In this document: positions 1 to 64,000 of the stretch, piece by piece | How the letters are laid out: the number at the start of each line of letters is the position of its first letter | Position numbering within the stretch: position 1 is the stretch's first letter | Assembly (NCBI GenBank): GCA_048937405.1 | Contig: JBHLNF010000003.1 | Coordinates: 264,807-328,806, forward strand | Length of the DNA: 64,000 bases | Reading direction: 5' to 3' | Source: Promethearchaeota archaeon | GTDB lineage: Archaea; Asgardarchaeota; Lokiarchaeia; Sigyniarchaeales; SOKP01 | Program-made: the position numbers and the translations under genes | Notes under the pieces: generated by a model | Told to the model about the DNA's origin: nothing | Seen by the model: only the letters and a program-made list of their open reading frames with translations | The model's database searches: none

Positions 1-451
1 TAAGCATATTAACTTTAATCTTTCTCTTTGAAGTTTCGACGAGTATATATTTTTGCTGAGCATCCTTTATATATTTGAAATTTTTGAATTTTTCTCCAAG
101 CAAATATAATATATTTTCGTTCAGTTTTACTTTATTATAGAATAAACGATCAAAAGCTATTCTATCGATAATATATGGTTTTTCATTTCCTGATAATTTA
201 ATATAAGTTCCTGTTGGACCAATAATTTTGGCAGTTTTTACTTGATTCAATATGATTTCATGAGGTAAATTAACTAATTTACTTAATTTTTGAGAAACTA
301 TCCCTGCGCATTGAAAAGGCATTCCAATCTCTTCATGTTCTTCAATAACTATAATTTTCAAATCTGTATTAGATAGTAAATAGCATAAATAGTTTCCGGC
401 TAAACTTGCTCCAATGATAGCTAAATCGAATTTCTCTATGTTTTGAATCAT
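1..451 (-). CDS. Geranylgeranyl reductase-family FAD-dependent oxidoreductase (N-terminal part; runs off window start)
   Basis: Not in the ORF track. Manual translation from ATG at 451 gives MIQNIEKFDLAIIGASLAGNYLCYLL...VIEEHEEIGMPFQCAGIVS...YIIDRIAFDRLF: a Rossmann start plus the IGxPxxCAG and IDRxxFD motifs of the GGR family. Confidence 0.8.
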   Translation of the reverse strand, partial: MIQNIEKFDLAIIGASLAGNYLCYLLSNTDLKIIVIEEHEEIGMPFQCAGIVSQKLSKLVNLPHEIILNQVKTAKIIGPTGTYIKLSGNEKPYIIDRIAFDRLFYNKVKLNENILYLLGEKFKNFKYIKDAQQKYILVETSKRKIKVNML

Positions 452-607
452 CAAAAGAAATAAGTAATGTAAAAATTAGAATTTTATCAATTAAGCATTA
501 TATACAATAAATATTTAGTAATATAATATTAGATTGTAATTTTATGAATGTTGAGTCCTTAAAGATAAATTTAGATTGTTAGAAAAATAGATTTGACTAG
601 TTAAAAC

Positions 608-1633
608 CTAGAATTTTAAGTATTTTTTTTCGTTTTTTGGGATTGAACGTAATCCTAAAGAGAGCATCATTCCATATACAACTGCTAAAGTAATATTCCT
701 AAAAAGAGGATGACTATCATAAGGTAAATCAATTCGAGGTATAAAAACTGGAAGAATCTTTTCAACAATGTATTTAGTTTCAGGTTTCTCATTGTGATAT
801 TTTATAATGAGCGATTTAAATTTCTTCATAAGATTTTTATGTTCTAAAAGGATTTCATGAACATTCTTTTGTCCATTAATAATACCGAAATGGCCAAAAC
901 CTGCCATTAAAGGATTAAGTTTAAGAATATTTTCTAATGTGTTCATATAATCTTCATGATTATAATAGACAGGCATAGATGCAGGCATAGTTAATAATTT
1001 AGAACTATGATAAAGTGTTCCTACTGCTTCTCCTAAAAATATAAAATCAATTAAATTATCTTTAATAAAGATTGGAGTTTGATGATCTGGAGTATGACCA
1101 GGAGTTTTTAATATTGCTAATTTTATTTCTGATCCATTGATAGTAAATTTATCAATAATATCTAATATATTCGGATTAGAACCAAAATTTAAACTTGGAT
1201 CAATAATTTTAAATGCCTCATCTTCTATAGGTTTCATTTCACCAACAAAATTTCCATATGTACTTCTTCCACGATTCAAATGGTACTCAAAATCATTTAA
1301 AAGTGCTTTAGTTTTTAAATTGGTGAGAATTTTTACATCTGGATTGTACTTTTTAATTTCCTCATATAATTTCCACATTCCACCATTATGATCGAAATGA
1401 TGGTGAGAAGGTATCAAATACTTAAATGATGATAAAGAAATATGACTTTTTTTGAAGAATCTTAGTCCTTTTTCAACATCTAAAGATGATCCACAATCAA
1501 GTAAAACAGAATAGTTATCAAATTCTCCTAAAAACACAGATAACATCCTGTTAGCCCCATAGGCTTTCATATCTATGTGATAGAGATATTCATTAACTTT
1601 TCCTGATCTAAGAATTCTGGTTTCTTTCTCCAT
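608..1633 (-). CDS. MBL-fold metallo-hydrolase
   Basis: LLDCG, SHHHFDHNGG (HxHxDH), TPGHTPDH and GFGH motifs. Confidence 0.9.
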   Translation of the reverse strand: MEKETRILRSGKVNEYLYHIDMKAYGANRMLSVFLGEFDNYSVLLDCGSSLDVEKGLRFFKKSHISLSSFKYLIPSHHHFDHNGGMWKLYEEIKKYNPDVKILTNLKTKALLNDFEYHLNRGRSTYGNFVGEMKPIEDEAFKIIDPSLNFGSNPNILDIIDKFTINGSEIKLAILKTPGHTPDHQTPIFIKDNLIDFIFLGEAVGTLYHSSKLLTMPASMPVYYNHEDYMNTLENILKLNPLMAGFGHFGIINGQKNVHEILLEHKNLMKKFKSLIIKYHNEKPETKYIVEKILPVFIPRIDLPYDSHPLFRNITLAVVYGMMLSLGLRSIPKNEKKYLKF

Positions 1634-1729
1634 CTTTAAAGGAATAAAAATAATAGTTAAAAGTAATTTTTTATTAGAAATCCATAGTAATAAATTCTTT
1701 ATCTAATTTATTAGAAAAAAAGGAATTTT

Positions 1730-3922
1730 TTAAAGATTTAATTTTTGTTTCCATATTTTCATAGATAATTTTAATTCTTCTCTTTCTGGTCGACTTAAGA
1801 TTTCAGGATTGCTTTTAAGTTCAGTGCTAGTAGAATGAATACTTTTCAATATACTACTATAACCTTCCAATTTAACAAATTCATTTTGAAATCTTTCTAA
1901 TGCTAATGAGATTTCTGTACCGGTCATATTATCCATATTGTTAACAATTTCATCAAATTTATTTGATAAAATTACCGCCTTAGGTGCTTCAGTTGTGTCT
2001 TTTTCTTCAGGAGGAGTAACACCTTCTTTAGGGGGAATAGTAATTGCTGGTGTCGATACAAAAGGTTCTTCTTTTAATGGTTCTTCCAAACCAGGTTTTT
2101 TTATAGTTCGAATGATTTCTTTTCGAGCTCCTACCCAAGCATCTTCAAGTATGGGGACAAAAATTTTGATATGCTCCTCAATTATACTCCCAATTCCAGC
2201 AATTTCTGTCACATCTTCTCCTCGAAATTCTGTTTTTGAAAGCACACAAAGGATAACTTCTTCATAGTCTTTATTAATCCCCCATAAATTTTGTAAAGCT
2301 CGATTTCTATAATCAACGTTATCCATCTTATCCATTTCTTGCATAATTTGATTATGTTCATAACTTGTCGTATCTATATATGTAGCAATTCTGAAGTTTA
2401 TTCGGGATGGTCTGGCTTTAATTGCTTCAATATCAATATCAGAAAGATTTGGTGCTACTATTAAAACTCGCATCTTGGCTTTTAATATTTCCTCAGTTAT
2501 GTGAGCTTTCGCACTTTCTGGAGAACGAATAAACCAGATATCTTTCATAGTGAAACCCCTCTTACCTTTAGCTTGATCCCAAAATTCTCTAGTGGTTATT
2601 TCGCTGACTTCTAACCTTCTCAAAATATCCGATAGTGTATTATCTAGTGTATCCACAATTCCTTTTGAGAAAATATCTCTAATATTACCAAATGATTGAA
2701 ATATACCTCCAGAAAGGCCATCAATTCTTTCTTCAGCTAACTTTACTGCTTTATTAAAATTATCAGAAATTTCTCCAAAAACTTTCTCTTTATCTTCCCC
2801 TGATTTAGCAGTTATACTTTCGACATTTTTAACCGCATCTGTTAATGAGTCTTTCATTTTTGCTATAATTTCTGTATTAATTCCTTCTGTTGCTTTTTTT
2901 AACTCATCAGCGAAAACTGTTTGACTTACACTCAATTGAACGTTAAGATTATCGGTAATATCTTTTAAACGATTTTCAATAACTTTATCAATTACATCAC
3001 CTACAGCTTGTTGAATTACTCCTAAACGTAATTTCTGTAAATTATCCGTTACTGTTTTTTTAATATCCCCAAATTGATTTTTTAGATCAGCAACTTGATT
3101 TCTGATTATTTGAGATGTTTTCGTATTAAGATTTTCAAATTGTTTTGTTAAAGAGCTAATTTGATCATCTGGGAGAGTTTTAGAAAGATCTCCTAACTGA
3201 GAAATATCTTCAGTTATATTTCTTATTTGATCGATTGCTGAAATAGTATCATCAAATTCTTTTTGTTGAGCGTGGATTTGAGAGAGCATTTTTTCCTTTA
3301 AATCTGACATTATCTCAGTAGAATCTTTAACTTTTTCCATATCTTGTGCTTCTGTTTCAAGTTGAGCAAAGGATTTTTCTAACTGCTTAGGTATAGTGGA
3401 TTTTATATCTGAGATATATGAATAAAAATTCTTTAATTGTGCTATTAGAGCCGCGTATGGAGGTAAAGCTTGATAGTGAGGAGTTGCACCAATAATTTCC
3501 TTGAATAACCCTTTTTCAAGAAATTTATCTGCAATTTTTTTACATTCTTCTTTAGGTTTGTTAATGAGAATCGCCATTTCTCCAATAGAAACTGCCTCTC
3601 GTCCAGTGGTTCGAAAATATAGCTCAATTTCTTCATCTGAAAGATCTATTTCACTTAAAACTTGTCTGGTTAACTCTTTTGAATATTCAACTTGCTCTTC
3701 CTTTTCTATAACATCTTTTATTTCAAAATTCTCAACTTCTAAATATTGATTTATAAAGACTGTTAATTTATGAGGTGGCTCACCATGAACATCCTCTTTT
3801 TTAATTGGAAACTTTTTTATATCTCTGTATTGATCAACCGAAATTGGAAATTTGATTTCTTTTAAACAGATTTTACATGTAACTGCAACATCAACTACAT
3901 CTTTATCTTTAAATAAGTACAT
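1730..3922 (-). CDS. Multidomain TrmB-like protein: N-terminal CxxC...HGxPxH putative Zn domain, winged HTH, long coiled coil, TrmB/PLD-like effector domain, C-terminal helical domain
   Basis: TCKIC...HGEPPH; LSEIDLSDEEIELYF...KFLEKGLF...YQALPP resembles a TrmB wHTH; ~280 aa heptad-rich region; IWFIRSPESAKAHITEEILKAKMRVLIVAP resembles the start of the TrmB C-domain. Confidence 0.6.
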   Translation of the reverse strand: MYLFKDKDVVDVAVTCKICLKEIKFPISVDQYRDIKKFPIKKEDVHGEPPHKLTVFINQYLEVENFEIKDVIEKEEQVEYSKELTRQVLSEIDLSDEEIELYFRTTGREAVSIGEMAILINKPKEECKKIADKFLEKGLFKEIIGATPHYQALPPYAALIAQLKNFYSYISDIKSTIPKQLEKSFAQLETEAQDMEKVKDSTEIMSDLKEKMLSQIHAQQKEFDDTISAIDQIRNITEDISQLGDLSKTLPDDQISSLTKQFENLNTKTSQIIRNQVADLKNQFGDIKKTVTDNLQKLRLGVIQQAVGDVIDKVIENRLKDITDNLNVQLSVSQTVFADELKKATEGINTEIIAKMKDSLTDAVKNVESITAKSGEDKEKVFGEISDNFNKAVKLAEERIDGLSGGIFQSFGNIRDIFSKGIVDTLDNTLSDILRRLEVSEITTREFWDQAKGKRGFTMKDIWFIRSPESAKAHITEEILKAKMRVLIVAPNLSDIDIEAIKARPSRINFRIATYIDTTSYEHNQIMQEMDKMDNVDYRNRALQNLWGINKDYEEVILCVLSKTEFRGEDVTEIAGIGSIIEEHIKIFVPILEDAWVGARKEIIRTIKKPGLEEPLKEEPFVSTPAITIPPKEGVTPPEEKDTTEAPKAVILSNKFDEIVNNMDNMTGTEISLALERFQNEFVKLEGYSSILKSIHSTSTELKSNPEILSRPEREELKLSMKIWKQKLNL

Positions 3923-3955
3923 TTTTTATAATCATCTCTTGCTAATTTATTTATT

Positions 3956-5209
3956 TTAAAATTCAACTTTTTCAGGATAGGTTATTTCTAGCAAACTTAA
4001 TGCTTTTTTTGCAATTTCATATGTAATATCGCCATCAGTTTCTTGACTTTTATATGCTGCTCTTATTTTAGGAAGTAAATATTCTGGAAATATTATTAAA
4101 GGTTTTATATCTGTTAATAGACAAATCCATTTTCTATCATTCTTATCTATAACTTCTGTGATAATATTTAAATTTTTTAAATCCTCTAATAATATCTCGG
4201 TTACAGCAAACTCTGAGAATATTTTTGGAATTTTATCCAATGGATAATGATTGTGCCTCATTAATACAAAAAAATCATAAACATCAGGATTTAAAAGAAT
4301 TGAGGCAATTTTTTTTGTTTCTTCTAATGTTTCTGTATATGGATCGTAATTTGAAAAGAAATCTACAACTTTTTGTCTGTAGAGTGGTAAGAGTTCATTA
4401 TTAGTTTCACTAAAATGGTTTAATAAATTTTCATTAGGGATACGACTAAGTATTAAGTCTTTTACAAGAAATAAATATTCTCCTTGGTGAGTAATTTGTC
4501 CTGTTTTCTTATTTTTCTCTCCTTTTATCCAATCTCTACGAATAATATTCAATTCCAAAAACGGTTGAAGTAAAATGTCAATATTCACATTAGTACTCAT
4601 TTTATCTAAAGTTTTTTTTATTTCCTTTTTTGATGTTGGTGATTCCCGTAATATCTCTAAGATTTTTAATCTCTCAGGACTATTATAGATCAATGCTGTT
4701 TTTTGAAGTTTATCTAAATTGGATAATCGATCTATTTGAAATATGGTGAATTTTAATTCGTTTTTCAATCTTATATTAATATTTTCAATTAAGGAGAGTT
4801 GTTTTGAGTTTCTCGCTCTTGTTAATTTATCAAAAATAGTATCTAATCGATCTCCCATTGTTTTAATCAAATCTTCAAAAATCGCTATTTCATCATCTAA
4901 TTCAAAGATAGAAATTGCGAGATATTGGGTTCCATCAGCAACCTGCTTAAAATAAGACATTACTTGATATGGTGTTTCTTTTAACCTTCCTTCATAATAA
5001 TTGCTATAACTATATTTTACACTGGAAAGTCCTGTAGTGTGCTGATAAAAAATCGCAAATATGTCATTTTCATCAAGCAATTCTGAAAAATTATTTTCAT
5101 CATACTCATCTTCCCGAAATACTAATTGATTCGGTTCGAATTCTGGTTCTATTTCTCCCGTCTCTTTCTGATTTATTTTGAACTGAAATGCTAATATTCC
5201 TTGGATCAC
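3956..5209 (-). CDS. Hypothetical protein with putative longin/uDENN-like N-domain and two winged-helix domains
   Basis: 417-aa ORF with GTG start. Two wHTH-like segments (ERLKILEILRESPTSKKEIKKTL...LLQPFLELNIIRR and NPDVYDFFVLMRH...LLEDLKNLNIITEV) follow an alpha/beta N-terminal pattern. Domain calls are inferred. Confidence 0.5.
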   Translation of the reverse strand: MIQGILAFQFKINQKETGEIEPEFEPNQLVFREDEYDENNFSELLDENDIFAIFYQHTTGLSSVKYSYSNYYEGRLKETPYQVMSYFKQVADGTQYLAISIFELDDEIAIFEDLIKTMGDRLDTIFDKLTRARNSKQLSLIENINIRLKNELKFTIFQIDRLSNLDKLQKTALIYNSPERLKILEILRESPTSKKEIKKTLDKMSTNVNIDILLQPFLELNIIRRDWIKGEKNKKTGQITHQGEYLFLVKDLILSRIPNENLLNHFSETNNELLPLYRQKVVDFFSNYDPYTETLEETKKIASILLNPDVYDFFVLMRHNHYPLDKIPKIFSEFAVTEILLEDLKNLNIITEVIDKNDRKWICLLTDIKPLIIFPEYLLPKIRAAYKSQETDGDITYEIAKKALSLLEITYPEKVEF

Positions 5210-5675
5210 TTATATCACTTTAAAATGTTGATAAATATATATTTTGAATTAAAATTTTTAAATTCTTTCTTAAGTATTTTTATTATTAATATTTAATTAA
5301 AGTTTATTCAAATTAAATCAGTTTATATATTAGTATTTGGAAATGATTTATTCATTTCCCTAAATGAAAATTATAAGTAAACATAGAAGGAATAATTTCT
5401 ATTTAATTATTAATTATATGTATTATTTCCTTACTAAATTTACAGATAGGACTGAGTTCTTAAAATAGGATTTATAAAGGTTCAAAATCAATTTAATGAC
5501 TATTTAGTCCTTGTTTGATTTACCCTTTAATTTATATAATATGATTTCTTAATGAATTTCATATCAGAATAGATTTCAGAATAATTCAAGATCAAGTGGC
5601 AAATTATTTATTAAATAATTTAGTATACTACCTAAATAATAATTTTTTAATTAATAAACCAATGAATACCCAATT

Positions 5676-8600
5676 ATGACATCTAAAATAATTAAAAGAA
5701 AGGATTTTTCAGTTTTTAGTATTATTTGTATGATCATGTTATCATCCTTATTCATTTTATTAATATATACTAATCAGAATATTGATTCATCTTTTAATGA
5801 TAAAAATAAAGAATCTGAATATAACAATTTTAGAAATCCTCAAATGTCAACAGCTAAAGAGAATCTTACTGCGATATGGTATAAGAATCCTGGTTTTGAT
5901 GATCCAATTGAACCAACATGGTATTCAAAATTTGAAGGTGACCAATCAGATATAAATGCAACTTCTGGTTCTGGTCAAGCAAATTATGAGATTCTAGGTG
6001 AGACGAGAACTTACTCTCGAATAAACGGCACACCAACGTCGACATATTGGAAGAATGTTACAAATCCCGAACGTCCCGCTTTACCTGATTTTAATGAAAT
6101 CGATAATTATGGTTGTCATGTATCTCATACTTGGATAGATCCTGACGATCCTTCTCAGATGGTAAGTGTACATTGGGATAGAAATATTACTTTACCAGTT
6201 GATATGTCAGATTATTTTATTACCTCAGTTTCATTAAGTGCAGAAGTAAATGCTACAGTTACCACTGTTGGCAGTGGTCCTCTTTATCGAGGTGGTGTAG
6301 ACGTTGCTGGTGATAGTATTGATACAGCTAGCCCTGATTTTGCAAAAGAATATGATTATGTAAGGTTTTATGTATTGATTTCAGATTTAGAAAAAAATGA
6401 TGTATTTGAAGCGGCTTATAATCAAACAACTAACCTAGGGCAAGACCCAGTTCCAGGTCCGAGTATCCCTAGTATATCAGATACAGTAATTTTTACAAGA
6501 CCAGAAGAAAGTTTAATATCATTTTTAAATACTGTTTTAGAGAATGATCCTAACCATGAATCATTTACATTGTCATTAGGAATGAGAATATTTTGTGCTG
6601 ATAATGGACAAGGTGATCGAGATACATGGGACTCGCTTCGATTTAAATCTTGCAATTTTTCATTTACTTATGAGAAAAAGATTGATGAATTTACGACTGG
6701 ATCATGGTGTCAAGATGGAGATAAAATAACTCAGGTCGTTAATGACACATATGTTACTATTAATGATGCGAAATTGAATTTTAAGTATAAAATAAATGAA
6801 GATTGGACCGATTTATCTCCAAACTCAGAAATTAGAATTTATATAAATAACAATAAACTTCCTGAGGTACTTAATCTTAGTAAAGCTACTACAAGCTTTC
6901 AATTAGCTAATAACCTAGGAGGTTTCGATGTATATGATATTATTAACTATGATATTTACCTAAATCTCTCTATTCAAGTTTATCTTGCAGAGAATTTTCA
7001 TTTAGGCACTAAGAAGATTATATCGATAGATGATGTTTATTTGAATATTTCCTATACAGTTGAATTTCCCGAATATCAAACAGATATTGAAGTATATTTT
7101 AATAATAACAATATAACAGCCAATCCTATATTCGAAATATCAGCTAAGACAGACCTAAATATCACAATTAAATATCCTGATGAATTTGGGATTCATATTC
7201 CTCAAGCAGTTGTAAATTTAATTGGAAATTTAACAGCTACCTTAATTGAGGATGATCTCCGAGGACAATATACAATTATTCTCAATACTGAAGATTTACC
7301 TATAGGACAAATATACTTTAATATGTTAGCACACAGAATAAACTATGAAGCTCAACAGCTTGGTGCCCTATTAATTATTTCTAAAATAGAGACAGAAAAG
7401 ATACAGTTATTTATAGATGGCGAAGAAAAGACAACTTTACCATCTGTGGACGTTCCTCTGCAAAAGTCATTAAATATAACAGTTAAATATAAAGATACCA
7501 TAGGAGATCATGTTCCTGGTGCAACAATTCAATTAGTTGGCGATGGAGTATTTGAAAATTTAGATGAATCTTTAGAATTTGAGCAATATTCAATAATACT
7601 TAATACAACATTGAAGTTTAGATTAGGTCTTAATGATTTATCAATCAATGCTCAAAAAGATAGATATGAGGAACAAAGTGCATATCCAAAAATTACGGTA
7701 CGAAAGATCAATACCCTAATTACACCCGTTTCTGGCTCCAATAATATAAATATTAAGCCAGGACAGAATGCGGATATTAGTGTAATTATTAATGATGCAG
7801 ACTTTAATGAAACCATTAAAGGAGCAATAGTTACTTATACTTGGGAATTTGGAAATGGTATTTTAACTGATGATAATAATGATGGTATATATGAGGAAAT
7901 TTTAGAAAATGTACCTTCTGGTACGCATTCAGTTAATATTACCGTTTATAAAAGCGATATTTATAATTTTGAAAGTTATGAATTCATAATCTATGCTTTG
8001 AGACCAAAACAGGATTTACTTCTTTTCCAAATATTATTGATAATAGGTATTATAGTTTCAATAGGAATAGGAGGTTATCTTTATGCATATCAAAAAGTAT
8101 TAAAATATCCTAAACAAGTCAGAAAAGTTCGTAAGTATCGAAAAACCCTAAATAAAAAACATGCACCTAATATTAGTATAAATGACCGTGAAAAAAGTTT
8201 TAATTCTGAGTATAAACAAGAAGTAAAAAATTCATCAAAATTTATAAGAGGTAAACCTTCAATTAAAAAACCTGAAGAAAGTGGAAAACAAAAAAAAAAA
8301 TCGGAAAAATCTGACATAAAGCTAGGATCTAAAAATGAGGTCGACTCAAATATAAAAATGAGTGATGTAAATCTCAATAACCAAAAATCATATCATAGAA
8401 AAACTTTAAAAAGGCTAAGAAAATTAAAGTTTGGAATTCTTAAATTAAAAAAATTCCAAAAATTCATGTCAATTTTAATAATAACAATTTTACTATTCAA
8501 TTTTCTTATTGTTAGTCATTATCTCTACCAAAATTCAAAAAATTCATTCTATTCCCAAAAAGATGATTTTAAAGATAATCTTGGTATATCAGGACAAAAG

Positions 8601-11138
8601 ATTTATAGTAATATACAATGGCTAAATGATACATCCTTTGAAAATAATTTAATTCCAAATCCTTTCTGGTTTGAATCCTATGGAAATATAGGGGATAATT
8701 CTGATGTTAGCGCAAAACTAGAATATACTGATAACTATGCAAATTTGACTGTTATAGGAGAAAACCACACTTTTTCGGATATCTCAGGAACTCCTCTTAT
8801 TAGTAATTGGATAAGAGTTAATAATCCTGACTATCCTGATCTTCCAGATGATTCTGATATTACTGCAGAAGGATGTTGGGTTACCCATTACTGGAATGAA
8901 AGATCTGATCAATCTCCGAGTGTTCATTGGGATCAAAATGTTACAGTAGATCATGATATGTCAGATTACATAATTACATCAGTAAACTTAAGTGTTCTAG
9001 TCAATGCTACGGTTCAAGGTAATAACCCAGAAGGAGGAGGAATTGATATTGATGGTGATCCTAGTGTTTTTGGAGATACATATGATTATGTTAAATTTTA
9101 TGTATTATTTTCTGACATACCTAAGAATAAAGTATATGAGGTTGCTTCTTATCAATCAACAGACTTGGGGAATGATAGCGCCGGAACATGGGATTATCTT
9201 TATGATACCTATTTGGATAATGTACCTCAAGATAGATTAATTGAATATCTCACTTCAGTCTTAAATACTGATAATAGAAACTTCACAATTACCTTAGGTA
9301 TAAGGTTATGGTGTGAAGATAGTTCAACTGATGATATAGATAATTGGGATGAGCTATTAATTAAAAGTTGTAATTTTTCATTTACATATGAGAAAAAAAT
9401 AAATCGATTTACAACTGTATCATGGAATCAAGATGCCCAGAAAATTAGCGATATCAGCCATTTTGAGAACGAAACGATAGTTCTTAATGAAGCAATACTT
9501 AATTTCACATATAGAATTGATCCCAATTGGACCCAATCATCAATTAATTCTAAATTAAGAATTCTTATAAATAATAATCCCCATACCGAGACAATTGAAT
9601 TAAATACTACTAATGGAGATTTCCAGCCAGCAAAAATCGAAGGATTTGATGTCACTCATCTAATAATCGATGATATTAATGTGTCAATACAACTTTTTCT
9701 AGCAGATGAATTTAGTTTAGATCATAATATTACTATCTCCATAGACGATGTTGAGCTTAATATCACTTACACAATAATTTCTCCTCCTCAACTAACTGAT
9801 TTACAGTTATTTTTAAATGGTGACCCTACCCCTAGTTTAGAATTATATGTAGGGCAGCAATTAAATATCACAGTGAAATATGTAAATAAAACGGGTGAGC
9901 ATATTCCCAACGCCACGATTTCACTTTCAGGTAATTTTACTGGAATTTTGGTAGAAAATAAATCATTGGAACAATATACTATCATTTTAGATACAGAAAT
10001 AGAAGACGTTGGTGCCAATTTCCTCACGATTATAGCTTATGCTGAAGATTATGAAATACAAGAAATATATCCTGCAATAACAATAAAGAAATATCCCTCG
10101 CAAGGTCTACACGTAATCTTAAATAATGAAAATGTGACTACTGATCCGCAATTTGAACTCAACCTTGATGAAGAATTAAATATCACAATAAAATATCTAG
10201 ATTCAATGGGCAATTTTATACCTAATGCTAGTGTAAGATTAATATCCGAAGGAATAACAAAAGATCTAAATGAAAGCTCAATATTCGATCAATATAGTAC
10301 TATTATTAATACATCTGATAGATTAAGAGTTGGTCTGAATTATTTGACAATTGAAGCTCAACACCAAATTTATGAAACTAACTCTTCAATTATAAGGCTT
10401 TATATTAGAAAATTTAACGTAGATATTTCTCCAGTATCAGGATCAAATAGAATAGAAATAAAAGCAGGTGGAGATATCAATTTAAGAATAAATTTGAATA
10501 ATACTGATATTGAAGAATTAGTGAAAGGTGCTATTGTTACTTTTGTTTGGGAGGAAGGAGATGGGATTCTAACGGATTCTGATAATGATGGTATTTATGA
10601 GGGAACTATTGAAGATATTCCAGAAGGTGCTTTTACTATTACTATCTCAGGTTTTGCAGGTGATGAATATGATATTCAAAATTATGATTTAACTATCATA
10701 GCAATAGGAGAATCCCATCCTGAAACAACATTATTTCATATTTTATTCATTCTGTCTGTTATATTAATAATTGGACTACTAAGTTATCTAATTGCTTATC
10801 AAACCTATTTGAAATATCCAAGACAAGTACGAAAAGTAAGAAAATATAGAAAAACTTTGAAACGTGAACGAGATCCTAGTGTTTTTATTATGGGGCGAGA
10901 AGATACCTTTAAAAAACTCTATAGGAAAAATTTAATTTTTCTTCATATTCCTAAATTGAAAAGCCCCCCTTCAAAATCCTCATCTCAGGAAAAAAAGAAG
11001 ACTTCTGATAAATTAGAAGCTGAAAAGGAAACCCAGAAGGTAGAATCTGAAAAATTAATTGAAAAGTCTCTAGAAAAGAAAGAAGAATTGGACAGAATAG
11101 TTGATAAATCACCAGATGAAAATTCCAAATCTGCTTAA
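5676..11138 (+). CDS. Large membrane-anchored surface glycoprotein made of two fused homologous halves
   Basis: 1820 aa with four hydrophobic segments. Duplicated motifs: SVHWD.N.T...DMSDY.ITSV.LS, YDYV.FYVL.SD, KSCNFSFTYEKKI, LTD..NDGIYE, YP.QVRKVRKYRKTL. Many NxS/T sequons. Confidence 0.85.
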   Translation: MTSKIIKRKDFSVFSIICMIMLSSLFILLIYTNQNIDSSFNDKNKESEYNNFRNPQMSTAKENLTAIWYKNPGFDDPIEPTWYSKFEGDQSDINATSGSGQANYEILGETRTYSRINGTPTSTYWKNVTNPERPALPDFNEIDNYGCHVSHTWIDPDDPSQMVSVHWDRNITLPVDMSDYFITSVSLSAEVNATVTTVGSGPLYRGGVDVAGDSIDTASPDFAKEYDYVRFYVLISDLEKNDVFEAAYNQTTNLGQDPVPGPSIPSISDTVIFTRPEESLISFLNTVLENDPNHESFTLSLGMRIFCADNGQGDRDTWDSLRFKSCNFSFTYEKKIDEFTTGSWCQDGDKITQVVNDTYVTINDAKLNFKYKINEDWTDLSPNSEIRIYINNNKLPEVLNLSKATTSFQLANNLGGFDVYDIINYDIYLNLSIQVYLAENFHLGTKKIISIDDVYLNISYTVEFPEYQTDIEVYFNNNNITANPIFEISAKTDLNITIKYPDEFGIHIPQAVVNLIGNLTATLIEDDLRGQYTIILNTEDLPIGQIYFNMLAHRINYEAQQLGALLIISKIETEKIQLFIDGEEKTTLPSVDVPLQKSLNITVKYKDTIGDHVPGATIQLVGDGVFENLDESLEFEQYSIILNTTLKFRLGLNDLSINAQKDRYEEQSAYPKITVRKINTLITPVSGSNNINIKPGQNADISVIINDADFNETIKGAIVTYTWEFGNGILTDDNNDGIYEEILENVPSGTHSVNITVYKSDIYNFESYEFIIYALRPKQDLLLFQILLIIGIIVSIGIGGYLYAYQKVLKYPKQVRKVRKYRKTLNKKHAPNISINDREKSFNSEYKQEVKNSSKFIRGKPSIKKPEESGKQKKKSEKSDIKLGSKNEVDSNIKMSDVNLNNQKSYHRKTLKRLRKLKFGILKLKKFQKFMSILIITILLFNFLIVSHYLYQNSKNSFYSQKDDFKDNLGISGQKIYSNIQWLNDTSFENNLIPNPFWFESYGNIGDNSDVSAKLEYTDNYANLTVIGENHTFSDISGTPLISNWIRVNNPDYPDLPDDSDITAEGCWVTHYWNERSDQSPSVHWDQNVTVDHDMSDYIITSVNLSVLVNATVQGNNPEGGGIDIDGDPSVFGDTYDYVKFYVLFSDIPKNKVYEVASYQSTDLGNDSAGTWDYLYDTYLDNVPQDRLIEYLTSVLNTDNRNFTITLGIRLWCEDSSTDDIDNWDELLIKSCNFSFTYEKKINRFTTVSWNQDAQKISDISHFENETIVLNEAILNFTYRIDPNWTQSSINSKLRILINNNPHTETIELNTTNGDFQPAKIEGFDVTHLIIDDINVSIQLFLADEFSLDHNITISIDDVELNITYTIISPPQLTDLQLFLNGDPTPSLELYVGQQLNITVKYVNKTGEHIPNATISLSGNFTGILVENKSLEQYTIILDTEIEDVGANFLTIIAYAEDYEIQEIYPAITIKKYPSQGLHVILNNENVTTDPQFELNLDEELNITIKYLDSMGNFIPNASVRLISEGITKDLNESSIFDQYSTIINTSDRLRVGLNYLTIEAQHQIYETNSSIIRLYIRKFNVDISPVSGSNRIEIKAGGDINLRINLNNTDIEELVKGAIVTFVWEEGDGILTDSDNDGIYEGTIEDIPEGAFTITISGFAGDEYDIQNYDLTIIAIGESHPETTLFHILFILSVILIIGLLSYLIAYQTYLKYPRQVRKVRKYRKTLKRERDPSVFIMGREDTFKKLYRKNLIFLHIPKLKSPPSKSSSQEKKKTSDKLEAEKETQKVESEKLIEKSLEKKEELDRIVDKSPDENSKSA

Positions 11139-11156
11139 TTAACTTCTTTTTTCTTA

Positions 11157-11717
11157 TCACTTTTGCATATCGCGTTTTAATAGAGCTAATATTATAGCAT
11201 CATGATATTCTCCTTGAAAAATTAAATATTGTTTTAAAATTCCTTCAATAATAAAGCCGCATTTTTCAAAAAGAGAAACTGATCTATGGTTTTTAATTGC
11301 AATATATGCTTCAAGTCTATTCATTTTTAGATGATTAAAAGCGATTTTTTTAATTAAATTTAAGGATCTCTCTCCCAATCCTTTACCCCAAAAGGATGGA
11401 AGTAGCCAAATTCCAATTTGAGTTCTTTTATGTTGCCAATTAATATTCCAAAGACTTATTGAGCCGATTTTAATTTTATCAATATTATGTAATTCGATAA
11501 TATAATTAAATTGAAGATATTTGTCCCAATATCTTAAATAATTTTTAATTAATCCTTTCGAATGCTCTAATGATTCTAATGGCCTCAAAGATAAGTAATT
11601 TGTCAAATCTTTTTCACTCAGACTATTGAAAAAGAAATCAGCATCGTTTTTCAAAACCTTTCTAAGAAAAAGGTTGTGATCTTCAATTACTTCAACTATT
11701 TCTAAGTTATTTTTCAT
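11157..11717 (-). CDS. GNAT N-acetyltransferase, RimJ/RimL family
   Basis: IGIWLLPSFWGKGLG and NHRSVSLFEKCGFIIEG motifs. Confidence 0.9.
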   Translation of the reverse strand: MKNNLEIVEVIEDHNLFLRKVLKNDADFFFNSLSEKDLTNYLSLRPLESLEHSKGLIKNYLRYWDKYLQFNYIIELHNIDKIKIGSISLWNINWQHKRTQIGIWLLPSFWGKGLGERSLNLIKKIAFNHLKMNRLEAYIAIKNHRSVSLFEKCGFIIEGILKQYLIFQGEYHDAIILALLKRDMQK

Positions 11718-11824
11718 ACTTGAACACTACAGAGTTCTATCTGTATAATAAAAAAAAGATATAATAAATCTTTCAAAAAAAAAGTTAAATAATTATTATT
11801 GAATAAATAGGGAAATTCGAGAGT

Positions 11825-12664
11825 TTACATTCCCCCAGTGAATTTTGGTTCTCTTTTTTGTAGAAAGGCTTGGACACCTTCATTAACATCTTTAGATCCC
11901 GCATTTACTCCAAATCCTAACATTTCGAATTGGTTTCCAATTTCTATAGGTACTTGGGTTCCAAACTTTACTGCTTTCTTAATTAATAATAGAGCAGTTG
12001 TAGCTGCATTTCCTAACAATGAAGATTTTTCATGAATAAGCTTTTCAAATTCTTCACCCTCGTCGCATAGATAACTTACATGTCCCCATTCAAGCATTTT
12101 GTCTGCTGGAACACGCTCTCCAAAATAGCACATATTTAGCGCTCGATTCACTCCTATACGTCTTGCCATTCTTTGAGTACCTCCATTTCCAGGGAAAATA
12201 CCTCTTGCTATTTCAGGAAATCCAAAAAATGATCTTTTAGTCGCAAGAATTATATCACAAACAAGAGTTAATTCACATCCTCCTCCAAAAGCATAACCAT
12301 CAACAGCTGCAATTACAGGTTTTGGAAATTGTTCAATCAAGCTATAATATCTGTGTTTTTGTTGCATAGAAATACTCCAATGAACTGGAATATTTGGTTT
12401 CATTCCTTTTCCCATAGGAGCAGCTAAATCAGCACCAGCAGAAAAAGCTGCTTTTTTTGTTACATTTTTTGTTCCTCGAATGACAATACATCTAACAGTA
12501 CTATCAAGCTCGAATTGTTCCATTGCTTCATAAATTTCTCTTAAAGTTTGCGTTGTTAGGGCATTTAATTTATCTGGTCTATTAATCGAAATTACAGCAT
12601 AATTACCTTCTTCATTCTTCTCTACTTCAACATGTTCAAATTTCTTTTCTGACATTCCTTCCAA
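11825..12664 (-). CDS. Enoyl-CoA hydratase/isomerase (crotonase)
   Basis: RPDKLNAL, FSAGADL, KPVIAAVDGYAFGGGCEL, FGFPE...PGNGGTQR. True start is probably ATG at 12655. Confidence 0.92.
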   Translation of the reverse strand: MEGMSEKKFEHVEVEKNEEGNYAVISINRPDKLNALTTQTLREIYEAMEQFELDSTVRCIVIRGTKNVTKKAAFSAGADLAAPMGKGMKPNIPVHWSISMQQKHRYYSLIEQFPKPVIAAVDGYAFGGGCELTLVCDIILATKRSFFGFPEIARGIFPGNGGTQRMARRIGVNRALNMCYFGERVPADKMLEWGHVSYLCDEGEEFEKLIHEKSSLLGNAATTALLLIKKAVKFGTQVPIEIGNQFEMLGFGVNAGSKDVNEGVQAFLQKREPKFTGGM

Positions 12665-12833
12665 CCTCTTTTATATTGTTTTTAAAAATTATCAATATCT
12701 TGATTAAAAGATAATTAGTAATATTTTTACTAAAATTAAAAATTTGCAAATTGAATTGTCATTTTAAATTTTTAGAATTTAGACAGAATCAAAAAAAGAA
12801 AGAAAAAAAAGAGGAATATTAGATTTGATTTTA

Positions 12834-14018
12834 TTATTTCATCTCTACCCATTTACCAGATTTTAATAATTCACATGGTTTAAAATATTCTTTTCCTGTA
12901 AGTTCAACAAGCTCATTTAAAACTTCAACTTGTCTCTGCCATGTATTTACATTTGCAGCCATAGGCCCAGGCATATTCATCCCTGCTTTTAACGTCTCAT
13001 CAATTACTTCCCAACTAGTTGTTACTCCTTCCTCTAAAACTCTGCATGCTTCATTTAACATAATTGCGATTGGATATTTCAACTGATAAATTTTCGCTTT
13101 ACCTGCTTTTTTATCAACTTGTGGTCTCCCTTTAGACCAATCTCGAAATCCTTGACCTGTTTTCATACCTAATTTTCCTTCATTATATAGTTTTGTTATT
13201 ACTTTTCCAGGCGCAAAATTAGGAGATAAGGTTTTAGAATAATACAATGCATTATGGTATATAACATCGATCCCAACAAAATCAGCTAGGATTGTCATTG
13301 ACATAGGACCACCTAGGCCATCATTATCAAGTTGGTCCCAAGAGAAACCCTCTTCAGCGGCTCTATCAAAAACATAACTTTGATAAATTGTAACAGGAGC
13401 AGTAACTCGATTGCAGATAAATCCAGGTCTATCCTTTAATACCTTTGCTATATATCTTTCTCCTCTAAGACAAGGTATCGATTTTGCAAATTCTATTCCT
13501 AAGTTAATGATTTCATCAGATGAATGCTCACTATAAATGACCTCAATCAATCTCATTAAAGGTACGGGATTAAAAAAGTGCATTCCAATACATTTATCTG
13601 GTCTCCCTGATTCTTTTCCAATATCAGTAATACTCATTGTAGAGGTGTTTGAGGCAAGTATACAGTGAGGTGGAGCATTATCACCGCAGGTTTTAAAAAC
13701 TTGTTGTTTAACATCCATTTTTTCAACAACTGCTTCAATCATTATATCTGCATCCTTTACTGCCGATGCTAAATCTGTTGATTTTTTACAATTTGCCATA
13801 AGATCAGCACCACTTTTTCCTTCTGGTAATGTCCCTTTTGCTTCGAGCTTTTTTATTCCCTCGTCAATTTTACTCCATCCTTTATCTACAAACTCATCTT
13901 TTATATCCACCATAGTAACATTATAACCAGCTAACAGCGCCATTTGACCAACTCCATGGCCCATTTGGCCAGCACCTACCACTACTAAATTTTTAATATT
14001 AACCATTTTTTTTTCCAC
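12834..14018 (-). CDS. 3-hydroxyacyl-CoA dehydrogenase
   Basis: VGAGQMGHG, IEAVVE, ASNTSTM, GMHFFNP, PGFICNR, with a duplicated C-terminal domain. True start is probably ATG at 14006. Confidence 0.93.
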   Translation of the reverse strand: MEKKMVNIKNLVVVGAGQMGHGVGQMALLAGYNVTMVDIKDEFVDKGWSKIDEGIKKLEAKGTLPEGKSGADLMANCKKSTDLASAVKDADIMIEAVVEKMDVKQQVFKTCGDNAPPHCILASNTSTMSITDIGKESGRPDKCIGMHFFNPVPLMRLIEVIYSEHSSDEIINLGIEFAKSIPCLRGERYIAKVLKDRPGFICNRVTAPVTIYQSYVFDRAAEEGFSWDQLDNDGLGGPMSMTILADFVGIDVIYHNALYYSKTLSPNFAPGKVITKLYNEGKLGMKTGQGFRDWSKGRPQVDKKAGKAKIYQLKYPIAIMLNEACRVLEEGVTTSWEVIDETLKAGMNMPGPMAANVNTWQRQVEVLNELVELTGKEYFKPCELLKSGKWVEMK

Positions 14019-14360
14019 CTATTTAGTTTTATTTTAAAATAAAATTTTTGTAAAGTTTAATTTAACATATGTTATATTTTTTTTTCAAATTTGATAATGA
14101 AATCGATTTTTTGAGTGAATTAATATACATATTCCATCAATTTCTCGACCATAGATTTAAAAACATTTTTTTTTTTTCATAAAATAGAATCTAGTTTGAT
14201 TTTAGGATATAACGTCCCAATAAAAAATAGTTTAGATTAATAAACAAATAGAATTTATTTATGAAACATCATAAATATCTTAGAATTAATTGTTTTAAGT
14301 ATAAAGTACAAATAATTATAAATTTCAATTTAAAGGTTAGGTTAAAAAGAGGTTTGAAAA

Positions 14361-15488
14361 ATAAAAATAGCTAAAATTTATGGGATTGATATCAAACTAC
14401 ATCTGTCAACTTTATTAATTATAGTTTTAGTTGGCTTTTATTCAACAAATTTTTATCTTTCCTTGATATCAAATGCAACCATTATCGATTTAATAATTGT
14501 TGGTTTGTTAAATGGCTTGATATTACTGTTTTCAATTTTAATCCATGAATTAAGCCATTCAATTATGGCACAAAAATATGGACTTGAAGTTAAAGAAATT
14601 GAATTATACCTCTTTGGAGGTGTTTCAAAAATAGAAGAAGAACCTAGAACACCTAAATCTGAAATGATTATTTCAATAGTTGGACCATTATCAAGTTTAT
14701 TAATTGGATTAGGATTGATTTTATTATTTTTTCTACCTATCAACATGCCCACTATTCTTTCCATTACATTATTATATTCTGGTATTACAAATATCGGATT
14801 AGGTTTTTTTAATCTTATACCTGCTTTTCCTATTGATGGTGGAAGAATATTAAGAGCTTATTTATGGAAAAGAAAAAATAATCTATTATCTGCTACGAAA
14901 TTCACTACCAAGGTAGGAATAGTTATTAGTTATGGATTTATGATTTATGGTCTTCTCCAGATGTTTACTTTTGACCTTTTTAGTGGATTTTGGTTAGTAC
15001 TTATTGGTTCTTTCTTGAACTCTTCTGCAAAGCAATCATATCAGCAAACTAAAAATGATTTTATTTTATCTAATATAACTGTCAAGGATATACTTAGCGT
15101 ACCATTCAAGGGGATACCAGTTGATAAATCTCTCAATCAAGCTATAAGAGATTATTTTATTCTTTATAAAAAATCATATTTCCCGGTAATTGATAATGAT
15201 AAGATAATAGGAATAATTTATTTTAAAGATATTAGAAACATACCGAACATAGAGCGAGAAAAATATAGTGTCGGTGAATTTATGAGAGGAATCTCTGAAT
15301 TTCAATATATTGAAGAAGATCTATCTGGAAAGGAGGCTTTGAAAAAATTAAATAAATTAAGCTATGTTCCTCCACTTTTAATCGTAGAAGAAAAAAGTAG
15401 TAAAAAAGTAATTGGATTTGTAGGAAAGAGTGATCTTATCTCATCTATAGAATTTTGGAGCCAGAATATAGACCAAAAGCAAACTTAA
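14361..15488 (+). CDS. Site-2 protease (M50 family) with C-terminal CBS pair
   Basis: HELSH zinc motif, LFGGVS, GPL, FNLIPAFPIDGGRIL, then CBS domains. The frame extends 34 codons upstream of the ORF-track start (IKIAKIYGIDIKLHLS, a typical M50 N-terminus), so the start is uncertain. Confidence 0.88.
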   Translation: MKIAKIYGIDIKLHLSTLLIIVLVGFYSTNFYLSLISNATIIDLIIVGLLNGLILLFSILIHELSHSIMAQKYGLEVKEIELYLFGGVSKIEEEPRTPKSEMIISIVGPLSSLLIGLGLILLFFLPINMPTILSITLLYSGITNIGLGFFNLIPAFPIDGGRILRAYLWKRKNNLLSATKFTTKVGIVISYGFMIYGLLQMFTFDLFSGFWLVLIGSFLNSSAKQSYQQTKNDFILSNITVKDILSVPFKGIPVDKSLNQAIRDYFILYKKSYFPVIDNDKIIGIIYFKDIRNIPNIEREKYSVGEFMRGISEFQYIEEDLSGKEALKKLNKLSYVPPLLIVEEKSSKKVIGFVGKSDLISSIEFWSQNIDQKQT

Positions 15489-15515
15489 TGGAATTATTTT
15501 ACTGCAACTTATAAT

Positions 15516-16037
15516 TCAGTAATAAAATATTAGCTCCTCAATACAAAGATCTTTTTCAACATCATTTTCTAGATAATTTATTTCTACTTTCTTTAATTTA
15601 CTACCTAATAATATTCTAAAAGCTGTTTCAAAATAACCTTTGTTTATTCTACAAAAAGCTTTACCAAATTTTAATTTTCCTCTATGTTTAATAGTTTCTC
15701 TTAGAAAACAATGGTTTTCAATAATTATTCTTACTTTTTCTGGGTATTGTTGAACTTCCCGAACCTGTAATGAATAAAATTCTTTAAGTTCATTCATTAA
15801 GATTTCAAGAATTTCTAGAATATCAAATTCTTCCTTTTTGTACAGGTTTTTAATTCTTTTTGCTATAATTTCACCCGGACCAGCACCTATTTGGTACAAT
15901 ATAGAAAGTAGACTATTTCTTCCAAAAATATCGAGTATTTTATAAACCATTGATTCTGAAATAATTTCGAAGCCCTTTAAAGGTTCAATATTCGAAAGAT
16001 CATTTTTAATTCTTATATTATATTGTTCTATATCCAT
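15516..16037 (-). CDS. V4R/Bet3-like small ligand-binding domain protein
   Basis: ILYQIGAGPGE helix, NHCFL, FCRINKGYFETA and a terminal Cys fit the V4R fold pattern. Confidence 0.6.
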   Translation of the reverse strand: MDIEQYNIRIKNDLSNIEPLKGFEIISESMVYKILDIFGRNSLLSILYQIGAGPGEIIAKRIKNLYKKEEFDILEILEILMNELKEFYSLQVREVQQYPEKVRIIIENHCFLRETIKHRGKLKFGKAFCRINKGYFETAFRILLGSKLKKVEINYLENDVEKDLCIEELIFYY

Positions 16038-16141
16038 ATGAAGATCCTCTAATTCCGATAAATAAGATTAATAATAAAAGCAATTAATTTTTTAAAAATT
16101 TAATTTTTTAAAAAAAAAAGTATATTCATAAAGAATATATT

Positions 16142-16900
16142 TTATAATATTGCTGTTTTTCGTTGAAACAGAAGAATACCAATGATTATCAATACTAATG
16201 CCCATATAGCTATTAAAATTAAATTTAATCCAACCAGATCAAATGCAATACTGCCATCAAGCATTACAGCACTTAGTGCTTCTCTTGCTAGAGATGTCGG
16301 TATAAAATCTATAATTGGTTCACCAGTTAATCCACCTAAAAACTGGAGAGGTAAAATAATAAACCATGCAAGTCCCGCCGCAGAACCAGAAGTTTTCACA
16401 ACAGAGGCAAGTAATAAACCAAATCCAAGAGACATTATTGCTACTAAAAATGGAATGAAGAATAATAAGAAGATATTTGCATTCGAATCGAAGTGTGCTC
16501 CGAATAATAAACTCAGCATTAGTATAATAATAATTTGAATTGCTGCTACAATTAGTTGTGAAAACATCCCTGAGATTAATATTGCTGAACGTGAAACAGG
16601 TGTAGTTATTAACCGTTGTAAGGTTCCTGATTGTTTTTCCTCAGCAAAATGACTAGCTAATTGTGAAATTAATACAACTGGAGCCAAGATTATAACACCT
16701 GGTGCAAAATATTGGTAAATTGTAAGTGTGGTACCTTCAACAAGATCATCTCCATATGCAAATTTTAATAAAAGTATGAATACAAACGGATAACCAAAAA
16801 TCCATAATAACTGAAAAATTTCGCGAAACATTGATTTAAAATTTTTAACAGTCAAAAACCATATTTGTTTTAAGGATTTGGGTTCAAAATGTTGCTCCAT
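16142..16900 (-). CDS. ABC-2 type exporter permease
   Basis: Six TM segments; EEKQSGTLQRLITTPVSR motif; coupled to the upstream ATPase. Confidence 0.92.
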   Translation of the reverse strand: MEQHFEPKSLKQIWFLTVKNFKSMFREIFQLLWIFGYPFVFILLLKFAYGDDLVEGTTLTIYQYFAPGVIILAPVVLISQLASHFAEEKQSGTLQRLITTPVSRSAILISGMFSQLIVAAIQIIIILMLSLLFGAHFDSNANIFLLFFIPFLVAIMSLGFGLLLASVVKTSGSAAGLAWFIILPLQFLGGLTGEPIIDFIPTSLAREALSAVMLDGSIAFDLVGLNLILIAIWALVLIIIGILLFQRKTAIL

Positions 16901-17847
16901 TAATCTCTCAACCTCCTACCAGTTAAATCAATAAATACGTCCTCTAAAGTATTTTGACGAACCGAAATGTCTTCCATTTTCACTTTAATTGTATCCATAA
17001 TCTCAGAAACACGCCTTAACCCATCAAGTGCATTCAGAATTATCCTATGTTTACCAACTGGTTTTCCCCATTGCACAAAATCTAATTTTGTAGCTAGTGC
17101 AATAATTTCATCCCGTTGATTTATATCTTTAATTTTAAATTCTAAAATATCTCCCTCACCTAATTTTCCTTTTAATTCATTAGGAGTACCTTGAGCTATA
17201 ATTTTTCCATAATCAATTATGATTAATTCATCTGAAAGATCATCTGCTTCTTCCATACTATGTGTCGTAAGAATAATAGTAGACTCTTTTTCTTGAAAAT
17301 CTCGTATAAAATCCCAAACAACTCTTCGGGACTGAGGATCGAGACCTGCTGTAGGTTCATCAAAAAATAGTAATTCAGGTTCATGAATTACCGCCATTAA
17401 TACATTAACTCGTCGTTTCATTCCACCAGAATAATTTTTAACTAAATCATTTGAACGATCCAACAAATTCATTTTTCCTAACAAGTCATCTGTTCTTTCT
17501 TTGTAATCTTTTTTTGACATTCCATGCATTTGGGCAATTAAATGAATATTTTCTCTAGCATTCAAACGTGGATAAAGTACAAGCTCTTGAGGACACACAC
17601 CTATACGTTTTTTTATTTCTAAAGCCTCTTTTTTAATATCAAAGCCTAGTACTGATGCATCACCACTAGTTGGGTGGAGTATTGTCGATAATATTTTTAT
17701 TGTTGTTGTTTTACCTGCCCCATTTGGTCCAAGAACTCCAAATAATGAGCCTTTTGAAATCCGTAGATCTATTCCATCAACAGCATGAACATCCCCAAAA
17801 TATTTTTTTAGATTTCTTGTTTCAATAGCTAAATCCAAAATTATCAC
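16900..17847 (-). CDS. ABC exporter ATP-binding protein (DrrA/NodI-like)
   Basis: GPNGAGKTT, YSGGMKRR, FFDEPTAGLDP, TTHSMEEAD, LEDVFIDLTG. Confidence 0.95.
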   Translation of the reverse strand: MIILDLAIETRNLKKYFGDVHAVDGIDLRISKGSLFGVLGPNGAGKTTTIKILSTILHPTSGDASVLGFDIKKEALEIKKRIGVCPQELVLYPRLNARENIHLIAQMHGMSKKDYKERTDDLLGKMNLLDRSNDLVKNYSGGMKRRVNVLMAVIHEPELLFFDEPTAGLDPQSRRVVWDFIRDFQEKESTIILTTHSMEEADDLSDELIIIDYGKIIAQGTPNELKGKLGEGDILEFKIKDINQRDEIIALATKLDFVQWGKPVGKHRIILNALDGLRRVSEIMDTIKVKMEDISVRQNTLEDVFIDLTGRRLRD

Positions 17848-17949
17848 TATTATTAAATTAAAATTAGATAGAATTATTTTTAATTCAATAAAATATAAAT
17901 CTTTTTACAGATTAAGACCTAATAATTTAAAAAACCAAATAGCAGTGAT

Positions 17950-18507
17950 CTACTTAGATATATTCTGCAGAACTTTTTCAAATTCATTATAATCTGCCTC
18001 AATCTCAAGACAAATGGATAAATTTCTTAAGTTTTGATTTTTTTCTACAAGGAACTTTTTCATTGTAGGAAGCATTGTTTTAGCGCATAGTTTAGAAGTG
18101 ATTCCTCTCATTTCTATAGAGATAGGAGGAAATACAATCGAAGTAATACCTATCTCGTCGGCTAAAAGTAATGAGTTCCAAGTGGCCAACATTAATTTTT
18201 TCCCTTCGTTTCCTTGTCCTGGCCTTGGACCATTAGTATGTATTATATATCTTATAAAATCACCCCCAGAGGTAAGTATAGATTTTCCTACCGAGACTTG
18301 AATTATTTTATTAATTATTTTATTACATTCAACTTGTACCTGAGTTCCAGCTTTTTTTAAAACTTTACACCTTAGATCACCACTAGGGAGGAGCCTACTA
18401 TTAGTAGGAATCACAATTGCGTCATATTGTTCAATATTGGTTAAATCCCCTATAAAAATTTCAATAATCGAATTGTTAATAGTTATTTGATGCATTAAAA
18501 ATATCAC
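17950..18507 (-). CDS. Macrodomain protein (degenerate ADP-ribose-binding motifs)
   Basis: GDLT...DAIVIPTN, IIHTNGP, SIVFPPIS. Probable start is ATG at 18495, after a GGTGAT SD. Confidence 0.85.
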   Translation of the reverse strand: MIFLMHQITINNSIIEIFIGDLTNIEQYDAIVIPTNSRLLPSGDLRCKVLKKAGTQVQVECNKIINKIIQVSVGKSILTSGGDFIRYIIHTNGPRPGQGNEGKKLMLATWNSLLLADEIGITSIVFPPISIEMRGITSKLCAKTMLPTMKKFLVEKNQNLRNLSICLEIEADYNEFEKVLQNISK

Positions 18508-18567
18508 CTAATTAGATATATTTAAATTTTAGGTTTATTAAAAAGAATCAAATACAGTTATTACTAA

Positions 18568-19056
18568 TTATTTCTTAGAAGATTTATTTAAATCTATTAT
18601 TTTCTTAATTGCTTTTTCAACATTCTCATCAATAATTCTAAGAACTTCCTTATATCTCTCGACTGAAGTATAGTAAGGATCAATAATATCTATGTTATGA
18701 GTTTCTCCATTAAATTCTTTTAGTGTAAAAGTTTTTTTCTCAATATTTTCAATAACATTGAAATTTTTTATAATATCAAGTGAATGTTTTTGCTCCATAG
18801 TGAGAATTAAGTCCTGTTTTTTTAATAATGTACTGTTGATTATTTTTGGAATGAAATCTGAATTCTTTATTCCTTTAGAATCCAGGTATTTTCGAGATTC
18901 AGGTTGCATGTAAGTGAAAGCGTTGAAAAAACCACATGAATCAATTTCTAAATCTACGTTAAATTTCTTTGTATAATAACGAGCTAAATATTCTGCAGCT
19001 GGAGATCTTGCTGTATTGCCTAGGCATATGAAGAGAACGTTTTTAATTTTACTCAA
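18568..19056 (-). CDS. Low-molecular-weight protein phosphatase (LMW-PTP/YwlE fold)
   Basis: FICLGNTARSPAAE P-loop, DLILTM, IIDPYY. Confidence 0.9.
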   Translation of the reverse strand: MSKIKNVLFICLGNTARSPAAEYLARYYTKKFNVDLEIDSCGFFNAFTYMQPESRKYLDSKGIKNSDFIPKIINSTLLKKQDLILTMEQKHSLDIIKNFNVIENIEKKTFTLKEFNGETHNIDIIDPYYTSVERYKEVLRIIDENVEKAIKKIIDLNKSSKK

Positions 19057-19195
19057 AATTAATCAAGTATTAAAAAAATGTTATTTTAAATAAAAGTTAT
19101 GAAAAACGCCCAATATAAAATTAAATAAAAAATTAAATAGATGATTGACCTAATAATTATTACGGCATCTATTATAATCTAGTTAAAAGAGAAAA

Positions 19196-20866
19196 ATGAC
19201 TGAAGTAGAAAACAAAGAAGCAATGGAAAAAGCCCATTTGAAAAACTGGTTCAGTAGGACATTTACAAGAGACATAAACTTATCAAAAGATACTTTAATT
19301 TATTTATTTTTCTCTATGCTATCAATTACAATTGTAGCAGAAGCATTTTTATTTGAATATACAATTTCTACAGGAGGAGTTTTACATGTTGGTTTAGAAG
19401 TCTATGCATTATTAATTATACTTGCTATTAGCTTTCTGATTTCTGGTATTATTGTAGATTTCATTAAGAATAGAACTAATTATTTTAATATCACACTGAT
19501 GGTTTGTATTATCGGACTTTTTATAAGTGCTATTCCAGAAATGGTTTTTTATTATTTTGGTTTGCTAATAGTTCTCTTAACAGTTCCACAATTAGTTATT
19601 CTATGGTTCACATTTTTCGTACATGAAACAAATATTTTAAATCGTGGGAGGATAGCTGCATACTTACTCATTTTAGGTTTTTCTATAGCGTTTGTATCTA
19701 TTATATTTGTTGTTTTTGACTTTTTATATACATTTTTAGGTATTTTAGAACTCGGATTATTTTTAATTATTTTCAAATATTCTAGAGGGTATAAATATAT
19801 AGAAACCAAAGAACGATTGAAATCGGGTAAAAAATTTTTGAATATAATTTTTGAAAAACATTTCTTTAGATATTCAACTAGTTTTTTTGTATTAAGCTTT
19901 ATTTTGGGTGATTTACTTGCAAGATATAGTTTTGATGTTGACTTAATAATATACGCAATAGCTTCTTTTTTGTATCTTATCGCAGCAGGATATTGTTTGG
20001 ATAATATTGGACGGAAAACATCTATAGTTCTTGGAATTTTAGTTCTTTCATTTTTTCTGATATCTTATGGTTCATTCATTGATTCAGATTATATTTTCGG
20101 TATGCCTAGAAAAGTACTTCTCTCTATTCATTATGGATTTTCCTTATTACCTCTTCTACTTGCTATCTTTACAATTTCAGGAGACTTTTCAACAGAGAGA
20201 GGAAATTTGAAATATAGGGGTAGAATAAATGGAATGTATTTAGCTCTAATGTTTTTTGGAACAATAGTGGGATTTACTTTTAGTCGTTTGATAAATGATG
20301 TGTATAATAGGTTTCCTAGTTTTCAAGAATTTTTACCTAATTTTCCCAATCTTCTAAATGGTTTTATATTAGTTATACTTTTAGTTTGGATGATGGCTAT
20401 GAAAGAATTCCTCGTCTCAAAAGAAAAGAAATGGGCAGATTCTTTAAAGACCATTATTATTTTTAGCAAAAATGGGATAAGTCTTTATAATTACAATTTT
20501 GAACAGAAGGATTTATTTAAAGATGAACCAGATCAAATTGATTTCGATGAAGATTTAGTATCTGGGGCATTAACAGGCATTTCGTCTCTTCTTTCCGAAA
20601 TAACTCATACAAAAAGACATCTTAGACATATTCAAAAAGAAGATGCCACTCTGATATTTGCTTATGGTAAATATCATATTGCTACTTTAATTGCTAATAT
20701 GGATTTGCCAATTTTATTCAAAAAACTTGATGAATTCTCCCGAGAATTTGAAAGTAAGTTTGTAAAAGAACTTAAAAATTTTAAGGGAAATGTTTCTCAT
20801 TTTGAACCTACAAAATTCTTATTAATCAAGTATTTCAGTAAAAAATACGATGATTTTATGGAATAA
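19196..20866 (+). CDS. MFS-fold 12-TM membrane protein fused to a C-terminal longin-like domain
   Basis: About 12 TMs with MFS loop motifs GIIVDFIKNR, NRGRI, GYCLDNIGRK and YRGRING. Soluble tail IIIFSKNGISLYNYNF...DEDLVSGALTGISSLLSEI...LDEFSREFESKF. Confidence 0.75.
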   Translation: MTEVENKEAMEKAHLKNWFSRTFTRDINLSKDTLIYLFFSMLSITIVAEAFLFEYTISTGGVLHVGLEVYALLIILAISFLISGIIVDFIKNRTNYFNITLMVCIIGLFISAIPEMVFYYFGLLIVLLTVPQLVILWFTFFVHETNILNRGRIAAYLLILGFSIAFVSIIFVVFDFLYTFLGILELGLFLIIFKYSRGYKYIETKERLKSGKKFLNIIFEKHFFRYSTSFFVLSFILGDLLARYSFDVDLIIYAIASFLYLIAAGYCLDNIGRKTSIVLGILVLSFFLISYGSFIDSDYIFGMPRKVLLSIHYGFSLLPLLLAIFTISGDFSTERGNLKYRGRINGMYLALMFFGTIVGFTFSRLINDVYNRFPSFQEFLPNFPNLLNGFILVILLVWMMAMKEFLVSKEKKWADSLKTIIIFSKNGISLYNYNFEQKDLFKDEPDQIDFDEDLVSGALTGISSLLSEITHTKRHLRHIQKEDATLIFAYGKYHIATLIANMDLPILFKKLDEFSREFESKFVKELKNFKGNVSHFEPTKFLLIKYFSKKYDDFME

Positions 20867-21050
20867 TTAAGTCGAGATATTTCTTTACTTGTTTCTCATA
20901 AAAGTTGATTATGCTAGAATGGGTTCAACAAAAATATTAAATAAGAAGACATCCTAAAAAATACTACTAACTTCATTCGCATTTTGATATTGGTTTTTAA
21001 TTTAGAAAGAAAAAATATTAGATAATAAGATTCGATACAAAATAATAACT

Positions 21051-22712
21051 ATGAAAAGAAATTTCAAATACTCCCTTGGCAAGTTGTTTGCTAGAGATGT
21101 GGATTTAGAGAATACCTCGCTTCTTTATCTTTTTTTTTCTTTTCTTTCTATTTCATTTACAGTTGAATATTTTATTCTAAAATTTTTTATACAGATGCAA
21201 GTTGGATTAGAAATAGAATTACCTGTGATTATGACATTATTCGTAATATCTATCCTTTTTTTAGCTTTTGGCTTTTTTATTGATAGGATAACAAACAAAA
21301 CACAATTTTTCAATATAGTTTTGTTGATTTGTATTATAGGTTTATTATTAACTACCTTCACACACCCTCTATTTGATATTTTTGGGATTTTAATTATCCT
21401 AATAACAATACCTCAATTAATATTAATCTGGTGTTCAACTTTAGATCATGAAACAAATATTTTGAATAGAGGTAGAATAACTGCTATGATCTTAGTCTCT
21501 AGTTATTTGTTTAGTTTGCCTGTTATCTTTTTCTTGTTTTTTAAGGATTTATATATATTTCTTATCATAATAGAATTTTTTCTTTTAATTATAACCGTTA
21601 TTATTTCGCGCTTTTATACCTATATTGAGACTAAAGACAGATTAAAATCTGATAAAAAATATTTTGATATCATTTTCGAATTACACTTTTCAAGATATTC
21701 AGTTGGTCTTGCTTTTTTAAGTGGTCTTTTAGGAGGTTTGTTAAACGATTCTTTGGCTTATTTTGAAAGTTATAAAATTAGTATTCTTACTTTTTCAATA
21801 GCTTCTTTCTTTTATATTCTTGCAGCTGGTTGGTTTTTTGATTATATGGGTAGAAAGAATTCATTAGTTCTTGGTATTTTATTAGTTTCATTTTTTTATA
21901 TATCATTTGGGTCATCTTATATAGGATCTCCGAATGATCCTGTTTTTGGTATGCCTAAGGAAATCCATATCTCTCTTCATTATGCATTTGCGATTCTTCC
22001 ATTAATATTAGCTATAATCACAATAGCGGGAGATTTTTCAACTGAAAGAGGGAATTTAAAATATAGGGGAAGTATAAATGGACTTTTTCTAGCATTAATG
22101 TTTTTTGGGATAGGTTTAGGATATTTATTATATAAAATGATTGATCTCCTTTATAATAATTTTGAAGAAATGCAAATTTGGGTACCAAACCTACCCAATC
22201 TACTAAACTCATTTGCATTAGTTATAGTTCTTGTTTGGATGATGGCTGGCAAAGATATATTAATATCTAAAGAGAAAGATTGGGCAAAGTCATTAAAAAA
22301 TCTTTTTGTTTTAACTAATAGTGGAGTTTGTTTATATAACTATGATTTTATACTTAAAAGACAAGCTTATGGAGAGGAAGAAGAGGAAAAAGAGTGTGAA
22401 TTTGATGAGGATTTAGTGAGTGGTGCGCTTTCTGGTGTGATTACAATAATCTCTGAAATCACAAGAAGTTCAAAACACATTAAAAAGATTGATAAGGAAG
22501 GTAATCATCTTTATTTTGCATTTGGAAAATACCATATAGTGGTATTGATTACCTCTATGGATTTACCTATTTTAAAGAAAAAATTGGATGCTTTTTCAAG
22601 GACCTTTGAACAAAATTTTTCAGAAGATGTAAAAAATTTTAGAGGTAATGTTGAAGTATTTTCTCCAACAAGATATATGATAGATAGGTACTTTAGTCAA
22701 AAATATATTTAA
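21051..22712 (+). CDS. MFS-fold 12-TM membrane protein fused to a C-terminal longin-like domain (paralog of 19196-20866)
   Basis: Shares HETNILNRGRI, GWFFDYMGRK, GDFSTERGNLKYRG, LVWMMA and FDEDLVSGAL with its neighbour. Confidence 0.75.
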   Translation: MKRNFKYSLGKLFARDVDLENTSLLYLFFSFLSISFTVEYFILKFFIQMQVGLEIELPVIMTLFVISILFLAFGFFIDRITNKTQFFNIVLLICIIGLLLTTFTHPLFDIFGILIILITIPQLILIWCSTLDHETNILNRGRITAMILVSSYLFSLPVIFFLFFKDLYIFLIIIEFFLLIITVIISRFYTYIETKDRLKSDKKYFDIIFELHFSRYSVGLAFLSGLLGGLLNDSLAYFESYKISILTFSIASFFYILAAGWFFDYMGRKNSLVLGILLVSFFYISFGSSYIGSPNDPVFGMPKEIHISLHYAFAILPLILAIITIAGDFSTERGNLKYRGSINGLFLALMFFGIGLGYLLYKMIDLLYNNFEEMQIWVPNLPNLLNSFALVIVLVWMMAGKDILISKEKDWAKSLKNLFVLTNSGVCLYNYDFILKRQAYGEEEEEKECEFDEDLVSGALSGVITIISEITRSSKHIKKIDKEGNHLYFAFGKYHIVVLITSMDLPILKKKLDAFSRTFEQNFSEDVKNFRGNVEVFSPTRYMIDRYFSQKYI

Positions 22713-22782
22713 TACTATTTTAAATTTTTATTTAAATAATTAATTTAGAAGACAAGAGATTTTTGTACTATATCTTAAATTC

Positions 22783-23283
22783 TTAACCATTTTCTAACTT
22801 ATTTATTCTAATTATCTTTTTAATAGTTTTTAAAACACCATATTCAATTCTTTTAAGAACTATATTGTATTCCTTTTGTTCAAAATAGAAAGGGTCTTCA
22901 ATCTCCAAATTCTCTTTTTCCCCAGCATAATCTAAAAGAAGAAACACTTTTTCGTCAAGATTTAAATTTTTAAATCGTCTTTTTAATTTATTAATATGTC
23001 TTTTTTGCTCAAAAGCTAAGATAACATCTTGATTTTTAACTATATCCTCATTAACTCTTTTTGTCCTAAAATTAGTTATGTCTATTCCCTTAGATTTCAA
23101 ATAATTTACGGTTACATCTTGAGCTGTCTCATAATAATGATATAATCCTGCAGAATCGAAATCTACATCTTTTAATTCGTTTATAAACCTATTTTTTTTC
23201 AACCATTTCGCATATTCTGATGCAAATGGTGATCTACATGTATTTCCTGCACAAAAAAACAACACCTTACGTATTTTTGGCAT
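22783..23283 (-). CDS. Low-molecular-weight protein phosphatase (LMW-PTP/YwlE fold)
   Basis: FFCAGNTCRSPFA P-loop, DSAG, EIEDPFY. Confidence 0.92.
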   Translation of the reverse strand: MPKIRKVLFFCAGNTCRSPFASEYAKWLKKNRFINELKDVDFDSAGLYHYYETAQDVTVNYLKSKGIDITNFRTKRVNEDIVKNQDVILAFEQKRHINKLKRRFKNLNLDEKVFLLLDYAGEKENLEIEDPFYFEQKEYNIVLKRIEYGVLKTIKKIIRINKLENG

Positions 23284-23465
23284 AATTCTTTATAAAAAAA
23301 TGAATTAATTATATAATTATGTTCAGAAAAGAAAAGGCAGTTTTAATCCGCTTACCACCTTAATCAAATAAAATAAACCAATTAAAAAAGGTTTTTGATT
23401 AAATTCAAAAATATTGAAATTGTATAATAAATCATATATATAGGACACTTTAATTTCAAAAGGAA

Positions 23466-25886
23466 TTGAGCATGGTTGAAGATATTAAGTTTAAAGAATA
23501 TAAACAGGATATTGAATCATTATTCACCCCAAAAAGTAAGTATACTTTCTTAGTAGGTGCTGGGATCTCTATGGATCCTCCAACAAACATGCCTTCTGCG
23601 ATACAGATTGTTAAAGGATTATTGGAACTATGTGCACCTCAAGAAGAAATAAAAAATTTGCTTTCTCTTGATATGCTTAGATATGAGCTAGTAGTAGAGA
23701 AGATACAAGATATTTTTGATGAAGATTTAAGATTCTTAGATTATTTAGAGAATGTTACTGAACCAAATCTCATCCATATGTTTTTAGCAAATATTATTAC
23801 TAGAGGTAATTATGTTATAACTACCAATTTTGATTATTTAATTGAGCAAGCTTTACTGCGTGTTCTAGATGATCAATGGCATCAAGATATATTACCAATC
23901 ATTACTAAGGAAGATTACATCTTTTATCGAGATCCGGATAACCTTGTGAAATCAAATAAATACCCTATATTTAAAATACATGGTTCCAAACGTAATATTA
24001 TCACTGATAAAGATACAAAGGATTCACTTATCACTACAATGAGTGCTTTGGGAAAAGAACGTGGAGAAGGGGAAACATTCACGATTGAACCATATAAAAA
24101 ACCCACAGTATTTAATTTAATGAACAATCGATCTTTAGTTGTTTTAGGATATTCTGGTAGTGATGATTTTGATATAGGGCCAACATTAAGGGAATTACCT
24201 TATCTTAATCGTATTATCTGGATTGAACATTCTCAAAATGCTTATCCAGAAATAATTAAAATAAGAACGAGGGAAAACTTAAGTCCTTCAGATGAAATTT
24301 CTCCTCTAGAGCAAATGTTAACTGATATAAGTTCTTCTGGCGATTTTGAAGTTATCTTAGTTAGAATTCACACTAATAAATTCATCCAAAAATACTTATG
24401 GAAAATTTTCTTACCTTATCATCCTTTAAACGAAACAAGTTTAGGTGGATCAGATAATAAAGAAATTCCGAATTTCTTGGAATGGATAAAACCATTATAT
24501 GAAAATATACCTAAAGTTGAAAAATACAAATTTGCATGCCAATTATTCTACTATTTAAAAGAAATTGAAGCCGCAAGTCGTTGTTCACAAAGAGGTATTC
24601 AAAACGCAGAAGAAATAAATGATATCTCTTCAAAATCATACTTTTTGAATTTTTTAGGTTTAATTACTCAAATTAAGGGAAATTATGCTAATGCATTAGA
24701 ACATTATCAGAATGCCTTACGAATTGATCAATCTTTAAATGACGTTGCAGGTATTGGTTCAGATATCAATAATATAGGTTCTATCTATTTAACTATAGGG
24801 AAATATGATGAGGCCCTTGAAAAATATCACCAAGCTTTAGAAATAGCCGAAAAATTAGATGACAAAGGAAGTAAGGTTACTTGCTTAAATAATTTAGGAA
24901 GAGTACATGAAGTGCGTCATGAATTTGACTTAGCTTTAGAAAATTATTTAGAAGGGATCCAAATTACTGAAGAAGTGGGAGATCTAAATAGCAAAGCACT
25001 CCTTTTAAATAATATAGGGATGATTTACAGAGCCAAAGAAGAAAATGAGCAAGCAATTAAATATTTTTATGAATCCGTACAAATTTCAGATCTTTTAGGA
25101 GATGTTTATGGTAAAATAATAGTGCTAAACAATATAGGAAGGGTTTATGATGAATCTAAAGATTATGAAAAGGCTTTAGAAAAATATAATGAATCTATAA
25201 AATTTGCTGATCAATTAGGGGATTTGGCAAAAAAGGCAGGAAGTATGAATAATATTGGTTCAATTTATTTAGCTCAAGGGAATACAGATAAAGCGTTAGA
25301 AATATATCAAGAAGCATTGAATATCGAAGAGCGATTAGGAGATCCGTTGATGAAAATAATTTACCTTAATAATATCGGAATGATTCACAATAGTAGGGGT
25401 AATTATAACGTCGCTAAACAAAAATACAATGAAGCTTTAACCATTGCAAATGATATTGGTGATTTATCTAAAAAAGCCCTTCTTTTAACCAAAATAGCCT
25501 CAATAAATATGATACAAGAGGAATATCAATCTGCTCTTGAACAATACGAAGAAGCCGTTTTAATTTTTGAAAATATAGGAGAATTATCTAATAAAGCTGC
25601 GACTCTTAGTAATATCGGAAAAATTTATGAGACTTTTGAAAATCATTATGAAGCATTAAGACGTTATGAAGAAACTCTCACGATAGATCAACAATTGCAA
25701 GATCCTATGGGAATAGCAAGTGATTTTTATAATTTAGGAAGAGTATATACAATCCAGGGAGAATATCGGAAAGCATTACAAAATTATGAAGAAAGTATAA
25801 AAATATTTGATCAATTAGAACAAAAACAGTATGTTGATGTCATCAGAAGCAAAATTGATGAAATACAGAAAAATATTGGAAAATAG
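23466..25886 (+). CDS. SIR2-like domain protein with C-terminal TPR array
   Basis: FLVGAGIS, ITTNFDYLIE, FKIHGS, VLGYSGSD, followed by ~11 TPR units of about 40 aa (LNNIG..Y.......AL..Y..AL.I...LGD). Confidence 0.9.
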   Translation: MSMVEDIKFKEYKQDIESLFTPKSKYTFLVGAGISMDPPTNMPSAIQIVKGLLELCAPQEEIKNLLSLDMLRYELVVEKIQDIFDEDLRFLDYLENVTEPNLIHMFLANIITRGNYVITTNFDYLIEQALLRVLDDQWHQDILPIITKEDYIFYRDPDNLVKSNKYPIFKIHGSKRNIITDKDTKDSLITTMSALGKERGEGETFTIEPYKKPTVFNLMNNRSLVVLGYSGSDDFDIGPTLRELPYLNRIIWIEHSQNAYPEIIKIRTRENLSPSDEISPLEQMLTDISSSGDFEVILVRIHTNKFIQKYLWKIFLPYHPLNETSLGGSDNKEIPNFLEWIKPLYENIPKVEKYKFACQLFYYLKEIEAASRCSQRGIQNAEEINDISSKSYFLNFLGLITQIKGNYANALEHYQNALRIDQSLNDVAGIGSDINNIGSIYLTIGKYDEALEKYHQALEIAEKLDDKGSKVTCLNNLGRVHEVRHEFDLALENYLEGIQITEEVGDLNSKALLLNNIGMIYRAKEENEQAIKYFYESVQISDLLGDVYGKIIVLNNIGRVYDESKDYEKALEKYNESIKFADQLGDLAKKAGSMNNIGSIYLAQGNTDKALEIYQEALNIEERLGDPLMKIIYLNNIGMIHNSRGNYNVAKQKYNEALTIANDIGDLSKKALLLTKIASINMIQEEYQSALEQYEEAVLIFENIGELSNKAATLSNIGKIYETFENHYEALRRYEETLTIDQQLQDPMGIASDFYNLGRVYTIQGEYRKALQNYEESIKIFDQLEQKQYVDVIRSKIDEIQKNIGK

Positions 25887-25994
25887 AATTTCAACCAAAT
25901 ATTTTAACTCCTAATTTATAATAAAACTTTAATGTAAATAATTGTATTTTAAAATAACTTTTAATTATTATAAGGAAAAATTCAAAATTTTCCA

Positions 25995-27566
25995 TTGAAG
26001 ACTATAACAGATTTCTTAATTATTGGAAGTGGAATCTCTGGACTTTCTTTAGCGTTAAATCTTTCCAAATTAGTTCCAGAAGAACGAATTTTTTTAATCA
26101 CAAAAGAAAGTCTCCATGAGTGTAGTACATTTCATGCTCAAGGGGGAATCGCTTGTGTATGGGATGATGATGATAATTTTGAAAAACATATCCAAGATAC
26201 ATTAATTGCAGGAGATGGGTTATGTAATAAGCAAATTGTCAGAAAAATAATAACTCAGGCTCCTGAAAGGATAAATGAATTAATAGACTTTGGATTAGAG
26301 TTTACTAGGGATAAAAATGGAGAATACGATCTTGGAAAAGAAGGAGGACATTCGAAAAGAAGAATACTTCATGTGAATGATCAAACTGGAAGAAGTATTG
26401 AAAAAATATTGATAGACAATGTAAAAAAATTAAGTAATATTGAAATAAAGGAAAAATGGTGTGGAATTAATCTTTATGTTAAAGATTTAAAATGCTATGG
26501 GGCATATGTTCTAGAACAGGATTCTGAGGAAATTCATACTATTATAGCTAAATCCACTATTTTAGCTACGGGAGGGGCAGGAAAGATTTATTTATACACA
26601 ACAAATCCTGACGTAGTTTCAGGTGATGGAATCGCAATGGCCTACAGAGCAGGTGTTATGATATCCAATATGGAATTTTATCAATTTCACCCTACATGTT
26701 TATATCATCCATATGCCAAATCATTTCTGATCACTGAAGCAATGCGAGGAGAAGGCGCAATTTTGAAAGATTTAAGAGGAAATGAGTTCATGGGAAAATA
26801 TCATCCTCAAAAAGAGTTAGCACCTCGTGATATTGTATCAAGAGCTATTGATGCCGAATTGAAGAAATCTGGTGATGATCATGTCTATTTGGATATAGCT
26901 TCTTATAAAGATTCTAATTTTATCAAAAATCATTTTCCAGGAATTTATGAAAAATGCTTAAAATTTAATATTGATATTACAAAAGAACCTATTCCTGTAG
27001 TTCCTGCTGCTCATTATTGTTGCGGAGGTGTGAGGAGTGGAATTGATGGTCTTACAGAGATTAAAAATTTATTTGTTATTGGAGAAGCCGCTTGTACGGG
27101 TTTTCATGGTGCTAATAGACTAGCAAGTAATTCTTTACTTGAAGGTTTAGTTACTGCCCATGAATGTGCATTTTATTTATCAGAACATGCATCTAGTTTA
27201 AAAATCAAAGATTTTCCAGAATGGGAAATCGGGAATGCTGTTCCATCAACAGAAGCTGTAGTAATAACTCAAAATTGGGATGAAATTAGAATGTTAATGC
27301 AAAATCTTGTTGGCATTGTCAGATCAGATTTGCGTTTAAAGAGTGCTCTTAAACGAATGAATTTATTTTCAGAGGAGATAGATTATTATTATTGGAATTA
27401 TAAAATCGATAAGAATTTAATTGAGTTAAGAAATTTATCGATGGTTGCAGAAATATTAATTAGGTGTGCACTATCGAGAAAAGAAAGTAGGGGTACTCAT
27501 TATAATGAAAACCACCCTCAAAAATTAGATTTAGCAAGGAATTCTTACATTAAAAGACCTTGGTAA
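25995..27566 (+). CDS. nadB: L-aspartate oxidase
   Basis: IGSGISGL, AQGGIA, EGGHSKRRILH, QFHPT, LITEAMRGEG, ELAPRDIVSRAI, HGANRLASNSLLE, ESRGTH. Confidence 0.95.
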   Translation: MKTITDFLIIGSGISGLSLALNLSKLVPEERIFLITKESLHECSTFHAQGGIACVWDDDDNFEKHIQDTLIAGDGLCNKQIVRKIITQAPERINELIDFGLEFTRDKNGEYDLGKEGGHSKRRILHVNDQTGRSIEKILIDNVKKLSNIEIKEKWCGINLYVKDLKCYGAYVLEQDSEEIHTIIAKSTILATGGAGKIYLYTTNPDVVSGDGIAMAYRAGVMISNMEFYQFHPTCLYHPYAKSFLITEAMRGEGAILKDLRGNEFMGKYHPQKELAPRDIVSRAIDAELKKSGDDHVYLDIASYKDSNFIKNHFPGIYEKCLKFNIDITKEPIPVVPAAHYCCGGVRSGIDGLTEIKNLFVIGEAACTGFHGANRLASNSLLEGLVTAHECAFYLSEHASSLKIKDFPEWEIGNAVPSTEAVVITQNWDEIRMLMQNLVGIVRSDLRLKSALKRMNLFSEEIDYYYWNYKIDKNLIELRNLSMVAEILIRCALSRKESRGTHYNENHPQKLDLARNSYIKRPW

Positions 27567-27654
27567 TATAATATCGTTTTTAATATCTATAATTTTAAAT
27601 TATTATTCTCATTACTATTGATAAGTCTAATCTTATAGAGGAAAAGGATTAATT

Positions 27655-28458
27655 GTGAATATTGGTAAAAAAATTAGAATTGAAAGAATAATTGATCGGA
27701 AAAGCAAGAATACCATTATTATTCCAATGGATCATGGACTTACAATGGGAACCATTAAAGGATTAGAAAATATTGCTGACATGGTTGATAAAGTCGCATT
27801 AGGAGGCGCTAATGCCGTACTCGAACATTCAGGTATGGTTGACGCAGGTCATCGACAATCGGGTAAAGATATCGGTCTAATTATTCATTTATCTGGAGCG
27901 ACTGAATTAGCACCAGATCCAAATAGAAAGGTTTTAGTTTGTTCGGTGGAAAGAGCCTTGAAAATGGGTGCTGATGCAGTATCTATACATATTAATATTG
28001 GTGCTGATGATGAACCCGAGATGCTCCAAGACGCTAGTAAAGTTGTAGAAGCTTCAAGAGAGTGGGGGGTCCCATTATTAGCGATGATGTACCCACGAGG
28101 AAGAAAAATTAAAGATGAGAATGATCCTGAAGTTGTAAATGTTGCTGTAAGAGCTGGGGCAGAATTAGGAGTTGATATTGTTAAAACGAATTATCCTGGC
28201 GATATTGATGCTTTTAAAGAAATTGTTAAAGGAGTAAGTCATATTCCAGTAATAATCGCAGGAGGTCCAAAAATGGATACAATTCCAGATTTATTACAAA
28301 TGGTTTATGATTCACTAGAAGCAGGAGGAGCAGGAGTTGCATTTGGGCGAAACGTTTTTCAATCTGATGATCCTACAAAAATGGTCAGTGCAATTAGCAA
28401 GATTGTACATAAAAACTATACAGTAAATGAAGTTCTGAAAGAATACGGATTTACTTAG
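27655..28458 (+). CDS. 2-amino-3,7-dideoxy-D-threo-hept-6-ulosonate (ADH) synthase / DhnA-type class I aldolase
   Basis: [42 protein letters not shown] (Schiff-base Lys), AGGPK, GRNVFQ. Closest in pattern to archaeal AroA'. Confidence 0.85.
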
Positions 28459-28468
28459 ATTACTCACT

Positions 28469-29743
28469 ATGAGGGAAAATTTGAAAATTTATAAACCCTT
28501 TGAAGAAAAGGTTAAAAACCAGAAAAATCAACAGTTTCGTGTAATAATCTCATTTGATAATTTGTCAGATCGAGAAGATTTTTTAAAAAATAATGAAGAT
28601 CTGAAAATTTTAGGTAAATTTGATTTAATTCCATCTATTTATGTAAATTTAGTAAAAGAAAAAATAATCAACTATAGTAAAAGTAAATTAATCAAGAAGA
28701 TCGAAGAAGATCAAAAACTCTATCAATCAATATTAGATGTACTTGAAATCTTAGAAATAAATAACTATAAAAATTCCCAAATCTCATATACTGGAAAAAA
28801 TGTAAATGTAGGGATTATTGATGATGGAATTGATGTAAATTTTTCTTCAATAACTAAGAATATATTAAAATATCCTTTTTTCAACAGAAAAGCAAAAAAC
28901 TATGATTTAAAGGATGCAAAAGATAAAATCAGCCATGGAACTTTAATGGCTAGTATAATTTGTAACCAATTTAAAAACGCAGATAATAATTACATTGGAA
29001 TTGCTCCAGATGCTAATATTATTGATTTTGATATATTCAATGTTAACCGAGAATACTACTTCTCAAATATTTTAAAGGTTTTCGATAAAATTATAAGTGA
29101 AAATATAAATGTTGATATATTATTAATTTCTCTAAATTCAAAAGATAGTTCTGATGGTAAAGATATTTTGTCTTTAGCATGTGATCTATTAGTTGAACAT
29201 GGAATTGTAGTTGTATGTTCATCTGGTAATTTTGGACCAGATCCATATACGATAGGGAGCCCTGGAGCCGCAGAAAAAATTATTGCAGTTGGAGCTCTCA
29301 CAAAAAACCTAATTATTACTAATTTTAGCGGAAGGGGTCCTACTTTAGATAATAGAATAAAACCAGATATATGTTTACATGGATCTAATGTGATAGTACC
29401 AATATCTCAAAATTTAAGAGTAAAATTATCTGGTACTAGTGTTTCTGCTTCAATTTGTGCTGGATTCATCGCTTTAATGAAAGAATATAATCCAAAAATG
29501 GGATATAATGATATCATTCAATTAATTAAAAAATCAAGCAGAGATTTGAACTATGATTCTAATGCTCAGGGATTAGGGATTTTAAGAATTATTGATGTAT
29601 TTAAAGAATTGGATTTGTATCATGAAAAACTCTTCCCCTATAATTATTTAGTTAAAAGATCTTTAATTTTTTCAATTGAATTTTTTATTATATTTGTTTT
29701 TATCTTCTATTTTGTCTATTTTTTTAATAGTTGGAATATCTAA
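28469..29743 (+). CDS. Subtilisin-like S8 serine peptidase with C-terminal TM anchor
   Basis: Catalytic triad motifs GIIDDG, SHGTLMA and SGTSVS; oxyanion SSGN; SGRGPT...KPDI; hydrophobic C-terminus. Confidence 0.9.
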   Translation: MRENLKIYKPFEEKVKNQKNQQFRVIISFDNLSDREDFLKNNEDLKILGKFDLIPSIYVNLVKEKIINYSKSKLIKKIEEDQKLYQSILDVLEILEINNYKNSQISYTGKNVNVGIIDDGIDVNFSSITKNILKYPFFNRKAKNYDLKDAKDKISHGTLMASIICNQFKNADNNYIGIAPDANIIDFDIFNVNREYYFSNILKVFDKIISENINVDILLISLNSKDSSDGKDILSLACDLLVEHGIVVVCSSGNFGPDPYTIGSPGAAEKIIAVGALTKNLIITNFSGRGPTLDNRIKPDICLHGSNVIVPISQNLRVKLSGTSVSASICAGFIALMKEYNPKMGYNDIIQLIKKSSRDLNYDSNAQGLGILRIIDVFKELDLYHEKLFPYNYLVKRSLIFSIEFFIIFVFIFYFVYFFNSWNI

Positions 29744-30297
29744 TTAAAAATCATGAGGTAAATAAAATATATCCTATATTTCATGTAGCTCTACCTTTAA
29801 TATTTACTGAAATCCCACGTTTAAAGAAATTAAAAATAAATAGATATTCTCTAATAATCGGTGCACTTCTTCCAGATATCATAGATAAACCATTGTTCCT
29901 TTTAGGATTTGGAAATGGTAGATTTCTTTCTCATACCTTATTATTTGCAATTATTAGTTTCCTAATTGTTCATTTTTCCTCAAAAAAAAATGTAAGCATT
30001 TCATTTCCATTTTTTATCGGTATTGTATTTCATTTTTTGTTAGACATTCCACATGTGCCTTTTTTTTATCCATTTATAAAATATGATTTTGGAGTTGTTG
30101 ATGAACCATTCTTATTTTGGATTAAACAACTATGGACAGAGCCACTAGTAATAATTACCGAAGGGACAGGTGTGTTATTTATTATCTATATTTTAATAAA
30201 GAATAAATTGTATCAAATAGACAAATTATCTGAGTATTTAAGAGGAATAAATCAAACGTTTATACAAAATTCTAAAGAAGTCGAAATTAGTGTTTAA
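29731..30297 (+). CDS. Membrane-bound metal-dependent hydrolase (YdjM-like)
   Basis: FH, GALLPDIIDK, RFLSHTL and FHFLLD motifs. The start may be ATA at 29767. Confidence 0.85.
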   Translation: MEYLIKNHEVNKIYPIFHVALPLIFTEIPRLKKLKINRYSLIIGALLPDIIDKPLFLLGFGNGRFLSHTLLFAIISFLIVHFSSKKNVSISFPFFIGIVFHFLLDIPHVPFFYPFIKYDFGVVDEPFLFWIKQLWTEPLVIITEGTGVLFIIYILIKNKLYQIDKLSEYLRGINQTFIQNSKEVEISV

Positions 30298-30418
30298 TAG
30301 TATAGAAAATTATATTTTTTAAAATAGTTTTAATATGGTAATAAACCAAATACTAATTATTTAATAATTGGTTAATTAATTCTAAAATTACCTTAAAAAC
30401 CAATTTTAATTATATTTA

Positions 30419-31933
30419 ATGGTATTTTCCTTGAAAAAATACGATGTACTTTTAATTCATCCACCTAGAGTGTTAAATCCAGATTATCGTAAAAATGCTA
30501 AATTTATTCGAGGTACATTTATTTTTATACCTATGGGTGTTTTTGCTATTGCAGATTTACTTGAGAAAGAAGGTTTTGGAGTTAAGATAATAAATTATCC
30601 GTTAGAGCAATATCTAAATCGTAATTGGAAATTAATCAACTTTCTCAAAAATATTGATTTTGAAGTGTGTGGATTGGATTTACATTGGCTTCATAATGCT
30701 TACGGTGCAATGGAAATTGCTAAAATTGTGAAAAAAGCAAACCCAAATGCTAAAGTAGTACTTGGAGGATATAGTGCATCATATTACCATCATCAAATAT
30801 TGAAATATTATAAAGATATAGATGGTATAATCAGAGGAGAAGGAGAAGTTCCACTACTTAAATATGTTCAAAGTATTAAAAAAAATCAATCTTTAGATAA
30901 TGTCCCTAATTTATCTTATCGAGATTCTTTTAAACCCGTAAAAATTAATTCCCTTACATATATAGCAAAAACATTAGATAATCTAAATTTTACTAATTTT
31001 TCACTTCTGGAAAATGCAAAGCAATATTTTGAATGCAGTAGGCAAATGATGGGAATCTCTTTTAATCTTTCTATTGGAAGAGGTTGCCCTTTTAATTGTC
31101 CATTTTGTGGAGGAGGTCAAAGGGCACAAAAAAGGTTATCAGGTCGAGAAAATGTCATCCTTAGAAAACCAGAAAAAGTAGTAGAAGATATTAGTAGTGT
31201 TCTCAATAATTTTAATATACCAAGTATTTTTTTTGGACACGGTGCTTATCCAGCTACCTTAAAATATTGGAAAAGATTATTTGGATTAATTCAGAAAGAA
31301 GATTTTGACATTGGGGGAGATTTAGAGATTTGGCGTTTACCATTTCCTAAATATATGTGGGATATATTCTATAAAACATTTCCTCGTAGATATTCATCAC
31401 TTAGTATCTCTCCCAGAACAATGTCAAGTAGAGTACATCAAAAAATAAGGAAAATTTGTGATCCTACCTTTAGTTTTCCTAAAAAGCAAATAAATGATTT
31501 AATAAAGAATGCAAATATATACAAAAGAACTTTAAGAATTTGGCTAACTGTCGGATTTCCTTTCCAATCTCACCTGGATATTCAAAAAGATTTTATTTTT
31601 GCCTTAAAGTGTCAAATAAAATATGGTAAATCAATTTCAAAGCCCATTACTATTATGAATGAACCATATCATATTTTTCCGGGATCCCCTGCTCATGAAG
31701 CTCCTGAGAAATTTGGTTTAAAATTAATTTTAAATTCATTTCCACAAATTTCTGCATTTTTTAAAAGAACTAAAATAACATTTTTCTATAATGCAATAAA
31801 TTATGAAACTAATAGATTTTCTAAAACATCTATTCGTAATATAAATATGTTATTATTTTTAAGTAATTTACTCACTTCTTTTACTACAGGAGCTAAACTA
31901 TCTGATAGAAAAGAACAAGATTCCAATATTTAA
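30419..31933 (+). CDS. Cobalamin-binding radical SAM protein
   Basis: VLLIHPP...PMG, VVLGGYSAS, RGEGE, GRGCPFNCPFC. Confidence 0.9.
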   Translation: MVFSLKKYDVLLIHPPRVLNPDYRKNAKFIRGTFIFIPMGVFAIADLLEKEGFGVKIINYPLEQYLNRNWKLINFLKNIDFEVCGLDLHWLHNAYGAMEIAKIVKKANPNAKVVLGGYSASYYHHQILKYYKDIDGIIRGEGEVPLLKYVQSIKKNQSLDNVPNLSYRDSFKPVKINSLTYIAKTLDNLNFTNFSLLENAKQYFECSRQMMGISFNLSIGRGCPFNCPFCGGGQRAQKRLSGRENVILRKPEKVVEDISSVLNNFNIPSIFFGHGAYPATLKYWKRLFGLIQKEDFDIGGDLEIWRLPFPKYMWDIFYKTFPRRYSSLSISPRTMSSRVHQKIRKICDPTFSFPKKQINDLIKNANIYKRTLRIWLTVGFPFQSHLDIQKDFIFALKCQIKYGKSISKPITIMNEPYHIFPGSPAHEAPEKFGLKLILNSFPQISAFFKRTKITFFYNAINYETNRFSKTSIRNINMLLFLSNLLTSFTTGAKLSDRKEQDSNI

Positions 31934-32073
31934 TCTATAAATATCAGTTTAATTAGTTTTTAAACTATTTCGAAATTTTTAAATGCAAATGATTTTTATT
32001 ATTAAAAATATTACATATGAAACCTATCTAGAGAAATTATATATTCTACTTAAAATAATAATTATAATTAAAT

Positions 32074-32775
32074 ATGCCCTTTACACAAAAACTAAGCATT
32101 ACGAGAATTATATTAATTTTAATCTTTTTTTTCGCTAGTATCCCTATTACACTAATTTGTGCGCTATTAGGAGATGCTACCATTTTAATTTCTATTACAA
32201 AAGGTTATTTTACATCAGGAAATTCAATTTTCCTTCCTTATTTGTCTATTACTAATATTTTTTGGTTTTTACCTGATAAATTTCAATTTATACAGATCAG
32301 TTCTGGTTTTTTGATTGATAGTATAATTATCATAAATATATGTCCTATGGTTGAAAGAATTGCTTATCAATATTATATAAAGGTTTGTTCAGAGGAAGTT
32401 TTTCAAGAACCTTTTGATTTTGATCCTAAAAATCAAATCCATAATTTACATCAAGGTTCAGTCATACTTTTTGGATTAGGAGACGAGCCAATACTTCCCT
32501 CTAATGTATTAATTTTATCTATTAAATTTAAAAAAAATGAAAGTCTAATAAATAAATGCAATAATTATTATTTTTTAAAAGAAAAAGGCAATAAATTTGA
32601 TGAGATTACTAGTATAAGACTATTTCACTTATCGTTTATATTGCACTATTCACATTTTCTACAATTTTTTAATATATATGATATTGAAAAATTAGATAGT
32701 ATTTCTATCAATCAATATCTTTATCCTCAAACTATTATTTCATATTCAACTAAACCTTTTCAACGGGAGGGATAA
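32074..32775 (+). CDS. Hypothetical protein with hydrophobic N-terminus
   Basis: 233-aa ORF, too long to be likely by chance at this AT content; no motif recognised. Confidence 0.5.
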   Translation: MPFTQKLSITRIILILIFFFASIPITLICALLGDATILISITKGYFTSGNSIFLPYLSITNIFWFLPDKFQFIQISSGFLIDSIIIINICPMVERIAYQYYIKVCSEEVFQEPFDFDPKNQIHNLHQGSVILFGLGDEPILPSNVLILSIKFKKNESLINKCNNYYFLKEKGNKFDEITSIRLFHLSFILHYSHFLQFFNIYDIEKLDSISINQYLYPQTIISYSTKPFQREG

Positions 32776-32865
32776 AGATGATAACTTTCTTCTATAACTT
32801 AATGAAAAATAATAATTTAAAGTTTAAATTTAAACATCCAAAAAATATTTTGAAATTTATATGAG

Positions 32866-34272
32866 GTGAATTTAATGGAATGGAAAAATGAAATTGAAGA
32901 TTTGTACAAACAAATAACGAATTTAACTCCTGAAGCGTTTCGCCCATCTGTTAAACCTATGTTACGTGAGGCTGCTGAAAAAACAGCGCAACTTAGGAAT
33001 TCTGGATTTGTAAGTAGGGACGATTTGCTATCTGCATTATTTGAGATAACACCAGAAGCATTTCAACCTACAGTTGTCAAAGATTTGAAGACAATAGGAA
33101 TTGATACGGATAGATATATAAAATTATCAGAAATTAGAAAACAATACGCTCGCTCATGGGATGAAATTAGTGGAGCTTTCTTACCTGGTGTCTATCATTT
33201 TACTATATATCTAACGGATCGATGCAATCAAAATTGTCTCCATTGTGCTGCCGCGGTAATGGAGAAACGTCCAGAATTTCCCACTGAAACTTGGATTGAA
33301 ATTATTGAGGATCTTGAACAAAGTTTACGAAAACGCGGTCGACGAGGATGTTATATATGGTTTGGAGGAGAACCTACTATTCGTAAAGATCTTAAAGATT
33401 TAATAAAATATTGTGGTGAAAAGGGCTATTATCAAGCACTTGCAACTAACGGAATTTTGTTTACCGAAGCACTGGCTAAATTATGCGCAGATGTTAAGAT
33501 GAGCCATATTTTTATTAGTTATGATAGTACGGATCCCAAACGCGCTGCAAAAATTAGAGGGCATCCAAAAGCATACGAAGCAGCGGAAAAAGCGTTAGAT
33601 TTAGCTGCAAAATATGGGATTTTTACCATTGCTAATGTAACTGCTCAAAAAGAGAATTTCGATGAATTAGATATGTTAAGGGAATATTTTAAATCTAGAG
33701 GTGTAACGCCCTTTTATAGACCCCTGATCAAACAACGTTCGGCGGATTTAAATTGGGACGAAATCGGCTTAAGTATTGACGAATATCGACAATTCTATGA
33801 TTTTAAATATAAAAATACAATAGAGGCTATCAGAAAAGGAGAAGGATCATCGCTCAATAAATTCTATACATGGGATATGGTGCCATTCATGGAGTGTCCT
33901 ATAAATGATGAGGAAAGGACTGCGATCGAATGGGGCACAGGATGTCAAGCCTGTCGCTCAATTTCCGGGATTGATACTAATGGAGATATATTCCCTTGTG
34001 ATTATCCCTCTGATTTAATCTTAGGCAATATTCTTGAGCAGAGTTGGGATAACATTATGGAAACTGAAATGTTCAAAAAAATTAGAGATCGAAAAATAAA
34101 AGGGAAGTGTTCAAATTGTCACCACCTTGATATGTGTGGTGGAGGTTGCCGGGTGCATGCAGAGAATGTAACGGGTGATTTTTTAGCTGCACTTCCTTTC
34201 TGTTGGCATGAAAATGATCATGAACATGAAGTTAATTTTGCAGATAAAGAAGAAGTAGAATTGCTAGAATGA
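32866..34272 (+). CDS. Radical SAM/SPASM protein with N-terminal DUF2621/PCP_red-like helical domain
   Basis: CNQNCLHC, FGGEP, ATNG; SPASM cysteines GCQAC...GDIFPC...KCSNC...CGGGC...FC. Probable start is ATG at 32875, after GAGGTGA. Confidence 0.92.
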   Translation: MNLMEWKNEIEDLYKQITNLTPEAFRPSVKPMLREAAEKTAQLRNSGFVSRDDLLSALFEITPEAFQPTVVKDLKTIGIDTDRYIKLSEIRKQYARSWDEISGAFLPGVYHFTIYLTDRCNQNCLHCAAAVMEKRPEFPTETWIEIIEDLEQSLRKRGRRGCYIWFGGEPTIRKDLKDLIKYCGEKGYYQALATNGILFTEALAKLCADVKMSHIFISYDSTDPKRAAKIRGHPKAYEAAEKALDLAAKYGIFTIANVTAQKENFDELDMLREYFKSRGVTPFYRPLIKQRSADLNWDEIGLSIDEYRQFYDFKYKNTIEAIRKGEGSSLNKFYTWDMVPFMECPINDEERTAIEWGTGCQACRSISGIDTNGDIFPCDYPSDLILGNILEQSWDNIMETEMFKKIRDRKIKGKCSNCHHLDMCGGGCRVHAENVTGDFLAALPFCWHENDHEHEVNFADKEEVELLE

Positions 34273-34349
34273 TTATTTAGAATTTAATATTCTTTAATAA
34301 AGTAATTTGAAAGAGATAAAAAACAAAAATAAAGGAGGTGATAATTTAA

Positions 34350-34739
34350 TTGAACACAAAAGAAGAATGGGAAGCATATCTCGAGCATTTCATGAAAGCC
34401 TACAATGAGATTCCAGATCTAGCGAAATTGTTAGACCCAATTGCACCATTAATCTTTCAATATGAAATAACTGATAAACCTGAGATGAGTTATTGGCAGT
34501 TTATTGATCATGATAAGATGGATTGGGGAATAGGTATTTATTCCGGTCCTGAAGCCCCAAAAATCATCCATAAAACAGATTTCAACACAATTAAGAAGGT
34601 AAATTCTGGAGAATCTGATCCAATTCAAGCGACTATGGCGGGTACTTATATTGTGGAAGGTGACGTGAGTAAGTTGATGGCATGTGCATCATTATTGCCA
34701 CTTAATGCAAAAGCTCATGAAAAAGCAAATCAACAATAA
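34350..34739 (+). CDS. SCP2 sterol/lipid-binding domain protein
   Basis: TDFNTIKKVNSGESDPIQATMAGTYIVEGDVSKLM matches the SCP2 C-terminal motif (G..dp..a.m.Gkl.v.Gd...lm). Strong GGAGGTG SD before a TTG start. Confidence 0.85.
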   Translation: MNTKEEWEAYLEHFMKAYNEIPDLAKLLDPIAPLIFQYEITDKPEMSYWQFIDHDKMDWGIGIYSGPEAPKIIHKTDFNTIKKVNSGESDPIQATMAGTYIVEGDVSKLMACASLLPLNAKAHEKANQQ

Positions 34740-34862
34740 AGAAAAGAGTATATATTAAAATCTAATAAGAAATTTTTAATTTCATTTTAAAAATCTATAA
34801 ACCAAGAAAAAATAGTCAATAGGAAAAAAGAGAAAAATAATTAATAAACTAAATATCTTAAG

Positions 34863-36275
34863 GTGAGAATGATTCAATTTTATGTTGCGACAAATTGGGA
34901 TCCTAATCTAATCGATGAATTAGCTAACTATCCTGTAGTTGATTTATATGGAGTTGCAGATCATACAATTGTTGGAGGAGGTCGACCCTCGTTTTTGTTA
35001 CGAAATATATCTGATGAAGATATAGCAGAATACATAAAAAAAGTACATGATAATAAATTGAAATTTTCATATCTATTAAATGCCCCATGTATGAATAATA
35101 TGGAGTATGATCCACGCTATCATAAAGAGTTGCTTAATTATCTTCAATGGATTACTGATATTGGAGTTGATGGCGTTATAGTAACTATTCCTTTTTTAAT
35201 ACAACTTATAAAAGAACAATTTCCTAAGTTAAAAATACGAGTCTCCACTATTTCGCATGTTAATAGTGTGAATAGAGCGAAATTTTATGAAATGTTAGGA
35301 GCTGATGAAATCACTCCAGACGTCATGATTAATCGAGATTTTAGGACTTTAAAAAATATTAAGAAAGCAGTTAAATGTAAAATTGTCCTTCTATTAACTG
35401 ATGGTTGTTTATATCAATGTCCTTTCAGATATTATCATTATAATATCTTAGGCCATTCTTCTCAAACATATCAACAATTCGACAGAAATTACATCGATAC
35501 TTGTATATTAAATTGTAGTGTTATTAAATTTTCAAATCCTGCGGAGATTCTCAAATGTAGGTGGGTTCGTCCAGAAGATTTATCCCATTATGAAGAAATT
35601 GGAATCACAGATTTTAAAATAGCTGGACGTCGGATGTCAACCGATTGGATTATTAGATCTGTGAAAGCTTTTTCTTCAAGAAAATATGAAGGAAACCTCA
35701 TTGACATTATTCAAGGATTTACTATGTCAATTGGAGTAGATAAAGATCCAAATATTAAATTCACAAAAACAGTCACTGAAGAGATTAAATCCAAATTAAT
35801 AATTGATAATACGAAACTTGATGGATTTATAAATTTTTTTAAAAAGCAAGATTGTATCTCAATGTGCAATGAGTGTAATTACTGTGATGAATGGGCAAAG
35901 AAAGCGGTTATATTAAATAGAGAGGAATCTACGAGATATGTTGAGTCTATAAAAGATTATCTTGAGGACATATTAACTAGCCGTGAGTTTGGAATCGAAA
36001 CGGCTAAACCAAAAGAGATAAAGAACGATGGTTTATTATGGGATAGTGAAACTAAGATTATTTTTGATGAATTAATAAAATTATCACCACAGCAGTTTCA
36101 TCAAATTGCTAAGATGGTAATTTCTTCTCTAGCAGAAGAAAAAGCCAAAAAAAGGTTTTCAGAAGTTGTAGAAAACAAAGATATTGTTGAAGCATTTATA
36201 GAAGGAACACCTGAACCATTTCAAGCAGATATGAGAGAAGGTCTCAAAAAGCATGGACTTTTGGAAGGAAAATAA
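34863..36275 (+). CDS. U32 'peptidase' family Fe-S protein with C-terminal DUF2621/PCP_red-like domain
   Basis: GGGR, YLLNAPC, GVDGVIV, VSTISHVN, GCLYQC, CILNC, WVRPEDL, FKIAGR, plus an extra CxxxCxxCxxC motif. Confidence 0.88.
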   Translation: MRMIQFYVATNWDPNLIDELANYPVVDLYGVADHTIVGGGRPSFLLRNISDEDIAEYIKKVHDNKLKFSYLLNAPCMNNMEYDPRYHKELLNYLQWITDIGVDGVIVTIPFLIQLIKEQFPKLKIRVSTISHVNSVNRAKFYEMLGADEITPDVMINRDFRTLKNIKKAVKCKIVLLLTDGCLYQCPFRYYHYNILGHSSQTYQQFDRNYIDTCILNCSVIKFSNPAEILKCRWVRPEDLSHYEEIGITDFKIAGRRMSTDWIIRSVKAFSSRKYEGNLIDIIQGFTMSIGVDKDPNIKFTKTVTEEIKSKLIIDNTKLDGFINFFKKQDCISMCNECNYCDEWAKKAVILNREESTRYVESIKDYLEDILTSREFGIETAKPKEIKNDGLLWDSETKIIFDELIKLSPQQFHQIAKMVISSLAEEKAKKRFSEVVENKDIVEAFIEGTPEPFQADMREGLKKHGLLEGK

Positions 36276-36344
36276 ATTTTTTAGAGAAATATAAAAATGA
36301 AGAAGACTATCTCTCAGGTTGTAATCTGACTTGAAATAAATCTT

Positions 36345-37781
36345 CTATTTTTTTTTATTTGATTTTTTAGATCTTTGTTTCAGGGAGTGTTCTATCTTCT
36401 GAAAGATTGCTTTAACCATAATTATATTCACTACTCTTGGAATATGAAATCTTAAACCTCGATTTAGAACGACAGTTTTAATTCTAGGCCAAAGTTTTTT
36501 AGAATTTGAAACTTCAAAAAAAGCTCTATTCAAGAAATCTTTCAAATCTTTTATTGATAAATAGGGATATTTAATAATTGGCACTGACCAGTTAAATTCA
36601 CGCCAATCATTGCTTAATAAAAGATTGTCCTCTAAAACTTTTTCCATCAATTTTGTTCCCGGAAATGGAGTTAATACTGAAAAGGTTGTTAAATCGATTT
36701 CTAATTTCTTAGCAATTTCGATTGTAGATTCTAAATCATCTTTTTTATCCTCAAAATTGGATCCAAGAATAATGTTTCCTTGAATAAAATAGCCATAATC
36801 ATGAAGAATTTTTAAAGCTAATTTGATTTGTTTGAATTTAGTTTGTTTGTTAAGAAAATCCAATGTTCGATCAGAAAAACTCTCGATTCCTAAAAATAGG
36901 AAAATAAAACCAGCATCAGCCATCTTTTTAATAATTTTCGGGTGCTTTACAATCATATCAACTCGAATTTGAGTTGAAAAATATTTTCTAATACCTTCCT
37001 GAATAATGGCATTACACAGTTCTTCTACAAATTTATGATCTACCAAAAAATTATCATCAATGATAAAAATAAATGGACTCTGATTTTTAACCTCATTTGA
37101 ATTTAATTCTTTTATAATACTTGGTATTGAACGAGTCCGGTATCTCTTTCGATAAAATTCGTGAATACAACAAAAATTACATGAATATGGACAACCTCGA
37201 CTAGTTTCAATGCAATCAATAGGAAAACCATAAAAAGTGTATTCCACTTTTGCTTCTTTTGAACGATAGTGTCGAGAAGGTAATTTAATATGTTTTAAAT
37301 CTAATAATTCTCGGTCAGGGTTATGAATTATTTTTCCATTTTTTTTATATGATAATCCTGGGATACCAATGGGAGAATTATTTTGGATAAGCTCCCGAAA
37401 AGTTATTTCTCCCTCACATCTTATCAGGATATCAATAGATTGAAATTCAAGAGTTTCTTTAGGAACAAGCGTAGGGTGCCAACCACCTATAACTGTCTTT
37501 GATCCATAAGTTTTAGCAATATTAGCAATTTTAACTACATGATAGATTTGTGGAGTATAATTGCAACTAATCCCTACATAATCAGGTTTAAATTGATAAA
37601 TTGTATTTTCAATGCTTTTTAAATCTATAGTTTTTAGCCTATTATCAATTATAAGGACATCAGCAATTTCTTCAATATTTGCAGCAATATATTCTAAACC
37701 CAATGGTGGAAGAATTACATTTTTTTGGGTACCATGCTTAAAAACGTCAGGATAATCTGGATTTATAAGTAGTACTCTCAG
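36345..37781 (-). CDS. Cobalamin-binding radical SAM protein (BchE/HpnR/GrsAB-like class)
   Basis: PPLGLEYIAA, IGGWHPT, CEGE, TSRGCPYSCNFC, IDDNF, LGIES, LTPFPGT. The frame extends to CTG at 37781, giving the canonical MRVLLINP start. Confidence 0.9.
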   Translation of the reverse strand: MRVLLINPDYPDVFKHGTQKNVILPPLGLEYIAANIEEIADVLIIDNRLKTIDLKSIENTIYQFKPDYVGISCNYTPQIYHVVKIANIAKTYGSKTVIGGWHPTLVPKETLEFQSIDILIRCEGEITFRELIQNNSPIGIPGLSYKKNGKIIHNPDRELLDLKHIKLPSRHYRSKEAKVEYTFYGFPIDCIETSRGCPYSCNFCCIHEFYRKRYRTRSIPSIIKELNSNEVKNQSPFIFIIDDNFLVDHKFVEELCNAIIQEGIRKYFSTQIRVDMIVKHPKIIKKMADAGFIFLFLGIESFSDRTLDFLNKQTKFKQIKLALKILHDYGYFIQGNIILGSNFEDKKDDLESTIEIAKKLEIDLTTFSVLTPFPGTKLMEKVLEDNLLLSNDWREFNWSVPIIKYPYLSIKDLKDFLNRAFFEVSNSKKLWPRIKTVVLNRGLRFHIPRVVNIIMVKAIFQKIEHSLKQRSKKSNKKK

Positions 37782-37982
37782 AGTATATCATCTAAATTGA
37801 TATAACTTATTTTCTAATAAATTAGGCTGAAATTTATTTTTCCTATAATATGCAATTTCCTATATATTAGTAATTAAAAAATCTAACTCTATTTATTTTT
37901 ATTTATAATTTTGAAAATTATTAGTTTAATAATTAGAAAATGCAATATTTAATACTGAACGTACAAATTTTTAAATAGTAAG

Positions 37983-38723
37983 ATGACTGAAAATAAACCT
38001 CTTCATGTAATTATTGATAACAGAGAGTTGAAATTGATGGCTCTATTAGATAATAAAAATGATATAATAACATATGAATCAAAACAATTAGATATCGCGG
38101 ATATTGTTATTTCGAACGAAGTTGCAATAGAGAGAAAAGAGGGATTTGATTTTGTGTCTTCTATAATGGATAATAGACTATTTGAACAATTATTACGTTT
38201 AAAAGACACATATGAAAATCCTATCCTAATATTAGAAGGTTTAAATAATGAAGTTTTTGAAAATACAGGTATGAAAATATCATCAATCTATGGTGCTCTT
38301 TCTTTTATTTCATATAAAATAGGAATTTCTGTAATTCCAACCAGAAATTTAGAAGATACGGCAATAGCAATTGAAAGAATTGCTTATCGGGAGCAAGTAA
38401 AAGATAGTATGCCAATATTTTCAAGAAGAGCTCCAAAGCAAATGTCAAAAAAGGAGAGAAGATCATTTATTATTGAAGGGTTAGTTGATATTGGTGCTAA
38501 AAAAGCTAAGACTTTAATCGAGAAGTTTAAAACTCCATATAACGTCTTTAAAGCAATAAAAAATACTGAAATCTTATATACAAAAACGGGAAACCCTAAG
38601 GGCATTAGAGGCCCACTTGAAGTTCTTACTGGATTTGGCTGGAAATTTGTTGAAAAAAACCAAAAACTTCTTTTTGGGAAAGAAAAAAAAAGTCCTCAAA
38701 AACGGATTAATGATAAATATTAA
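37983..38723 (+). CDS. XPF/ERCC4-family structure-specific endonuclease (short form: nuclease plus HhH)
   Basis: IIDNRE, ADIVIS, AIERKEGFDFVSSIMDNRLFEQ (ERKxxxD), LILEG, DIGAKKA HhH. Confidence 0.9.
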   Translation: MTENKPLHVIIDNRELKLMALLDNKNDIITYESKQLDIADIVISNEVAIERKEGFDFVSSIMDNRLFEQLLRLKDTYENPILILEGLNNEVFENTGMKISSIYGALSFISYKIGISVIPTRNLEDTAIAIERIAYREQVKDSMPIFSRRAPKQMSKKERRSFIIEGLVDIGAKKAKTLIEKFKTPYNVFKAIKNTEILYTKTGNPKGIRGPLEVLTGFGWKFVEKNQKLLFGKEKKSPQKRINDKY

Positions 38724-38806
38724 TGTCAAAGATAGGATTTATTTAATCCCACATGATATTATTTCATTATATTAGAAGGGATTGAAGTAGTATCTTACTG
38801 ATACTT

Positions 38807-40564
38807 TTAAATATAAGTTTCTTTCACGTATTTTTGAACTCTCTTTATTTCATCTAAATGTGTTTCTGTTTTGCCAAAAATATAAAATCTAACATCTGGT
38901 CCTGTTCCACTTGGTCTGAAATAAAGTGTGGAATCTTGACTTTTTAATTGATAAAGATCAATCATATGATTATTATCTGATAAAGCATGAACTTCATACT
39001 CTTTATCATAAATAGTAATCCTTTTTCCATCATTCACTTGAAAATTTTTCATAATTTTAACTTTATCTTCATCAATAGCGTGAGTAGTACGATTGATACC
39101 TTTAATGGTCCAATCAATTGTTTCCGAAATGATATGTCCCCTGCAGATCAATTCTGTAATTAAAACTAGTGCAGGGACTGGATATTTATCCGCTATAAGA
39201 GTGAAATCTGATGTAAAGCTATACTTACCTGTAGTCATATTTTTATTGATATTTAACAAATTAAGTGTATGTCCTCCACTTTCTTCCCAATAAACCATTA
39301 TAAAGGTTTCATTCTCAATATTTTGATTTTCCATTAGTTTAATTATTTGTTGCTTTAAAGGTGCAGCATTATTTATTTTTACCAAATCTTTATTCTCATT
39401 TTCATAATATAGAATAGCTGTATCAATTTTTGATTGATCTACCTCAATTCCAAGAAGAAAATACATAATCACTCCTAAATGTTTATACCCTACACCAGTT
39501 AAAATATTTATAAAACTTGTATGATCTCCTCTTAAATCGCTAGGAATTGTTCTCACATTTATAATCTTTTTCCCATATTCTCTTGCTAATATATTATGCA
39601 TAGCCGAATAGATTTCATTTGGAATGTATGTAAAATATTCTCCATTCTGCTTAATATATAAAACAATTCTGTCTCTATCAGCATCAAGTAAAATAGCTAT
39701 ATTTGAATTAGTTTGAGTCATAATTTTTTGTAATTTTTCTTCCTGTAAATTTTTTAAAGGATTTGGAGGATTTACTTCTTCTTCTACGAGTATAACTTTA
39801 GCACCATACTGTTTGAATAAATTAACAATGCCCCTCGCTTTTCCTAAATATGGCCATATAACTATATTTTTTTCTTTTATATTCTTAATTTCGAGAACTT
39901 TCGATAAGAGATTTATTACATAATCATTATTTTTCTTCTCAGCATCTGTAAGAATAGGTTTCGCAGATTTTAATCTAATTTCGTTGAATTGCAAAGCTTT
40001 TTTTGATAAATTTTTAAACAAATCTCCAGAAAGTGGTATTGGATAATCAAAATAAACTTTAATACCATTCCAAGATAAATCGTTATGACTAGCTGTTAAT
40101 ACAATAACTAAATTAATATCATCATATAAAGCAATTGATGCTGCACCATAAGGTGAAGAAAGTCTTGATTTACCTTTCTCATCTTGTTGATAATAGACTT
40201 CATACCCATCATATGCAAAAATTTGGGAACTGTATTGTAATAGAATATCTTTAGTAGGTCGGTTATCACTAAATATCAAAATTTTTAAATTTTGATTGTT
40301 TTTCATTTCTTTAAATTGTTGACTTATAGCTTTAAACACTCTTAGGAACAAAAAAAATTTTCTCCTAGTTAATATATATTTTTCTTTTGTTCCATTTTCT
40401 ATCTCATCAAGAATTTGAATACGTAAACCTGAAGTTGGTGCTACAATCGGATCAATAATAGATTTCTCTTCTTCAGATAATTCTGGTAATTTTAGAACTT
40501 TTATCTCATCAATTATCGATTCAAATTCAATGTCTTCCATTTTAAAGTTGATCAAATAAACCAT
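38807..40564 (-). CDS. Alpha-D-phosphohexomutase (phosphoglucomutase/phosphomannomutase family)
   Basis: TSGLR, TASHN...NGIK, DADRDR, EESGG, RPSGT. Confidence 0.88.
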   Translation of the reverse strand: MVYLINFKMEDIEFESIIDEIKVLKLPELSEEEKSIIDPIVAPTSGLRIQILDEIENGTKEKYILTRRKFFLFLRVFKAISQQFKEMKNNQNLKILIFSDNRPTKDILLQYSSQIFAYDGYEVYYQQDEKGKSRLSSPYGAASIALYDDINLVIVLTASHNDLSWNGIKVYFDYPIPLSGDLFKNLSKKALQFNEIRLKSAKPILTDAEKKNNDYVINLLSKVLEIKNIKEKNIVIWPYLGKARGIVNLFKQYGAKVILVEEEVNPPNPLKNLQEEKLQKIMTQTNSNIAILLDADRDRIVLYIKQNGEYFTYIPNEIYSAMHNILAREYGKKIINVRTIPSDLRGDHTSFINILTGVGYKHLGVIMYFLLGIEVDQSKIDTAILYYENENKDLVKINNAAPLKQQIIKLMENQNIENETFIMVYWEESGGHTLNLLNINKNMTTGKYSFTSDFTLIADKYPVPALVLITELICRGHIISETIDWTIKGINRTTHAIDEDKVKIMKNFQVNDGKRITIYDKEYEVHALSDNNHMIDLYQLKSQDSTLYFRPSGTGPDVRFYIFGKTETHLDEIKRVQKYVKETYI

Positions 40565-40605
40565 CCTAAATAGTTTTAATTCATATTATTATATATTTAC
40601 TAAGT

Positions 40606-41475
40606 TTAAGAAATTTCTTTAATAGCTTCTTTCAAAATTGCTAAGATTTTTTCCCGATACATGGGTTCGATTGAAATCATTCCATGAGTTTTAATTATAC
40701 GCTTTTCACTCGATAATATTTTTTCGCAAAATTCTGGTGTTAACCTATTTGGTAAATCTTGTTTATTAGCGATACCAATTACAAATTTATCTTGATAAAA
40801 TTTATCTAAAATATCATGTATAATTTCTTTAGAACCATTAATATTTTCAAAGGTAGAATCAGTCACTAAAATACAAATATCAGATCCTTGTAAAAGGCTT
40901 TTCCATAAAGATCTAAATTGAGCTTGACCTGCAAAATCCCATAATGTTATGGATCTTTCAAACTCATCTCCATCATATGAAGCGATATCCGCTGTGATGG
41001 TTGGAACATATTCAAGATTTACATCCTTTCCACAAATCAATTTTGTCAAAGTAGTCTTTCCTACACCACCAAATCCAATAATTGATATTTTAATTGCTCC
41101 TAAAATTATATTATCTAATTCATGTTCAAAATCACTGAAAATACTTCGATTCCCCGCCCAACTCCCATCCTCTAAAATTTTACCGAAATTCTCAATGAAT
41201 TTTGTTCTAATACTTAAGATTTTTGAATTAACAGTTGCATCATCATCTTCTAAATCGGTACATACTACAATTATAATTGTATCAATTATTGTATAATAAT
41301 ACTTAAAATCCTCTGTAGCTGTACTTTTTATATCACTCTGACTAATTTCTTTCATAAAACCAGAAAACGCACTTAAAAATCCAGCTAATAAATCTCTATC
41401 TACCTCCGAATTACCATAATTTCTAAATAACAATGATTTGCCATCTCTCGTCAAAACGTTTATGTATTGAATCAT
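40606..41475 (-). CDS. Longin domain fused to a small GTPase (Arf/Rab-like)
   Basis: N-terminal MIQYINVLTRDGKSLLFRNY...DLLAGFLSAFSGFMKEI; G1 GFGGVGKT, G2 YVPT, G3 WDFAGQ, G4 NKQD. Confidence 0.88.
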   Translation of the reverse strand: MIQYINVLTRDGKSLLFRNYGNSEVDRDLLAGFLSAFSGFMKEISQSDIKSTATEDFKYYYTIIDTIIIVVCTDLEDDDATVNSKILSIRTKFIENFGKILEDGSWAGNRSIFSDFEHELDNIILGAIKISIIGFGGVGKTTLTKLICGKDVNLEYVPTITADIASYDGDEFERSITLWDFAGQAQFRSLWKSLLQGSDICILVTDSTFENINGSKEIIHDILDKFYQDKFVIGIANKQDLPNRLTPEFCEKILSSEKRIIKTHGMISIEPMYREKILAILKEAIKEIS

Positions 41476-41676
41476 TATTTTGCGGATTTTTAATTCATTT
41501 TTATTTAATTCATATTGCTTTTTTTACTTAGAACTTTTTTGTAAGAACCTAATATTATAAGAATTGTATATTATTATTAATTAAACAATAATTTTAAATG
41601 CAAAATAATTTTTGTAAAGTTTTTTTGATTTTAATCAGCCCTTTTCTTTGTATAAATACATTAAAAGGTAATATCA

Positions 41677-42288
41677 ATGGGAGAAAATAATAGTTCACAG
41701 AAAGAGAATATCCTGAAATCTATCAAAGAAGCAGATGCTAAGATAGACAAATTTTCTACAATTCTTGAAAAATTTGGATTTGATATAATAACGAAAATGG
41801 GACAAACAAATATGCAAGTTAATATATTAACTAATAAAATTGATGAGTTAAGTAAGGCAACTATTGATATTAAAGCTTTGACTCCTCAGCTGACAAATGT
41901 CATTGAAAATCAAAAAATTCTTCAAGAAGAACTTGATTTAATTAGAACCTTAATTCAAAGGTCTAATATTTCTATTCAATCTAAGGTAGATAATAGTGAA
42001 AAAATTGAACGAGATACATCTGCTACTGATAAAAAACAAGCAATAATTGATCAATTTAACACTCTGGAGACTTTAATCGCAAAAACTGATGATCCTCAAC
42101 CAATTATTGAATGTTTGGCGGATATCAAAGAAGAAATTTTTGTATACACTGGAGGTCATAGAATTTTATATGAAATTGGTCAATTTACAAGCAAATTAAA
42201 TGGTTTAGAAACTCTTCCTGAGGATGTGAAAAACAATCTTAAAGAGAAAATCACGTTTTGGATCAATAAGTTATCTGTAAAAGGATAG
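41677..42288 (+). CDS. Coiled-coil protein with a C-terminal helical domain shared with 1730-3922
   Basis: Heptad-rich N-half; the C-terminal G...IL..I......L...E.L.......LK.....W..KL pattern matches the 730-aa protein. Confidence 0.7.
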   Translation: MGENNSSQKENILKSIKEADAKIDKFSTILEKFGFDIITKMGQTNMQVNILTNKIDELSKATIDIKALTPQLTNVIENQKILQEELDLIRTLIQRSNISIQSKVDNSEKIERDTSATDKKQAIIDQFNTLETLIAKTDDPQPIIECLADIKEEIFVYTGGHRILYEIGQFTSKLNGLETLPEDVKNNLKEKITFWINKLSVKG

Positions 42289-42341
42289 ACTTAAAGAATA
42301 GTTGAGATATTTCTTCTTTTTTAATTAATTTCATATTTTAG

Positions 42342-42442
42342 TAGCTATTTAGAGAGAAATAAGGAGAAATGGTAATAGAGAGAAAGCAGATAAAATTAAT
42401 AGAATAAGTTCTCCTTATTATTCTCTCTTTCGAAAATAGGTA
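42342..42442. repeat. Imperfect inverted repeat (long hairpin) between convergent genes
   Basis: agagagaaataaggagaa (42351-42368) pairs with ttctccttattattctctct (42409-42428) with a 2-nt bulge; ctattt/aaatag extends the stem. Confidence 0.55.
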
Positions 42443-42557
42443 AATAGTGATCAATGTTGCTAAAGACATTTACACACTCTTCTATTTAAAACCCATGATT
42501 TTTTAGATTAACACAAAATTGAATAAGATATAAAAGCAAAATATAAAGAAAATGAAG

Positions 42558-42989
42558 TTATGGCTTAACTAATATTTGTTTTCTATCATATTCATCTGGT
42601 TCTCCTCCATCTTCCAGGTATTCAACGAATTTTTTTATTTCTTTTAAAAGAATTTCCAATGATCTTGCTTGTATTTTTTCTTTAGTTATAGTTTTATAAT
42701 CAACTGAATAGGATAATTCCGTCATATCACCCTTCTCTTTTAAAATAAAACAATATTCATCAAACTCAGGATGATCTGCTTTCATACAAATTTTTTCATT
42801 TTCAATTATTTCTGTACGAGTAGAAATATAATCCCCTACATTTGTTTTCATTAAAATTTTACCGGGTTCAAGTTCTGATATTTCTTTTACAGAGAAATTC
42901 CATTTAGGAATAAAATCCCTATTTAATAAAATCTCCCAAACTTTATTAGTTGGGGCATTTATTTCAATATTTCTTTCAATTATTGGCAT
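42558..42989 (-). CDS. SRPBCC/START-fold ligand-binding protein
   Basis: IERNIEINAPTNKVWEIL...IPKW N-terminus and a terminal helix LKEIKKFVE. Confidence 0.85.
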   Translation of the reverse strand: MPIIERNIEINAPTNKVWEILLNRDFIPKWNFSVKEISELEPGKILMKTNVGDYISTRTEIIENEKICMKADHPEFDEYCFILKEKGDMTELSYSVDYKTITKEKIQARSLEILLKEIKKFVEYLEDGGEPDEYDRKQILVKP

Positions 42990-43113
42990 AAAATCACCTC
43001 TTACATGTTTGGACTTTCTTAAGATATATTACTTTTTATACATTTCTGTTAAGAGGAATCTAAAAAAAGCATTCTAATAATGATAAAAAAGTAGAATGTG
43101 AAAAAACTATTTA

Positions 43114-43692
43114 TTACTCTTCTAATTTTGAACGTAAAGTCAATTCCGCAATTTTTTGAAAAATTAATTGAACATTTTCTCCTGTTAATGCTGAAGTTTC
43201 AAAAAATTGGGCACCTATCTTCTCACTTAAGTGCTCAGCCATAGGTAATATAATTTTTCTCTCTTCTTTTAAATCTATTTTATTACCTATTAAAATTCGT
43301 GGAATTCCTGAAAGACCGTATTTAACTGCTGTAGAATACCAATTATTAATATTTGAGAATGAACTAGATCTTGTGATATCATAAATTAACATCATACCAT
43401 CGGCACCATTGAAATACGGTCTGTGTAACATATAAAATTGTGGCTGTCCTGCTATATCCCAAACCATCAGATTTACAATAATATCCTTACCCATATCATC
43501 TTTAATAGTGACTGGTTCTTTAGTGATATTAACACCAACAGTCGGAATATATTCATAATTAAATTTGTCACCACAGAAATTTGTTAAAAGGCTTGTTTTA
43601 CCAACAGCAGGGTCACCTACAACTATTATTTTGAAGATCATCTCTGTGCGCTCATGAAACACTAATTTTCCATCTTTTTTTTTCTCTGTCAT
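43114..43692 (-). CDS. Rab-like small GTPase
   Basis: FKIIVVGDPAVGKTS, YIPTVG, WDIAGQ, YFNGA, GNKID, ETSA. No C-terminal Cys prenylation motif. Confidence 0.93.
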   Translation of the reverse strand: MTEKKKDGKLVFHERTEMIFKIIVVGDPAVGKTSLLTNFCGDKFNYEYIPTVGVNITKEPVTIKDDMGKDIIVNLMVWDIAGQPQFYMLHRPYFNGADGMMLIYDITRSSSFSNINNWYSTAVKYGLSGIPRILIGNKIDLKEERKIILPMAEHLSEKIGAQFFETSALTGENVQLIFQKIAELTLRSKLEE

Positions 43693-43877
43693 GATTTTTC
43701 TATTGCTTCTAATTGAAATTTATCAGTTTTTAATTAATATATTAATGAAATTCGAATATAAAAATTTTAATCATTCTTTTTTAAAGATATATAGTTTTAA
43801 AATTTCAATTTCTAAAATTTTTAATATTATGTAAAGTGAATTACCTTATATTAATTTAGATATGACAAAAATTAAAT

Positions 43878-44429
43878 TTAATCTTGTAAACCTATTGATT
43901 TAATAATTTTAAATTTTGAGCGTTTTTCTTGCTCTCGAGATATAAAATGGACTTTATCCAATAAAAAGTTGATTTCATTCCATTCTTTTTGTAATTTGTT
44001 AATAATATTTTCCAATTTGGATTTCCCTTTTATTTGGCCTAGACTTAAATGAGGTCTATAACCATTTTTGAATTTATTTACATCATTGCAATCTGGGGTG
44101 ATTTCAAGAATTTTAGCTTGAAGAGATATTATAGAATCATTTGGTATTGGATCAAGCCAAAATGTAAAGAGATCTTTTCGATGAGTAAAATATCTTAATT
44201 CTTTTAAAGAAATTTTAAATTGCTTTATAGTTTTACATATTTCAGAAAATTTTTTCTCAAGCTCTAAATATTCATTTTCAGGTCTGAAGGGATAAATTAA
44301 TGTTATATGGGGCATCCATCTATGAATATTTCGGTCATAAATTTTTCGGATTTCTTGAATTAAATCCCATTTTTCTTGAGGGGGAATAATTACTACAGCT
44401 GAAGTATATACTTTATTCATGAATTCCAA
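43878..44429 (-). CDS. 2H phosphoesterase / 2'-5' RNA ligase family protein
   Basis: Two HxT/S motifs: PHITL and PHLSL. Confidence 0.88.
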   Translation of the reverse strand: MEFMNKVYTSAVVIIPPQEKWDLIQEIRKIYDRNIHRWMPHITLIYPFRPENEYLELEKKFSEICKTIKQFKISLKELRYFTHRKDLFTFWLDPIPNDSIISLQAKILEITPDCNDVNKFKNGYRPHLSLGQIKGKSKLENIINKLQKEWNEINFLLDKVHFISREQEKRSKFKIIKSIGLQD

Positions 44430-44501
44430 TTAAGAAAAGTAAATTTTATATCATAAAATACTAAATTTTAATTTTATTAATTTTTATTTTTATTTTAACT
44501 T

Positions 44502-45008
44502 ATGAAAATAAAACATAGGCATTTTATTAGAAAATCCGAATTAAAGCCTTTAAAAGATGAAATCTTAAAACAATATGATCAAAAATTTGTTGATCAGATC
44601 TTCCCAGCAAAGAGCAATGTGGAAATTATTGAAACAGAAGCTGGAGATACTTTATACGCTATAAATGATGTACTAAAATTATGGAGATCTAAAGAAGGAT
44701 ATATTCCAGTTTTAACATTATTATTAAAGAACCAAGTAGATTTAAAAACAATTACTGTTGACTTTGGAGCTGTTCGATATGTCGCAAATGGTGCCGATGT
44801 AATGCGTCCAGGAATAACAAAAATCGATCCTTCAATTGAAAAAGGAGATATCGTGAAAATCATAGAAGAAACTCAAAAAAAGGCATTAGCTATCGGAAAA
44901 GCAATGTTTGATGCTCCTGAAATGGAAGCAAAAACTTCAGGGAAAGTAGTTAAAAATCTTCATACCATTCAAGATACTGTTTGGGAATTTGAAAAGCAGT
45001 TTAAATAA
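44502..45008 (+). CDS. PUA-domain RNA-binding protein (archaeal MCT-1/Tma20-like, DUF1947)
   Basis: VDFGAVRYVANGADVMRPGI, ALAIG, GKVVKNLH..GD/QD. Confidence 0.9.
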   Translation: MKIKHRHFIRKSELKPLKDEILKQYDQKFVDQIFPAKSNVEIIETEAGDTLYAINDVLKLWRSKEGYIPVLTLLLKNQVDLKTITVDFGAVRYVANGADVMRPGITKIDPSIEKGDIVKIIEETQKKALAIGKAMFDAPEMEAKTSGKVVKNLHTIQDTVWEFEKQFK

Positions 45009-45300
45009 ATTCTGCTTTTAAAATTGAGTTAATAATAATTTTTTCTGGTTCTATTAATTGATTAATTGGATAACTATCAAGCTCATAATAATCTAATAAT
45101 TCCCCACATTCATTAAACTTGCATAATGTTATAATGATCTTTAATCCTTCTTCCACTATACTTTTATCTATGAATTCCTCTGAATTTTGCATTAATTTTA
45201 TTATTGAGTTAGCTTTCCATAATTCACTTTCATCATAATGATTTTCGCCAGAGGGAAATTCTTCAAAGATTTCATTGAAAAAGTCTACTTCTGAGATCAT
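45001..45300 (-). CDS. Small acidic hypothetical protein
   Basis: 99-aa ORF with an AAGGTGG SD-like motif upstream; no family recognised. Confidence 0.6.
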   Translation of the reverse strand: MISEVDFFNEIFEEFPSGENHYDESELWKANSIIKLMQNSEEFIDKSIVEEGLKIIITLCKFNECGELLDYYELDSYPINQLIEPEKIIINSILKAEFI

Positions 45301-45729
45301 TTTTAACTTATACCACCTTAATCCTTATGCACTGAAAATTAAATAATAATCCTCTATATTTCCAATTATATATTTATCTATTAATATATTTTAAAACATT
45401 CATTTTAAAATTGTTCCGTTATACTATTACAAACATATTTGACCAAGCTAAATTGTGTGTTATAGATAGTCAGACAATTCTCAAATGAACGAGATTGTAA
45501 TTTTTTTAATCTTTTTTTATTTATTTTGGACTTATTTACTTTACCAATTATATGATTCTAATCAAAATTGTAATAATAAGATTTAATTGATGTTTATTTA
45601 ATTAAAAATCTCATAATATCTACATATTTATCTCGTCTTTCAGATATTAAAAAATTGAGAGCTTATGCAAAAAATTAAAATTTTGATTTATTCAATATAT
45701 TTTAAATTAAAAAGTATGTTTTAGATCCT

Positions 45730-46521
45730 ATGAGTGAAGAAGATTTAATTCTATATGAATCAAAAGGCAGAATTGCCACTTTAACTATTAATAGAGCAGA
45801 TAAAGCAAATTCTTGTAATGTATTGATGTTAAAGGCAATACATGAAAATTTACTCAATGCAGATAAAGATGAGAAAATTAGATGTATTATTTTAAAAAGT
45901 ATGGGACAACGGTTCTTTTCAGCAGGTTATGATCTGAAAGAAATTCAAGGGTCTCCAGAAAATGTAGCTAAAATAAGCAAATGGGGTAGAAAGGTTAATG
46001 AAACTGTACTTCTTATGAAAAAACCTGTAATTACTCAAATTCAAGGGATCGCAGTTGGTTTTGGTGTTCTAATCATGTTAGCTTCGGACTTTAGGATCTT
46101 TGCTGATAGACCTAGGGAAGAGTTATATCTTAGGCTACCAGAACTTGAAATTTCAGCATTTCCTCGAACAGGAGCAACTCTACTTCCTTTATTAGCTTTT
46201 GGTTTTAATTACGCAAAGCATGTTCTTTTTACAGGTGATAAGATAAGTGTGAAAGAACTTCAAAATATTAATTTTCCAACCAGAGTTTTTCCATTAGAAC
46301 AACTCGATATTGAAACTATCAATTTCGCTAAAAAGATAGTAAAGTATCAAAATGAATTTTCTTTCTTTACAAAAACAATGTTAACAATTATGAATAAAGC
46401 TTATATTAAATCATGCTTAGATTTAGAAGATGAATGTGGAGATGTTGCGTATGATACAAAAAAGTATACTATGACCGAATTTGATAGTTTTATTAGAGAT
46501 CTTTATTCCAGATATCCTTAA
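45730..46521 (+). CDS. Enoyl-CoA hydratase/isomerase family protein (divergent)
   Basis: INRADKAN, FSAGYDL, KPVITQIQGIAVGFG, LPE. Lacks the GGGxE catalytic Glu. Confidence 0.85.
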   Translation: MSEEDLILYESKGRIATLTINRADKANSCNVLMLKAIHENLLNADKDEKIRCIILKSMGQRFFSAGYDLKEIQGSPENVAKISKWGRKVNETVLLMKKPVITQIQGIAVGFGVLIMLASDFRIFADRPREELYLRLPELEISAFPRTGATLLPLLAFGFNYAKHVLFTGDKISVKELQNINFPTRVFPLEQLDIETINFAKKIVKYQNEFSFFTKTMLTIMNKAYIKSCLDLEDECGDVAYDTKKYTMTEFDSFIRDLYSRYP

Positions 46522-46818
46522 TTATTATTTTTTAAAAAAAGTCCAATTGAAATTTTTAAGATACAACCCCAAGTAATTTTTTTTTAGTAAATAGTACTGG
46601 ATATTTTACTCACTTATTTATAAGCATTTTTAGAAATTATATTTCTTGTAGAATATAAAGTAAAAATTGTATAATACCTACGTAATATGTTCTTTGCATA
46701 TTACACGATATTATAATCAATTTGAATTTTATATTACTAGGAACTATATGCTGATGGTCATAACGAGTATATAAATAAACATATCTCGATGACTTATCAT
46801 AAATAATGAAAAGAGGTT

Positions 46819-47130
46819 GTGTGTGGAAAGATGAGTATGTATCGATCTTATTTACTAAAAAACAATTTCTGGGCAAAAAAAGGAAATGAGAAATTAGAAG
46901 GAACGGAAAAAGTCTTCATAAAGCATGATTCTGAAGTGGGAGGAATATATGCTGTCATCGAAAACAATAAGAAGGGAGTTAAAATTATGGCGGAAGGAAG
47001 AGAGTATTTTTTTAACAACTTTGATAAGCTTGATTCATTCTTAACTCGACTTCAGCAAAGAAAAGATGACTTCATGAAAATTCTCAGAAGAAAAGACATC
47101 TCACAGAAATTAAGAATGTTAGATCTTTAA
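46819..47130 (+). CDS. Hypothetical protein
   Basis: ORF of ~100 aa with plausible composition; the start may be a downstream ATG. Confidence 0.55.
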   Translation: MCGKMSMYRSYLLKNNFWAKKGNEKLEGTEKVFIKHDSEVGGIYAVIENNKKGVKIMAEGREYFFNNFDKLDSFLTRLQQRKDDFMKILRRKDISQKLRMLDL

Positions 47131-47201
47131 ATTCAATTTTTATTCAATTTATTCACTTTTTTAAAAACAATAGAAAAGGTTAATTTTAATTTTATAAAAT
47201 A

Positions 47202-48818
47202 TCAATCATTATAAAGTGGCTGAAGTCCTGATTGAAAATGTCTTAGACGTAATTTTGCTCCTCGAGAAATACTTACTTTAGGAATTTTTTCTCTATTGTT
47301 ATAAAGTTCTGTAATTGCTGCAACTGCATAATCAATATGGGGGGCACTATATACATTTCGAGGCATTGCAAAACGGACTAAATTTAATATACCTTTCTGT
47401 TGTTCAGGTGTTTTTTTATCCCATTCAAATGCAAATGGTCCTAATTCTACAGCCCGAATACCATAATGTCTGAGAAGTTCAATTGTAAAACCAACACCTC
47501 CAAAATCATCAATTTTCATATTTGTACCCTTAAAAAATTTATCCATATTTAGGTATACTGCATGGCCTCCAGCAGGGAGTATAACAGGAACACCATTTTT
47601 AGCAAGTTTTCTTGCGAATTCCCTTACTTGAAACTTTCTTTCATTTAAATAAGGCTTTTTTATAACCTCATAAAGTCCTGCTGCTAAAGCCATAATGTCT
47701 CTACCACTCATTCCACCATAAGAATCATTTCCGAAAGTTAATATCTGCTTTTCTCTCAGTTTAATTCCAATATCTATATCAATAGAAAACTTTTTATGAA
47801 AAAGCCCCTTATCTCTAAAAAAGAGCCCACCGCCCATATTAGCTAATCCATCTTTTTTGAAACTTATTGTGAATCCATCAACATAAGAAAACATTTCTTG
47901 AACAATACTTTGTATTGAACGATTTCTATATCCCTCTTCAAATTCTTCTATAAAATTTGCATTCTCACTGAAGCGACAAGCATCGAAGAAAAAAGGAATA
48001 TCATATTTTTTAGCTATTTCATGAACCTCTTTTATATTTTTCATTGAAACTGGTTGTCCAGCCGCGGTATTATTTGTGATTGTAATATAAATTAAAGGAA
48101 TCGTTTCAACACCCTTATCTTGGATTAATTTTTCGAGTCCTTCAAGATCCATATTTCCTTTAAATGGATTTCTTTTATCCATCTCATCATATGGAAAATC
48201 TTCCATTAAATTTACTGAAAATAAATTTACTGCTTCTATTCCATTTGCTACAATATTAGCTTCAGTTGTATCAAAATGTCCATTATTCGGTATAAAATAA
48301 GTTATATCTTTTTTCATTTTCAAGATAGGAGCAATTGTAGAGAATAATAAATATTCTGCACATCTTCCCTGAGGCACTATGAAAGCGTTAGGACGGGTTA
48401 ATTGGTGAATCCCTCCATTTACAAATCCTCCCTCGTATGATGTAATATAGAGTTCATCAATAAGTTTTTTAACATTCGTTTCACCAGAAAGAATTAAATC
48501 AATAGATCTTTTTGGATTATCACCTCGTTCAAATGTGTCTCGAATAGCCTCTAATAGTACATAATACCCCTTATTCCGTGCATAAGATTCATCTCCGTGG
48601 AACAAAGCCGCCCATTGATAATCTGTCATTGTACCAGAGCCCGAATCAGACAAAAAATCTACAAAAATTAAATCGCTTGGAAAAGAAAACATACTATACT
48701 CTGTTTCCTTCAATGCATACTCGCGTTGTTCCCTTGTAACATTTTTTATACTACGAACAACAAGAGGTTTATTTGCTGGAACTGGGATTCCTAATTCATT
48801 TTGTGATTTCAAAATCAT
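47202..48818 (-). CDS. tnaA: Tryptophanase-like PLP-dependent beta-eliminating lyase
   Basis: DFLSDSG, GDESYA, QGRCAE, HFDTT, TNN.A.GQPVSM, DACRF.ENA, SFKKDG (PLP Lys), YGGMSGRD. LRHF has His as in tryptophanase, not Phe as in tyrosine phenol-lyase. Confidence 0.85.
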   Translation of the reverse strand: MILKSQNELGIPVPANKPLVVRSIKNVTREQREYALKETEYSMFSFPSDLIFVDFLSDSGSGTMTDYQWAALFHGDESYARNKGYYVLLEAIRDTFERGDNPKRSIDLILSGETNVKKLIDELYITSYEGGFVNGGIHQLTRPNAFIVPQGRCAEYLLFSTIAPILKMKKDITYFIPNNGHFDTTEANIVANGIEAVNLFSVNLMEDFPYDEMDKRNPFKGNMDLEGLEKLIQDKGVETIPLIYITITNNTAAGQPVSMKNIKEVHEIAKKYDIPFFFDACRFSENANFIEEFEEGYRNRSIQSIVQEMFSYVDGFTISFKKDGLANMGGGLFFRDKGLFHKKFSIDIDIGIKLREKQILTFGNDSYGGMSGRDIMALAAGLYEVIKKPYLNERKFQVREFARKLAKNGVPVILPAGGHAVYLNMDKFFKGTNMKIDDFGGVGFTIELLRHYGIRAVELGPFAFEWDKKTPEQQKGILNLVRFAMPRNVYSAPHIDYAVAAITELYNNREKIPKVSISRGAKLRLRHFQSGLQPLYND

Positions 48819-48977
48819 AAACCTACTAAATAAAATTAGAATAGATATTTTGAGTTTTTCATAAGTACTTGAAATTATAATTTTAAATCATTAAAAAAAG
48901 ATTTGGAGAATTAAAATTTTTAAAATTAATATTACATTCATATATTAAAAAAATAATATTTTGCGTGAGATCTTAGT

Positions 48978-50666
48978 ATGGAATTCCCAGATTATATTAA
49001 AAATAGAATTTGGAAGGATTATTTACCAGATGGAATGACTGTAGAAATTAACATACCTGAGAACATGTCTTTAATTGATGTTTTTGAAACAGGTGTTAAA
49101 AAAAATGCTGAAAAAATAAATCTTGATTATTTTGGAAGAGAATTCACATATAAGGAAATGAACCACTTAACAAGAAGATTTGCAAATGCCTTCTTAAAAT
49201 TAGGGATTAAAAAGGGTGATGTGGTTGCCCTGTGGTTACCGAATAGTCCACATTTTAGCATTTGTTATTTTGCTTCTATAGTTCTTGGAGCTACGTTAAC
49301 TGCCATTAGTCCTCTTTTTGTAGCGAGAGAGATGACCTATCAACTAAAAGATTCAGGTGCAAAATACCTAATAATGATTGATAGTTTTTACAAAGAATAT
49401 AAAAAAGCAGAAGAACAATTAACATTGGAAAAAGTAATTTTAGTGAATGTTGAGGGAAAAGTTCCAGATATACCTGAGACAGACAAATTAATCCATTATA
49501 ATACGTTGATGGATTCAAATCCTGAGCCTCTTTCAGAATTCAAAGTTAAAATTAATCCAAAAGAAGATATTGCTATAATTCAATATACAGGGGGTACAAC
49601 AGGAGATCCAAAAGGTGCTGAACTAACCCATTATAATGCGGTGTCAAATCTGATGCAAATTAAACAAATTTCGGATTATATGATAGATACATATATTAAA
49701 GAAGATCTGGAGGGAATTTCTATACTTCCATGGTATCATGTATATGGTCAAATTAGCGAACTTTTACAAGGTCCATTAAACGGAGGTAAAGTGATTATAT
49801 TTCCCACATTTGATATCTCCAGAATAATTGAAACTATAAAGAATAAAAAAGGTAATTTTTTACTTGGAGTGCCTACTATGTTTATAAATATTTTAGGTTC
49901 ACCTCTAAGTAATGGGGTTGATTTTTCTAAGCTTAAATACTGTAATGTAGGTGCATCAGCAATGCCTATCGAAGTTGCTAAAGAATGGGAACTGAGAACT
50001 GGATTTCCTTTAGGAGAAGGATATGGTTTAAGCGAATCAACTGTTTGTGTTACAAATTGTCCACCATGGGGTAAGAAAAAACAGGGAAGTTGTGGACCTC
50101 CTGTAGCTAGTACATTAGTTGGAATTATTGATGAAAATTTAAATTTCTTACCAATTGGAGAACCTGGAGAATTAGTAGTAACAGGACCTCAGATTATGTT
50201 AGGTTATCATAATAGACCTGAAGAGAATAGATTGGTCTTTTTTGAAGCGGGGGGCTATAGATGGCTACGAACAGGTGATTATGCAAAGTTAGATGATGAA
50301 GGTTATGTTTTTCTAATTGATAGGCTGAAAGATATGATAAAATATAAAGGACATAGTGTTTATCCGAGAGAAATTGAAGAAATTTTATATGAGCATCCTG
50401 CAATTCAAGAATGTGCTGTAATTGGTATTAAAGATTCAGAGAGAGGTGAAAATATTATGGTAAATATAATTCTAAAGGAAGAATATAAAGGAAAAATAAC
50501 TGATCAAGAAATAATAGCATGGTCAAAGGAAAATATGGCAGCTTATAAGTACCCTAGAAAAGTGAAATTTGTAAATTTACTCCCAAAGAGTGCCGTTGGA
50601 AAAGTTTTAAGAAGAGTAATCCGAGATAAAGAAATTAAGAAAGCAGAAAAAAGAAGCAATCAATAA
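48978..50666 (+). CDS. Long-chain fatty acid-CoA ligase (FadD-like)
   Basis: QYTGGTTGDPKG, GEGYGLSE, GPQIMLGY, RTGD, DRLKDMI, YPREIEE, LPKSAVGK. Confidence 0.93.
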   Translation: MEFPDYIKNRIWKDYLPDGMTVEINIPENMSLIDVFETGVKKNAEKINLDYFGREFTYKEMNHLTRRFANAFLKLGIKKGDVVALWLPNSPHFSICYFASIVLGATLTAISPLFVAREMTYQLKDSGAKYLIMIDSFYKEYKKAEEQLTLEKVILVNVEGKVPDIPETDKLIHYNTLMDSNPEPLSEFKVKINPKEDIAIIQYTGGTTGDPKGAELTHYNAVSNLMQIKQISDYMIDTYIKEDLEGISILPWYHVYGQISELLQGPLNGGKVIIFPTFDISRIIETIKNKKGNFLLGVPTMFINILGSPLSNGVDFSKLKYCNVGASAMPIEVAKEWELRTGFPLGEGYGLSESTVCVTNCPPWGKKKQGSCGPPVASTLVGIIDENLNFLPIGEPGELVVTGPQIMLGYHNRPEENRLVFFEAGGYRWLRTGDYAKLDDEGYVFLIDRLKDMIKYKGHSVYPREIEEILYEHPAIQECAVIGIKDSERGENIMVNIILKEEYKGKITDQEIIAWSKENMAAYKYPRKVKFVNLLPKSAVGKVLRRVIRDKEIKKAEKRSNQ

Positions 50667-50862
50667 GATTATTTTGTATATTATTTTAATTTTAAATTTT
50701 TATTATTTAGATTGTTTTAATGTTTCCATAAATCTTTAAAATATGAATGAGAAAAAAATTTGTAAAGTTAGGAAAAAAAAGATTTGAAGAATTGAAATTT
50801 TTAAAATTATTCTTTCATTCATATATTAAATAAAAAATTAAAATTTTTAGAGAGAATTTATT

Positions 50863-52542
50863 ATGGAACTCCCAGACTATATTAAAAATAGAATTTGGAA
50901 GGATTATTTACCAGATGGAATGACAGTGGATATCGAAATTCCTGAGAACATGACATTAATTGATATATTTAAAAATGGTGCTGAAAAATTTGGAGATAAA
51001 GTATCGAAAGTTTATTTTGGTAGACCAAGTACGTTCAATGAAATGGATATTTTAGTTAGAAGATTTATTAGTAGCTTATTAGATTTAGGTATAAAGAAGG
51101 GCGATGTAGTTGCTTTGTGGTTACCTAATTGTCCTCAATTTATTATTTCTTATTTTGCTACAATTTGTACTGGAGCAACATTAACCGCTATTTCTCCTTT
51201 ATTTGTAGCACGAGAAATGGCATATCAAATAAAGGATTCAGGAGCAAAATATCTAATAATGCTTGATAGGTTTTTTCCTTATTATCAACAAGCTAAGGAA
51301 GATTTATCATTAAATAATACTATTCTTGTCAATGCTGAAGGAAAAACTCCTGAACAAGAAGAAAAAGATGAAATTATCCATTTTAACACTTTAATGGCAA
51401 AATATCCTGAACCCATTTTAGAGATTGGCGATCTTGATATTAATATTAACCCTAAAGAGGATATAGCTGTAATACAATATACAGGGGGAACGACAGGTTT
51501 ACCAAAAGGTGCATGTTTATCTCATTATAATATTATTTCCAATGTTCTCCAAATGAAACAAATTTCTGACCATATGAAAGAAACATATTTGAAGGATGAT
51601 ATAAAAGCAGTTTCTGTACTCCCTTGGTATCATATTTATGGTCAAACATGTGAACTTGCTATAAATCCAATTAATGGTTCAATGGGATATATTTTACCTA
51701 CTTTTGATATCCCTACAATCGTAGAACTAGTAAAAGAGAAAAAAGTTAATACATTACTTGGAGTACCAACAATGTTCCTTGGTCTCTTGGCCCATCCAAT
51801 GACTAAAGATGTTGATTTTTCTTGTTTAAAGTACACAAATGTTGGAGCAGGAGCATTATCCGCTGAACACTTTAATCTTTGGAAACAAAAAACGGGATTT
51901 GCAATGGGAGAAGGTTATGGTCTTAGTGAGGCAAGTCCAACTGTTACAAGTAGTCCTCCTTGGGCAAAAAAGAAATCAGGTAGTTGCGGTATTCCTATTG
52001 CAGGTACATTATGTGGAATTGTTGATGAAAATCTTAATTTTTTACCAATTGGAGAAAGTGGAGAATTAGTGGTTGCTGGTCCTCAGATTATGCTTGGGTA
52101 TCATAATAGACCTGAAGAGAATAAGCTGGTTTTTTTTGAAGCGGGAGGCTATAGATGGCTACGAACAGGTGATTATGCAAAGATGGATGAGGAAGGCTAT
52201 ATATTCTTGATTGATCGCGTCAAAGATATGATAAAATATAAAGGACATAGTGTTTATCCGAGAGAAATTGAGGAAATTTTATATGAGCATCCTGCAATTC
52301 AAGAATGCGCTGTAATTGGCATTAAAGATCCAGAGAGAGGTGAAAATATTATGGTACATATAATTCCTAAAGAAGATTATAAAGGGAAAATCACTGAACA
52401 AGAAATAATCGATTGGTCAAAGCAAAATATGGCGGCATATAAATACCCTAGAATAGTGAAATTTGTTGAGGAACTCCCCAAAAGTGCTGTTGGTAAAATA
52501 TTAAGAAGAATAATACGAGAACAAGAATCTAAAAATGTATAA
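50863..52542 (+). CDS. Long-chain fatty acid-CoA ligase (FadD-like), tandem paralog
   Basis: Same adenylate-forming motifs; N-terminus and C-terminal part near-identical to 48978-50666. Confidence 0.93.
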   Translation: MELPDYIKNRIWKDYLPDGMTVDIEIPENMTLIDIFKNGAEKFGDKVSKVYFGRPSTFNEMDILVRRFISSLLDLGIKKGDVVALWLPNCPQFIISYFATICTGATLTAISPLFVAREMAYQIKDSGAKYLIMLDRFFPYYQQAKEDLSLNNTILVNAEGKTPEQEEKDEIIHFNTLMAKYPEPILEIGDLDININPKEDIAVIQYTGGTTGLPKGACLSHYNIISNVLQMKQISDHMKETYLKDDIKAVSVLPWYHIYGQTCELAINPINGSMGYILPTFDIPTIVELVKEKKVNTLLGVPTMFLGLLAHPMTKDVDFSCLKYTNVGAGALSAEHFNLWKQKTGFAMGEGYGLSEASPTVTSSPPWAKKKSGSCGIPIAGTLCGIVDENLNFLPIGESGELVVAGPQIMLGYHNRPEENKLVFFEAGGYRWLRTGDYAKMDEEGYIFLIDRVKDMIKYKGHSVYPREIEEILYEHPAIQECAVIGIKDPERGENIMVHIIPKEDYKGKITEQEIIDWSKQNMAAYKYPRIVKFVEELPKSAVGKILRRIIREQESKNV

Positions 52543-52642
52543 AAAACAAGCAATAAATTAGTTTATTTTATTTATTACCATAATTTTATTTTTTTAATAT
52601 TAATATTTAGATTGTTTTAATGCTTCTATAAATCATTAAAAC

Positions 52643-55003
52643 ATGAATGAACGAATCAAAAAATTACGGAATCAAAGTCGTAAAGCGGTTTCTTATTTAT
52701 CGTTGGAACGCGCATTATTGCTAACAGAATTTTATCAAACTGGAGGTCCACATAGAGATTCTCCTCCAATTGTGAGAGCTAAAGCATTAAAATATTTGAT
52801 GGAAAATAAACAAATTTGTATTAATAAAGGAGAATTAATCGTTGGGGAACGTGGTCCAGAGCCAAAAGCAACACCAACTTACCCCGAAGTCTGCTGTCAT
52901 AGTTTACACGATTTAGATATTTTAGATACTCGTGAGAAAATATCATTTAAAGTATCTAAAGAAACAAGACAACTTTCTGAAGATGTTATTATTCCATTTT
53001 GGAAAGGAAGATCTATTCGTGATAAAATATTTTCTAAAGTTGATGATGAATGGATTGATGCCTATGAAGCAGGGATTTTCACAGAATTTATGGAACAAAG
53101 AGCTCCAGGACATACAGTTGGAGGAAAAAAAATATGGAATAAAGGATTTTTAGATTTTAAGCAAGAAATACAAAATTGTATGGAAAATTTAGATTTTTAC
53201 AATGATCCAGAGGCATATAATAAAAGAGAACAATTAATTGCAATGAATATTGCTGCAGATGCGATAATTATTTTTGCTGCACGTTATGCTCAAGAAGCTA
53301 AATATTTGGCTAATAATGAACCGAACCCAAAAAGAAAAAAAGAACTAGAAAAGATTTCAGAAATATGCTCTCATGTTCCTGCATTAGCGCCTAGAACCTT
53401 TTGGGAAGCACTTCAGCATTATTGGTTTATTCATTTGGGAGTTATAACAGAATATAACACATGGGACTCATTCAATCCAGGACGTTTAGATCAACATTTA
53501 TATCCATTCTATAAAAAAGATATTGATGAAGGTAATTTAACGAAGGAAGAAGTAATAGAATTACTTCAAGCTTTTTGGTTGAAGTTTAATAACCAACCGG
53601 CTCCACCGAAGGTAGGTATAACTGCTGAAGAAAGCAATACTTATACAGATTTTTGCAATATTAATATAGGTGGTCTAAAGGAGGATGGTTCTGATGGAGT
53701 TAATGAAATGTCCTATATTTTACTAGATATTATTGAAGAAATGAGAATACTCCAACCAAGTAGTAATGTTCAGATTAGCAAAAAGACACCTGATAGATTT
53801 TTAAAAAGAGCCCTTGATATTATTAAAACAGGTTTTGGGCAACCTTCTGTATTCAATACTGATACTATTGTTCAAGAATTAACTAGACAAGGGAAGTCTA
53901 TAATAGATGCTCGAAATGGTGGTGCAAGTGGTTGTGTTGAATCTGGTGCTTTTGGAAAAGAAGCATATATACTAACAGGATATTTTAATCTTGTAAAAAT
54001 TCTTGAAATAACTCTTCATAATGGGTTCGATCCACTTACTAAAAAGCAAATTGGTTTAAAAACTGGTGAACCTACTACTTTTGAGAGTTATAATGATTTA
54101 TTTGATGCTTTCAGTAGACAAGTAAATCATTTTGTAAATATTAAAATTAAGGGAAATCAAATAATTGAAAGAATATGGGCAGAAAACCCAGCTCCTTTCC
54201 TATCAATATTAATCGAGGATTGTATTCAGAATGGGAAGGATTATAATAATGGCGGAGCAAAATATAATACATCTTACATTCAAATTGTAGGGATGGGCAG
54301 TATTACAGATTGTTTAGCATCTTTGAAATATCATGTATTTGACAAAAAAAATATTTCAATGGAAAATCTAATTAAAGCGCTAAATAATAATTTCAATGGT
54401 TATGAGGAATTACACCAGAAATTAATATATAAAACTCCTAAATATGGCAATGATAATAGTTATGTTGACGCCCTAATTCCCCAAGTATTTGAAATGGTAT
54501 ATGATGCTATTGATAATCGTCCCAATACAAGAGGTGGGGTATATCATATTAATCTGCTACCCACAACTGTGCATATTTATTTCGGTCAAGTAACGGGTGC
54601 CACTCCAGATGGTCGAGTAGGGTATACTCCTCTATCAGAAGGTATATCTCCAGTACAAGGAATGGATATTAAAGGGCCAACTGCGGTTATTAAATCTGCT
54701 AGTAAAATTGATCATCTAAGAACTGGTGGAACTTTACTAAACCAAAAATTTGTACCACAATTTTTTATGAATGAAAATAAGATCAATAATTTAGCAAATT
54801 TAATTAGAGCATATTTTGAAATGAATGGACATCACATACAATTTAATGTAGTTTCAGCAGATACTCTACGCGCTGCACAGAAAGATCCAGAAAAACATAG
54901 AGAACTTATTGTTCGAGTTGCAGGATATAGTGATTATTTTGTTAACTTGGGCCAAAATCTACAAGAGGAAATTATCAAAAGAACCGAGCATATTAATATT
55001 TAA
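52643..55003 (+). CDS. hypD: Glycyl radical enzyme, trans-4-hydroxy-L-proline dehydratase
   Basis: EQRAPGH, NTWDSFNPGR, ESNTYTDF, SGCVE, PTTVHIYFG and RVAGYS match HypD active-site motifs. Confidence 0.88.
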   Translation: MNERIKKLRNQSRKAVSYLSLERALLLTEFYQTGGPHRDSPPIVRAKALKYLMENKQICINKGELIVGERGPEPKATPTYPEVCCHSLHDLDILDTREKISFKVSKETRQLSEDVIIPFWKGRSIRDKIFSKVDDEWIDAYEAGIFTEFMEQRAPGHTVGGKKIWNKGFLDFKQEIQNCMENLDFYNDPEAYNKREQLIAMNIAADAIIIFAARYAQEAKYLANNEPNPKRKKELEKISEICSHVPALAPRTFWEALQHYWFIHLGVITEYNTWDSFNPGRLDQHLYPFYKKDIDEGNLTKEEVIELLQAFWLKFNNQPAPPKVGITAEESNTYTDFCNINIGGLKEDGSDGVNEMSYILLDIIEEMRILQPSSNVQISKKTPDRFLKRALDIIKTGFGQPSVFNTDTIVQELTRQGKSIIDARNGGASGCVESGAFGKEAYILTGYFNLVKILEITLHNGFDPLTKKQIGLKTGEPTTFESYNDLFDAFSRQVNHFVNIKIKGNQIIERIWAENPAPFLSILIEDCIQNGKDYNNGGAKYNTSYIQIVGMGSITDCLASLKYHVFDKKNISMENLIKALNNNFNGYEELHQKLIYKTPKYGNDNSYVDALIPQVFEMVYDAIDNRPNTRGGVYHINLLPTTVHIYFGQVTGATPDGRVGYTPLSEGISPVQGMDIKGPTAVIKSASKIDHLRTGGTLLNQKFVPQFFMNENKINNLANLIRAYFEMNGHHIQFNVVSADTLRAAQKDPEKHRELIVRVAGYSDYFVNLGQNLQEEIIKRTEHINI

Positions 55004-55188
55004 CAAAATCTAAGTTCTATCTTTTATCTATTTTTCATTTATATTTATATATTTTTAATTGTTTATTATTTTCTATTATTTTCACCTATCTTTCCTATTT
55101 GAAAATATATAAATTGATGAAATTTATTATGGAGTTATAAAATTACTGCGAAAAGATTAATAATTCTAATTATTATACAAAAAGGTAG

Positions 55189-56256
55189 ATGAGATTTAGT
55201 TCAGACCTTAATAGAGATAATTCCATTGATAGAATTCATGTTGATGATAAGGCTTATAACACATTAATTCAATTATTAGGAAAAAAAACAGGGCTTAATT
55301 TTGAATATTATAATAAAAAATTCATCATAAAACGTATAAAATCTCGAATGATACGAGTCTCTTGCAATACTCTAAGTCAATATTATGATTATGTTTCATC
55401 AAATAAAGCAGAAATAAAAGAATTTATTGATGGTTTTACAGTAAATTACACTTTCTTTTTCCGAGATTATGATGTTTTTGAAACTTTTCAAGATTTAATT
55501 ATTCAAGGTTTAAATGTAAGTAGAAAGGATATAAAGAGTAATATAAAACCAGATGTTGCCAAATTAGATAAATTTAGTTTAAAAAAGAACGCAGCTAAAA
55601 TTTTTCATAAAAACCGTTATTTGACTGAAAAGCCTGAAAAATATTATGTTGATATTTTTGTTTTTTTTAATATACTATCATATTATAAAAAAATGAAACA
55701 ATCGAGAAATGAAAATAATTGTATTAACATATGGTCATGTCCATGTGCGACAGGGGAAGAACCATACTCATTAGCTATGATTTTAGACAATCTTGAGAAA
55801 CAGGTCCCTAGATTTCCAAAATTTAAAATAGTAGCATCTGACATTTCTCATAAAGCAATTAAAAAAGCGAAAATAGGGATATATACCGATGATTCAATGA
55901 AAGAAATTTCTGATTATTTTGAAAGTAAATATTTCATAAAAAAAAAAACCAATTATAGACATAATAAAGCAATAAAAGAAGAAATTAAAAGGAAAATTGA
56001 GTTTATAGAAGAGGATGTTACAAAGGGTCATAAATTGCCCCTAAAATATGATATCATTTTTTGTAGATATCTTTTAATTTATTTTAATCGGAAAAATAGA
56101 GATAGATTTTTAAAAATTCTTGAAAATCGTTTAAATGAAAATGGAATCTTAATTTTGGGAAAAACTGAAACATTATTTGATTCTTGGGGTAGTTTACAAT
56201 TAGTGGATTCAAGAAATCGAATATATGTAAAATCTTATTCAAAATTGTATAAATAA
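55189..56256 (+). CDS. cheR: CheR-type protein-glutamate O-methyltransferase
   Basis: TVNYTFFFRD, IWSCPCATGEEPYSLAM, ASDIS, YDIIFCRYLLIYF, GILILGKTE. Confidence 0.9.
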   Translation: MRFSSDLNRDNSIDRIHVDDKAYNTLIQLLGKKTGLNFEYYNKKFIIKRIKSRMIRVSCNTLSQYYDYVSSNKAEIKEFIDGFTVNYTFFFRDYDVFETFQDLIIQGLNVSRKDIKSNIKPDVAKLDKFSLKKNAAKIFHKNRYLTEKPEKYYVDIFVFFNILSYYKKMKQSRNENNCINIWSCPCATGEEPYSLAMILDNLEKQVPRFPKFKIVASDISHKAIKKAKIGIYTDDSMKEISDYFESKYFIKKKTNYRHNKAIKEEIKRKIEFIEEDVTKGHKLPLKYDIIFCRYLLIYFNRKNRDRFLKILENRLNENGILILGKTETLFDSWGSLQLVDSRNRIYVKSYSKLYK

Positions 56257-56264
56257 TAATTTCG

Positions 56265-57032
56265 TTAAAAAATATAGGGAATAAGTGCCTTACGATTACT
56301 TGGATAATCCTTAAATGTTTTAATATACCACAAGTGATTAGAGCGTGCTCTAGGGGCTAGATTTGCGAATGTCCATAATGCAAAAATTAATCCTGGTATA
56401 CTCCACGTCAATATTGCCCATCCTATCCATTCTGTTATTTCTCCTAAATAACTAGGAGAACTAACATATTTAAACATACCTCCATAAGGAATCTTATATT
56501 CTGTCTCTCCAGGTTTCCTTAAATTACGAATAATGGAATCTGAATGTAGATTGATTATAAATCCACTAAAAAATATTAATATACCAGTTATAAATAAAGG
56601 GTTAAATATCCATTCTGAGGGATAAATTGGAGAAAAATGATAAAGCCATCTTGCTTGTAAATATGTATTAATTCCATTAAAGGTTATTCCAAGTATTATA
56701 ATTATGATAGGCATAGGATTTCTTCCATGAATTAACAATGGGAATATAAAAGTTCGTTGACCATAATGCAACATCCATATAAAAAGGAAGATAAGAGGTA
56801 TTAATCCAGTATTATGATCTCCAATAATAAAATATATAAAATAAATAATGACTGTCGGGACTTCCATTATAAACCAGCCTAATTTATCATTGATAGTTGG
56901 CCCCCATTTCTTATTTACGTGTTGTCCATATCCAGCAGTGATAAAAAATAAAATCACAAAAATCCCAATTGAAGAGAAACCAAAACATATTATTAAAATA
57001 TGATAGAATATCAACTCATCCAATAAATTCAC
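56265..57032 (-). CDS. 3-oxo-5-alpha-steroid 4-dehydrogenase (SRD5A/DET2) family membrane reductase
   Basis: AGYG, GWFIMEVP, HYGQR, NLHSD.I.RNLR, YKIPYGG, PSYLGEITEW, NLAPRA..H.WY, RKALIP. Confidence 0.92.
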   Translation of the reverse strand: MNLLDELIFYHILIICFGFSSIGIFVILFFITAGYGQHVNKKWGPTINDKLGWFIMEVPTVIIYFIYFIIGDHNTGLIPLIFLFIWMLHYGQRTFIFPLLIHGRNPMPIIIIILGITFNGINTYLQARWLYHFSPIYPSEWIFNPLFITGILIFFSGFIINLHSDSIIRNLRKPGETEYKIPYGGMFKYVSSPSYLGEITEWIGWAILTWSIPGLIFALWTFANLAPRARSNHLWYIKTFKDYPSNRKALIPYIF

Positions 57033-57139
57033 TCTTTCTGTAGTTATCCTCTAATTACAGAAGGAAATTATTGCTTTATTTTTAACTTATCCATTTTATA
57101 TCTATTTATATTCCAAATCTGATTATTTATAATTATTAT

Positions 57140-57823
57140 ATGAATCTGGAAAAATGGAACAACTGGGCTTTTATCACCGTTATTTTTGGATCAGTACAAT
57201 TTACCATTTTAACATTTATAGCTATGTTTTTCTATAAAGGAGGAACTTATATTGATTCATCTACATCCCATTATATCTTTTGGTATAATTATTTTAGTGA
57301 TTTAGGACGATTTATGTCACATTCTGGTACTTTAAACCTTATTTCATTTATATTATTTACTATTGCTTTAGCATTATGGGGCATAACCCAAATCCCCTTT
57401 TACATTGCATTTTTAAGATTTTTTATTGAATCTAAAAAATTGAAACAAATCACTTATATTAGCTCCATTTTTGGCGTAATGTCAGGTATATATTATGTTG
57501 GAATTGCATTTACTCCCTCACATCTTCTTGGTAATTTACATGATCTTTTTGTATTTCTTGGTTTTGGTTCGATTTTTCTCTGTATGATATTATATTCTAT
57601 TATAATATATAAAGATGAGAATTATCCAAAATTCTATGCGAATGTGCTAATAATTTCTATGATTATTTTAGGATTATATTTCACTACTCTATTTTCAATT
57701 CAAAATATTAATCTCACGAGTAGATTATTTATTTCTGCAATTGGACAAAAAATCATGATATATACTATTATTATTTGTTGTATAATTCAAGGATATGGTG
57801 CCCTTAAGCAGTTGAATGCATGA
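57140..57823 (+). CDS. Membrane protein, DUF998-like
   Basis: Six TMs; Y.GG...NYFSDLG motif and a conserved His (NLHD). Confidence 0.65.
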   Translation: MNLEKWNNWAFITVIFGSVQFTILTFIAMFFYKGGTYIDSSTSHYIFWYNYFSDLGRFMSHSGTLNLISFILFTIALALWGITQIPFYIAFLRFFIESKKLKQITYISSIFGVMSGIYYVGIAFTPSHLLGNLHDLFVFLGFGSIFLCMILYSIIIYKDENYPKFYANVLIISMIILGLYFTTLFSIQNINLTSRLFISAIGQKIMIYTIIICCIIQGYGALKQLNA

Positions 57824-57873
57824 TTCTACTCTTCATTATCTTTTTAATTATTCCACCTTTTTAAATAAACAAT

Positions 57874-58602
57874 ATGAGTAGAGAGAATCAACTAATTAAA
57901 ATGATTCATGATGGTTCATTACGAGGAATCATTTTTGATTTTGATGGAACTATACTTGATATAAAAGAAATACTCGAAAATGCAATTAAAGAAGTATTTC
58001 TTGAAAATAATCTAGATGTTGATATGGAGACAACTCTTCAGGAAATTGGAGCATTAATAGAAACAATACAAGGATATCCCTTACCTAAGGTGTTGCTTGA
58101 ATCCTATGAGATATTTAAGCATATCACAGCTCTAACAGATTTATCTTACTTTAAAAAACTAAATATCGCCATCAAAATATTTGGTAATTATCTTAAATAT
58201 GCTAAAGATGCTTCAATTTTCCCAGAAGTCAAACCTCTTTTAAACAAAATTTCTAAATCTTTTGATCTATTTATTCTTTCTCATAATAAGACAGAAACAA
58301 TAATGGAACATTTGGAAAAAGAAGGGATTGAAAAATTTTTTAAAGGTGTCTATGGAAGTGATATCATTCCAGTTCAAAAACCAGATCCGATGGCACTCCA
58401 ACCAGTATTAGAATACTATGAAAAACGGAGTAGAGATGAATTTGTAATGATCGGTGATATGCCTTCAGATATAACTGCTGGGAGGGAAGCTGGATTTTGG
58501 ACAATCGGTGTGGCAAGTGGAGTAAGTAAAAAACAAATATTATTAAATTATAGTCCTGACTTACTAATTGATTCATTAAATGAATTATCACAATTTTTAT
58601 AA
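57874..58602 (+). CDS. HAD-family hydrolase (phosphoglycolate phosphatase-like)
   Basis: FDFDGT, LSH, KPDP, MIGD..SDI.AG. Confidence 0.92.
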   Translation: MSRENQLIKMIHDGSLRGIIFDFDGTILDIKEILENAIKEVFLENNLDVDMETTLQEIGALIETIQGYPLPKVLLESYEIFKHITALTDLSYFKKLNIAIKIFGNYLKYAKDASIFPEVKPLLNKISKSFDLFILSHNKTETIMEHLEKEGIEKFFKGVYGSDIIPVQKPDPMALQPVLEYYEKRSRDEFVMIGDMPSDITAGREAGFWTIGVASGVSKKQILLNYSPDLLIDSLNELSQFL

Positions 58603-58762
58603 AAGTAAACAAATCTCTTAATCATATTTTGATTATATTTAAAATCATTGACAAACTTGTCATAAAATAAATATAAAAATAGAGGATTACTCTTCTTCTT
58701 CAAACAATTTTATCAAAAATTCTTAATTAAAATCGTATTTATCAAATATTTGATGAATTATA

Positions 58763-61492
58763 ATGAGAAATCTTAGATCTAATAAAATAATTCTATTAAT
58801 TTTAATTCTATGTGTTCCTACAACAATTCTTTTCGGAATAATTAGTACTAATGTCTATGCTGGTGATGAAGATATTCCCGAAGAAAATTACAAGAATGAA
58901 TGGCACTGGCATAGCGATATCCAAACGGATGAGCTAATTATTTATGAGATGGAAATAAGTATGAAAAACTTATCTAGTAGTGAAATGATATTGATGTCTA
59001 AAGAATTGAGAATAATTAATATTACGGGATTCAAAAATGAAACTTCGCTATTTGGATTTGGAAACGTATCGAGAATTTATGGAACGTATAATTATTATAA
59101 TTGTACATCTGAAGAGATCATTGCATATGATTATCCATGGTCAGATCCTCATAGTCTAGCAGGTTTTGGATATAATGATACAGGAGTCTTTCGAGAATAT
59201 TATGATATGGGAGTAGAAGCTCCTTCTCTTGGTTGTATATTCCTTCCAGTTAATGGAACTAAGGGTGTAGCAACCGTTGATGTTGATATTATGGCGGACA
59301 TAATCAATAAAACATACCTTAATTATACTTACCAGATGGGATGGTCTCCAAAATTTAATGACTATACAACGGATCCTGCTAAAAATTTTATATGTTTTCG
59401 AAATACTACAAATAATTACTTCATTAATAATACATATTATGATAATGGAACTCTGCGAAGCGCTGAAAGTTCCTATTGGTTAGTATATGGAGGAAATCCC
59501 GATCATATAGAATTTAATACTACTATGAAACATGTACTCAATTATGATATAACTGATGAAATTGAATGGGGCGTCGATGTCGGTGATATATTTTATTTCG
59601 ATCAATCCAGTGAATTTCCTTCTATGATTCCCTATCAAGATATTAAAGTAACTATATCAGGATTTAATAAATCTCTCTATGAAGTTCCAGGGGTGTATGG
59701 TAGTAATATGTACAGCGTCTTTCAAAATGTTCTTGCAAATATCTCGATTTGGGATGGTACACAATATATTCCAATGTATACAAACAGAACCATTGGAAGC
59801 GCAAATAATTTTTACCCTGTGTATTATCTTGCTGTAATAGATATGTTTTTCTCTGTAATTCCTACAAGTTGTAGTCTATATGATCTGGAATTCTTTTTGG
59901 ATTACATATCTATAAATATACCTTATTTTCCCTTTGATGAGAGAGTTGTATTTCAAAAGGATGGATATATATGGATGCAATTAAATAGCTCCATATCAGA
60001 CGACTTTATAGATATTAATTTTGATACCACTAATGGAGTTCTTGAAACTTGGTTCTTTTATGCTAATGGTGCGTTGCAAGTTGTTTCCTATAGAAAAGAT
60101 ATACCTCAACCATGGTTGTGGTCTGTAGATATTGGAGATATTGTCTATTTTAAAGAAATTAATATGGAGGGAAGTGGGGAACAAAATGACTACAGAGCTA
60201 CTATTGAGGGTTTTACAGGGGGATTAGTAAACATGACCTATATGAATTATGAATATGAAATACCTCTTCAGCCGGGTGATCCAGAATTTCAATTTTTTTA
60301 TACAGTTAATGCAACAGTAGATGAATGGAATGAAACAACAGGATCTTGGATGTTTAGAAGTACTGATATGTTCGCTGTAGCCAATGAATATTGGCCAGCA
60401 TTTCCTGTTCCTAATATAACTCCGAGATTAATACCCTTAGGAACAACTGGATCTAATCTTCAACCATTATTTGATATGATGACACCCTATTATGATGATA
60501 TCACATTTAGTAATGATGCTATAATCTTCACGAACACTACAGATGATAAAACTGCTAGTATTTATTTAGATGGAACTGAAGGTATGATTACATATATGGG
60601 GGGATGGTTTCCTGTTGGCGATCCATGGTTCCATATGTCTACTTATATAAAAAACAATAAGACACTTACTTCTGGAGTACCATATATTCTTCAAAGTGAC
60701 TTTATAACAGATATAACAATGACTATTCAAGCAACCACTACAAGTCCAGATGTAGAATACGTTTATGCTTTATTATCTGAAAATCCTGTGAATATATCAT
60801 TACCTGAAGGAACTCCTTTGTATTATATGGACCAATTGATCGTCAATGATGATTCAATAGTCGGAAATATTACTATGACTCTAACCTTCCCTTCGAGTAT
60901 CAATCTTTCTCTGGTACCACTCCATATGTATGGATATAATATGTCTGGAACAAATGAATGGGACGAGGTACCTTCAGAATTTTCTGATACAGTTATATAC
61001 AATTATCTTACTAATTCAATATTAATAGAAATGCCTCCATGGGGGTCAGATTCAATGATATCGGCAATGTCAGCTGAATTTCTACCGGGTGATTTTACTC
61101 TTGATTCAGATGCTTTAGATCTTGATCCTGATGGAAATTTTACTCTTACATGGGACTTTTCTGATCGTGCAAATAGTTACTCTGTATACGTATACTCTGA
61201 CCCAATCGATGAATCAAATATAGATTCAGCAACACTTTTAGCAACTGGAATTACAGATAACTTTTATCAAATAACAGATTATCTTAATGGAACTTACTAC
61301 TTTATAGTTGTAGCCTACAATGATTACGGATATACATTATCAAATTGTATTGAAGTTGAGGTCGCAATACCGCCTGAGAAGGAAGAGGAAGGTAATGGTG
61401 GCATTCCGGGATATCCTCTTTACTTACTGCTTACATTTTTCTCAGTAATAACATTGATTGTAATCTTGAAAAAGTGTAAAAAAATTAAATAA
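58763..61492 (+). CDS. Secreted surface glycoprotein with internal repeats, FN3-like domain and IPGY (Loki-CTERM-type) C-terminal anchor
   Basis: Signal-like N-terminus; repeats WGVDVGD/WSVDIGD and ANNFYP/ANEYWP; FTLTW...YSVY...GTYYFIVVAYNDYG; C-terminal GGIPGY, TM helix and basic tail. Confidence 0.85.
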   Translation: MRNLRSNKIILLILILCVPTTILFGIISTNVYAGDEDIPEENYKNEWHWHSDIQTDELIIYEMEISMKNLSSSEMILMSKELRIINITGFKNETSLFGFGNVSRIYGTYNYYNCTSEEIIAYDYPWSDPHSLAGFGYNDTGVFREYYDMGVEAPSLGCIFLPVNGTKGVATVDVDIMADIINKTYLNYTYQMGWSPKFNDYTTDPAKNFICFRNTTNNYFINNTYYDNGTLRSAESSYWLVYGGNPDHIEFNTTMKHVLNYDITDEIEWGVDVGDIFYFDQSSEFPSMIPYQDIKVTISGFNKSLYEVPGVYGSNMYSVFQNVLANISIWDGTQYIPMYTNRTIGSANNFYPVYYLAVIDMFFSVIPTSCSLYDLEFFLDYISINIPYFPFDERVVFQKDGYIWMQLNSSISDDFIDINFDTTNGVLETWFFYANGALQVVSYRKDIPQPWLWSVDIGDIVYFKEINMEGSGEQNDYRATIEGFTGGLVNMTYMNYEYEIPLQPGDPEFQFFYTVNATVDEWNETTGSWMFRSTDMFAVANEYWPAFPVPNITPRLIPLGTTGSNLQPLFDMMTPYYDDITFSNDAIIFTNTTDDKTASIYLDGTEGMITYMGGWFPVGDPWFHMSTYIKNNKTLTSGVPYILQSDFITDITMTIQATTTSPDVEYVYALLSENPVNISLPEGTPLYYMDQLIVNDDSIVGNITMTLTFPSSINLSLVPLHMYGYNMSGTNEWDEVPSEFSDTVIYNYLTNSILIEMPPWGSDSMISAMSAEFLPGDFTLDSDALDLDPDGNFTLTWDFSDRANSYSVYVYSDPIDESNIDSATLLATGITDNFYQITDYLNGTYYFIVVAYNDYGYTLSNCIEVEVAIPPEKEEEGNGGIPGYPLYLLLTFFSVITLIVILKKCKKIK

Positions 61493-61818
61493 ATTTTAAT
61501 AAATCTTTTTTTTTTCATTTTCATTTTAATAAAAGAGAATAATTAGTATTTTGAGATATATATTATAATTTGTTTTTTATTTGAAAAACCAAATTATGGA
61601 TATAAATTAACTGATTCTTATTGAGTTTAATCATACTTAATAGATTCGGAATCAAATCGATATATTTTTATATAAACATTCCTTTAAGTAAAGATAAAAA
61701 CCTTACCCAAAAATTACATTTTATTAAAATTTTAGCCCTTTTTTAATAATTAAAGTTTTTAGATAATTCAAATTATAATATTTATATCTCATTTTTAACT
61801 TGAAAATGGTCGGTTAAT

Positions 61819-63486
61819 ATGGAACTCGAAAAACCAGAGAAAAAAGGTTATGAAATAGCAGCTGAAATTGAGCGCAAGAAATCAACTGAAGAAAAGATGC
61901 AAGAGGAGTTAAAATATGAAAAACGCCATCAAGATTGGATGTATAAAATATTGAAGTATAATCCAATCGATCCTTTAAATGACTTATATCGATATATTGT
62001 AAGGCGACTAGGTTTTAAGAACATAGAGGGACGATTACAATGGTGGGCGGCATTTATATATATCAAATGGGCTGCTCGAACATTTTGGAATTTCAAGATG
62101 GAATATCCGAAAGGAAATATGTTTCCGGAATATGGCCCAGGCATTTTAATAGGCAATCATGAGTCACACATAGATCCTTTCTTTTATGGGGCTGCTTGTC
62201 ATCGAAGAATCCGTTATATGAGTAAATTAGATAATTTTAAAACTCCAATTGTAAAAACACTCTTTCATAATTTAAGTGCTTTTAAAGTAGATCGTGAAAA
62301 TCCAGAACATGGATGGGAAAAAGCAAAGGAAATATTAAGAGAAGGAGAGTGGGTCGGAATATTTCCTGAGGGGACCCGCTCTATGGATGGAACTTTAGGT
62401 GAATTTAAAACAGGAGCGGTTCGGTTGGCAATTGAGATGGATGTACCAATTGTTCCAATGGCTGTTATAGGAAGTAGAAATGCATTACCTAAAGGCAACC
62501 TAGTAATGAAACCTACTCAGGTAATAGTACGTGGTGGTGATCCAATTTATTATCATGATTATGATATTGATAGTGTTTCTTATACGGAAATCAGACGATT
62601 AACGGATAACTTAAGAAATACTGTTTGGGAATTACGGGAGGGAATTTATGGAAAGGAGAAAGATGATGAACTTTCTATTGGTTCACCAGAAAAAGCTGAA
62701 AAAGTTCCTAAACTTAATGTTATGACATATCTAAAAGATCAAGTAAAAGGTATTCTTAGGTTTATTGATGATTCTTGGTATGCCTTTTTGAAGAGTTTAG
62801 AAGAATTTGGATTAAGAAAGCAATTTCAATACCATGTGCAGTGTTTTTCTGGAGATTTAGTATGCGGATGGTCTGACCTTATGATGCCTTATAAAGCTAT
62901 AGATTTTGATAAATATATCCCTTCAGAAGGTGCCGCTCTTGTTTGTCCAAGTCATAATTCTGAATGGGACGTACTTATCTTAGCAGCGAGTATGATACAT
63001 CACGAACCTAGACGTATAATGTGGCAAATGGCAAAACAATCATTATTTAAATATCCATTAGTAAATGCATGGGTTAGAAATCATCATGCTTTTCCATTAA
63101 AACGTGGTGAACATGATGTAGATTCTTATAATTTTGCTAGAGAGCTTCTTAATAATGGAGAAATAGTTTGTACATATCCAGAAGGAACTACAAACACTGG
63201 AGGAGGTCGTCTTTTGGAAGGACATACAGGTCCAATGCGACTAGCGATAGAAACTCAAGTACCGATAATCCCTATTGGGATAACTGGAACTGAAGCAACG
63301 TATCCCAAACGAGCTAAAATGTTAAAGTTTTACAAAGGTCAAATTTTAAAAGCTGGTCCTCCATTCGTGGAACATAAAAAATACTGGGGTAAACCTATGC
63401 CAGATTATGATGAATTAAAAAGATTGACAGCTAGAATGATGGATCGAATCAGAGATTTACTTTTCTACGATACGCCTGATGTGTGA
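61819..63486 (+). CDS. Tandem (double) PlsC-family lysophospholipid acyltransferase
   Basis: Domain 1 NHESHID...FPEGTRS...PIVPM; domain 2 SHNSEWD...YPEGTTN...PIIPIG. Both keep the HxxxxD motif. Confidence 0.9.
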   Translation: MELEKPEKKGYEIAAEIERKKSTEEKMQEELKYEKRHQDWMYKILKYNPIDPLNDLYRYIVRRLGFKNIEGRLQWWAAFIYIKWAARTFWNFKMEYPKGNMFPEYGPGILIGNHESHIDPFFYGAACHRRIRYMSKLDNFKTPIVKTLFHNLSAFKVDRENPEHGWEKAKEILREGEWVGIFPEGTRSMDGTLGEFKTGAVRLAIEMDVPIVPMAVIGSRNALPKGNLVMKPTQVIVRGGDPIYYHDYDIDSVSYTEIRRLTDNLRNTVWELREGIYGKEKDDELSIGSPEKAEKVPKLNVMTYLKDQVKGILRFIDDSWYAFLKSLEEFGLRKQFQYHVQCFSGDLVCGWSDLMMPYKAIDFDKYIPSEGAALVCPSHNSEWDVLILAASMIHHEPRRIMWQMAKQSLFKYPLVNAWVRNHHAFPLKRGEHDVDSYNFARELLNNGEIVCTYPEGTTNTGGGRLLEGHTGPMRLAIETQVPIIPIGITGTEATYPKRAKMLKFYKGQILKAGPPFVEHKKYWGKPMPDYDELKRLTARMMDRIRDLLFYDTPDV

Positions 63487-63506
63487 ATGACTGAGGATTT
63501 TAATAA

Positions 63507-64000
63507 ATGGAAACAGATGAGAAATCTAGCCAAAAAAAGATAAGAGTTGGAATTCCAAGAGCACTTCATTTTTATAGATATTTTCCATTTTGGAAAAAAT
63601 TACTTGAAGAATTAGATGTGGAAATTATTTTAAGTCCACCAACAAATAAGAAAATAGTTGAAGAAGGGGTAACGCATGGATTTGGAGAACTTTGTATCCC
63701 TATAAAAATTTATTATGGGCAAGTGTTAAAATTAGTTCGAGATCATCCGGATTTAGATTATCTTTTTGTACCCAGATATGTAGCAGAAATAAAAGAAGCT
63801 TATTTTTGCCCGAAATTTTTGTCTTTACCAGATGTTATAAAGATTTTGCCTGAAGTACCAAAAATATTAAACTTTGAAGTTAATGTAAAGGAATTTCCAA
63901 TAGCAACCTCTGTAATTGAACTTGCAAAAGAATTAGGAAAAAATCAAAATCAAGCTTTAAAAGCTTATAGAGAAGCTCAAAATTATTTTGATGAATATCA
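63507..64000 (+). CDS. Acyl-CoA dehydratase activase-related protein (DUF2229-like), runs off window end
   Basis: Not in the ORF track. Manual translation: METDEKSSQKKIRVGIPRALHFYRYFPFWKKLL...LSPPTNK...ELCIPIKIYYG...DYLFVPR...FCPKFLSLPD. Confidence 0.82.
   Translation, partial: METDEKSSQKKIRVGIPRALHFYRYFPFWKKLLEELDVEIILSPPTNKKIVEEGVTHGFGELCIPIKIYYGQVLKLVRDHPDLDYLFVPRYVAEIKEAYFCPKFLSLPDVIKILPEVPKILNFEVNVKEFPIATSVIELAKELGKNQNQALKAYREAQNYFDEY

Follow-up and report, generated by a model that had tools for sequence, protein, structure and literature searches.

What does a longin domain do at the cytoplasmic end of a transporter-like membrane protein in an archaeon? The longin is the fold with which eukaryotes dock and switch small GTPases, and a first-pass annotation of the DNA studied here (a stretch of 64,000 nucleotides from a Promethearchaeota archaeon, in the following called the window) had proposed that two tandem MFS-longin fusions wire solute sensing directly to GTPase regulation. 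Its observations were confirmed by the present analysis and its interpretation is partly supported. Each of the two genes encodes, in one polypeptide, an MFS-fold domain directly followed by a cytoplasmic longin domain of the TRAPP/Mon1 type. The paralogous open reading frames, annotated as about 555 aa long, are found on the forward strand at 19196..20866 (copy A, 556 aa) and 21051..22712 (copy B, 553 aa), and their products are 49% identical over the full length (BLASTP E 4e-163). In copy A, the MFS-fold domain covers about aa 1-407 (nt 19196-20416; AF2 and Foldseek) and the longin tail about aa 408-556 (nt 20417-20863; tail profile and AF2 model). Copy B has the same architecture, with its tail at about aa 405-553 (nt 22263-22709; tail profile).

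The assignment of the membrane part to the MFS held in hydropathy analysis, AF2 modeling and Foldseek searches. Hydropathy and AF2 (pLDDT of about 80-95 in the membrane part) agree on 12 TM helices per protein in a 6+6 arrangement, in line with the dozen annotated before, and in both copies basic residues are concentrated in the predicted cytoplasmic loops. All Foldseek matches listed for this part are MFS transporters or the MFS-fold protein SV2A; the targets include SV2A, NorA, VMAT, OxlT, YajR, and GLUTs (E 6e-8 to 1e-5), with alignments of 400-500 columns and target-normalised TM-scores mostly of about 0.45-0.72. The Pfam model MFS_1 matches copy A weakly (E 7e-5, 22.3 bits versus a gathering cut-off of 33.4) and yielded no match when copy B was scanned; 28 of 39 members of the MFS-longin family match it at E <= 0.01 (best E 5e-10). 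Of the motif loops which had been described for both halves, the RGRI-type loops and the motif A (GxxxDxxGRK) of the TM8-9 loop stood, whereas the motif A of the TM2-3 loop is degenerate (GIIVDFIKNRT), with only G84 and D88 kept. The TM8-9 motif reads GYCLDNIGRK at 265-274 of copy A and GWFFDYMGRK in copy B, and G265, D269, G272, R273, and K274 are invariant in 39 homologues. RGRI occurs at 150-153 and 341-344 of copy A, copy B has RGRI and RGSI, and these motifs form part of E-x5/6-RG loops following TM4 and TM10. The frequency of the majority residue is 0.84 in the cytoplasmic loops, 0.79 in the central loop, where Y201 and Y226 are invariant in the alignment of homologues, 0.68 in the tail, 0.67 in the TM cores, and 0.46 in the outer loops. 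The membrane part is a complete 12-TM MFS-fold domain with its N- and C-termini inside and its cytoplasmic gating loops intact.

Such a protein might simply be an ordinary secondary transporter, the longin tail of which would gate or dimerise the carrier without any GTPase. Domains regulating carriers are known from the STAS domains of SLC26/SulP, the CBS domains of ClC and the YAM domain of YajR, and YajR, an MFS protein whose C-terminal domain lies in the cytosol, also turned up as a structural match of the membrane part. Both halves have intact gating motifs (apart from the degenerate motif A of the N-half), the conserved central and cytoplasmic loops could dock the protein's own tail, and a GTPase linkage is absent at the locus. 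In full-length AF2 models the pLDDT of the tail is below 50, and therefore its docking on the MFS domain is not placed by the model.

For the tail itself (about 150 aa), the annotated longin type was upheld by a confident AF2 model and by structural searches including Foldseek. The model, based on 106 homologues (pLDDT 87, pTM 0.82), displays the order bb-a-bbb-a-a, with the elements E13-20, E25-30, H48-66, E74-77, E80-86, E90-96, and H101-117, then further C-terminal helices, and an extra short N-terminal helix at 6-12; it thereby follows the longin secondary-structure order b1-b2-a1-b3-b4-b5-a2-a3. In VIA-align comparisons, solved longins are matched with Z of about 10-12.5 over 117-133 residues, and Foldseek agrees. 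The top matches, aligned over 120-132 residues, are 7q3d_C (Z 12.5), Bet5 (11.1), VAMP7 and Sec22 (about 11), and Mon1/Ccz1 and BLOC-3 (about 10.5), Fuzzy/Intu are likewise found within the range of Z 10-12.5, and matches to roadblock structures are shorter (93-107 residues, Z 8.4-10.8). Not all roles of longins involve GTPases; examples of other roles are found in SNAREs, adaptor sigma/mu subunits, and SRX, proteins that also occur among the structural matches of the tail (VIA-align).

The tail profile identifies both tails in the window (copy A, 20420-20836, E 4.6e-46; copy B, 22269-22694, E 8.2e-45), and their best-conserved part in 39 homologues is the motif IIFSKNGISLYNYNF ... DEDLVSGALTGI ... 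SEIT, present in copies A and B. Against PDB sequences, the profile weakly matches TRAPPC1 (E 0.004) and Trs23 (E 0.006); a search of the PDB sequences with a single tail sequence yielded no match, and neither did tblastn against plasmids. Among the 106 tails, Pfam hits were obtained for Sybindin (21 tails, best 3e-5), Intu_longin_1 (12), and Fuz_longin_1 (10), all of them individually weak. GAP longins of the folliculin, NPRL2, and SMCR8 type have a conserved catalytic arginine finger (PMC12290439). A folliculin-type GAP reading of the tail was rejected, as arginine reaches at most 42% in every column of the 106-tail alignment, and a search for an invariant arginine in the tails of 39 orthologues found none. 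Since there is no conserved tail arginine, a role as GEF or scaffold appears likelier than one as folliculin-type GAP, provided that the tail is catalytic.

The first-pass annotation had also noted a similarity of the tails to the N-domain of a small GTPase encoded further downstream. This longin-GTPase fusion (40606-41475, reverse strand) has its GTPase domain at aa 129-262 and its longin N-domain at 41122..41472 on the reverse strand. BLASTP with the tail gives E 0.005, the 106-tail profile matches at 41122-41472 with E 1.9e-8, and hhalign aligns tail and N-domain with 97.4% probability (E 1.5e-11, 114 columns). Judged by these comparisons, the two domains are homologous, and homology to GTPase-fused longins is one point against a tail serving merely as part of an ordinary transporter.

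Further points come from the relatives of the tail in other architectures. The tail was found in 665 representative proteins, and in the best 150 of these it almost always comes after the final TM helix of a 12-TM protein, a 6-7-TM protein, or a protein consisting of signal peptide, ectodomain, and one TM helix. In the genome, the tail profile has 34 matches. The strongest (E < ~1e-14; 13 proteins including one weaker ectodomain protein) are mostly membrane-tethered, the exceptions being a PAS-PAS-HisKA protein and a short protein with a single TM helix, and the weaker ones are soluble longins. The single-pass relatives carry giant ectodomains, and the genome also encodes a tandem pair of 7TM-longin proteins that match the tail profile at E 1e-31 and 3e-15. 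The pair comes directly downstream of a co-oriented gene for a Ras-family (Rab-like) GTPase, the intergenic gaps being 104 and 7 bp. By their profile matches at E < ~1e-14, the tails form a distinct, mostly membrane-tethered longin subfamily, and its domain architecture favours a signaling or adaptor role for the tail. A gating function specific to transporters would leave unexplained why the same subfamily is also located behind non-transporter modules (7TM, giant ectodomain plus one TM helix, PAS-histidine-kinase), and a stand-alone 152-aa version of the tail is present at the same site in the related locus L056. In view of these observations on both sides, we regard the reading as an ordinary transporter as possible but somewhat doubtful.

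Gene positions say little about a GTPase partner. The GTPases at 40606 and 43114, which had been named as partners, are both located 18-20 kb from the MFS-longin genes. Among the approximately 100 small-GTPase loci of the genome, the nearest to the pair are thus no closer than expected by chance (random median 16 kb), so that the position of these two GTPases is uninformative and the suggestion of positional partners was not sustained. A Ras-like GTPase is encoded in the fetched flanks of only 5 out of 54 related loci and is directly adjacent in 4 of them; in these four genomes a Rab-like GTPase lies directly upstream of the MFS-longin gene. The four loci belong to one clade with nested loss, which implies a single insertion event. 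A complex prediction of two copies of the tail of locus L040 with the Rab-like GTPase encoded directly upstream gave scores of 0.43, 0.41, and 0.50, as compared to 0.33 for a single unrelated control, which speaks neither for nor against binding. Four co-orthologues of that GTPase lie at G000 C22:17826, C28:266651, C26:68639, and C10:92400.

The immediate neighbors of the pair are two genes for low-molecular-weight (LMW) phosphatases on the reverse strand, PTP1 at 18568..19056 (Pfam LMWPc E 5e-26; divergent from copy A) and PTP2 at 22783..23283 (E 6e-23; convergent with copy B). They raise the question whether the MFS-longin proteins are substrates or anchors of these phosphatases, via the tyrosines of the central loop or phospho-arginine, and thus part of a phospho-signaling module. 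PTP1 borders on the MFS-longin gene in most related loci with a recovered flank, and the order PTP1(-), MFS-longin(+), optional B(+), PTP2(-) is found in most loci with recovered flanks, down to about 53% identity. Both phosphatases have kept the CX5R(S) P-loop (CLGNTARS in PTP1, CAGNTCRS in PTP2) and the DP(Y/F)Y loop (DPYY and DPFY, respectively), and the invariance of Y201 and Y226 would also fit. Against such a module, the loci with phosphatase context form one clade, so that this context arose once, distant MFS-longin homologues have no phosphatase neighbors, and in one clade a GTPase-OsmC pair is located between PTP1 and the MFS-longin gene. Moreover, the phosphatase array also occurs without MFS-longin: four genomes from the same genus or family that lack the gene were checked, and in all of them a PTP1-like gene is the immediate, co-oriented neighbor of the PTP2 orthologue. 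Because the phosphatase genes are adjacent in these four genomes, they appear to be a positional landmark and not established partners, and the MFS-longin gene looks like a cassette inserted against the direction of the array. We therefore consider participation in a phospho-signaling module quite improbable. An arsenate reductase or arsenic efflux cluster was rejected as a reading of the LMWPc genes, since the DP(Y/F)Y loop is present in both and the region aligned to the redox cysteines of ArsC contains no cysteine pair; in NCBIfam they come closest to Wzb-type phosphatases, with scores well short of the cut-offs.

How widespread the fusion is in Asgard archaea had been left as a check by the first-pass annotation. 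MFS-longin proteins do recur in other genomes, namely in 31 of the 68 other genomes of one Promethearchaeia family (10 of 21 in the same genus), but a search of 233 genomes from 29 other families of the phylum found none. In many related genomes a single MFS-longin gene occupies the same site, and B-type copies constitute one well-supported clade of 16 rows. As single-copy genomes are common, the proposed A/B heterodimer is not an obligatory form of the family. The family is dispensable, and its narrow distribution along with this dispensability points to a lineage-specific elaboration; it does not belong to an Asgard core, nor does any eukaryotic system obviously derive from it. The patchy, narrow occurrence would also suit an accessory gene without any signaling function, in which the tail results from neutral domain shuffling or contributes to folding, stability or membrane sorting only, and shuffling of longin and roadblock domains is extensive in Asgard archaea (bioRxiv 10.1101/2020.10.19.343400). 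It is difficult to reconcile this with a tail that is conserved like the TM cores in homologues down to 45% identity, has many invariant positions and was kept by both paralogues, and with a fusion architecture that persists in distant homologues of 32-36% identity. A gene devoid of signaling function thus appears very improbable.

Taken together, the best explanation, which we hold tentatively, is an MFS carrier or carrier-derived sensor joined to a longin docking platform for a small GTPase; the GTPase link of the MFS-longin proteins is only inferred. The MFS part would be a working, conformationally cycling carrier or a sensor derived from one, and the tail a membrane-tethered docking platform, probably dimeric (an A-B pair in genomes with both genes, a homodimer in single-gene genomes). 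Its target, to be recruited or regulated at the membrane, would be a small GTPase without a lipid anchor whose gene lies elsewhere in the genome. The 7TM-longin, ectodomain-1TM-longin, and PAS-kinase-longin relatives would share this logic of an input module with a longin output. Asgard small GTPases are not known to carry the lipid anchors of eukaryotes or to have a cognate regulator or membrane receptor. The more specific reading as a nutrient transceptor, according to which a substrate-driven conformational change of the carrier travels through the conserved cytoplasmic loops and reaches a longin platform (A/B or homodimeric) that binds and switches a specific Rab- or Rag-like GTPase, seems rather unlikely. 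A longin fixed to a polytopic protein at its cytoplasmic end offers a concrete way of placing a GTPase platform on a membrane, and in the MFS version a solute might serve as an additional input.

Among known systems, the same fold and element order as in the tail are found in the TRAPP core subunits Bet5/TRAPPC1 and Trs23/TRAPPC4 (Sybindin, PF04099), in Mon1-Ccz1, in CPLANE (Fuzzy/Inturned), and in BLOC-3, and this TRAPP/tri-longin group of Rab GEFs provides the best structural and the only recurrent sequence-profile matches. The paired paralogous longins of copies A and B echo the heterodimers of these GEFs, although many MFS-longin genomes are single-copy. A further difference is that the GEFs are soluble complex subunits recruited to membranes by lipids or proteins, while the longin of the MFS-longin proteins forms the C-terminus of a polytopic membrane protein.

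Asgard genomes each encode about 100 small GTPases and dozens of longin/roadblock proteins. Longin-GTPase fusions and soluble longins of Asgard archaea are on record (Tran et al., 2024, PMC10933270), and longins are expanded in the present genome as well, with 34 profile matches. A Lokiarchaeota roadblock-longin structure (PDB 8yqg) is matched by the tail as well (8yqg_B, Z 9.6), but soluble Asgard longins score much lower than the mostly membrane-tethered subfamily of the MFS-longin tail. In the Asgard longin literature searched, longins are described as fused to GTPases, TRAPPC3, and two-component domains, and in the openly searchable literature no longin fused to an MFS or other polytopic membrane domain is described. 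Even if no GTPase binds, this would be the first MFS family with a longin domain found in the searched literature.

Within the genome, the closest parallel is the 7TM-longin pair, which has a tail of the same subfamily, likewise consists of tandem paralogues, and carries its cytoplasmic longin C-terminally, directly after the last TM helix; it differs by its 6-7-TM bundle and its GTPase operon from the MFS pair, which has no such operon. The MFS, 7TM, single-pass receptor, and PAS-kinase relatives define a mostly membrane-tethered longin subfamily open to screening against the GTPases of the genome. In E. coli, YajR (PDB 3wdo) also combines a 12-TM MFS part with a small cytosolic C-terminal domain, but its YAM domain has a different fold unrelated to the longin.

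Signaling by carriers is known from eukaryotes, where SLC38A9 acts with Rag-Ragulator, PQLC2 recruits the longin-DENN complex C9orf72-SMCR8-WDR41, and Pho84 of yeast is an MFS transceptor. SLC38A9 and PQLC2 are not MFS proteins and have no sequence relationship to MFS-longin. The likeness of their systems is conceptual, as a solute-carrier fold is joined to longin/roadblock GTPase platforms, a coupling which is putative here. In eukaryotes, carrier and longin/roadblock proteins are separate polypeptides, whereas in MFS-longin both are united in one. Should the transceptor reading be true, the pair would show how lipid-free Asgard GTPases reach the membrane and would represent an archaeal single-polypeptide counterpart of eukaryotic nutrient signaling through transporters, longin/roadblock proteins, and GTPases.

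As the first-pass annotation had proposed, the AT-rich window (GC 26-34%), part of a 329-kb contig of a near-complete 4.47-Mb genome, contains two tandem MFS-longin fusions on the forward strand. These ORFs, copy A (19196-20866, 556 aa) and copy B (21051-22712, 553 aa), share 49% identity over their entire length, and all of their relatives come from Promethearchaeota/Promethearchaeia (Lokiarchaeia-type Asgard) assemblies. The motifs by which the fusions had been recognized were all found, namely the TM8-9 loop motif (GYCLDNIGRK and GWFFDYMGRK), RGRI after TM4 and after TM10, and DEDLVSGAL...SEIT in the tail; only the TM2-3 version of GxxxDxxGRK is degenerate (GIIVDFIKNRT).

Assignment of the membrane part to the MFS fold was confirmed by TM prediction, modeling and structural searches. 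Hydropathy analysis yielded about 12 hydrophobic segments, the AF2 model built with 39 homologues contains 12 long helices (pLDDT ~80-95), and the PDB matches listed by Foldseek all have an MFS fold (SV2A, NorA, VMAT1/2, OxlT, YajR, GLUT/PfHT, MelB; E values of 6e-8 to 1e-5 across 400-500 columns). At the sequence level the signal is weak: copy A reaches 22 bits against Pfam MFS_1, which is under the cut-off, copy B has no match, and 28 of the 39 family members do match (best 5e-10). Invariant residues cluster in the gating loops on the cytoplasmic side (D88; HET..NRGR 143-152; G265/D269/GRK; GDFSTER..K.RG 329-342; copy A numbering), and the central loop is also rich in them (Y201, E203, EKHF.RY). 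Majority-residue frequencies are 0.84 for the short cytoplasmic loops, 0.79 for the central loop, 0.67 for the TM cores and 0.46 for the outer loops. These observations suggest that the MFS machinery is intact; the cytoplasmic face is the site of strongest selection, a pattern compatible with a working carrier and also with a carrier-derived sensor.

Since the tail was unreliable in the full-length AF2 model (pLDDT <50), it was searched on its own. Among 1.84 billion representative proteins, 665 carry this tail at E <= 0.001. A model generated from an alignment of 106 tails (pLDDT 87, pTM 0.82) shows the order bb-a-bbb-a-a, and in an exhaustive structural comparison longin domains ranked top across the whole domain: CPLANE chain 7q3d_C (Z 12.5), Bet5 (Z 11.1), the VAMP7 and Sec22 longins (Z ~11), Mon1/Ccz1 and BLOC-3 (Z ~10.5) and a Lokiarchaeota longin (8yqg, Z 9.6). 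Roadblock proteins matched over fewer residues than longins. Foldseek agrees with this ranking. The longin type of the tail is confirmed at the level of fold, and sequence profiles weakly favor it as well (TRAPPC1, E 0.004; Trs23, E 0.006), with weak Pfam matches to Sybindin (21/106 tails), Intu_longin_1 (12/106) and Fuz_longin_1 (10/106). The noted resemblance to the N-domain of the longin-GTPase fusion (40606-41475, -) reflects homology (profile E 1.9e-8 at 41122-41472; hhalign 97.4%). A role as folliculin/NPRL2-type arginine-finger GAP is unlikely, because no arginine is conserved at any position of the tail.

In most related loci with recovered flanks, down to ~53% identity, the gene order is Macro(-), PTP1(-), MFS-longin(+), an optional B copy(+), PTP2(-) and FAD oxidase(+). 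The macro-domain protein (17950-18507, -; ADP-ribose binding or hydrolase type) adjoins PTP1. Both phosphatases, PTP1 (18568-19056, -) and PTP2 (22783-23283, -), possess a CX5R(S) P-loop and a DP(Y/F)Y loop; given these LMW phosphatase loops and the lack of a cysteine pair aligned to the redox cysteines of ArsC, an identity as arsenate reductases was rejected. The P-loop residue after GN separates the phospho-arginine phosphatase YwlE (Thr) from classical pTyr LMW-PTPs (Ile); it is Thr in both PTP1 (CLGNTARS) and PTP2 (CAGNTCRS), and PTP1 has no second P-loop cysteine. Related genomes contain two to three such genes in tandem. PTP2 is separated from the FAD oxidase gene by that of an 806-aa protein (23466-25886, +), which has SIR2_2 as its N-terminal domain and long arrays of TPRs; only some related genomes have it at that site, which marks it as a variable, defence-like insert.

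In four MFS-longin-free genomes of this genus or family the phosphatase genes directly adjoin one another on one strand, all members with phosphatase context form one clade in the tree, and more distant MFS-longins have no phosphatase neighbours. The simplest reading is therefore that the phosphatase array is the older element, that the MFS-longin cassette lies within it on the other strand, and that the cassette was lost repeatedly. At one related locus (L056:6010-6468, +) only a 152-aa stand-alone tail is left between both phosphatases, beginning at the would-be TM12 end (MKEILISKEK...). A functional link between phosphatases and MFS-longin is possible but not indicated.

In a sample of 301 genomes from the phylum, MFS-longin was detected in 31 of 68 further members of a single family (7 of 70 genera) and did not turn up in any of the 233 genomes that represent 29 other families. 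Among 21 genomes of the genus to which the window belongs, 10 have it, and several that are 97-99% complete do not. MFS-longin is thus an accessory family, narrow in range and dispensable. The B-type copies group in a single well-supported clade, while A-type and most single copies fall into other clades; the A/B duplication is an old one within the host family. Since many genomes keep a single gene at the same site, the heterodimer suggested for copies A and B cannot, by this gene content, be a requirement of the family. Pairing as such stays a reasonable idea because tandem pairs of membrane-tethered longins recur, with three in this genome, and an A/B heterodimer is plausible.

The gene neighbourhood of the window's locus does not support a GTPase link. 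The GTPases at 40606 and 43114, named as possible partners, carry no positional information: the nearest small GTPase is 18-20 kb away, compared to a median of 16 kb for a random position in this genome with its ~100 small-GTPase loci. A Ras-like GTPase was found in the flanks of 5 of 54 related loci. At four of these five (L036, L037, L040, L050) a two-gene insert, a Rab-like GTPase plus a 228-aa OsmC-like gene, lies between PTP1 and MFS-longin, immediately upstream of the latter (insert at L040:4596-5828 and L036:1016-2245, both -); the four form one clade with an insert-free member nested within, so that they count as a single event. The inserted GTPase has four equally distant co-orthologues elsewhere in the window's genome (53-54% identical). 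The OsmC-like orthologue of this genome (within C11:9878-14964) is a tandem double with an open frame of 459 aa, which adjoins a soluble longin (C11:13190-13558), with a Ras-like GTPase nearby (C11:9878-10369).

More informative are the proteins carrying the tail elsewhere. Among the best 150 of the 665 representatives it comes, with few exceptions, after the last TM helix of one of three kinds of proteins: 12-TM MFS-like (~510-630 aa), 6-7-TM (~345-410 aa), and proteins with signal peptide, large ectodomain and one TM (~760-800 aa, up to 2,638 aa). The tail profile matched 34 places in the window's genome. Its strongest matches (E < ~1e-14, plus one weaker ectodomain protein; 13 proteins in all) are mostly membrane-tethered, comprising two MFS and five 7TM proteins (two tandem pairs among them), four with giant ectodomains and a single 10-TM protein; a PAS-PAS-HisKA protein and a short 1-TM protein are the exceptions, and weaker matches are soluble longins. 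The 10-TM protein (C28:298500-301200; L068:321-2540, +; 739 aa, ~10 TM helices, longin tail at aa 613-736) has a membrane part matching no recognised family. The soluble PAS-PAS-HisKA protein (C17:289800-292100; L067:201-2027, -; 608 aa) ends in a tail-type longin 33% identical to that of copy A, K-x-W lead-in included, and is a histidine-kinase-like sensor with longin output. Within this genome, the paralogous tails nearest to those of MFS-longin belong to a 7TM-longin pair (L069:1724-2872 and 599-1717, -; 382 and 372 aa) directly downstream of a 177-aa Ras-family GTPase (L069:2976-3509, -); the three genes (C7:710500-714500), spaced 104 and 7 bp apart on one strand, look like an operon. These domain architectures, together with the GTPase neighbour, are the best argument that the tail may act as an output/adaptor module behind sensor-like inputs, with small GTPases among its partners, and a signaling role of MFS-longin appears plausible.

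Publications already describe longins of Asgard archaea and their fusions to GTPases and to two-component domains (PMC10933270; bioRxiv 10.1101/2020.10.19.343400); the searched literature contained no account of MFS-longin or of any longin subfamily tethered to membranes. MFS-longin is a new domain architecture assembled from known parts. The shuffling of longin domains onto signaling domains that has been reported for Asgard archaea agrees with the reading of the tail as an output module (bioRxiv 10.1101/2020.10.19.343400).

Follow-up and report, generated by a model that had tools for sequence, protein, structure and literature searches.

A trimmed U32-centred gene block in a Lokiarchaeia-type Asgard archaeon and its possible role in oxygen-independent membrane-lipid tailoring

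The co-oriented genes for a radical SAM/SPASM enzyme, an SCP2 protein and a U32 protein in the DNA analysed here (64,000 nucleotides of contig JBHLNF010000003.1 of a Promethearchaeota archaeon, hereafter the window) are the surviving core of a larger, modular accessory cluster of Lokiarchaeia-type Asgard archaea. The block present in the window comprises six genes, namely this trio plus two cobalamin radical SAM genes and one gene for a small membrane protein (Table 1), and the cluster probably modifies a hydrophobic membrane molecule without oxygen. Our preferred reading, to which we give a little under an even chance, is that of a working block, trimmed from a cluster like that of its closest relative (genome G320), which tailors a membrane lipid or glycolipid in an O2-independent manner. 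The open reading frames and upstream motifs bear out the layout given in the preliminary description, with spacers of 77 and 123 bp within the trio and GGAGGTGA-type SD motifs upstream of all three genes, and Pfam and the predicted structures confirm the assignment of the products as SPASM, stand-alone SCP2 and Cys-rich U32 proteins. Chance adjacency of the trio is excluded because the arrangement recurs in related genomes, and the nearest homologues carry the names Promethearchaeota or Lokiarchaeota. A literature search found no paper describing the cluster or its composition, in agreement with the earlier view that such a system is undescribed.

Table 1 Features of the cluster and its surroundings, in window coordinates
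Feature	Position	Strand	Evidence
Second ADH synthase copy	27655..28458	+	TIGR01949
Class-B (cobalamin-binding) radical SAM enzyme, Ta0216-like; opens the conserved block	30419..31933	+	Pfam, NCBIfam
Small membrane protein, no assigned family	32074..32775	+	Hydrophobic helices by inspection
Radical SAM/SPASM enzyme	32866..34272	+	Pfam Radical_SAM and SPASM
Deletion scar at SPASM 3' end	34230..34281	+	Comparison with G320
SCP2 lipid-carrier protein, stand-alone, 129 aa	34350..34739	+	Pfam, AlphaFold, Foldseek
Divergent U32 TIM-barrel protein	34863..36275	+	Pfam, predicted structure, tree
Second class-B radical SAM enzyme, BchE/HpnR-like; convergent with U32 gene	36345..37703	-	Pfam, NCBIfam

The SPASM product matches Pfam Radical_SAM (78 bits) and SPASM (39 bits), and its translation shows a CX3CX2C motif and a Cys-rich SPASM domain; the likely true start is the ATG at 32875, where the homologues begin, and an N-terminal DUF2621-like adaptor occupies about 32875-33141. 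The trio had been presented as an operon, but it is not a self-contained one, as is seen by comparison with G320, where the same locus carries a second SPASM gene (SPASM-2) and an ABBA aromatic prenyltransferase gene, both placed between the SPASM and SCP2 genes; the trio is the remnant of that longer cluster minus these two genes. The window's SPASM product shares 95% identity with the G320 protein SPASM-1 and 49% with SPASM-2, and positions 34100-34229 align with the 3' region of SPASM-1 at 94%. The tail of the protein resembles that of SPASM-2, unlike that of SPASM-1, with the last ~13 codons deriving from this lost paralogue, and positions 34281-34500 correspond (87%) to the G320 region right after the prenyltransferase stop codon. 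As judged from these alignments, descent from a G320-like ancestor is shown, with SPASM-2 and the ABBA prenyltransferase deleted here and a chimeric SPASM gene left behind. Protein searches and tblastn with the G320 and L007 proteins found no prenyltransferase in the window's genome, recovering the shared adaptor only.

Relative to G320, dN/dS is 0.12-0.15 for both class-B radical SAM genes and for the SPASM, SCP2 and U32 genes, values that also integrate the time preceding the deletion, and 0.05-0.24 for the flanking housekeeping genes; the genes that remain here are intact, and these values indicate purifying selection on them. The reduced layout is also found in another genus (G258, the same as L031/L081), where the SPASM-1 tail is native and the layout therefore arose independently, and that of L074 is similar to the reduced form.

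The class-B radical SAM enzyme that opens the block matches Pfam B12-binding (56.7 bits), has a CX3CX2C motif in its translation and is 88% identical to its G320 orthologue; scoring 252 bits against TIGR04190 (the Ta0216 family, cut-off 500), it is a predicted relative of that family and not a confirmed member. Its counterpart on the minus strand matches B12-binding (60.5 bits) and Radical_SAM (72.8 bits) and is 93% identical to the gene in the same position of G320. The top NCBIfam matches are BchE for this second enzyme (155 bits, cut-off 481) and AhbD, AhbC and NirJ for the SPASM product (118-130 bits, cut-offs 500-650); that tetrapyrrole enzymes score best for the radical SAM proteins counts against a lipid reading. 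A class-B radical SAM gene lies no more than 7 kb from the U32 gene in 28 of the 40 related loci surveyed and is the commonest partner remaining beside it where the cluster is split. Together with the additional U32 paralogues found alongside SPASM enzymes in six of the 40 loci, this leaves the earlier suggestion of a radical SAM enzyme standing in for a second U32 unsupported. The membrane protein, with two to three hydrophobic helices at its N-terminus by inspection, gave no significant Pfam or NCBIfam match and nothing above noise in the ESM Atlas; homologues occur in 19 of the 40 loci, some of them distant and devoid of SPASM, SCP2 and prenyltransferase genes, and its dN/dS of 0.58 relative to G320 indicates fast evolution.

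The SCP2 product scores 24 bits against Pfam SCP2 (PF02036, cut-off 21.3), and the best PDB matches of its AlphaFold model (pLDDT 90.5) in Foldseek are SCP2 domains (TM 0.61-0.72), with UbiJ-SCP2 6h6p first (E 6e-6). In other genomes, homologues exist both as separate proteins and as C-terminal fusions to a U32 paralogue of 683 aa. The SCP2-U32 linkage is robust, being adjacent or fused in 23 of the 40 loci (free in 20, fused in six). A full-length prediction of the U32-SCP2 complex with alignments scored 0.00 and speaks neither for nor against an interaction. One SCP2 homologue has been noted in a cultured Lokiarchaeon in a preprint (PMC12139934).

Translation of the U32 gene likely starts at the ATG at 34869, where the homologues begin. 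Pfam Peptidase_U32 (PF01136) matches the product with 52.5 bits (cut-off 22.4), spanning only profile positions 2-64 of 233, and the predicted structure (pLDDT 77.6), whose best match is 5d88, confirms a TIM barrel at the level of the model. Residues Cys76, Cys182, Cys186 and Cys218 are spaced C76...C182-X3-C186...(C214)-X3-C218 and are followed by a second motif, CX3CX2CX2C, at residues 331-341 (nt 35853-35885; C331-X3-C-X2-C-X2-C341). In 149 representatives of the family, both sets reach 87-100% conservation, and an Fe-S site formed from at least four conserved cysteines is plausible. A tree of 20 sequences with long branches places the cluster U32s in a clade of their own (100/100), facing another with UbiU, UbiV, TrhP, RlhA and the three canonical paralogues; in line with the preliminary description, the protein does not group with the tRNA and rRNA hydroxylases, and hhalign against UbiU gave a probability of 16% over 90 columns. 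The window's genome encodes a single cluster-type U32, its three canonical U32 genes lying elsewhere and grouping with the known hydroxylases. By sequence, the protein is not an orthologue of UbiU, UbiV, TrhP or RlhA and is part of an extensive, uncharacterised subfamily marked by two conserved Cys clusters, which numbers at least 747 sequence clusters. It ends in a DUF2621-like adaptor (nt 36036-36272), a domain of ~80 aa common to the SPASM and U32 enzymes that is all-helical in the model and whose profile gave no significant match among PDB sequences. Exclusive pairing of this adaptor with SCP2 was considered but gains no support from adjacency, the U32 adaptor being retained in all loci without a nearby SCP2 gene.

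Beyond the class-B and membrane-protein genes, the 40-locus survey found SPASM and prenyltransferase genes in 20 loci each, and CDP-alcohol transferase, GT2 and LuxE genes in 13, 11 and 10, respectively. In L097, L099 and L100 (52-56% identity) and L089 (about 72%), the genes kept beside U32 are those for the membrane protein, the CDP-alcohol transferase, GT2 and LuxE alone; the CDP-alcohol transferase is closest to archaetidylinositol-phosphate synthase. With a CDP-alcohol phosphatidyltransferase, a GT2 glycosyltransferase, a LuxE-like adenylating enzyme and the membrane protein as the distant partners, the likeliest predicted substrate is a polar lipid or glycolipid of the membrane and not a respiratory quinone, a reading based on gene neighbourhood in related genomes whose synteny is shared by descent. 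The conserved neighbours are consistent with the hydrophobic membrane-lipid substrate proposed at the outset, whereas the quinones then listed among the candidates fit poorly with head-group genes of this kind. These lipid head-group genes are not adjacent to the cluster in the window; the genome keeps the CDP-alcohol transferase paired with GT2 at another locus, away from the trio, together with more glycosyl enzymes, a sulfotransferase and two more class-B radical SAM genes.

The cluster is patchy, present in about 3 of 31 genomes of the window's own genus, and is restricted to the window's own class among the genomes sampled. A spread over the Asgard phyla, as NCBI names imply, was rejected, the contigs labelled Heimdall-, Hod-, Thor- and Hermodarchaeota belonging to genomes that the genome collection assigns to the window's own family. 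ADH synthase is the first enzyme of the archaeal shikimate pathway; the copy in the window scores 340 bits against TIGR01949 (cut-off 299), and another copy above the cut-off lies at G000:C7:985171-985947. A homologue immediately follows the U32 gene in L007, L066, L068, L074 and L075, and on one related metagenome contig an entire shikimate operon does so. The second copy is a possible supplier of the chorismate/prephenate branch, its association with the cluster being tentative. With chorismate synthase and chorismate mutase both encoded in the genome, prephenate should be available, as far as supply is concerned.

Mechanistically, we posit that SCP2 would hold a hydrophobic substrate drawn from the membrane, that the cobalamin radical SAM enzymes would C-methylate or otherwise change it at unactivated carbons, and that the SPASM enzyme would perform radical C-H chemistry. 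With its two predicted Fe-S sites, the U32 protein could carry out an O2-independent oxidation, most likely a prephenate-dependent oxygen insertion of the U32 type, the DUF2621-like domain that it has in common with the SPASM enzyme may act as a shared docking module, and the prenyl-aromatic branch would be an optional decoration, lost in the window's genome. Published work describes prephenate-linked hydroxylation by U32 enzymes that needs no O2 and involves an SCP2 partner (PMC6747719, PMC10990095, PMC11574389), with direct catalysis by UbiU/V not shown in vitro (PMC11574389); for the cluster U32 we infer prephenate use by analogy, and hydroxylation would be an extrapolation from U32 proteins of a different clade and Cys spacing. 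A wider proposal, which we consider doubtful, is that the two-Fe-S U32 subfamily and class B/C radical SAM methylases form a general O2-independent lipid-tailoring machine, of which the Lokiarchaeia version would be a metabolon, with SCP2 and the docking domain, that yields a hydroxylated, methylated and optionally prenyl-aromatic-decorated lipid.

Among the other explanations, it is conceivable, if unlikely, that the product is a small prenylated aromatic resembling a quinone and that the loss of the prenyltransferase and one SPASM enzyme has broken the pathway here, leaving the trio as a recently disabled, functionless remnant. The scar does mark an evolutionarily recent loss, and the ABBA (PTase_Orf2) prenyltransferase of G320 and of half the surveyed loci, the second ADH synthase near the cluster and the shikimate operon adjoining it on one contig all suit an aromatic product. 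However, the retained genes are intact with low dN/dS, the reduced layout recurs independently in G258 and in similar form in L074, and deeper relatives have U32 without any prenyltransferase. Moreover, searches of the genome found no MqnA/D family and no ubiquinone or menaquinone pathway, and it has four UbiA-family genes, none of which is scored as MenA or UbiA. Tailoring of a tetrapyrrole or another cofactor instead of a lipid, suggested by the NCBIfam matches of the SPASM and minus-strand enzymes and by a weak PCP_red match in two of 15 adaptor copies, appears improbable given that all of those scores fall far under the family cut-offs, that DUF2621 is the better match in 12 of the 15 copies, and that SCP2, the membrane protein and the head-group neighbours suit a lipid better.

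Maturation of a ribosomal peptide or protein, with the adaptor as a leader-recognition domain, is suggested by features typical of RiPP pathways, namely radical SAM enzymes of the SPASM and class-B types, ABBA prenyltransferases and a small domain shared by several enzymes. It is nonetheless very improbable: 27 loci examined for RiPP precursors yielded no conserved small ORF within or next to the cluster, the intergenic gaps between the window's cluster genes measure 69-140 bp, the all-helical adaptor is DUF2621-like and not an RRE, and SCP2 and the lipid enzymes would be left unexplained. We give still less credence to a U32 that hydroxylates tRNA or rRNA like TrhP or RlhA beside unrelated neighbours. 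TrhP is its sole NCBIfam match, but at 28 bits against a cut-off of 534, and the separate clade, the canonical U32 genes elsewhere in the genome, the fusion of a U32 paralogue to SCP2 in some genomes and the patchy distribution within the genus all argue otherwise.

Under the preferred reading of O2-independent lipid tailoring, the locus is a naturally minimised U32-centred pathway of six genes, without the prenyltransferase branch, and more tractable for expression and lipidomics than the form with 8-10 genes. Should the product prove to be a Lokiarchaeia membrane lipid, it would bear on Asgard membrane biochemistry, models of eukaryogenesis and sedimentary lipid biomarkers. A further outcome is the definition of a broad U32 subfamily that has a second Cys motif and is found repeatedly beside radical SAM enzymes in bacteria; to our knowledge, only four U32 activities are known, those of UbiU/V, TrhP, RlhA and the Bacillus counterparts.

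Compared with characterised proteins, the window's SPASM enzyme shares its CX3CX2C motif and SPASM architecture with AhbD, AhbC and NirJ, and the minus-strand class-B enzyme shares its B12-binding and radical SAM architecture with BchE and HpnR, yet both score 3-5 times under the equivalog cut-offs, and the N-terminal DUF2621-like adaptor on the SPASM enzyme is absent from those families. The U32 protein is closest to MK0906 of Methanopyrus kandleri (PDB 5d88), which is, as far as we know, the only solved U32 structure, both in sequence (E 6e-10) and in structure (E 4e-9, TM 0.61 on the target), in a match that covers only about 180 residues and whose aligned stretch lacks the CX3C pair. With the prephenate-dependent RNA hydroxylases TrhP and RlhA it has in common a U32 TIM barrel with conserved cysteines, whereas it falls in a separate clade, and neither an RNA-binding domain nor a C-terminal U32 domain was detected in it.

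The nearest functional parallel drawn in the preliminary description was UbiT/UbiU/UbiV, the O2-independent ubiquinone hydroxylation system of Proteobacteria (PMC6747719, PMC10990095). As an analogy this remains reasonable, albeit unproven: both combine a U32-fold Fe-S protein (putative here) with an adjacently encoded SCP2 carrier, both show natural SCP2-U32 fusions (ubiT-ubiU fusions per PMC6747719), and both are found in anaerobes, the window's genome being predicted to make prephenate. As orthology it fails, the tree and hhalign indicating that the U32 and SCP2 proteins are not orthologues of UbiU/UbiV and UbiT; SCP2 shows no specific sequence similarity to UbiT (probability 0.3% for the SCP2 alignment against the E. 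coli protein), and the cluster U32 lies outside the clade of UbiU, UbiV, TrhP and RlhA. The four-Cys [4Fe-4S] motifs of UbiU (CX6CX16CX38C) and UbiV (CXnCX12CX3C) (PMC6747719) are absent from the cluster U32, which has instead the extra CX3CX2CX2C motif and the C-terminal adaptor. In place of the UbiU/UbiV heterodimer, the window's genome has its single cluster-type U32, and to the U32-SCP2 pair the cluster adds radical SAM enzymes and a membrane protein.

Open reading frames, Pfam matches and predicted-structure matches bear out the preliminary description of three co-oriented genes for a radical SAM/SPASM enzyme, an SCP2 protein and a U32 protein, which lie in a window of ~29% G+C, with spacers of 77 bp and 123 bp and GGAGGTGA motifs, Shine-Dalgarno-like, ahead of all three. 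Homologues of the radical SAM enzyme begin at the position equivalent to ATG 32875, and those of U32 at the equivalent of ATG 34869. Since the SCP2 Pfam score was marginal, its identity was checked by structure, and the best PDB matches of the predicted model (pLDDT 90.5) were all SCP2 domains, with UbiJ-SCP2 at the top. For U32, both model (pLDDT 77.6) and sequence were matched to 5d88, to our knowledge the only solved U32 structure. The trio stands in a wider block of genes, listed in the table. Further upstream, nadB (L-aspartate oxidase; NF006567, 693 bits) precedes the window's ADH synthase gene, the pair spanning 25995-28458; the other ADH synthase copy of this genome is on contig C7 (G000:C7:985171-985947), and a nadB-ADH synthase pair occupies the equivalent place in G320, the nearest relative among the collected genomes.

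Genes of the trio and of the surrounding block (window coordinates)
Feature	Position	Strand	Remarks
ADH synthase gene (DeoC-type)	27655-28458		above equivalog cut-off; second copy in genome
Class-B radical SAM gene, upstream of trio	30419-31933		TIGR04190-like, 252 bits vs cut-off 500; CX3CX2C present
Membrane-protein gene, upstream of trio	32074-32775		233 aa; no known family
Radical SAM/SPASM gene	32866-34272	+	Pfam Radical_SAM plus SPASM
SCP2 gene	34350-34739	+	Pfam SCP2, 24 bits, barely above cut-off
U32 gene	34863-36275	+	Pfam Peptidase_U32, 52.5 bits, first quarter of profile only
Second class-B radical SAM gene, downstream of trio	36345-37703	opposite to trio	

The trio is what trimming has left of a larger cluster. 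In G320, a genome of the same genus whose U32 is 91% identical to the window's, the order is NadB, ADH synthase, S8 protease, class-B radical SAM, membrane protein, SPASM-1, SPASM-2, ABBA prenyltransferase (PTase_Orf2), SCP2, U32, a reverse class-B radical SAM and ERCC4, and the window has this order minus exactly SPASM-2 and the prenyltransferase. At the DNA level, window 34100-34229 aligns with the 3' portion of G320 SPASM-1, the final ~13 codons of the SPASM gene match the tail of SPASM-2 and not that of SPASM-1, and the sequence from 34281 on corresponds to the region directly past the stop codon of the prenyltransferase gene. Deletion has thus left the window with a radical SAM gene that is a SPASM-1/SPASM-2 chimera. 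A tblastn search of the entire genome, whose marker-gene completeness is 100%, found no prenyltransferase body, SPASM-2, third class-B enzyme or extra cluster U32s.

Neighbours were counted within 7 kb of U32 in 40 loci of the species-level genome collection, and a set of 27 loci fetched by handle was surveyed as well. The canonical order runs from a class-B radical SAM gene through the membrane protein, SPASM-1, SPASM-2, another class-B radical SAM and the prenyltransferase to either SCP2 or two additional U32 paralogues (with SCP2 fused to the C-terminus of the second, a 683-aa protein), and ends with the 470-aa U32. Class-B radical SAM genes were the most frequent neighbours (28/40), followed by SCP2 in either form (23/40; free in 20, fused in six), SPASM and the prenyltransferase (20/40 each), the membrane protein (19/40), a CDP-alcohol phosphatidyltransferase (13/40), GT2 (11/40) and a LuxE-like gene (10/40). 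Where clusters are split, it is the class-B radical SAM gene that remains with U32 (loci L046, L048, L056, L058, L078 and L098). Homologues from a Sigynarchaeum-labelled genome (L097, L099, L100) diverge most (52-56% identity); in these and in L089 (~72% identity), no SPASM, SCP2 or prenyltransferase lies near U32, which is still accompanied by the membrane protein, CDP-alcohol transferase, GT2 and LuxE.

The reduced module looks like a stable, selected state, given its low dN/dS and the recurrence of reduced forms elsewhere. Against G320, dN/dS was 0.12-0.15 for both class-B radical SAM genes, SPASM, SCP2 and U32, and 0.05-0.24 for flanking housekeeping genes, values that also cover time preceding the deletion. 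In G258, which belongs to a different genus, the order is likewise reduced to class-B radical SAM, membrane protein, SPASM-1, SCP2 and U32, and SPASM-1 keeps its native tail, so that this layout represents an independent loss; locus L074 holds a related reduced form with an inserted FAD/CCG pair. The membrane protein is the only block gene with high dN/dS (0.58), evolving far faster than its neighbours, and in distant homologues its conservation is confined to the N-terminal ~110 residues.

A helical domain of ~75 aa is common to the SPASM N-terminus and the U32 C-terminus (31% identity, E 3e-12). Its nearest Pfam family is DUF2621 (12 of 15 copies), with only weak matches to PCP_red. This adaptor is on U32 in every locus, including those without a nearby SCP2, and can occupy either end of the prenyltransferase; it can also be doubled. 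On contig C119 of genome G109 (L088), a cluster with two SCP2 genes holds a 547-aa U32 bearing two tandem adaptors (5158-6800) beside a second U32 copy. In a Thermoplasmata archaeon chromosome (L103, CP070629.1; 6729-7813), a free-standing 86-aa adaptor lies directly upstream of a 345-aa U32-like ORF, 52% identical over query residues 3-273.

U32 was found in 25 of 301 sampled genomes of the phylum, all 25 in the window's class and 22 in its family, and in about 3/31 genomes of its own genus; the cluster is an accessory, patchily distributed trait. Names on homologues suggested Heimdall-, Thor-, Odin-, Hod- and Hermodarchaeota, yet in the genome collection several contigs so named fall within genomes of the window's own family (NCBI organism labels on MAG contigs conflict with the collection for L005/L082, L032/L084, L031/L081 and other JBHL... 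records). On this basis no claim is made that the cluster is conserved between Asgard phyla, and breadth should not be inferred from taxon names on protein matches.

Neighbouring genes (the CDP-alcohol transferase, GT2 and LuxE, with those of the L104 type) suggest that the product is a polar membrane lipid or glycolipid. The transferase is nearest to archaetidylinositol-phosphate synthase, and the window's own genome has it paired with GT2 on a different contig from the trio. That genome's locus L104 (G000:C19:226000-244000) encodes a radical SAM enzyme, a Zn-ribbon protein, a CDP-alcohol phosphatidyltransferase, two GT2 enzymes flanking a hexapeptide transferase, UDP-galactopyranose mutase, a polysaccharide deacetylase, a sulfotransferase, two class-B radical SAM enzymes and an SDR; the locus resembles a cluster for a sulfated glycolipid or glycan, and some of its genes accompany the U32 cluster in other genomes. 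In three genomes (L031:11821-11984, L032:4587-4723, L057:19312-19380) the transferase-GT2 spacer, absent from the window, is conserved on both strands and may be a non-coding RNA or regulatory element.

Other products fit the gene content less well. Against a respiratory quinone, no MqnA/D family was found in the genome, and its UbiA-family genes, four in number, score as DGGGP-synthase-like, PRK12871-type, decaprenyl-phosphate phosphoribosyltransferase-like or unassigned; the single UbiD-family gene is uninformative. That no conserved small ORF accompanies the cluster argues against a RiPP, and although the best matches of the radical SAM enzymes are tetrapyrrole-like, those matches score far under their cut-offs. 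As for aromatic supply, an ADH synthase homologue lies directly 3' of U32 in five other loci, one related contig has SPASM fused to the prenyltransferase followed by a complete archaeal shikimate operon, and the genome encodes chorismate synthase and chorismate mutase. The second ADH synthase copy, its homologues beside U32 and the two chorismate enzymes are circumstantial evidence for supply of prephenate for U32-type oxygen insertion, or of an aromatic building block.

A literature search found no paper describing this system, in line with the suggestion that its composition is undescribed. What this window newly contributes is the history of the deletion, the convergence on a reduced layout and a family-wide cysteine signature. 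A profile search of 1.84 billion representatives gave 747 U32 clusters at E<=1e-30, most of them some 390 aa long and lacking the adaptor; over 149 of them, Cys76 (87%), Cys182 (97%), Cys186 (100%) and Cys218 (100%) are conserved, as is a CX3CX2CX2C motif at 331-341 (95-97%; numbering of the window's U32), and these two cysteine sets suggest that the family likely carries two Fe-S sites. Of four contexts read for distant members, three (L061, L062, L063; not L060) have a class-B or HemN-like radical SAM gene alongside. In a sparsely sampled tree with long branches, the cluster U32s all fell into one clade of their own (100/100 support), apart from E. coli UbiU, UbiV, TrhP and RlhA and from the three canonical U32 genes of the genome. 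Profile comparison with UbiU was weak, SCP2 had no specific similarity to UbiT, and the cysteine signature is unlike the motifs published for UbiU and UbiV (PMC6747719). Membership in the UbiT and UbiUV families thus fails, whereas the analogy with them, as first proposed, serves reasonably as a working model of the SCP2-U32 pair.

Follow-up and report, generated by a model that had tools for sequence, protein, structure and literature searches.

A four-helix domain shared by a radical SAM enzyme and a U32 protein of an Asgard archaeal operon is a candidate pathway adaptor

Introduction

UbiT, UbiU and UbiV form an O2-independent hydroxylation module (PMC6747719, PMC10990095). The Asgard archaeal locus described here resembles this module in that the gene of a U32 Fe-S protein lies beside that of an SCP2 lipid carrier, and in relatives the likeness extends to an adjacent pair of U32 genes and to U32 proteins fused to SCP2. 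It differs in that the window, i.e., the whole stretch of 64,000 nucleotides analysed here, contains one U32 gene and no UbiU/UbiV pair, and in that SPASM and B12 radical SAM enzymes, together with an ABBA prenyltransferase, are further members of the Asgard cluster. We know of no DUF2621-like tail on UbiU or UbiV; the domain that we examine here, in contrast, is fused to the U32 protein of the window and also to its radical SAM neighbor.

RiPP recognition elements (PqqD-like), the docking domains of PKS/NRPS systems and MbtH-like proteins are recognition or docking modules shared among biosynthetic enzymes. Like them, the Asgard domain is a small non-catalytic module that is found free or fused to unrelated tailoring enzymes of one cluster. 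Unlike those systems, the Asgard cluster shows no obvious precursor peptide or carrier protein. Furthermore, the RiPP recognition element is a winged helix-turn-helix with a three-stranded beta-sheet, whereas the AlphaFold2 (AF2) model of the Asgard domain is all-alpha, with four helices; a Pfam scan of the window proteins gave no PqqD match.

The closest Pfam families are DUF2621 and PCP_red. DUF2621 is known from free-standing proteins rather than from enzyme fusions, and the control genome that matched it was that of Bacillus subtilis. PCP_red is the C-terminal module of BchB/ChlB in dark-operative protochlorophyllide reductase (DPOR), and the window locus differs from that system in having no DPOR or tetrapyrrole genes. 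A literature search returned no mention of DUF2621, and PCP_red (PF08369) was found merely listed in Pfam-wide surveys. A search for DUF2621, PCP_red, or U32 together with radical SAM and SCP2 in archaea or Asgard likewise gave no description of the module or of the cluster.

Results

Two copies of one domain in the window

The operon that hosts the domain is Asgard-archaeal. Its features and their context, in window positions, are as follows.

30419..31933, + strand: B12-binding radical SAM enzyme without the domain, context (Pfam B12-binding and Radical_SAM)
32074..32775, + strand: 233-aa protein with a hydrophobic N-terminus, context, directly upstream of rSAM-A
32866..34272, + strand: radical SAM/SPASM enzyme, rSAM-A (Pfam Radical_SAM 9.5e-22, SPASM 8.2e-10)
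32881..33102, + strand: domain copy 1, N-terminal, 74 aa (BLASTP, profile-profile comparison, AF2)
34350..34739, + strand: SCP2-type lipid carrier, 129 aa, without the domain (Pfam SCP2 5.1e-5, 24 bits against a cut-off of 21.3)
34863..36275, + strand: U32-family protein, U32-a, directly downstream of the SCP2 gene (Pfam Peptidase_U32 5.4e-14)
35973..36038, + strand: Lys/Glu/Pro-rich linker from the U32 core to the domain (53% mean identity, 55 orthologues)
36039..36260, + strand: domain copy 2, C-terminal, 74 aa (BLASTP, profile-profile comparison, DUF2621 E 9.5e-6)
36345..37703, - strand: second B12-binding radical SAM enzyme without the domain, context (Pfam)

Translation of 32881-33102 and 36039-36260 reproduced exactly the two 74-residue segments quoted in the sequence-only reading, and BLASTP bore out the ungapped match that it had claimed between them: the alignment runs end to end, with 23/74 identities, 40/74 positives and an E-value of 4e-13. 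The profile comparison that it had suggested, carried out with the two sets of orthologues, agrees, with a probability of 99.7% and an E-value of 6.8e-26 over 74 columns. Each copy also finds the orthologues of the other family: dozens of Asgard proteins match it without gaps over the 74 residues (E 1e-7 to 1e-13). The genome from which the window derives contains these two copies only. With GTG 32866 as the start of rSAM-A, copy 1 begins at residue 6, and with ATG 32875, which is probably the true start, at residue 3; in the rSAM-A orthologues (451-469 aa) the domain spans residues 3-76. Copy 2 stops 4 residues short of the U32 stop.

Because the domain is small and all-helical, its two occurrences might be imagined to be low-information helical segments that are fortuitously similar and have no common function; indeed, the profile also draws TPR_10/TPR_12 and RRM repeat proteins through summed weak matches. 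This idea has virtually no chance of being correct in view of the 74-column ungapped alignment and its E-values, both pairwise and profile-profile, the approximately 75% conservation over Asgard lineages, and the recurrence of the same module on more enzymes of one cluster. Pairwise BLASTP, the cross-family orthologue matches and the profile-profile comparison refute it. We conclude that the two segments represent a single domain, which is ancient, four-helical and non-catalytic.

The best NCBIfam matches of rSAM-A are AhbD, AhbC and NirJ, all far under their cut-offs, and U32-a is weakly similar to TrhP (28.2 bits, cut-off 534) and UbiU (14.8 bits, E 0.012, cut-off 440). A query with the core of U32-a only retrieved 14 orthologues from 13 genomes, and in 14/14 the domain follows directly downstream, in frame. 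The SCP2 protein of the window is 46-80% identical to the SCP2 modules of relatives, whether these stand alone or form part of a U32, rSAM/SPASM or prenyltransferase fusion. The context genes recur as well. Orthologues of the B12 radical SAM enzyme at 30419..31933 (57-72% identity) flank the cluster in relatives, and a 65%-identical orthologue of that at 36345..37703 adjoins the cluster in locus L016. The 233-aa protein has no significant Pfam match, and its homologues (27-41% identity) are found at the equivalent place in L013 and L015-L019.

Fold and family relationships of the domain

The AF2 model of the domain consists of four helices, namely residues 3-13, 18-38, 46-56 and 59-71, with a pLDDT of 96.7; the label 'helical' given to it earlier is thus correct, the model being a four-helix bundle. 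In a 25-sequence alignment, W1, P17, F20, E33, R39, T57, P58, F61 and L69 are invariant, and this pattern of conservation suggests residues of the core, helix caps and a charged pair, and not a catalytic set. With 77 sequences aligned, P58 alone is invariant, with W1 and P17 conserved in at least 90%. No catalytic residues are evident, the conserved set being W, P, F, L and A plus E33, R39 and D48.

At the sequence level, neither two profiles nor a single-sequence query matched any PDB entry below E 0.08, and Foldseek against the PDB gave no match below E 0.1. VIA-align returned only AAA+ lid and histone matches, at background level. AAA+ lid subdomains align best with the model, namely that of BchI (1G8P; Z 8.4, rmsd 2.8 A, 69 residues) and those of MCM, RuvBL and ORC, and histone H2B-type folds resemble it weakly (Foldseek E-values of 0.14 and above; HMM match to 1F1E, E 0.17); the Z values of both groups are those that the tool states as background for helical bundles, and carry no sequence significance. 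The domain further differs from AAA+ proteins in having no ATPase module. Alignment of the model with the 62-aa Nostoc protein asr4154 (2L09), which we take to be a PCP_red protein, gave Z 6.0 and an rmsd of 3.3 A over 55 residues, which is also in the helical-bundle background range. BchB chains are absent from the structural-alignment lists.

The resemblance to DUF2621/PCP_red noticed in the sequence-only reading is real, but in the window copies themselves it is sub-threshold, and borderline for the U32 copy with DUF2621. The gathering cut-offs are 27.7 bits for DUF2621 (PF11084) and 32.5 bits for PCP_red (PF08369). The U32 copy scores 26.1 bits against DUF2621 (E 9.5e-6), or 27.1 bits in a six-frame search of the genome (27.9 including neighboring matches), and has no PCP_red match in the Pfam scan. 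The rSAM copy reaches 13.1 bits against DUF2621 when the whole protein is scored (E 0.096) and 12.8 bits against PCP_red as a 74-aa segment (E 0.12). Among 77 relatives, 45 match DUF2621 at E<=0.01, with a best E-value of 1.2e-10, making it the best family match; 22 of the 77 domain segments match PCP_red at the same threshold (best E 3.6e-7), and here the cut-off is not reached, the best whole-protein relative scoring 28 bits (P0169). Only positions ~50-138 of the 139-position DUF2621 model are covered; that is, its first ~50 positions are missing from the Asgard domain. PCP_red shares the layout W...P..(F/V)R...AE..A with the first half of the domain, but its model has 45 positions, whereas the Asgard domain is a 74-residue double helix-turn-helix unit. 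Judged by these scores, the domain is a distant, sub-threshold relative of DUF2621/PCP_red.

Host enzymes and the electron-donor explanation

The domain was found in 14/201 Asgard genomes, and relatives hold 4-10 copies close together. In the annotated clusters L013-L020 it is carried by rSAM-A, a second radical SAM/SPASM enzyme (rSAM-B), an ABBA aromatic prenyltransferase, a fusion of U32-b with SCP2, and U32-a. The window operon, which tags two of up to five enzymes, is a reduced or minimal form of this larger Asgard cluster, the full form of which tags up to five proteins. The B12 radical SAM enzymes and a 383-aa U32 protein (U32-c) are cluster members without the domain, so the domain is dispensable for some pathway enzymes. 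Elsewhere, its hosts are LuxC, a SAM class I methyltransferase, PNPOx-like and HpaB-like flavoenzymes, and a glyoxalase-fold protein. Altogether, the host enzymes span at least 8 unrelated families. The domain is placed at the extreme N- or C-terminus, and both ends are used on prenyltransferases and on radical SAM enzymes.

Three exclusions define this survey. The giant proteins (850-4891 aa) matched by the profile in multiple stretches were rejected as spurious; those scanned consist of TPR_10/TPR_12 or RRM repeats, and the rest have no full-length match. P0096, in which an aldehyde:ferredoxin oxidoreductase is joined to the final ~150 residues of a U32 protein, was treated as a possible chimera instead of a new architecture, since it occurs on a single metagenome contig. 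Two short domain proteins and one C-terminally tagged radical SAM enzyme were left out of the context analysis because their contigs are too short. Genes for aldehyde:ferredoxin oxidoreductase adjoin a U32-domain-SCP2 fusion in locus L008.

The range of hosts bears on the idea that the domain is where an electron donor common to the Fe-S enzymes, ferredoxin or flavodoxin, docks; such a donor was one of the shared partners proposed earlier. Both window hosts are Fe-S enzymes that need reduction, and the oxidoreductase genes in L008 would suit this explanation. However, the domain is also found on the ABBA prenyltransferase, the class I methyltransferase, LuxC, the glyoxalase-fold protein and SCP2, i.e., with no Fe-S cluster or external reductant, as well as on flavoenzymes, and the B12 radical SAM enzymes of the cluster need reduction yet lack it. 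Because the domain is also on non-Fe-S enzymes, an electron donor is very improbable as the general partner.

Conservation by host type and the substrate-lid explanation

In a tree of the domain copies, these group by host enzyme, and each of five types lies on one side of a branch. The tree requires 4 changes of host type, where the minimum is 4, and 0/200 shuffles were as low. The fusions are therefore old and have been retained. In rSAM-A, the domain is 76% identical, compared with 74% for the catalytic core; in U32-a, the mean identities over 55 orthologues are 74% for the domain and 80% for the core.

Such subtype-specific conservation would fit co-adaptation of the domain to the pocket of each enzyme. 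The domain could be a lid that closes the hydrophobic cavity of its own or a neighboring subunit and shields a greasy aromatic intermediate, like the C-terminal helix of BchB, which we assume to fall within the PCP_red model. Its kinship with the PCP_red of BchB/ChlB points the same way, as does the fact that every host enzyme handles hydrophobic or aromatic small molecules. Nevertheless, hosts of unrelated folds, attachment at either end and a poorly conserved linker are difficult to reconcile with this role; tandem and free-standing forms would be odd for a dedicated lid, and conserved motifs for ligand binding, aromatic or charged, are not conspicuous. We consider a lid rather unlikely. The same conservation is also compatible with a domain that works in cis with its own enzyme rather than as an adaptor.

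Fusions, free copies and the membrane explanation

U32-domain-SCP2 fusions occur in 53 protein clusters. Other natural fusions are domain-prenyltransferase-SCP2 (P0331), domain-rSAM-domain-prenyltransferase-SCP2 (P0332), U32-domain-SCP2-domain-domain (P0314) and rSAM/SPASM-SCP2, and tandem domains are present on some U32 proteins. Short proteins of 75-105 aa that consist of the domain only make up 56 of the best 150 representatives; some are possibly fragments, but one is a complete 84-aa gene between two B12 radical SAM genes on a 68-kb contig. Thus, the domain appears able to act in trans.

The likely substrate is a lipid or a prenylated aromatic, given the SCP2, prenyltransferase and LuxC/LuxE contexts, and the domain might then serve to carry soluble tailoring enzymes to a membrane-embedded substrate, as a peripheral membrane or lipid-surface targeting device. 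In six clusters, the gene that directly precedes rSAM-A encodes a conserved protein whose N-terminus is hydrophobic, which would be in keeping with this. The domain itself is near neutral to acidic (net charge about -1 and -3 for the two window copies), an amphipathic basic face is not evident from sequence, the AF2 model is a closed bundle, and 0/7 inspected relatives with extra flanking sequence have a transmembrane segment. On these grounds, membrane targeting is improbable.

Candidate partners

SCP2, another of the partners proposed earlier, would not account for every locus: at four loci outside the close relatives no SCP2 gene is nearby. Single-copy loci L004 (prenyltransferase), L011 (LuxC-domain-rSAM) and L024 are without SCP2 in the fetched DNA, and because such loci exist, neither binding to SCP2 nor pairing with a neighbor's copy is a complete explanation. 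In the AF2 model of the U32-b fusion, the stretch from the domain region to SCP2 has pLDDT <50. For the natural domain-linker-SCP2 segment, a pTM of 0.55 and a disordered linker indicate no confident packing of the domain against SCP2, which counts as weak evidence only. An alignment-based prediction of the complex between rSAM-type and U32-type domains gave 'no answer', with a score of 0.00 and no controls, and speaks neither for nor against binding.

Discussion

Since relatives carry the domain on up to five enzymes of one cluster, it looks like a common pathway adaptor. We put the probability at about 0.5 that it is a non-catalytic adaptor for enzymes of greasy intermediates. Its placement is that of an adaptor, terminal or inter-domain, with a flexible linker that is poorly conserved (53%, versus 74-80% for the flanks). 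Such an adaptor might bring together the enzymes that successively process a single greasy intermediate, aromatic or prenylated, or, alternatively, guide enzymes to bound substrate, for example on SCP2. In this reading, the domain would tag enzymes for docking into a loose multi-enzyme assembly that works without O2, and candidate binding surfaces would be another copy of the domain, SCP2, an enzyme core or the substrate.

How far does this agree with the single complex envisaged in the sequence-only reading? That the operon proteins work together is supported, indirectly, by the natural fusions of the U32-domain-SCP2, rSAM/SPASM-SCP2 and prenyltransferase-SCP2 types. These results do not yet assign a function to DUF2621. 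A more specific proposal, which we offer tentatively and with some doubt, is that DUF2621/PCP_red-type bundles are a new class of docking tag that assembles free-standing SPASM radical SAM, U32 hydroxylase-like and ABBA prenyltransferase tailoring enzymes with SCP2 into an O2-independent metabolon for a prenylated aromatic (quinone-like) Asgard lipid.

The module tags the enzymes of an accessory, strictly anaerobic-looking Asgard cluster in which U32, SCP2, radical SAM and aromatic prenyltransferase proteins are combined. Should it serve for docking or hand-over, it would illustrate a way of holding together, without an assembly line, a pathway whose intermediate is insoluble in water, and it would provide a simple sequence marker for related bacterial pathways, namely those with LuxC, methyltransferase and flavoenzyme fusions. 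Were the proposal of a docking-tag metabolon true, it would supply a first function for DUF2621/PCP_red and a handle on such pathways in other organisms.

Two homologous domains in one operon

The domain occurs in the first and third of three co-directional genes, which are arranged as follows:

32866-34272, forward strand: radical SAM/SPASM enzyme (SPASM enzyme A), with an N-terminal domain copy (copy 1, 32881-33102)
34350-34739, forward strand: SCP2 protein
34863-36275, forward strand: U32-family protein (U32-a), with a C-terminal domain copy (copy 2, 36039-36260)

The 74-residue strings quoted for both copies in the sequence-only reading are exact translations of the DNA. The two copies align end to end without gaps, with 23 of 74 residues identical (BLASTP, E 4e-13), and either one retrieves orthologues of the other family, ungapped over all 74 residues, among dozens of Asgard proteins. 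When the two orthologue sets were compared profile to profile, the test that the reading had named for its claim that the segments are homologous, the probability was 99.7% (E 6.8e-26), and the claim stands. In the whole 4.47-Mb genome these are the only two copies. The listed starts of the two reading frames (32866-32877 and 34863-34871) probably precede the true ones by a few codons; in its orthologues the SPASM enzyme opens with MEW, equivalent to ATG 32875 in the window, and for the U32 protein the database entry (P0046, 468 aa) begins two codons past GTG 34863. Elsewhere in the window, a protein with a SIR2-like domain and about ten TPR repeats (23466-27566) is encoded immediately upstream of a flavoprotein resembling L-aspartate oxidase (NadB), and a Roc/Arf-type small GTPase lies at 40606-41475.

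Fold and family of the domain

From a joint alignment of 25 sequences, AlphaFold2 predicts, with very high confidence, an all-helical domain (pLDDT 96.7, pTM 0.85; helices at residues 3-13, 18-38, 46-56 and 59-71), whose sequence is an internal repeat of the unit 'helix, (T/S)-P, helix'. Invariant in this alignment are W1, P17, F20, E33, R39, T57, P58, F61 and L69; in an alignment of 77 sequences P58 is the sole invariant, with W1 and P17 conserved in at least 90%. We read the conserved positions as probable core residues, helix caps and a charged pair, with no apparent catalytic set.

The resemblance to DUF2621/PCP_red proposed earlier holds for the superfamily and is sub-threshold for the window copies themselves. 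In Pfam, the U32 copy reaches 26.1 bits against DUF2621 (cut-off 27.7), and the radical SAM copy 13.1 bits against DUF2621, with the whole protein scored, and 12.8 bits against PCP_red, all below threshold. However, 45 of the 77 members of the wider family alignment match DUF2621 (best E 1.2e-10) and 22 match PCP_red (best E 3.6e-7); thus, we consider the kinship real at superfamily level. Sequence searches for a related solved structure found none. The structural neighbours were AAA+ lid subdomains (BchI, Z 8.4; MCM, RuvBL), histone-type folds, weakly, and the small Nostoc protein 2L09 (Z 6.0). By the tool's calibration such scores are background for helical bundles, and therefore no function is drawn from them.

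The window operon is a reduced Asgard cluster

The genome is that of a low-GC (~29%) Asgard archaeon, and the orthologues that have names are from MAGs of Loki-, Thor-, Hod-, Hermod-, Heimdall- and Odinarchaeota. The domain is present in 14 of 201 genomes of the phylum. Twelve of the 14 fall within the window's family, for which 40 genomes were searched, and the number of copies is mostly 4-10, close together. Eight loci of this multi-copy type were compared, and L015 is one example of a full cluster:

Genes of the full cluster at L015
1: B12-radical SAM
2: conserved protein with hydrophobic N-terminus, homologue of window 32074-32775
3: SPASM enzyme A, N-terminal domain, 88% identical to the window's
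4: SPASM enzyme B, N-terminal domain
5: B12-radical SAM
6: ABBA aromatic prenyltransferase (PF11468), N-terminal domain
7: 383-aa U32 protein without the domain
8: U32-domain-SCP2 fusion, 683 aa
9: U32-a, C-terminal domain, 76% identical to the window's

In the window are a B12-radical SAM enzyme, the conserved protein, SPASM enzyme A, a free SCP2 and U32-a; another B12-radical SAM gene lies on the opposite strand. A relative's prenyltransferase, used as query, found no prenyltransferase core in the window's genome; the matches were the two domain copies only. The B12-radical SAM and 383-aa U32 proteins of the clusters do not carry the domain. The U32 core alone, as query, retrieved 14 U32-a orthologues in 13 genomes, and in 14 of 14 the domain follows directly downstream and in frame. 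In a related genome the U32 copy is followed downstream, after about 1.5 kb, by a second copy (G144:C1:300261-300458) with an in-frame TGA and an open frame of only 65 aa, which may be a broken gene.

The conserved protein (window 32074-32775, forward strand, 233 aa) has a hydrophobic N-terminal third and matches no Pfam family. In six related clusters (L013, L015-L019) its homologues (27-41% identity) lie directly upstream of the SPASM enzyme that bears the domain; it could serve the pathway as its membrane component or hub.

Old fusions and a link to SCP2

In a maximum-likelihood tree the domain copies cluster by host enzyme, each of five types falling on one side of a branch, a grouping equalled in 0 of 200 label shuffles. 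Because the copies group in this way, we conclude that the fusions are old and retained, and not the product of recent shuffling. Among orthologues, the domain is conserved to roughly the same degree as the catalytic core, at 76% against 74% in SPASM enzyme A and 74% against 80% in U32-a, whose linker is at 53%; a caveat is that the domain had been the query in collecting these orthologues.

Natural fusions tie the domain-tagged proteins and SCP2 together. U32-domain-SCP2 forms 53 protein clusters, and single proteins combine domain-prenyltransferase-SCP2 (P0331, 530 aa), domain-radical SAM/SPASM-domain-prenyltransferase-SCP2 (P0332, 999 aa) and U32-domain-SCP2-domain-domain (P0314, 867 aa); some U32 proteins carry tandem copies. 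A third family of radical SAM/SPASM enzymes, about 502 aa long and without the domain, is fused directly to a C-terminal SCP2 (L016:8398-9975 and 10007-11515; P0333-P0343); one member is labelled Thermoplasmata. SCP2 was not found within the DNA retrieved for L004, L011, L024 and L025, and a model of a natural domain-SCP2 segment gave two well-folded halves with no confident mutual packing (pTM 0.55).

Hosts beyond the Asgard archaea

When 1.84 billion representative proteins were searched with a profile (E<=0.001), 206 matched, and the best 150 of these were classified.

Architectures among the best 150 of 206 matches
Short proteins (<=135 aa) with nothing else, some possibly fragments: 56
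U32, including U32-SCP2 fusions: 25
ABBA prenyltransferase, domain at N- or C-terminus: 15
Radical SAM/SPASM, including a single LuxC-domain-radical SAM/SPASM: 11
SCP2-domain: 2
Other or unknown partner: 10
Spurious (TPR or RRM repeats) or partial: 31

Single architectures in the 'other' class are a radical SAM protein with a C-terminal copy, an HpaB-type hydroxylase fragment, a class I methyltransferase, a PNPOx-like flavoprotein and a glyoxalase-fold protein. Three loci look non-Asgard. L008 (54% GC) encodes a U32-domain-SCP2x3-domain protein, has a free copy of 84 aa flanked by B12-radical SAM genes, and contains two AOR genes, with AOR genes adjoining a U32-domain-SCP2 gene; L011 (66% GC) encodes LuxE, LuxC and the LuxC-domain-radical SAM fusion; and in L025 (53% GC) each of two adjacent U32 genes carries the domain, as does a SPASM enzyme, at its C-terminus. 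Amid the U32 and radical SAM genes of L025 (9720-12186) are two IF-2B-family (methylthioribose-1-phosphate isomerase-like) genes and a PNP_UDP_1 phosphorylase gene, which suggests salvage of the by-product 5'-deoxyadenosine or methylthioadenosine. P0096 (711 aa, one ENA contig) joins an aldehyde:ferredoxin oxidoreductase to the last ~150 U32 residues, including the Cys-rich motif and the domain; the join is either genuine or a chimera produced in assembly.

A putative adaptor

Nearly all of the host enzymes tailor hydrophobic or aromatic small molecules, and several have no Fe-S cluster. Docking of a shared electron donor, one option of the sequence-only reading, is very improbable because the hosts include non-redox enzymes. 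The pattern fits a small non-catalytic module attached by the pathway to several unrelated enzymes. We put at about 50% the probability that the domain is an adaptor, which would link enzymes sharing one greasy intermediate to each other, or to the carrier of that intermediate. The logic is similar to that of RiPP recognition elements, PKS/NRPS docking domains and MbtH-like proteins, but the domain's fold differs. The main rival, distinctly less probable, is that the domain would cover a hydrophobic substrate pocket as a mobile lid, by analogy with the C-terminal helix of BchB, which covers the protochlorophyllide cavity (PMC4071322). A role in membrane targeting seems improbable.

In its chemistry the Asgard cluster resembles UbiT/UbiU/UbiV, an O2-independent hydroxylation system (PMC6747719; PMC10990095), although the window U32 protein is an equivalog of neither UbiU nor UbiV. 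A literature search returned no mention of DUF2621, PF08369 solely in Pfam-list mentions, and nothing on an Asgard cluster carrying the domain. The case is one of a DUF2621/PCP_red-superfamily domain as a cluster-wide tag, and the window contributes a minimal, two-copy form of the Asgard cluster.
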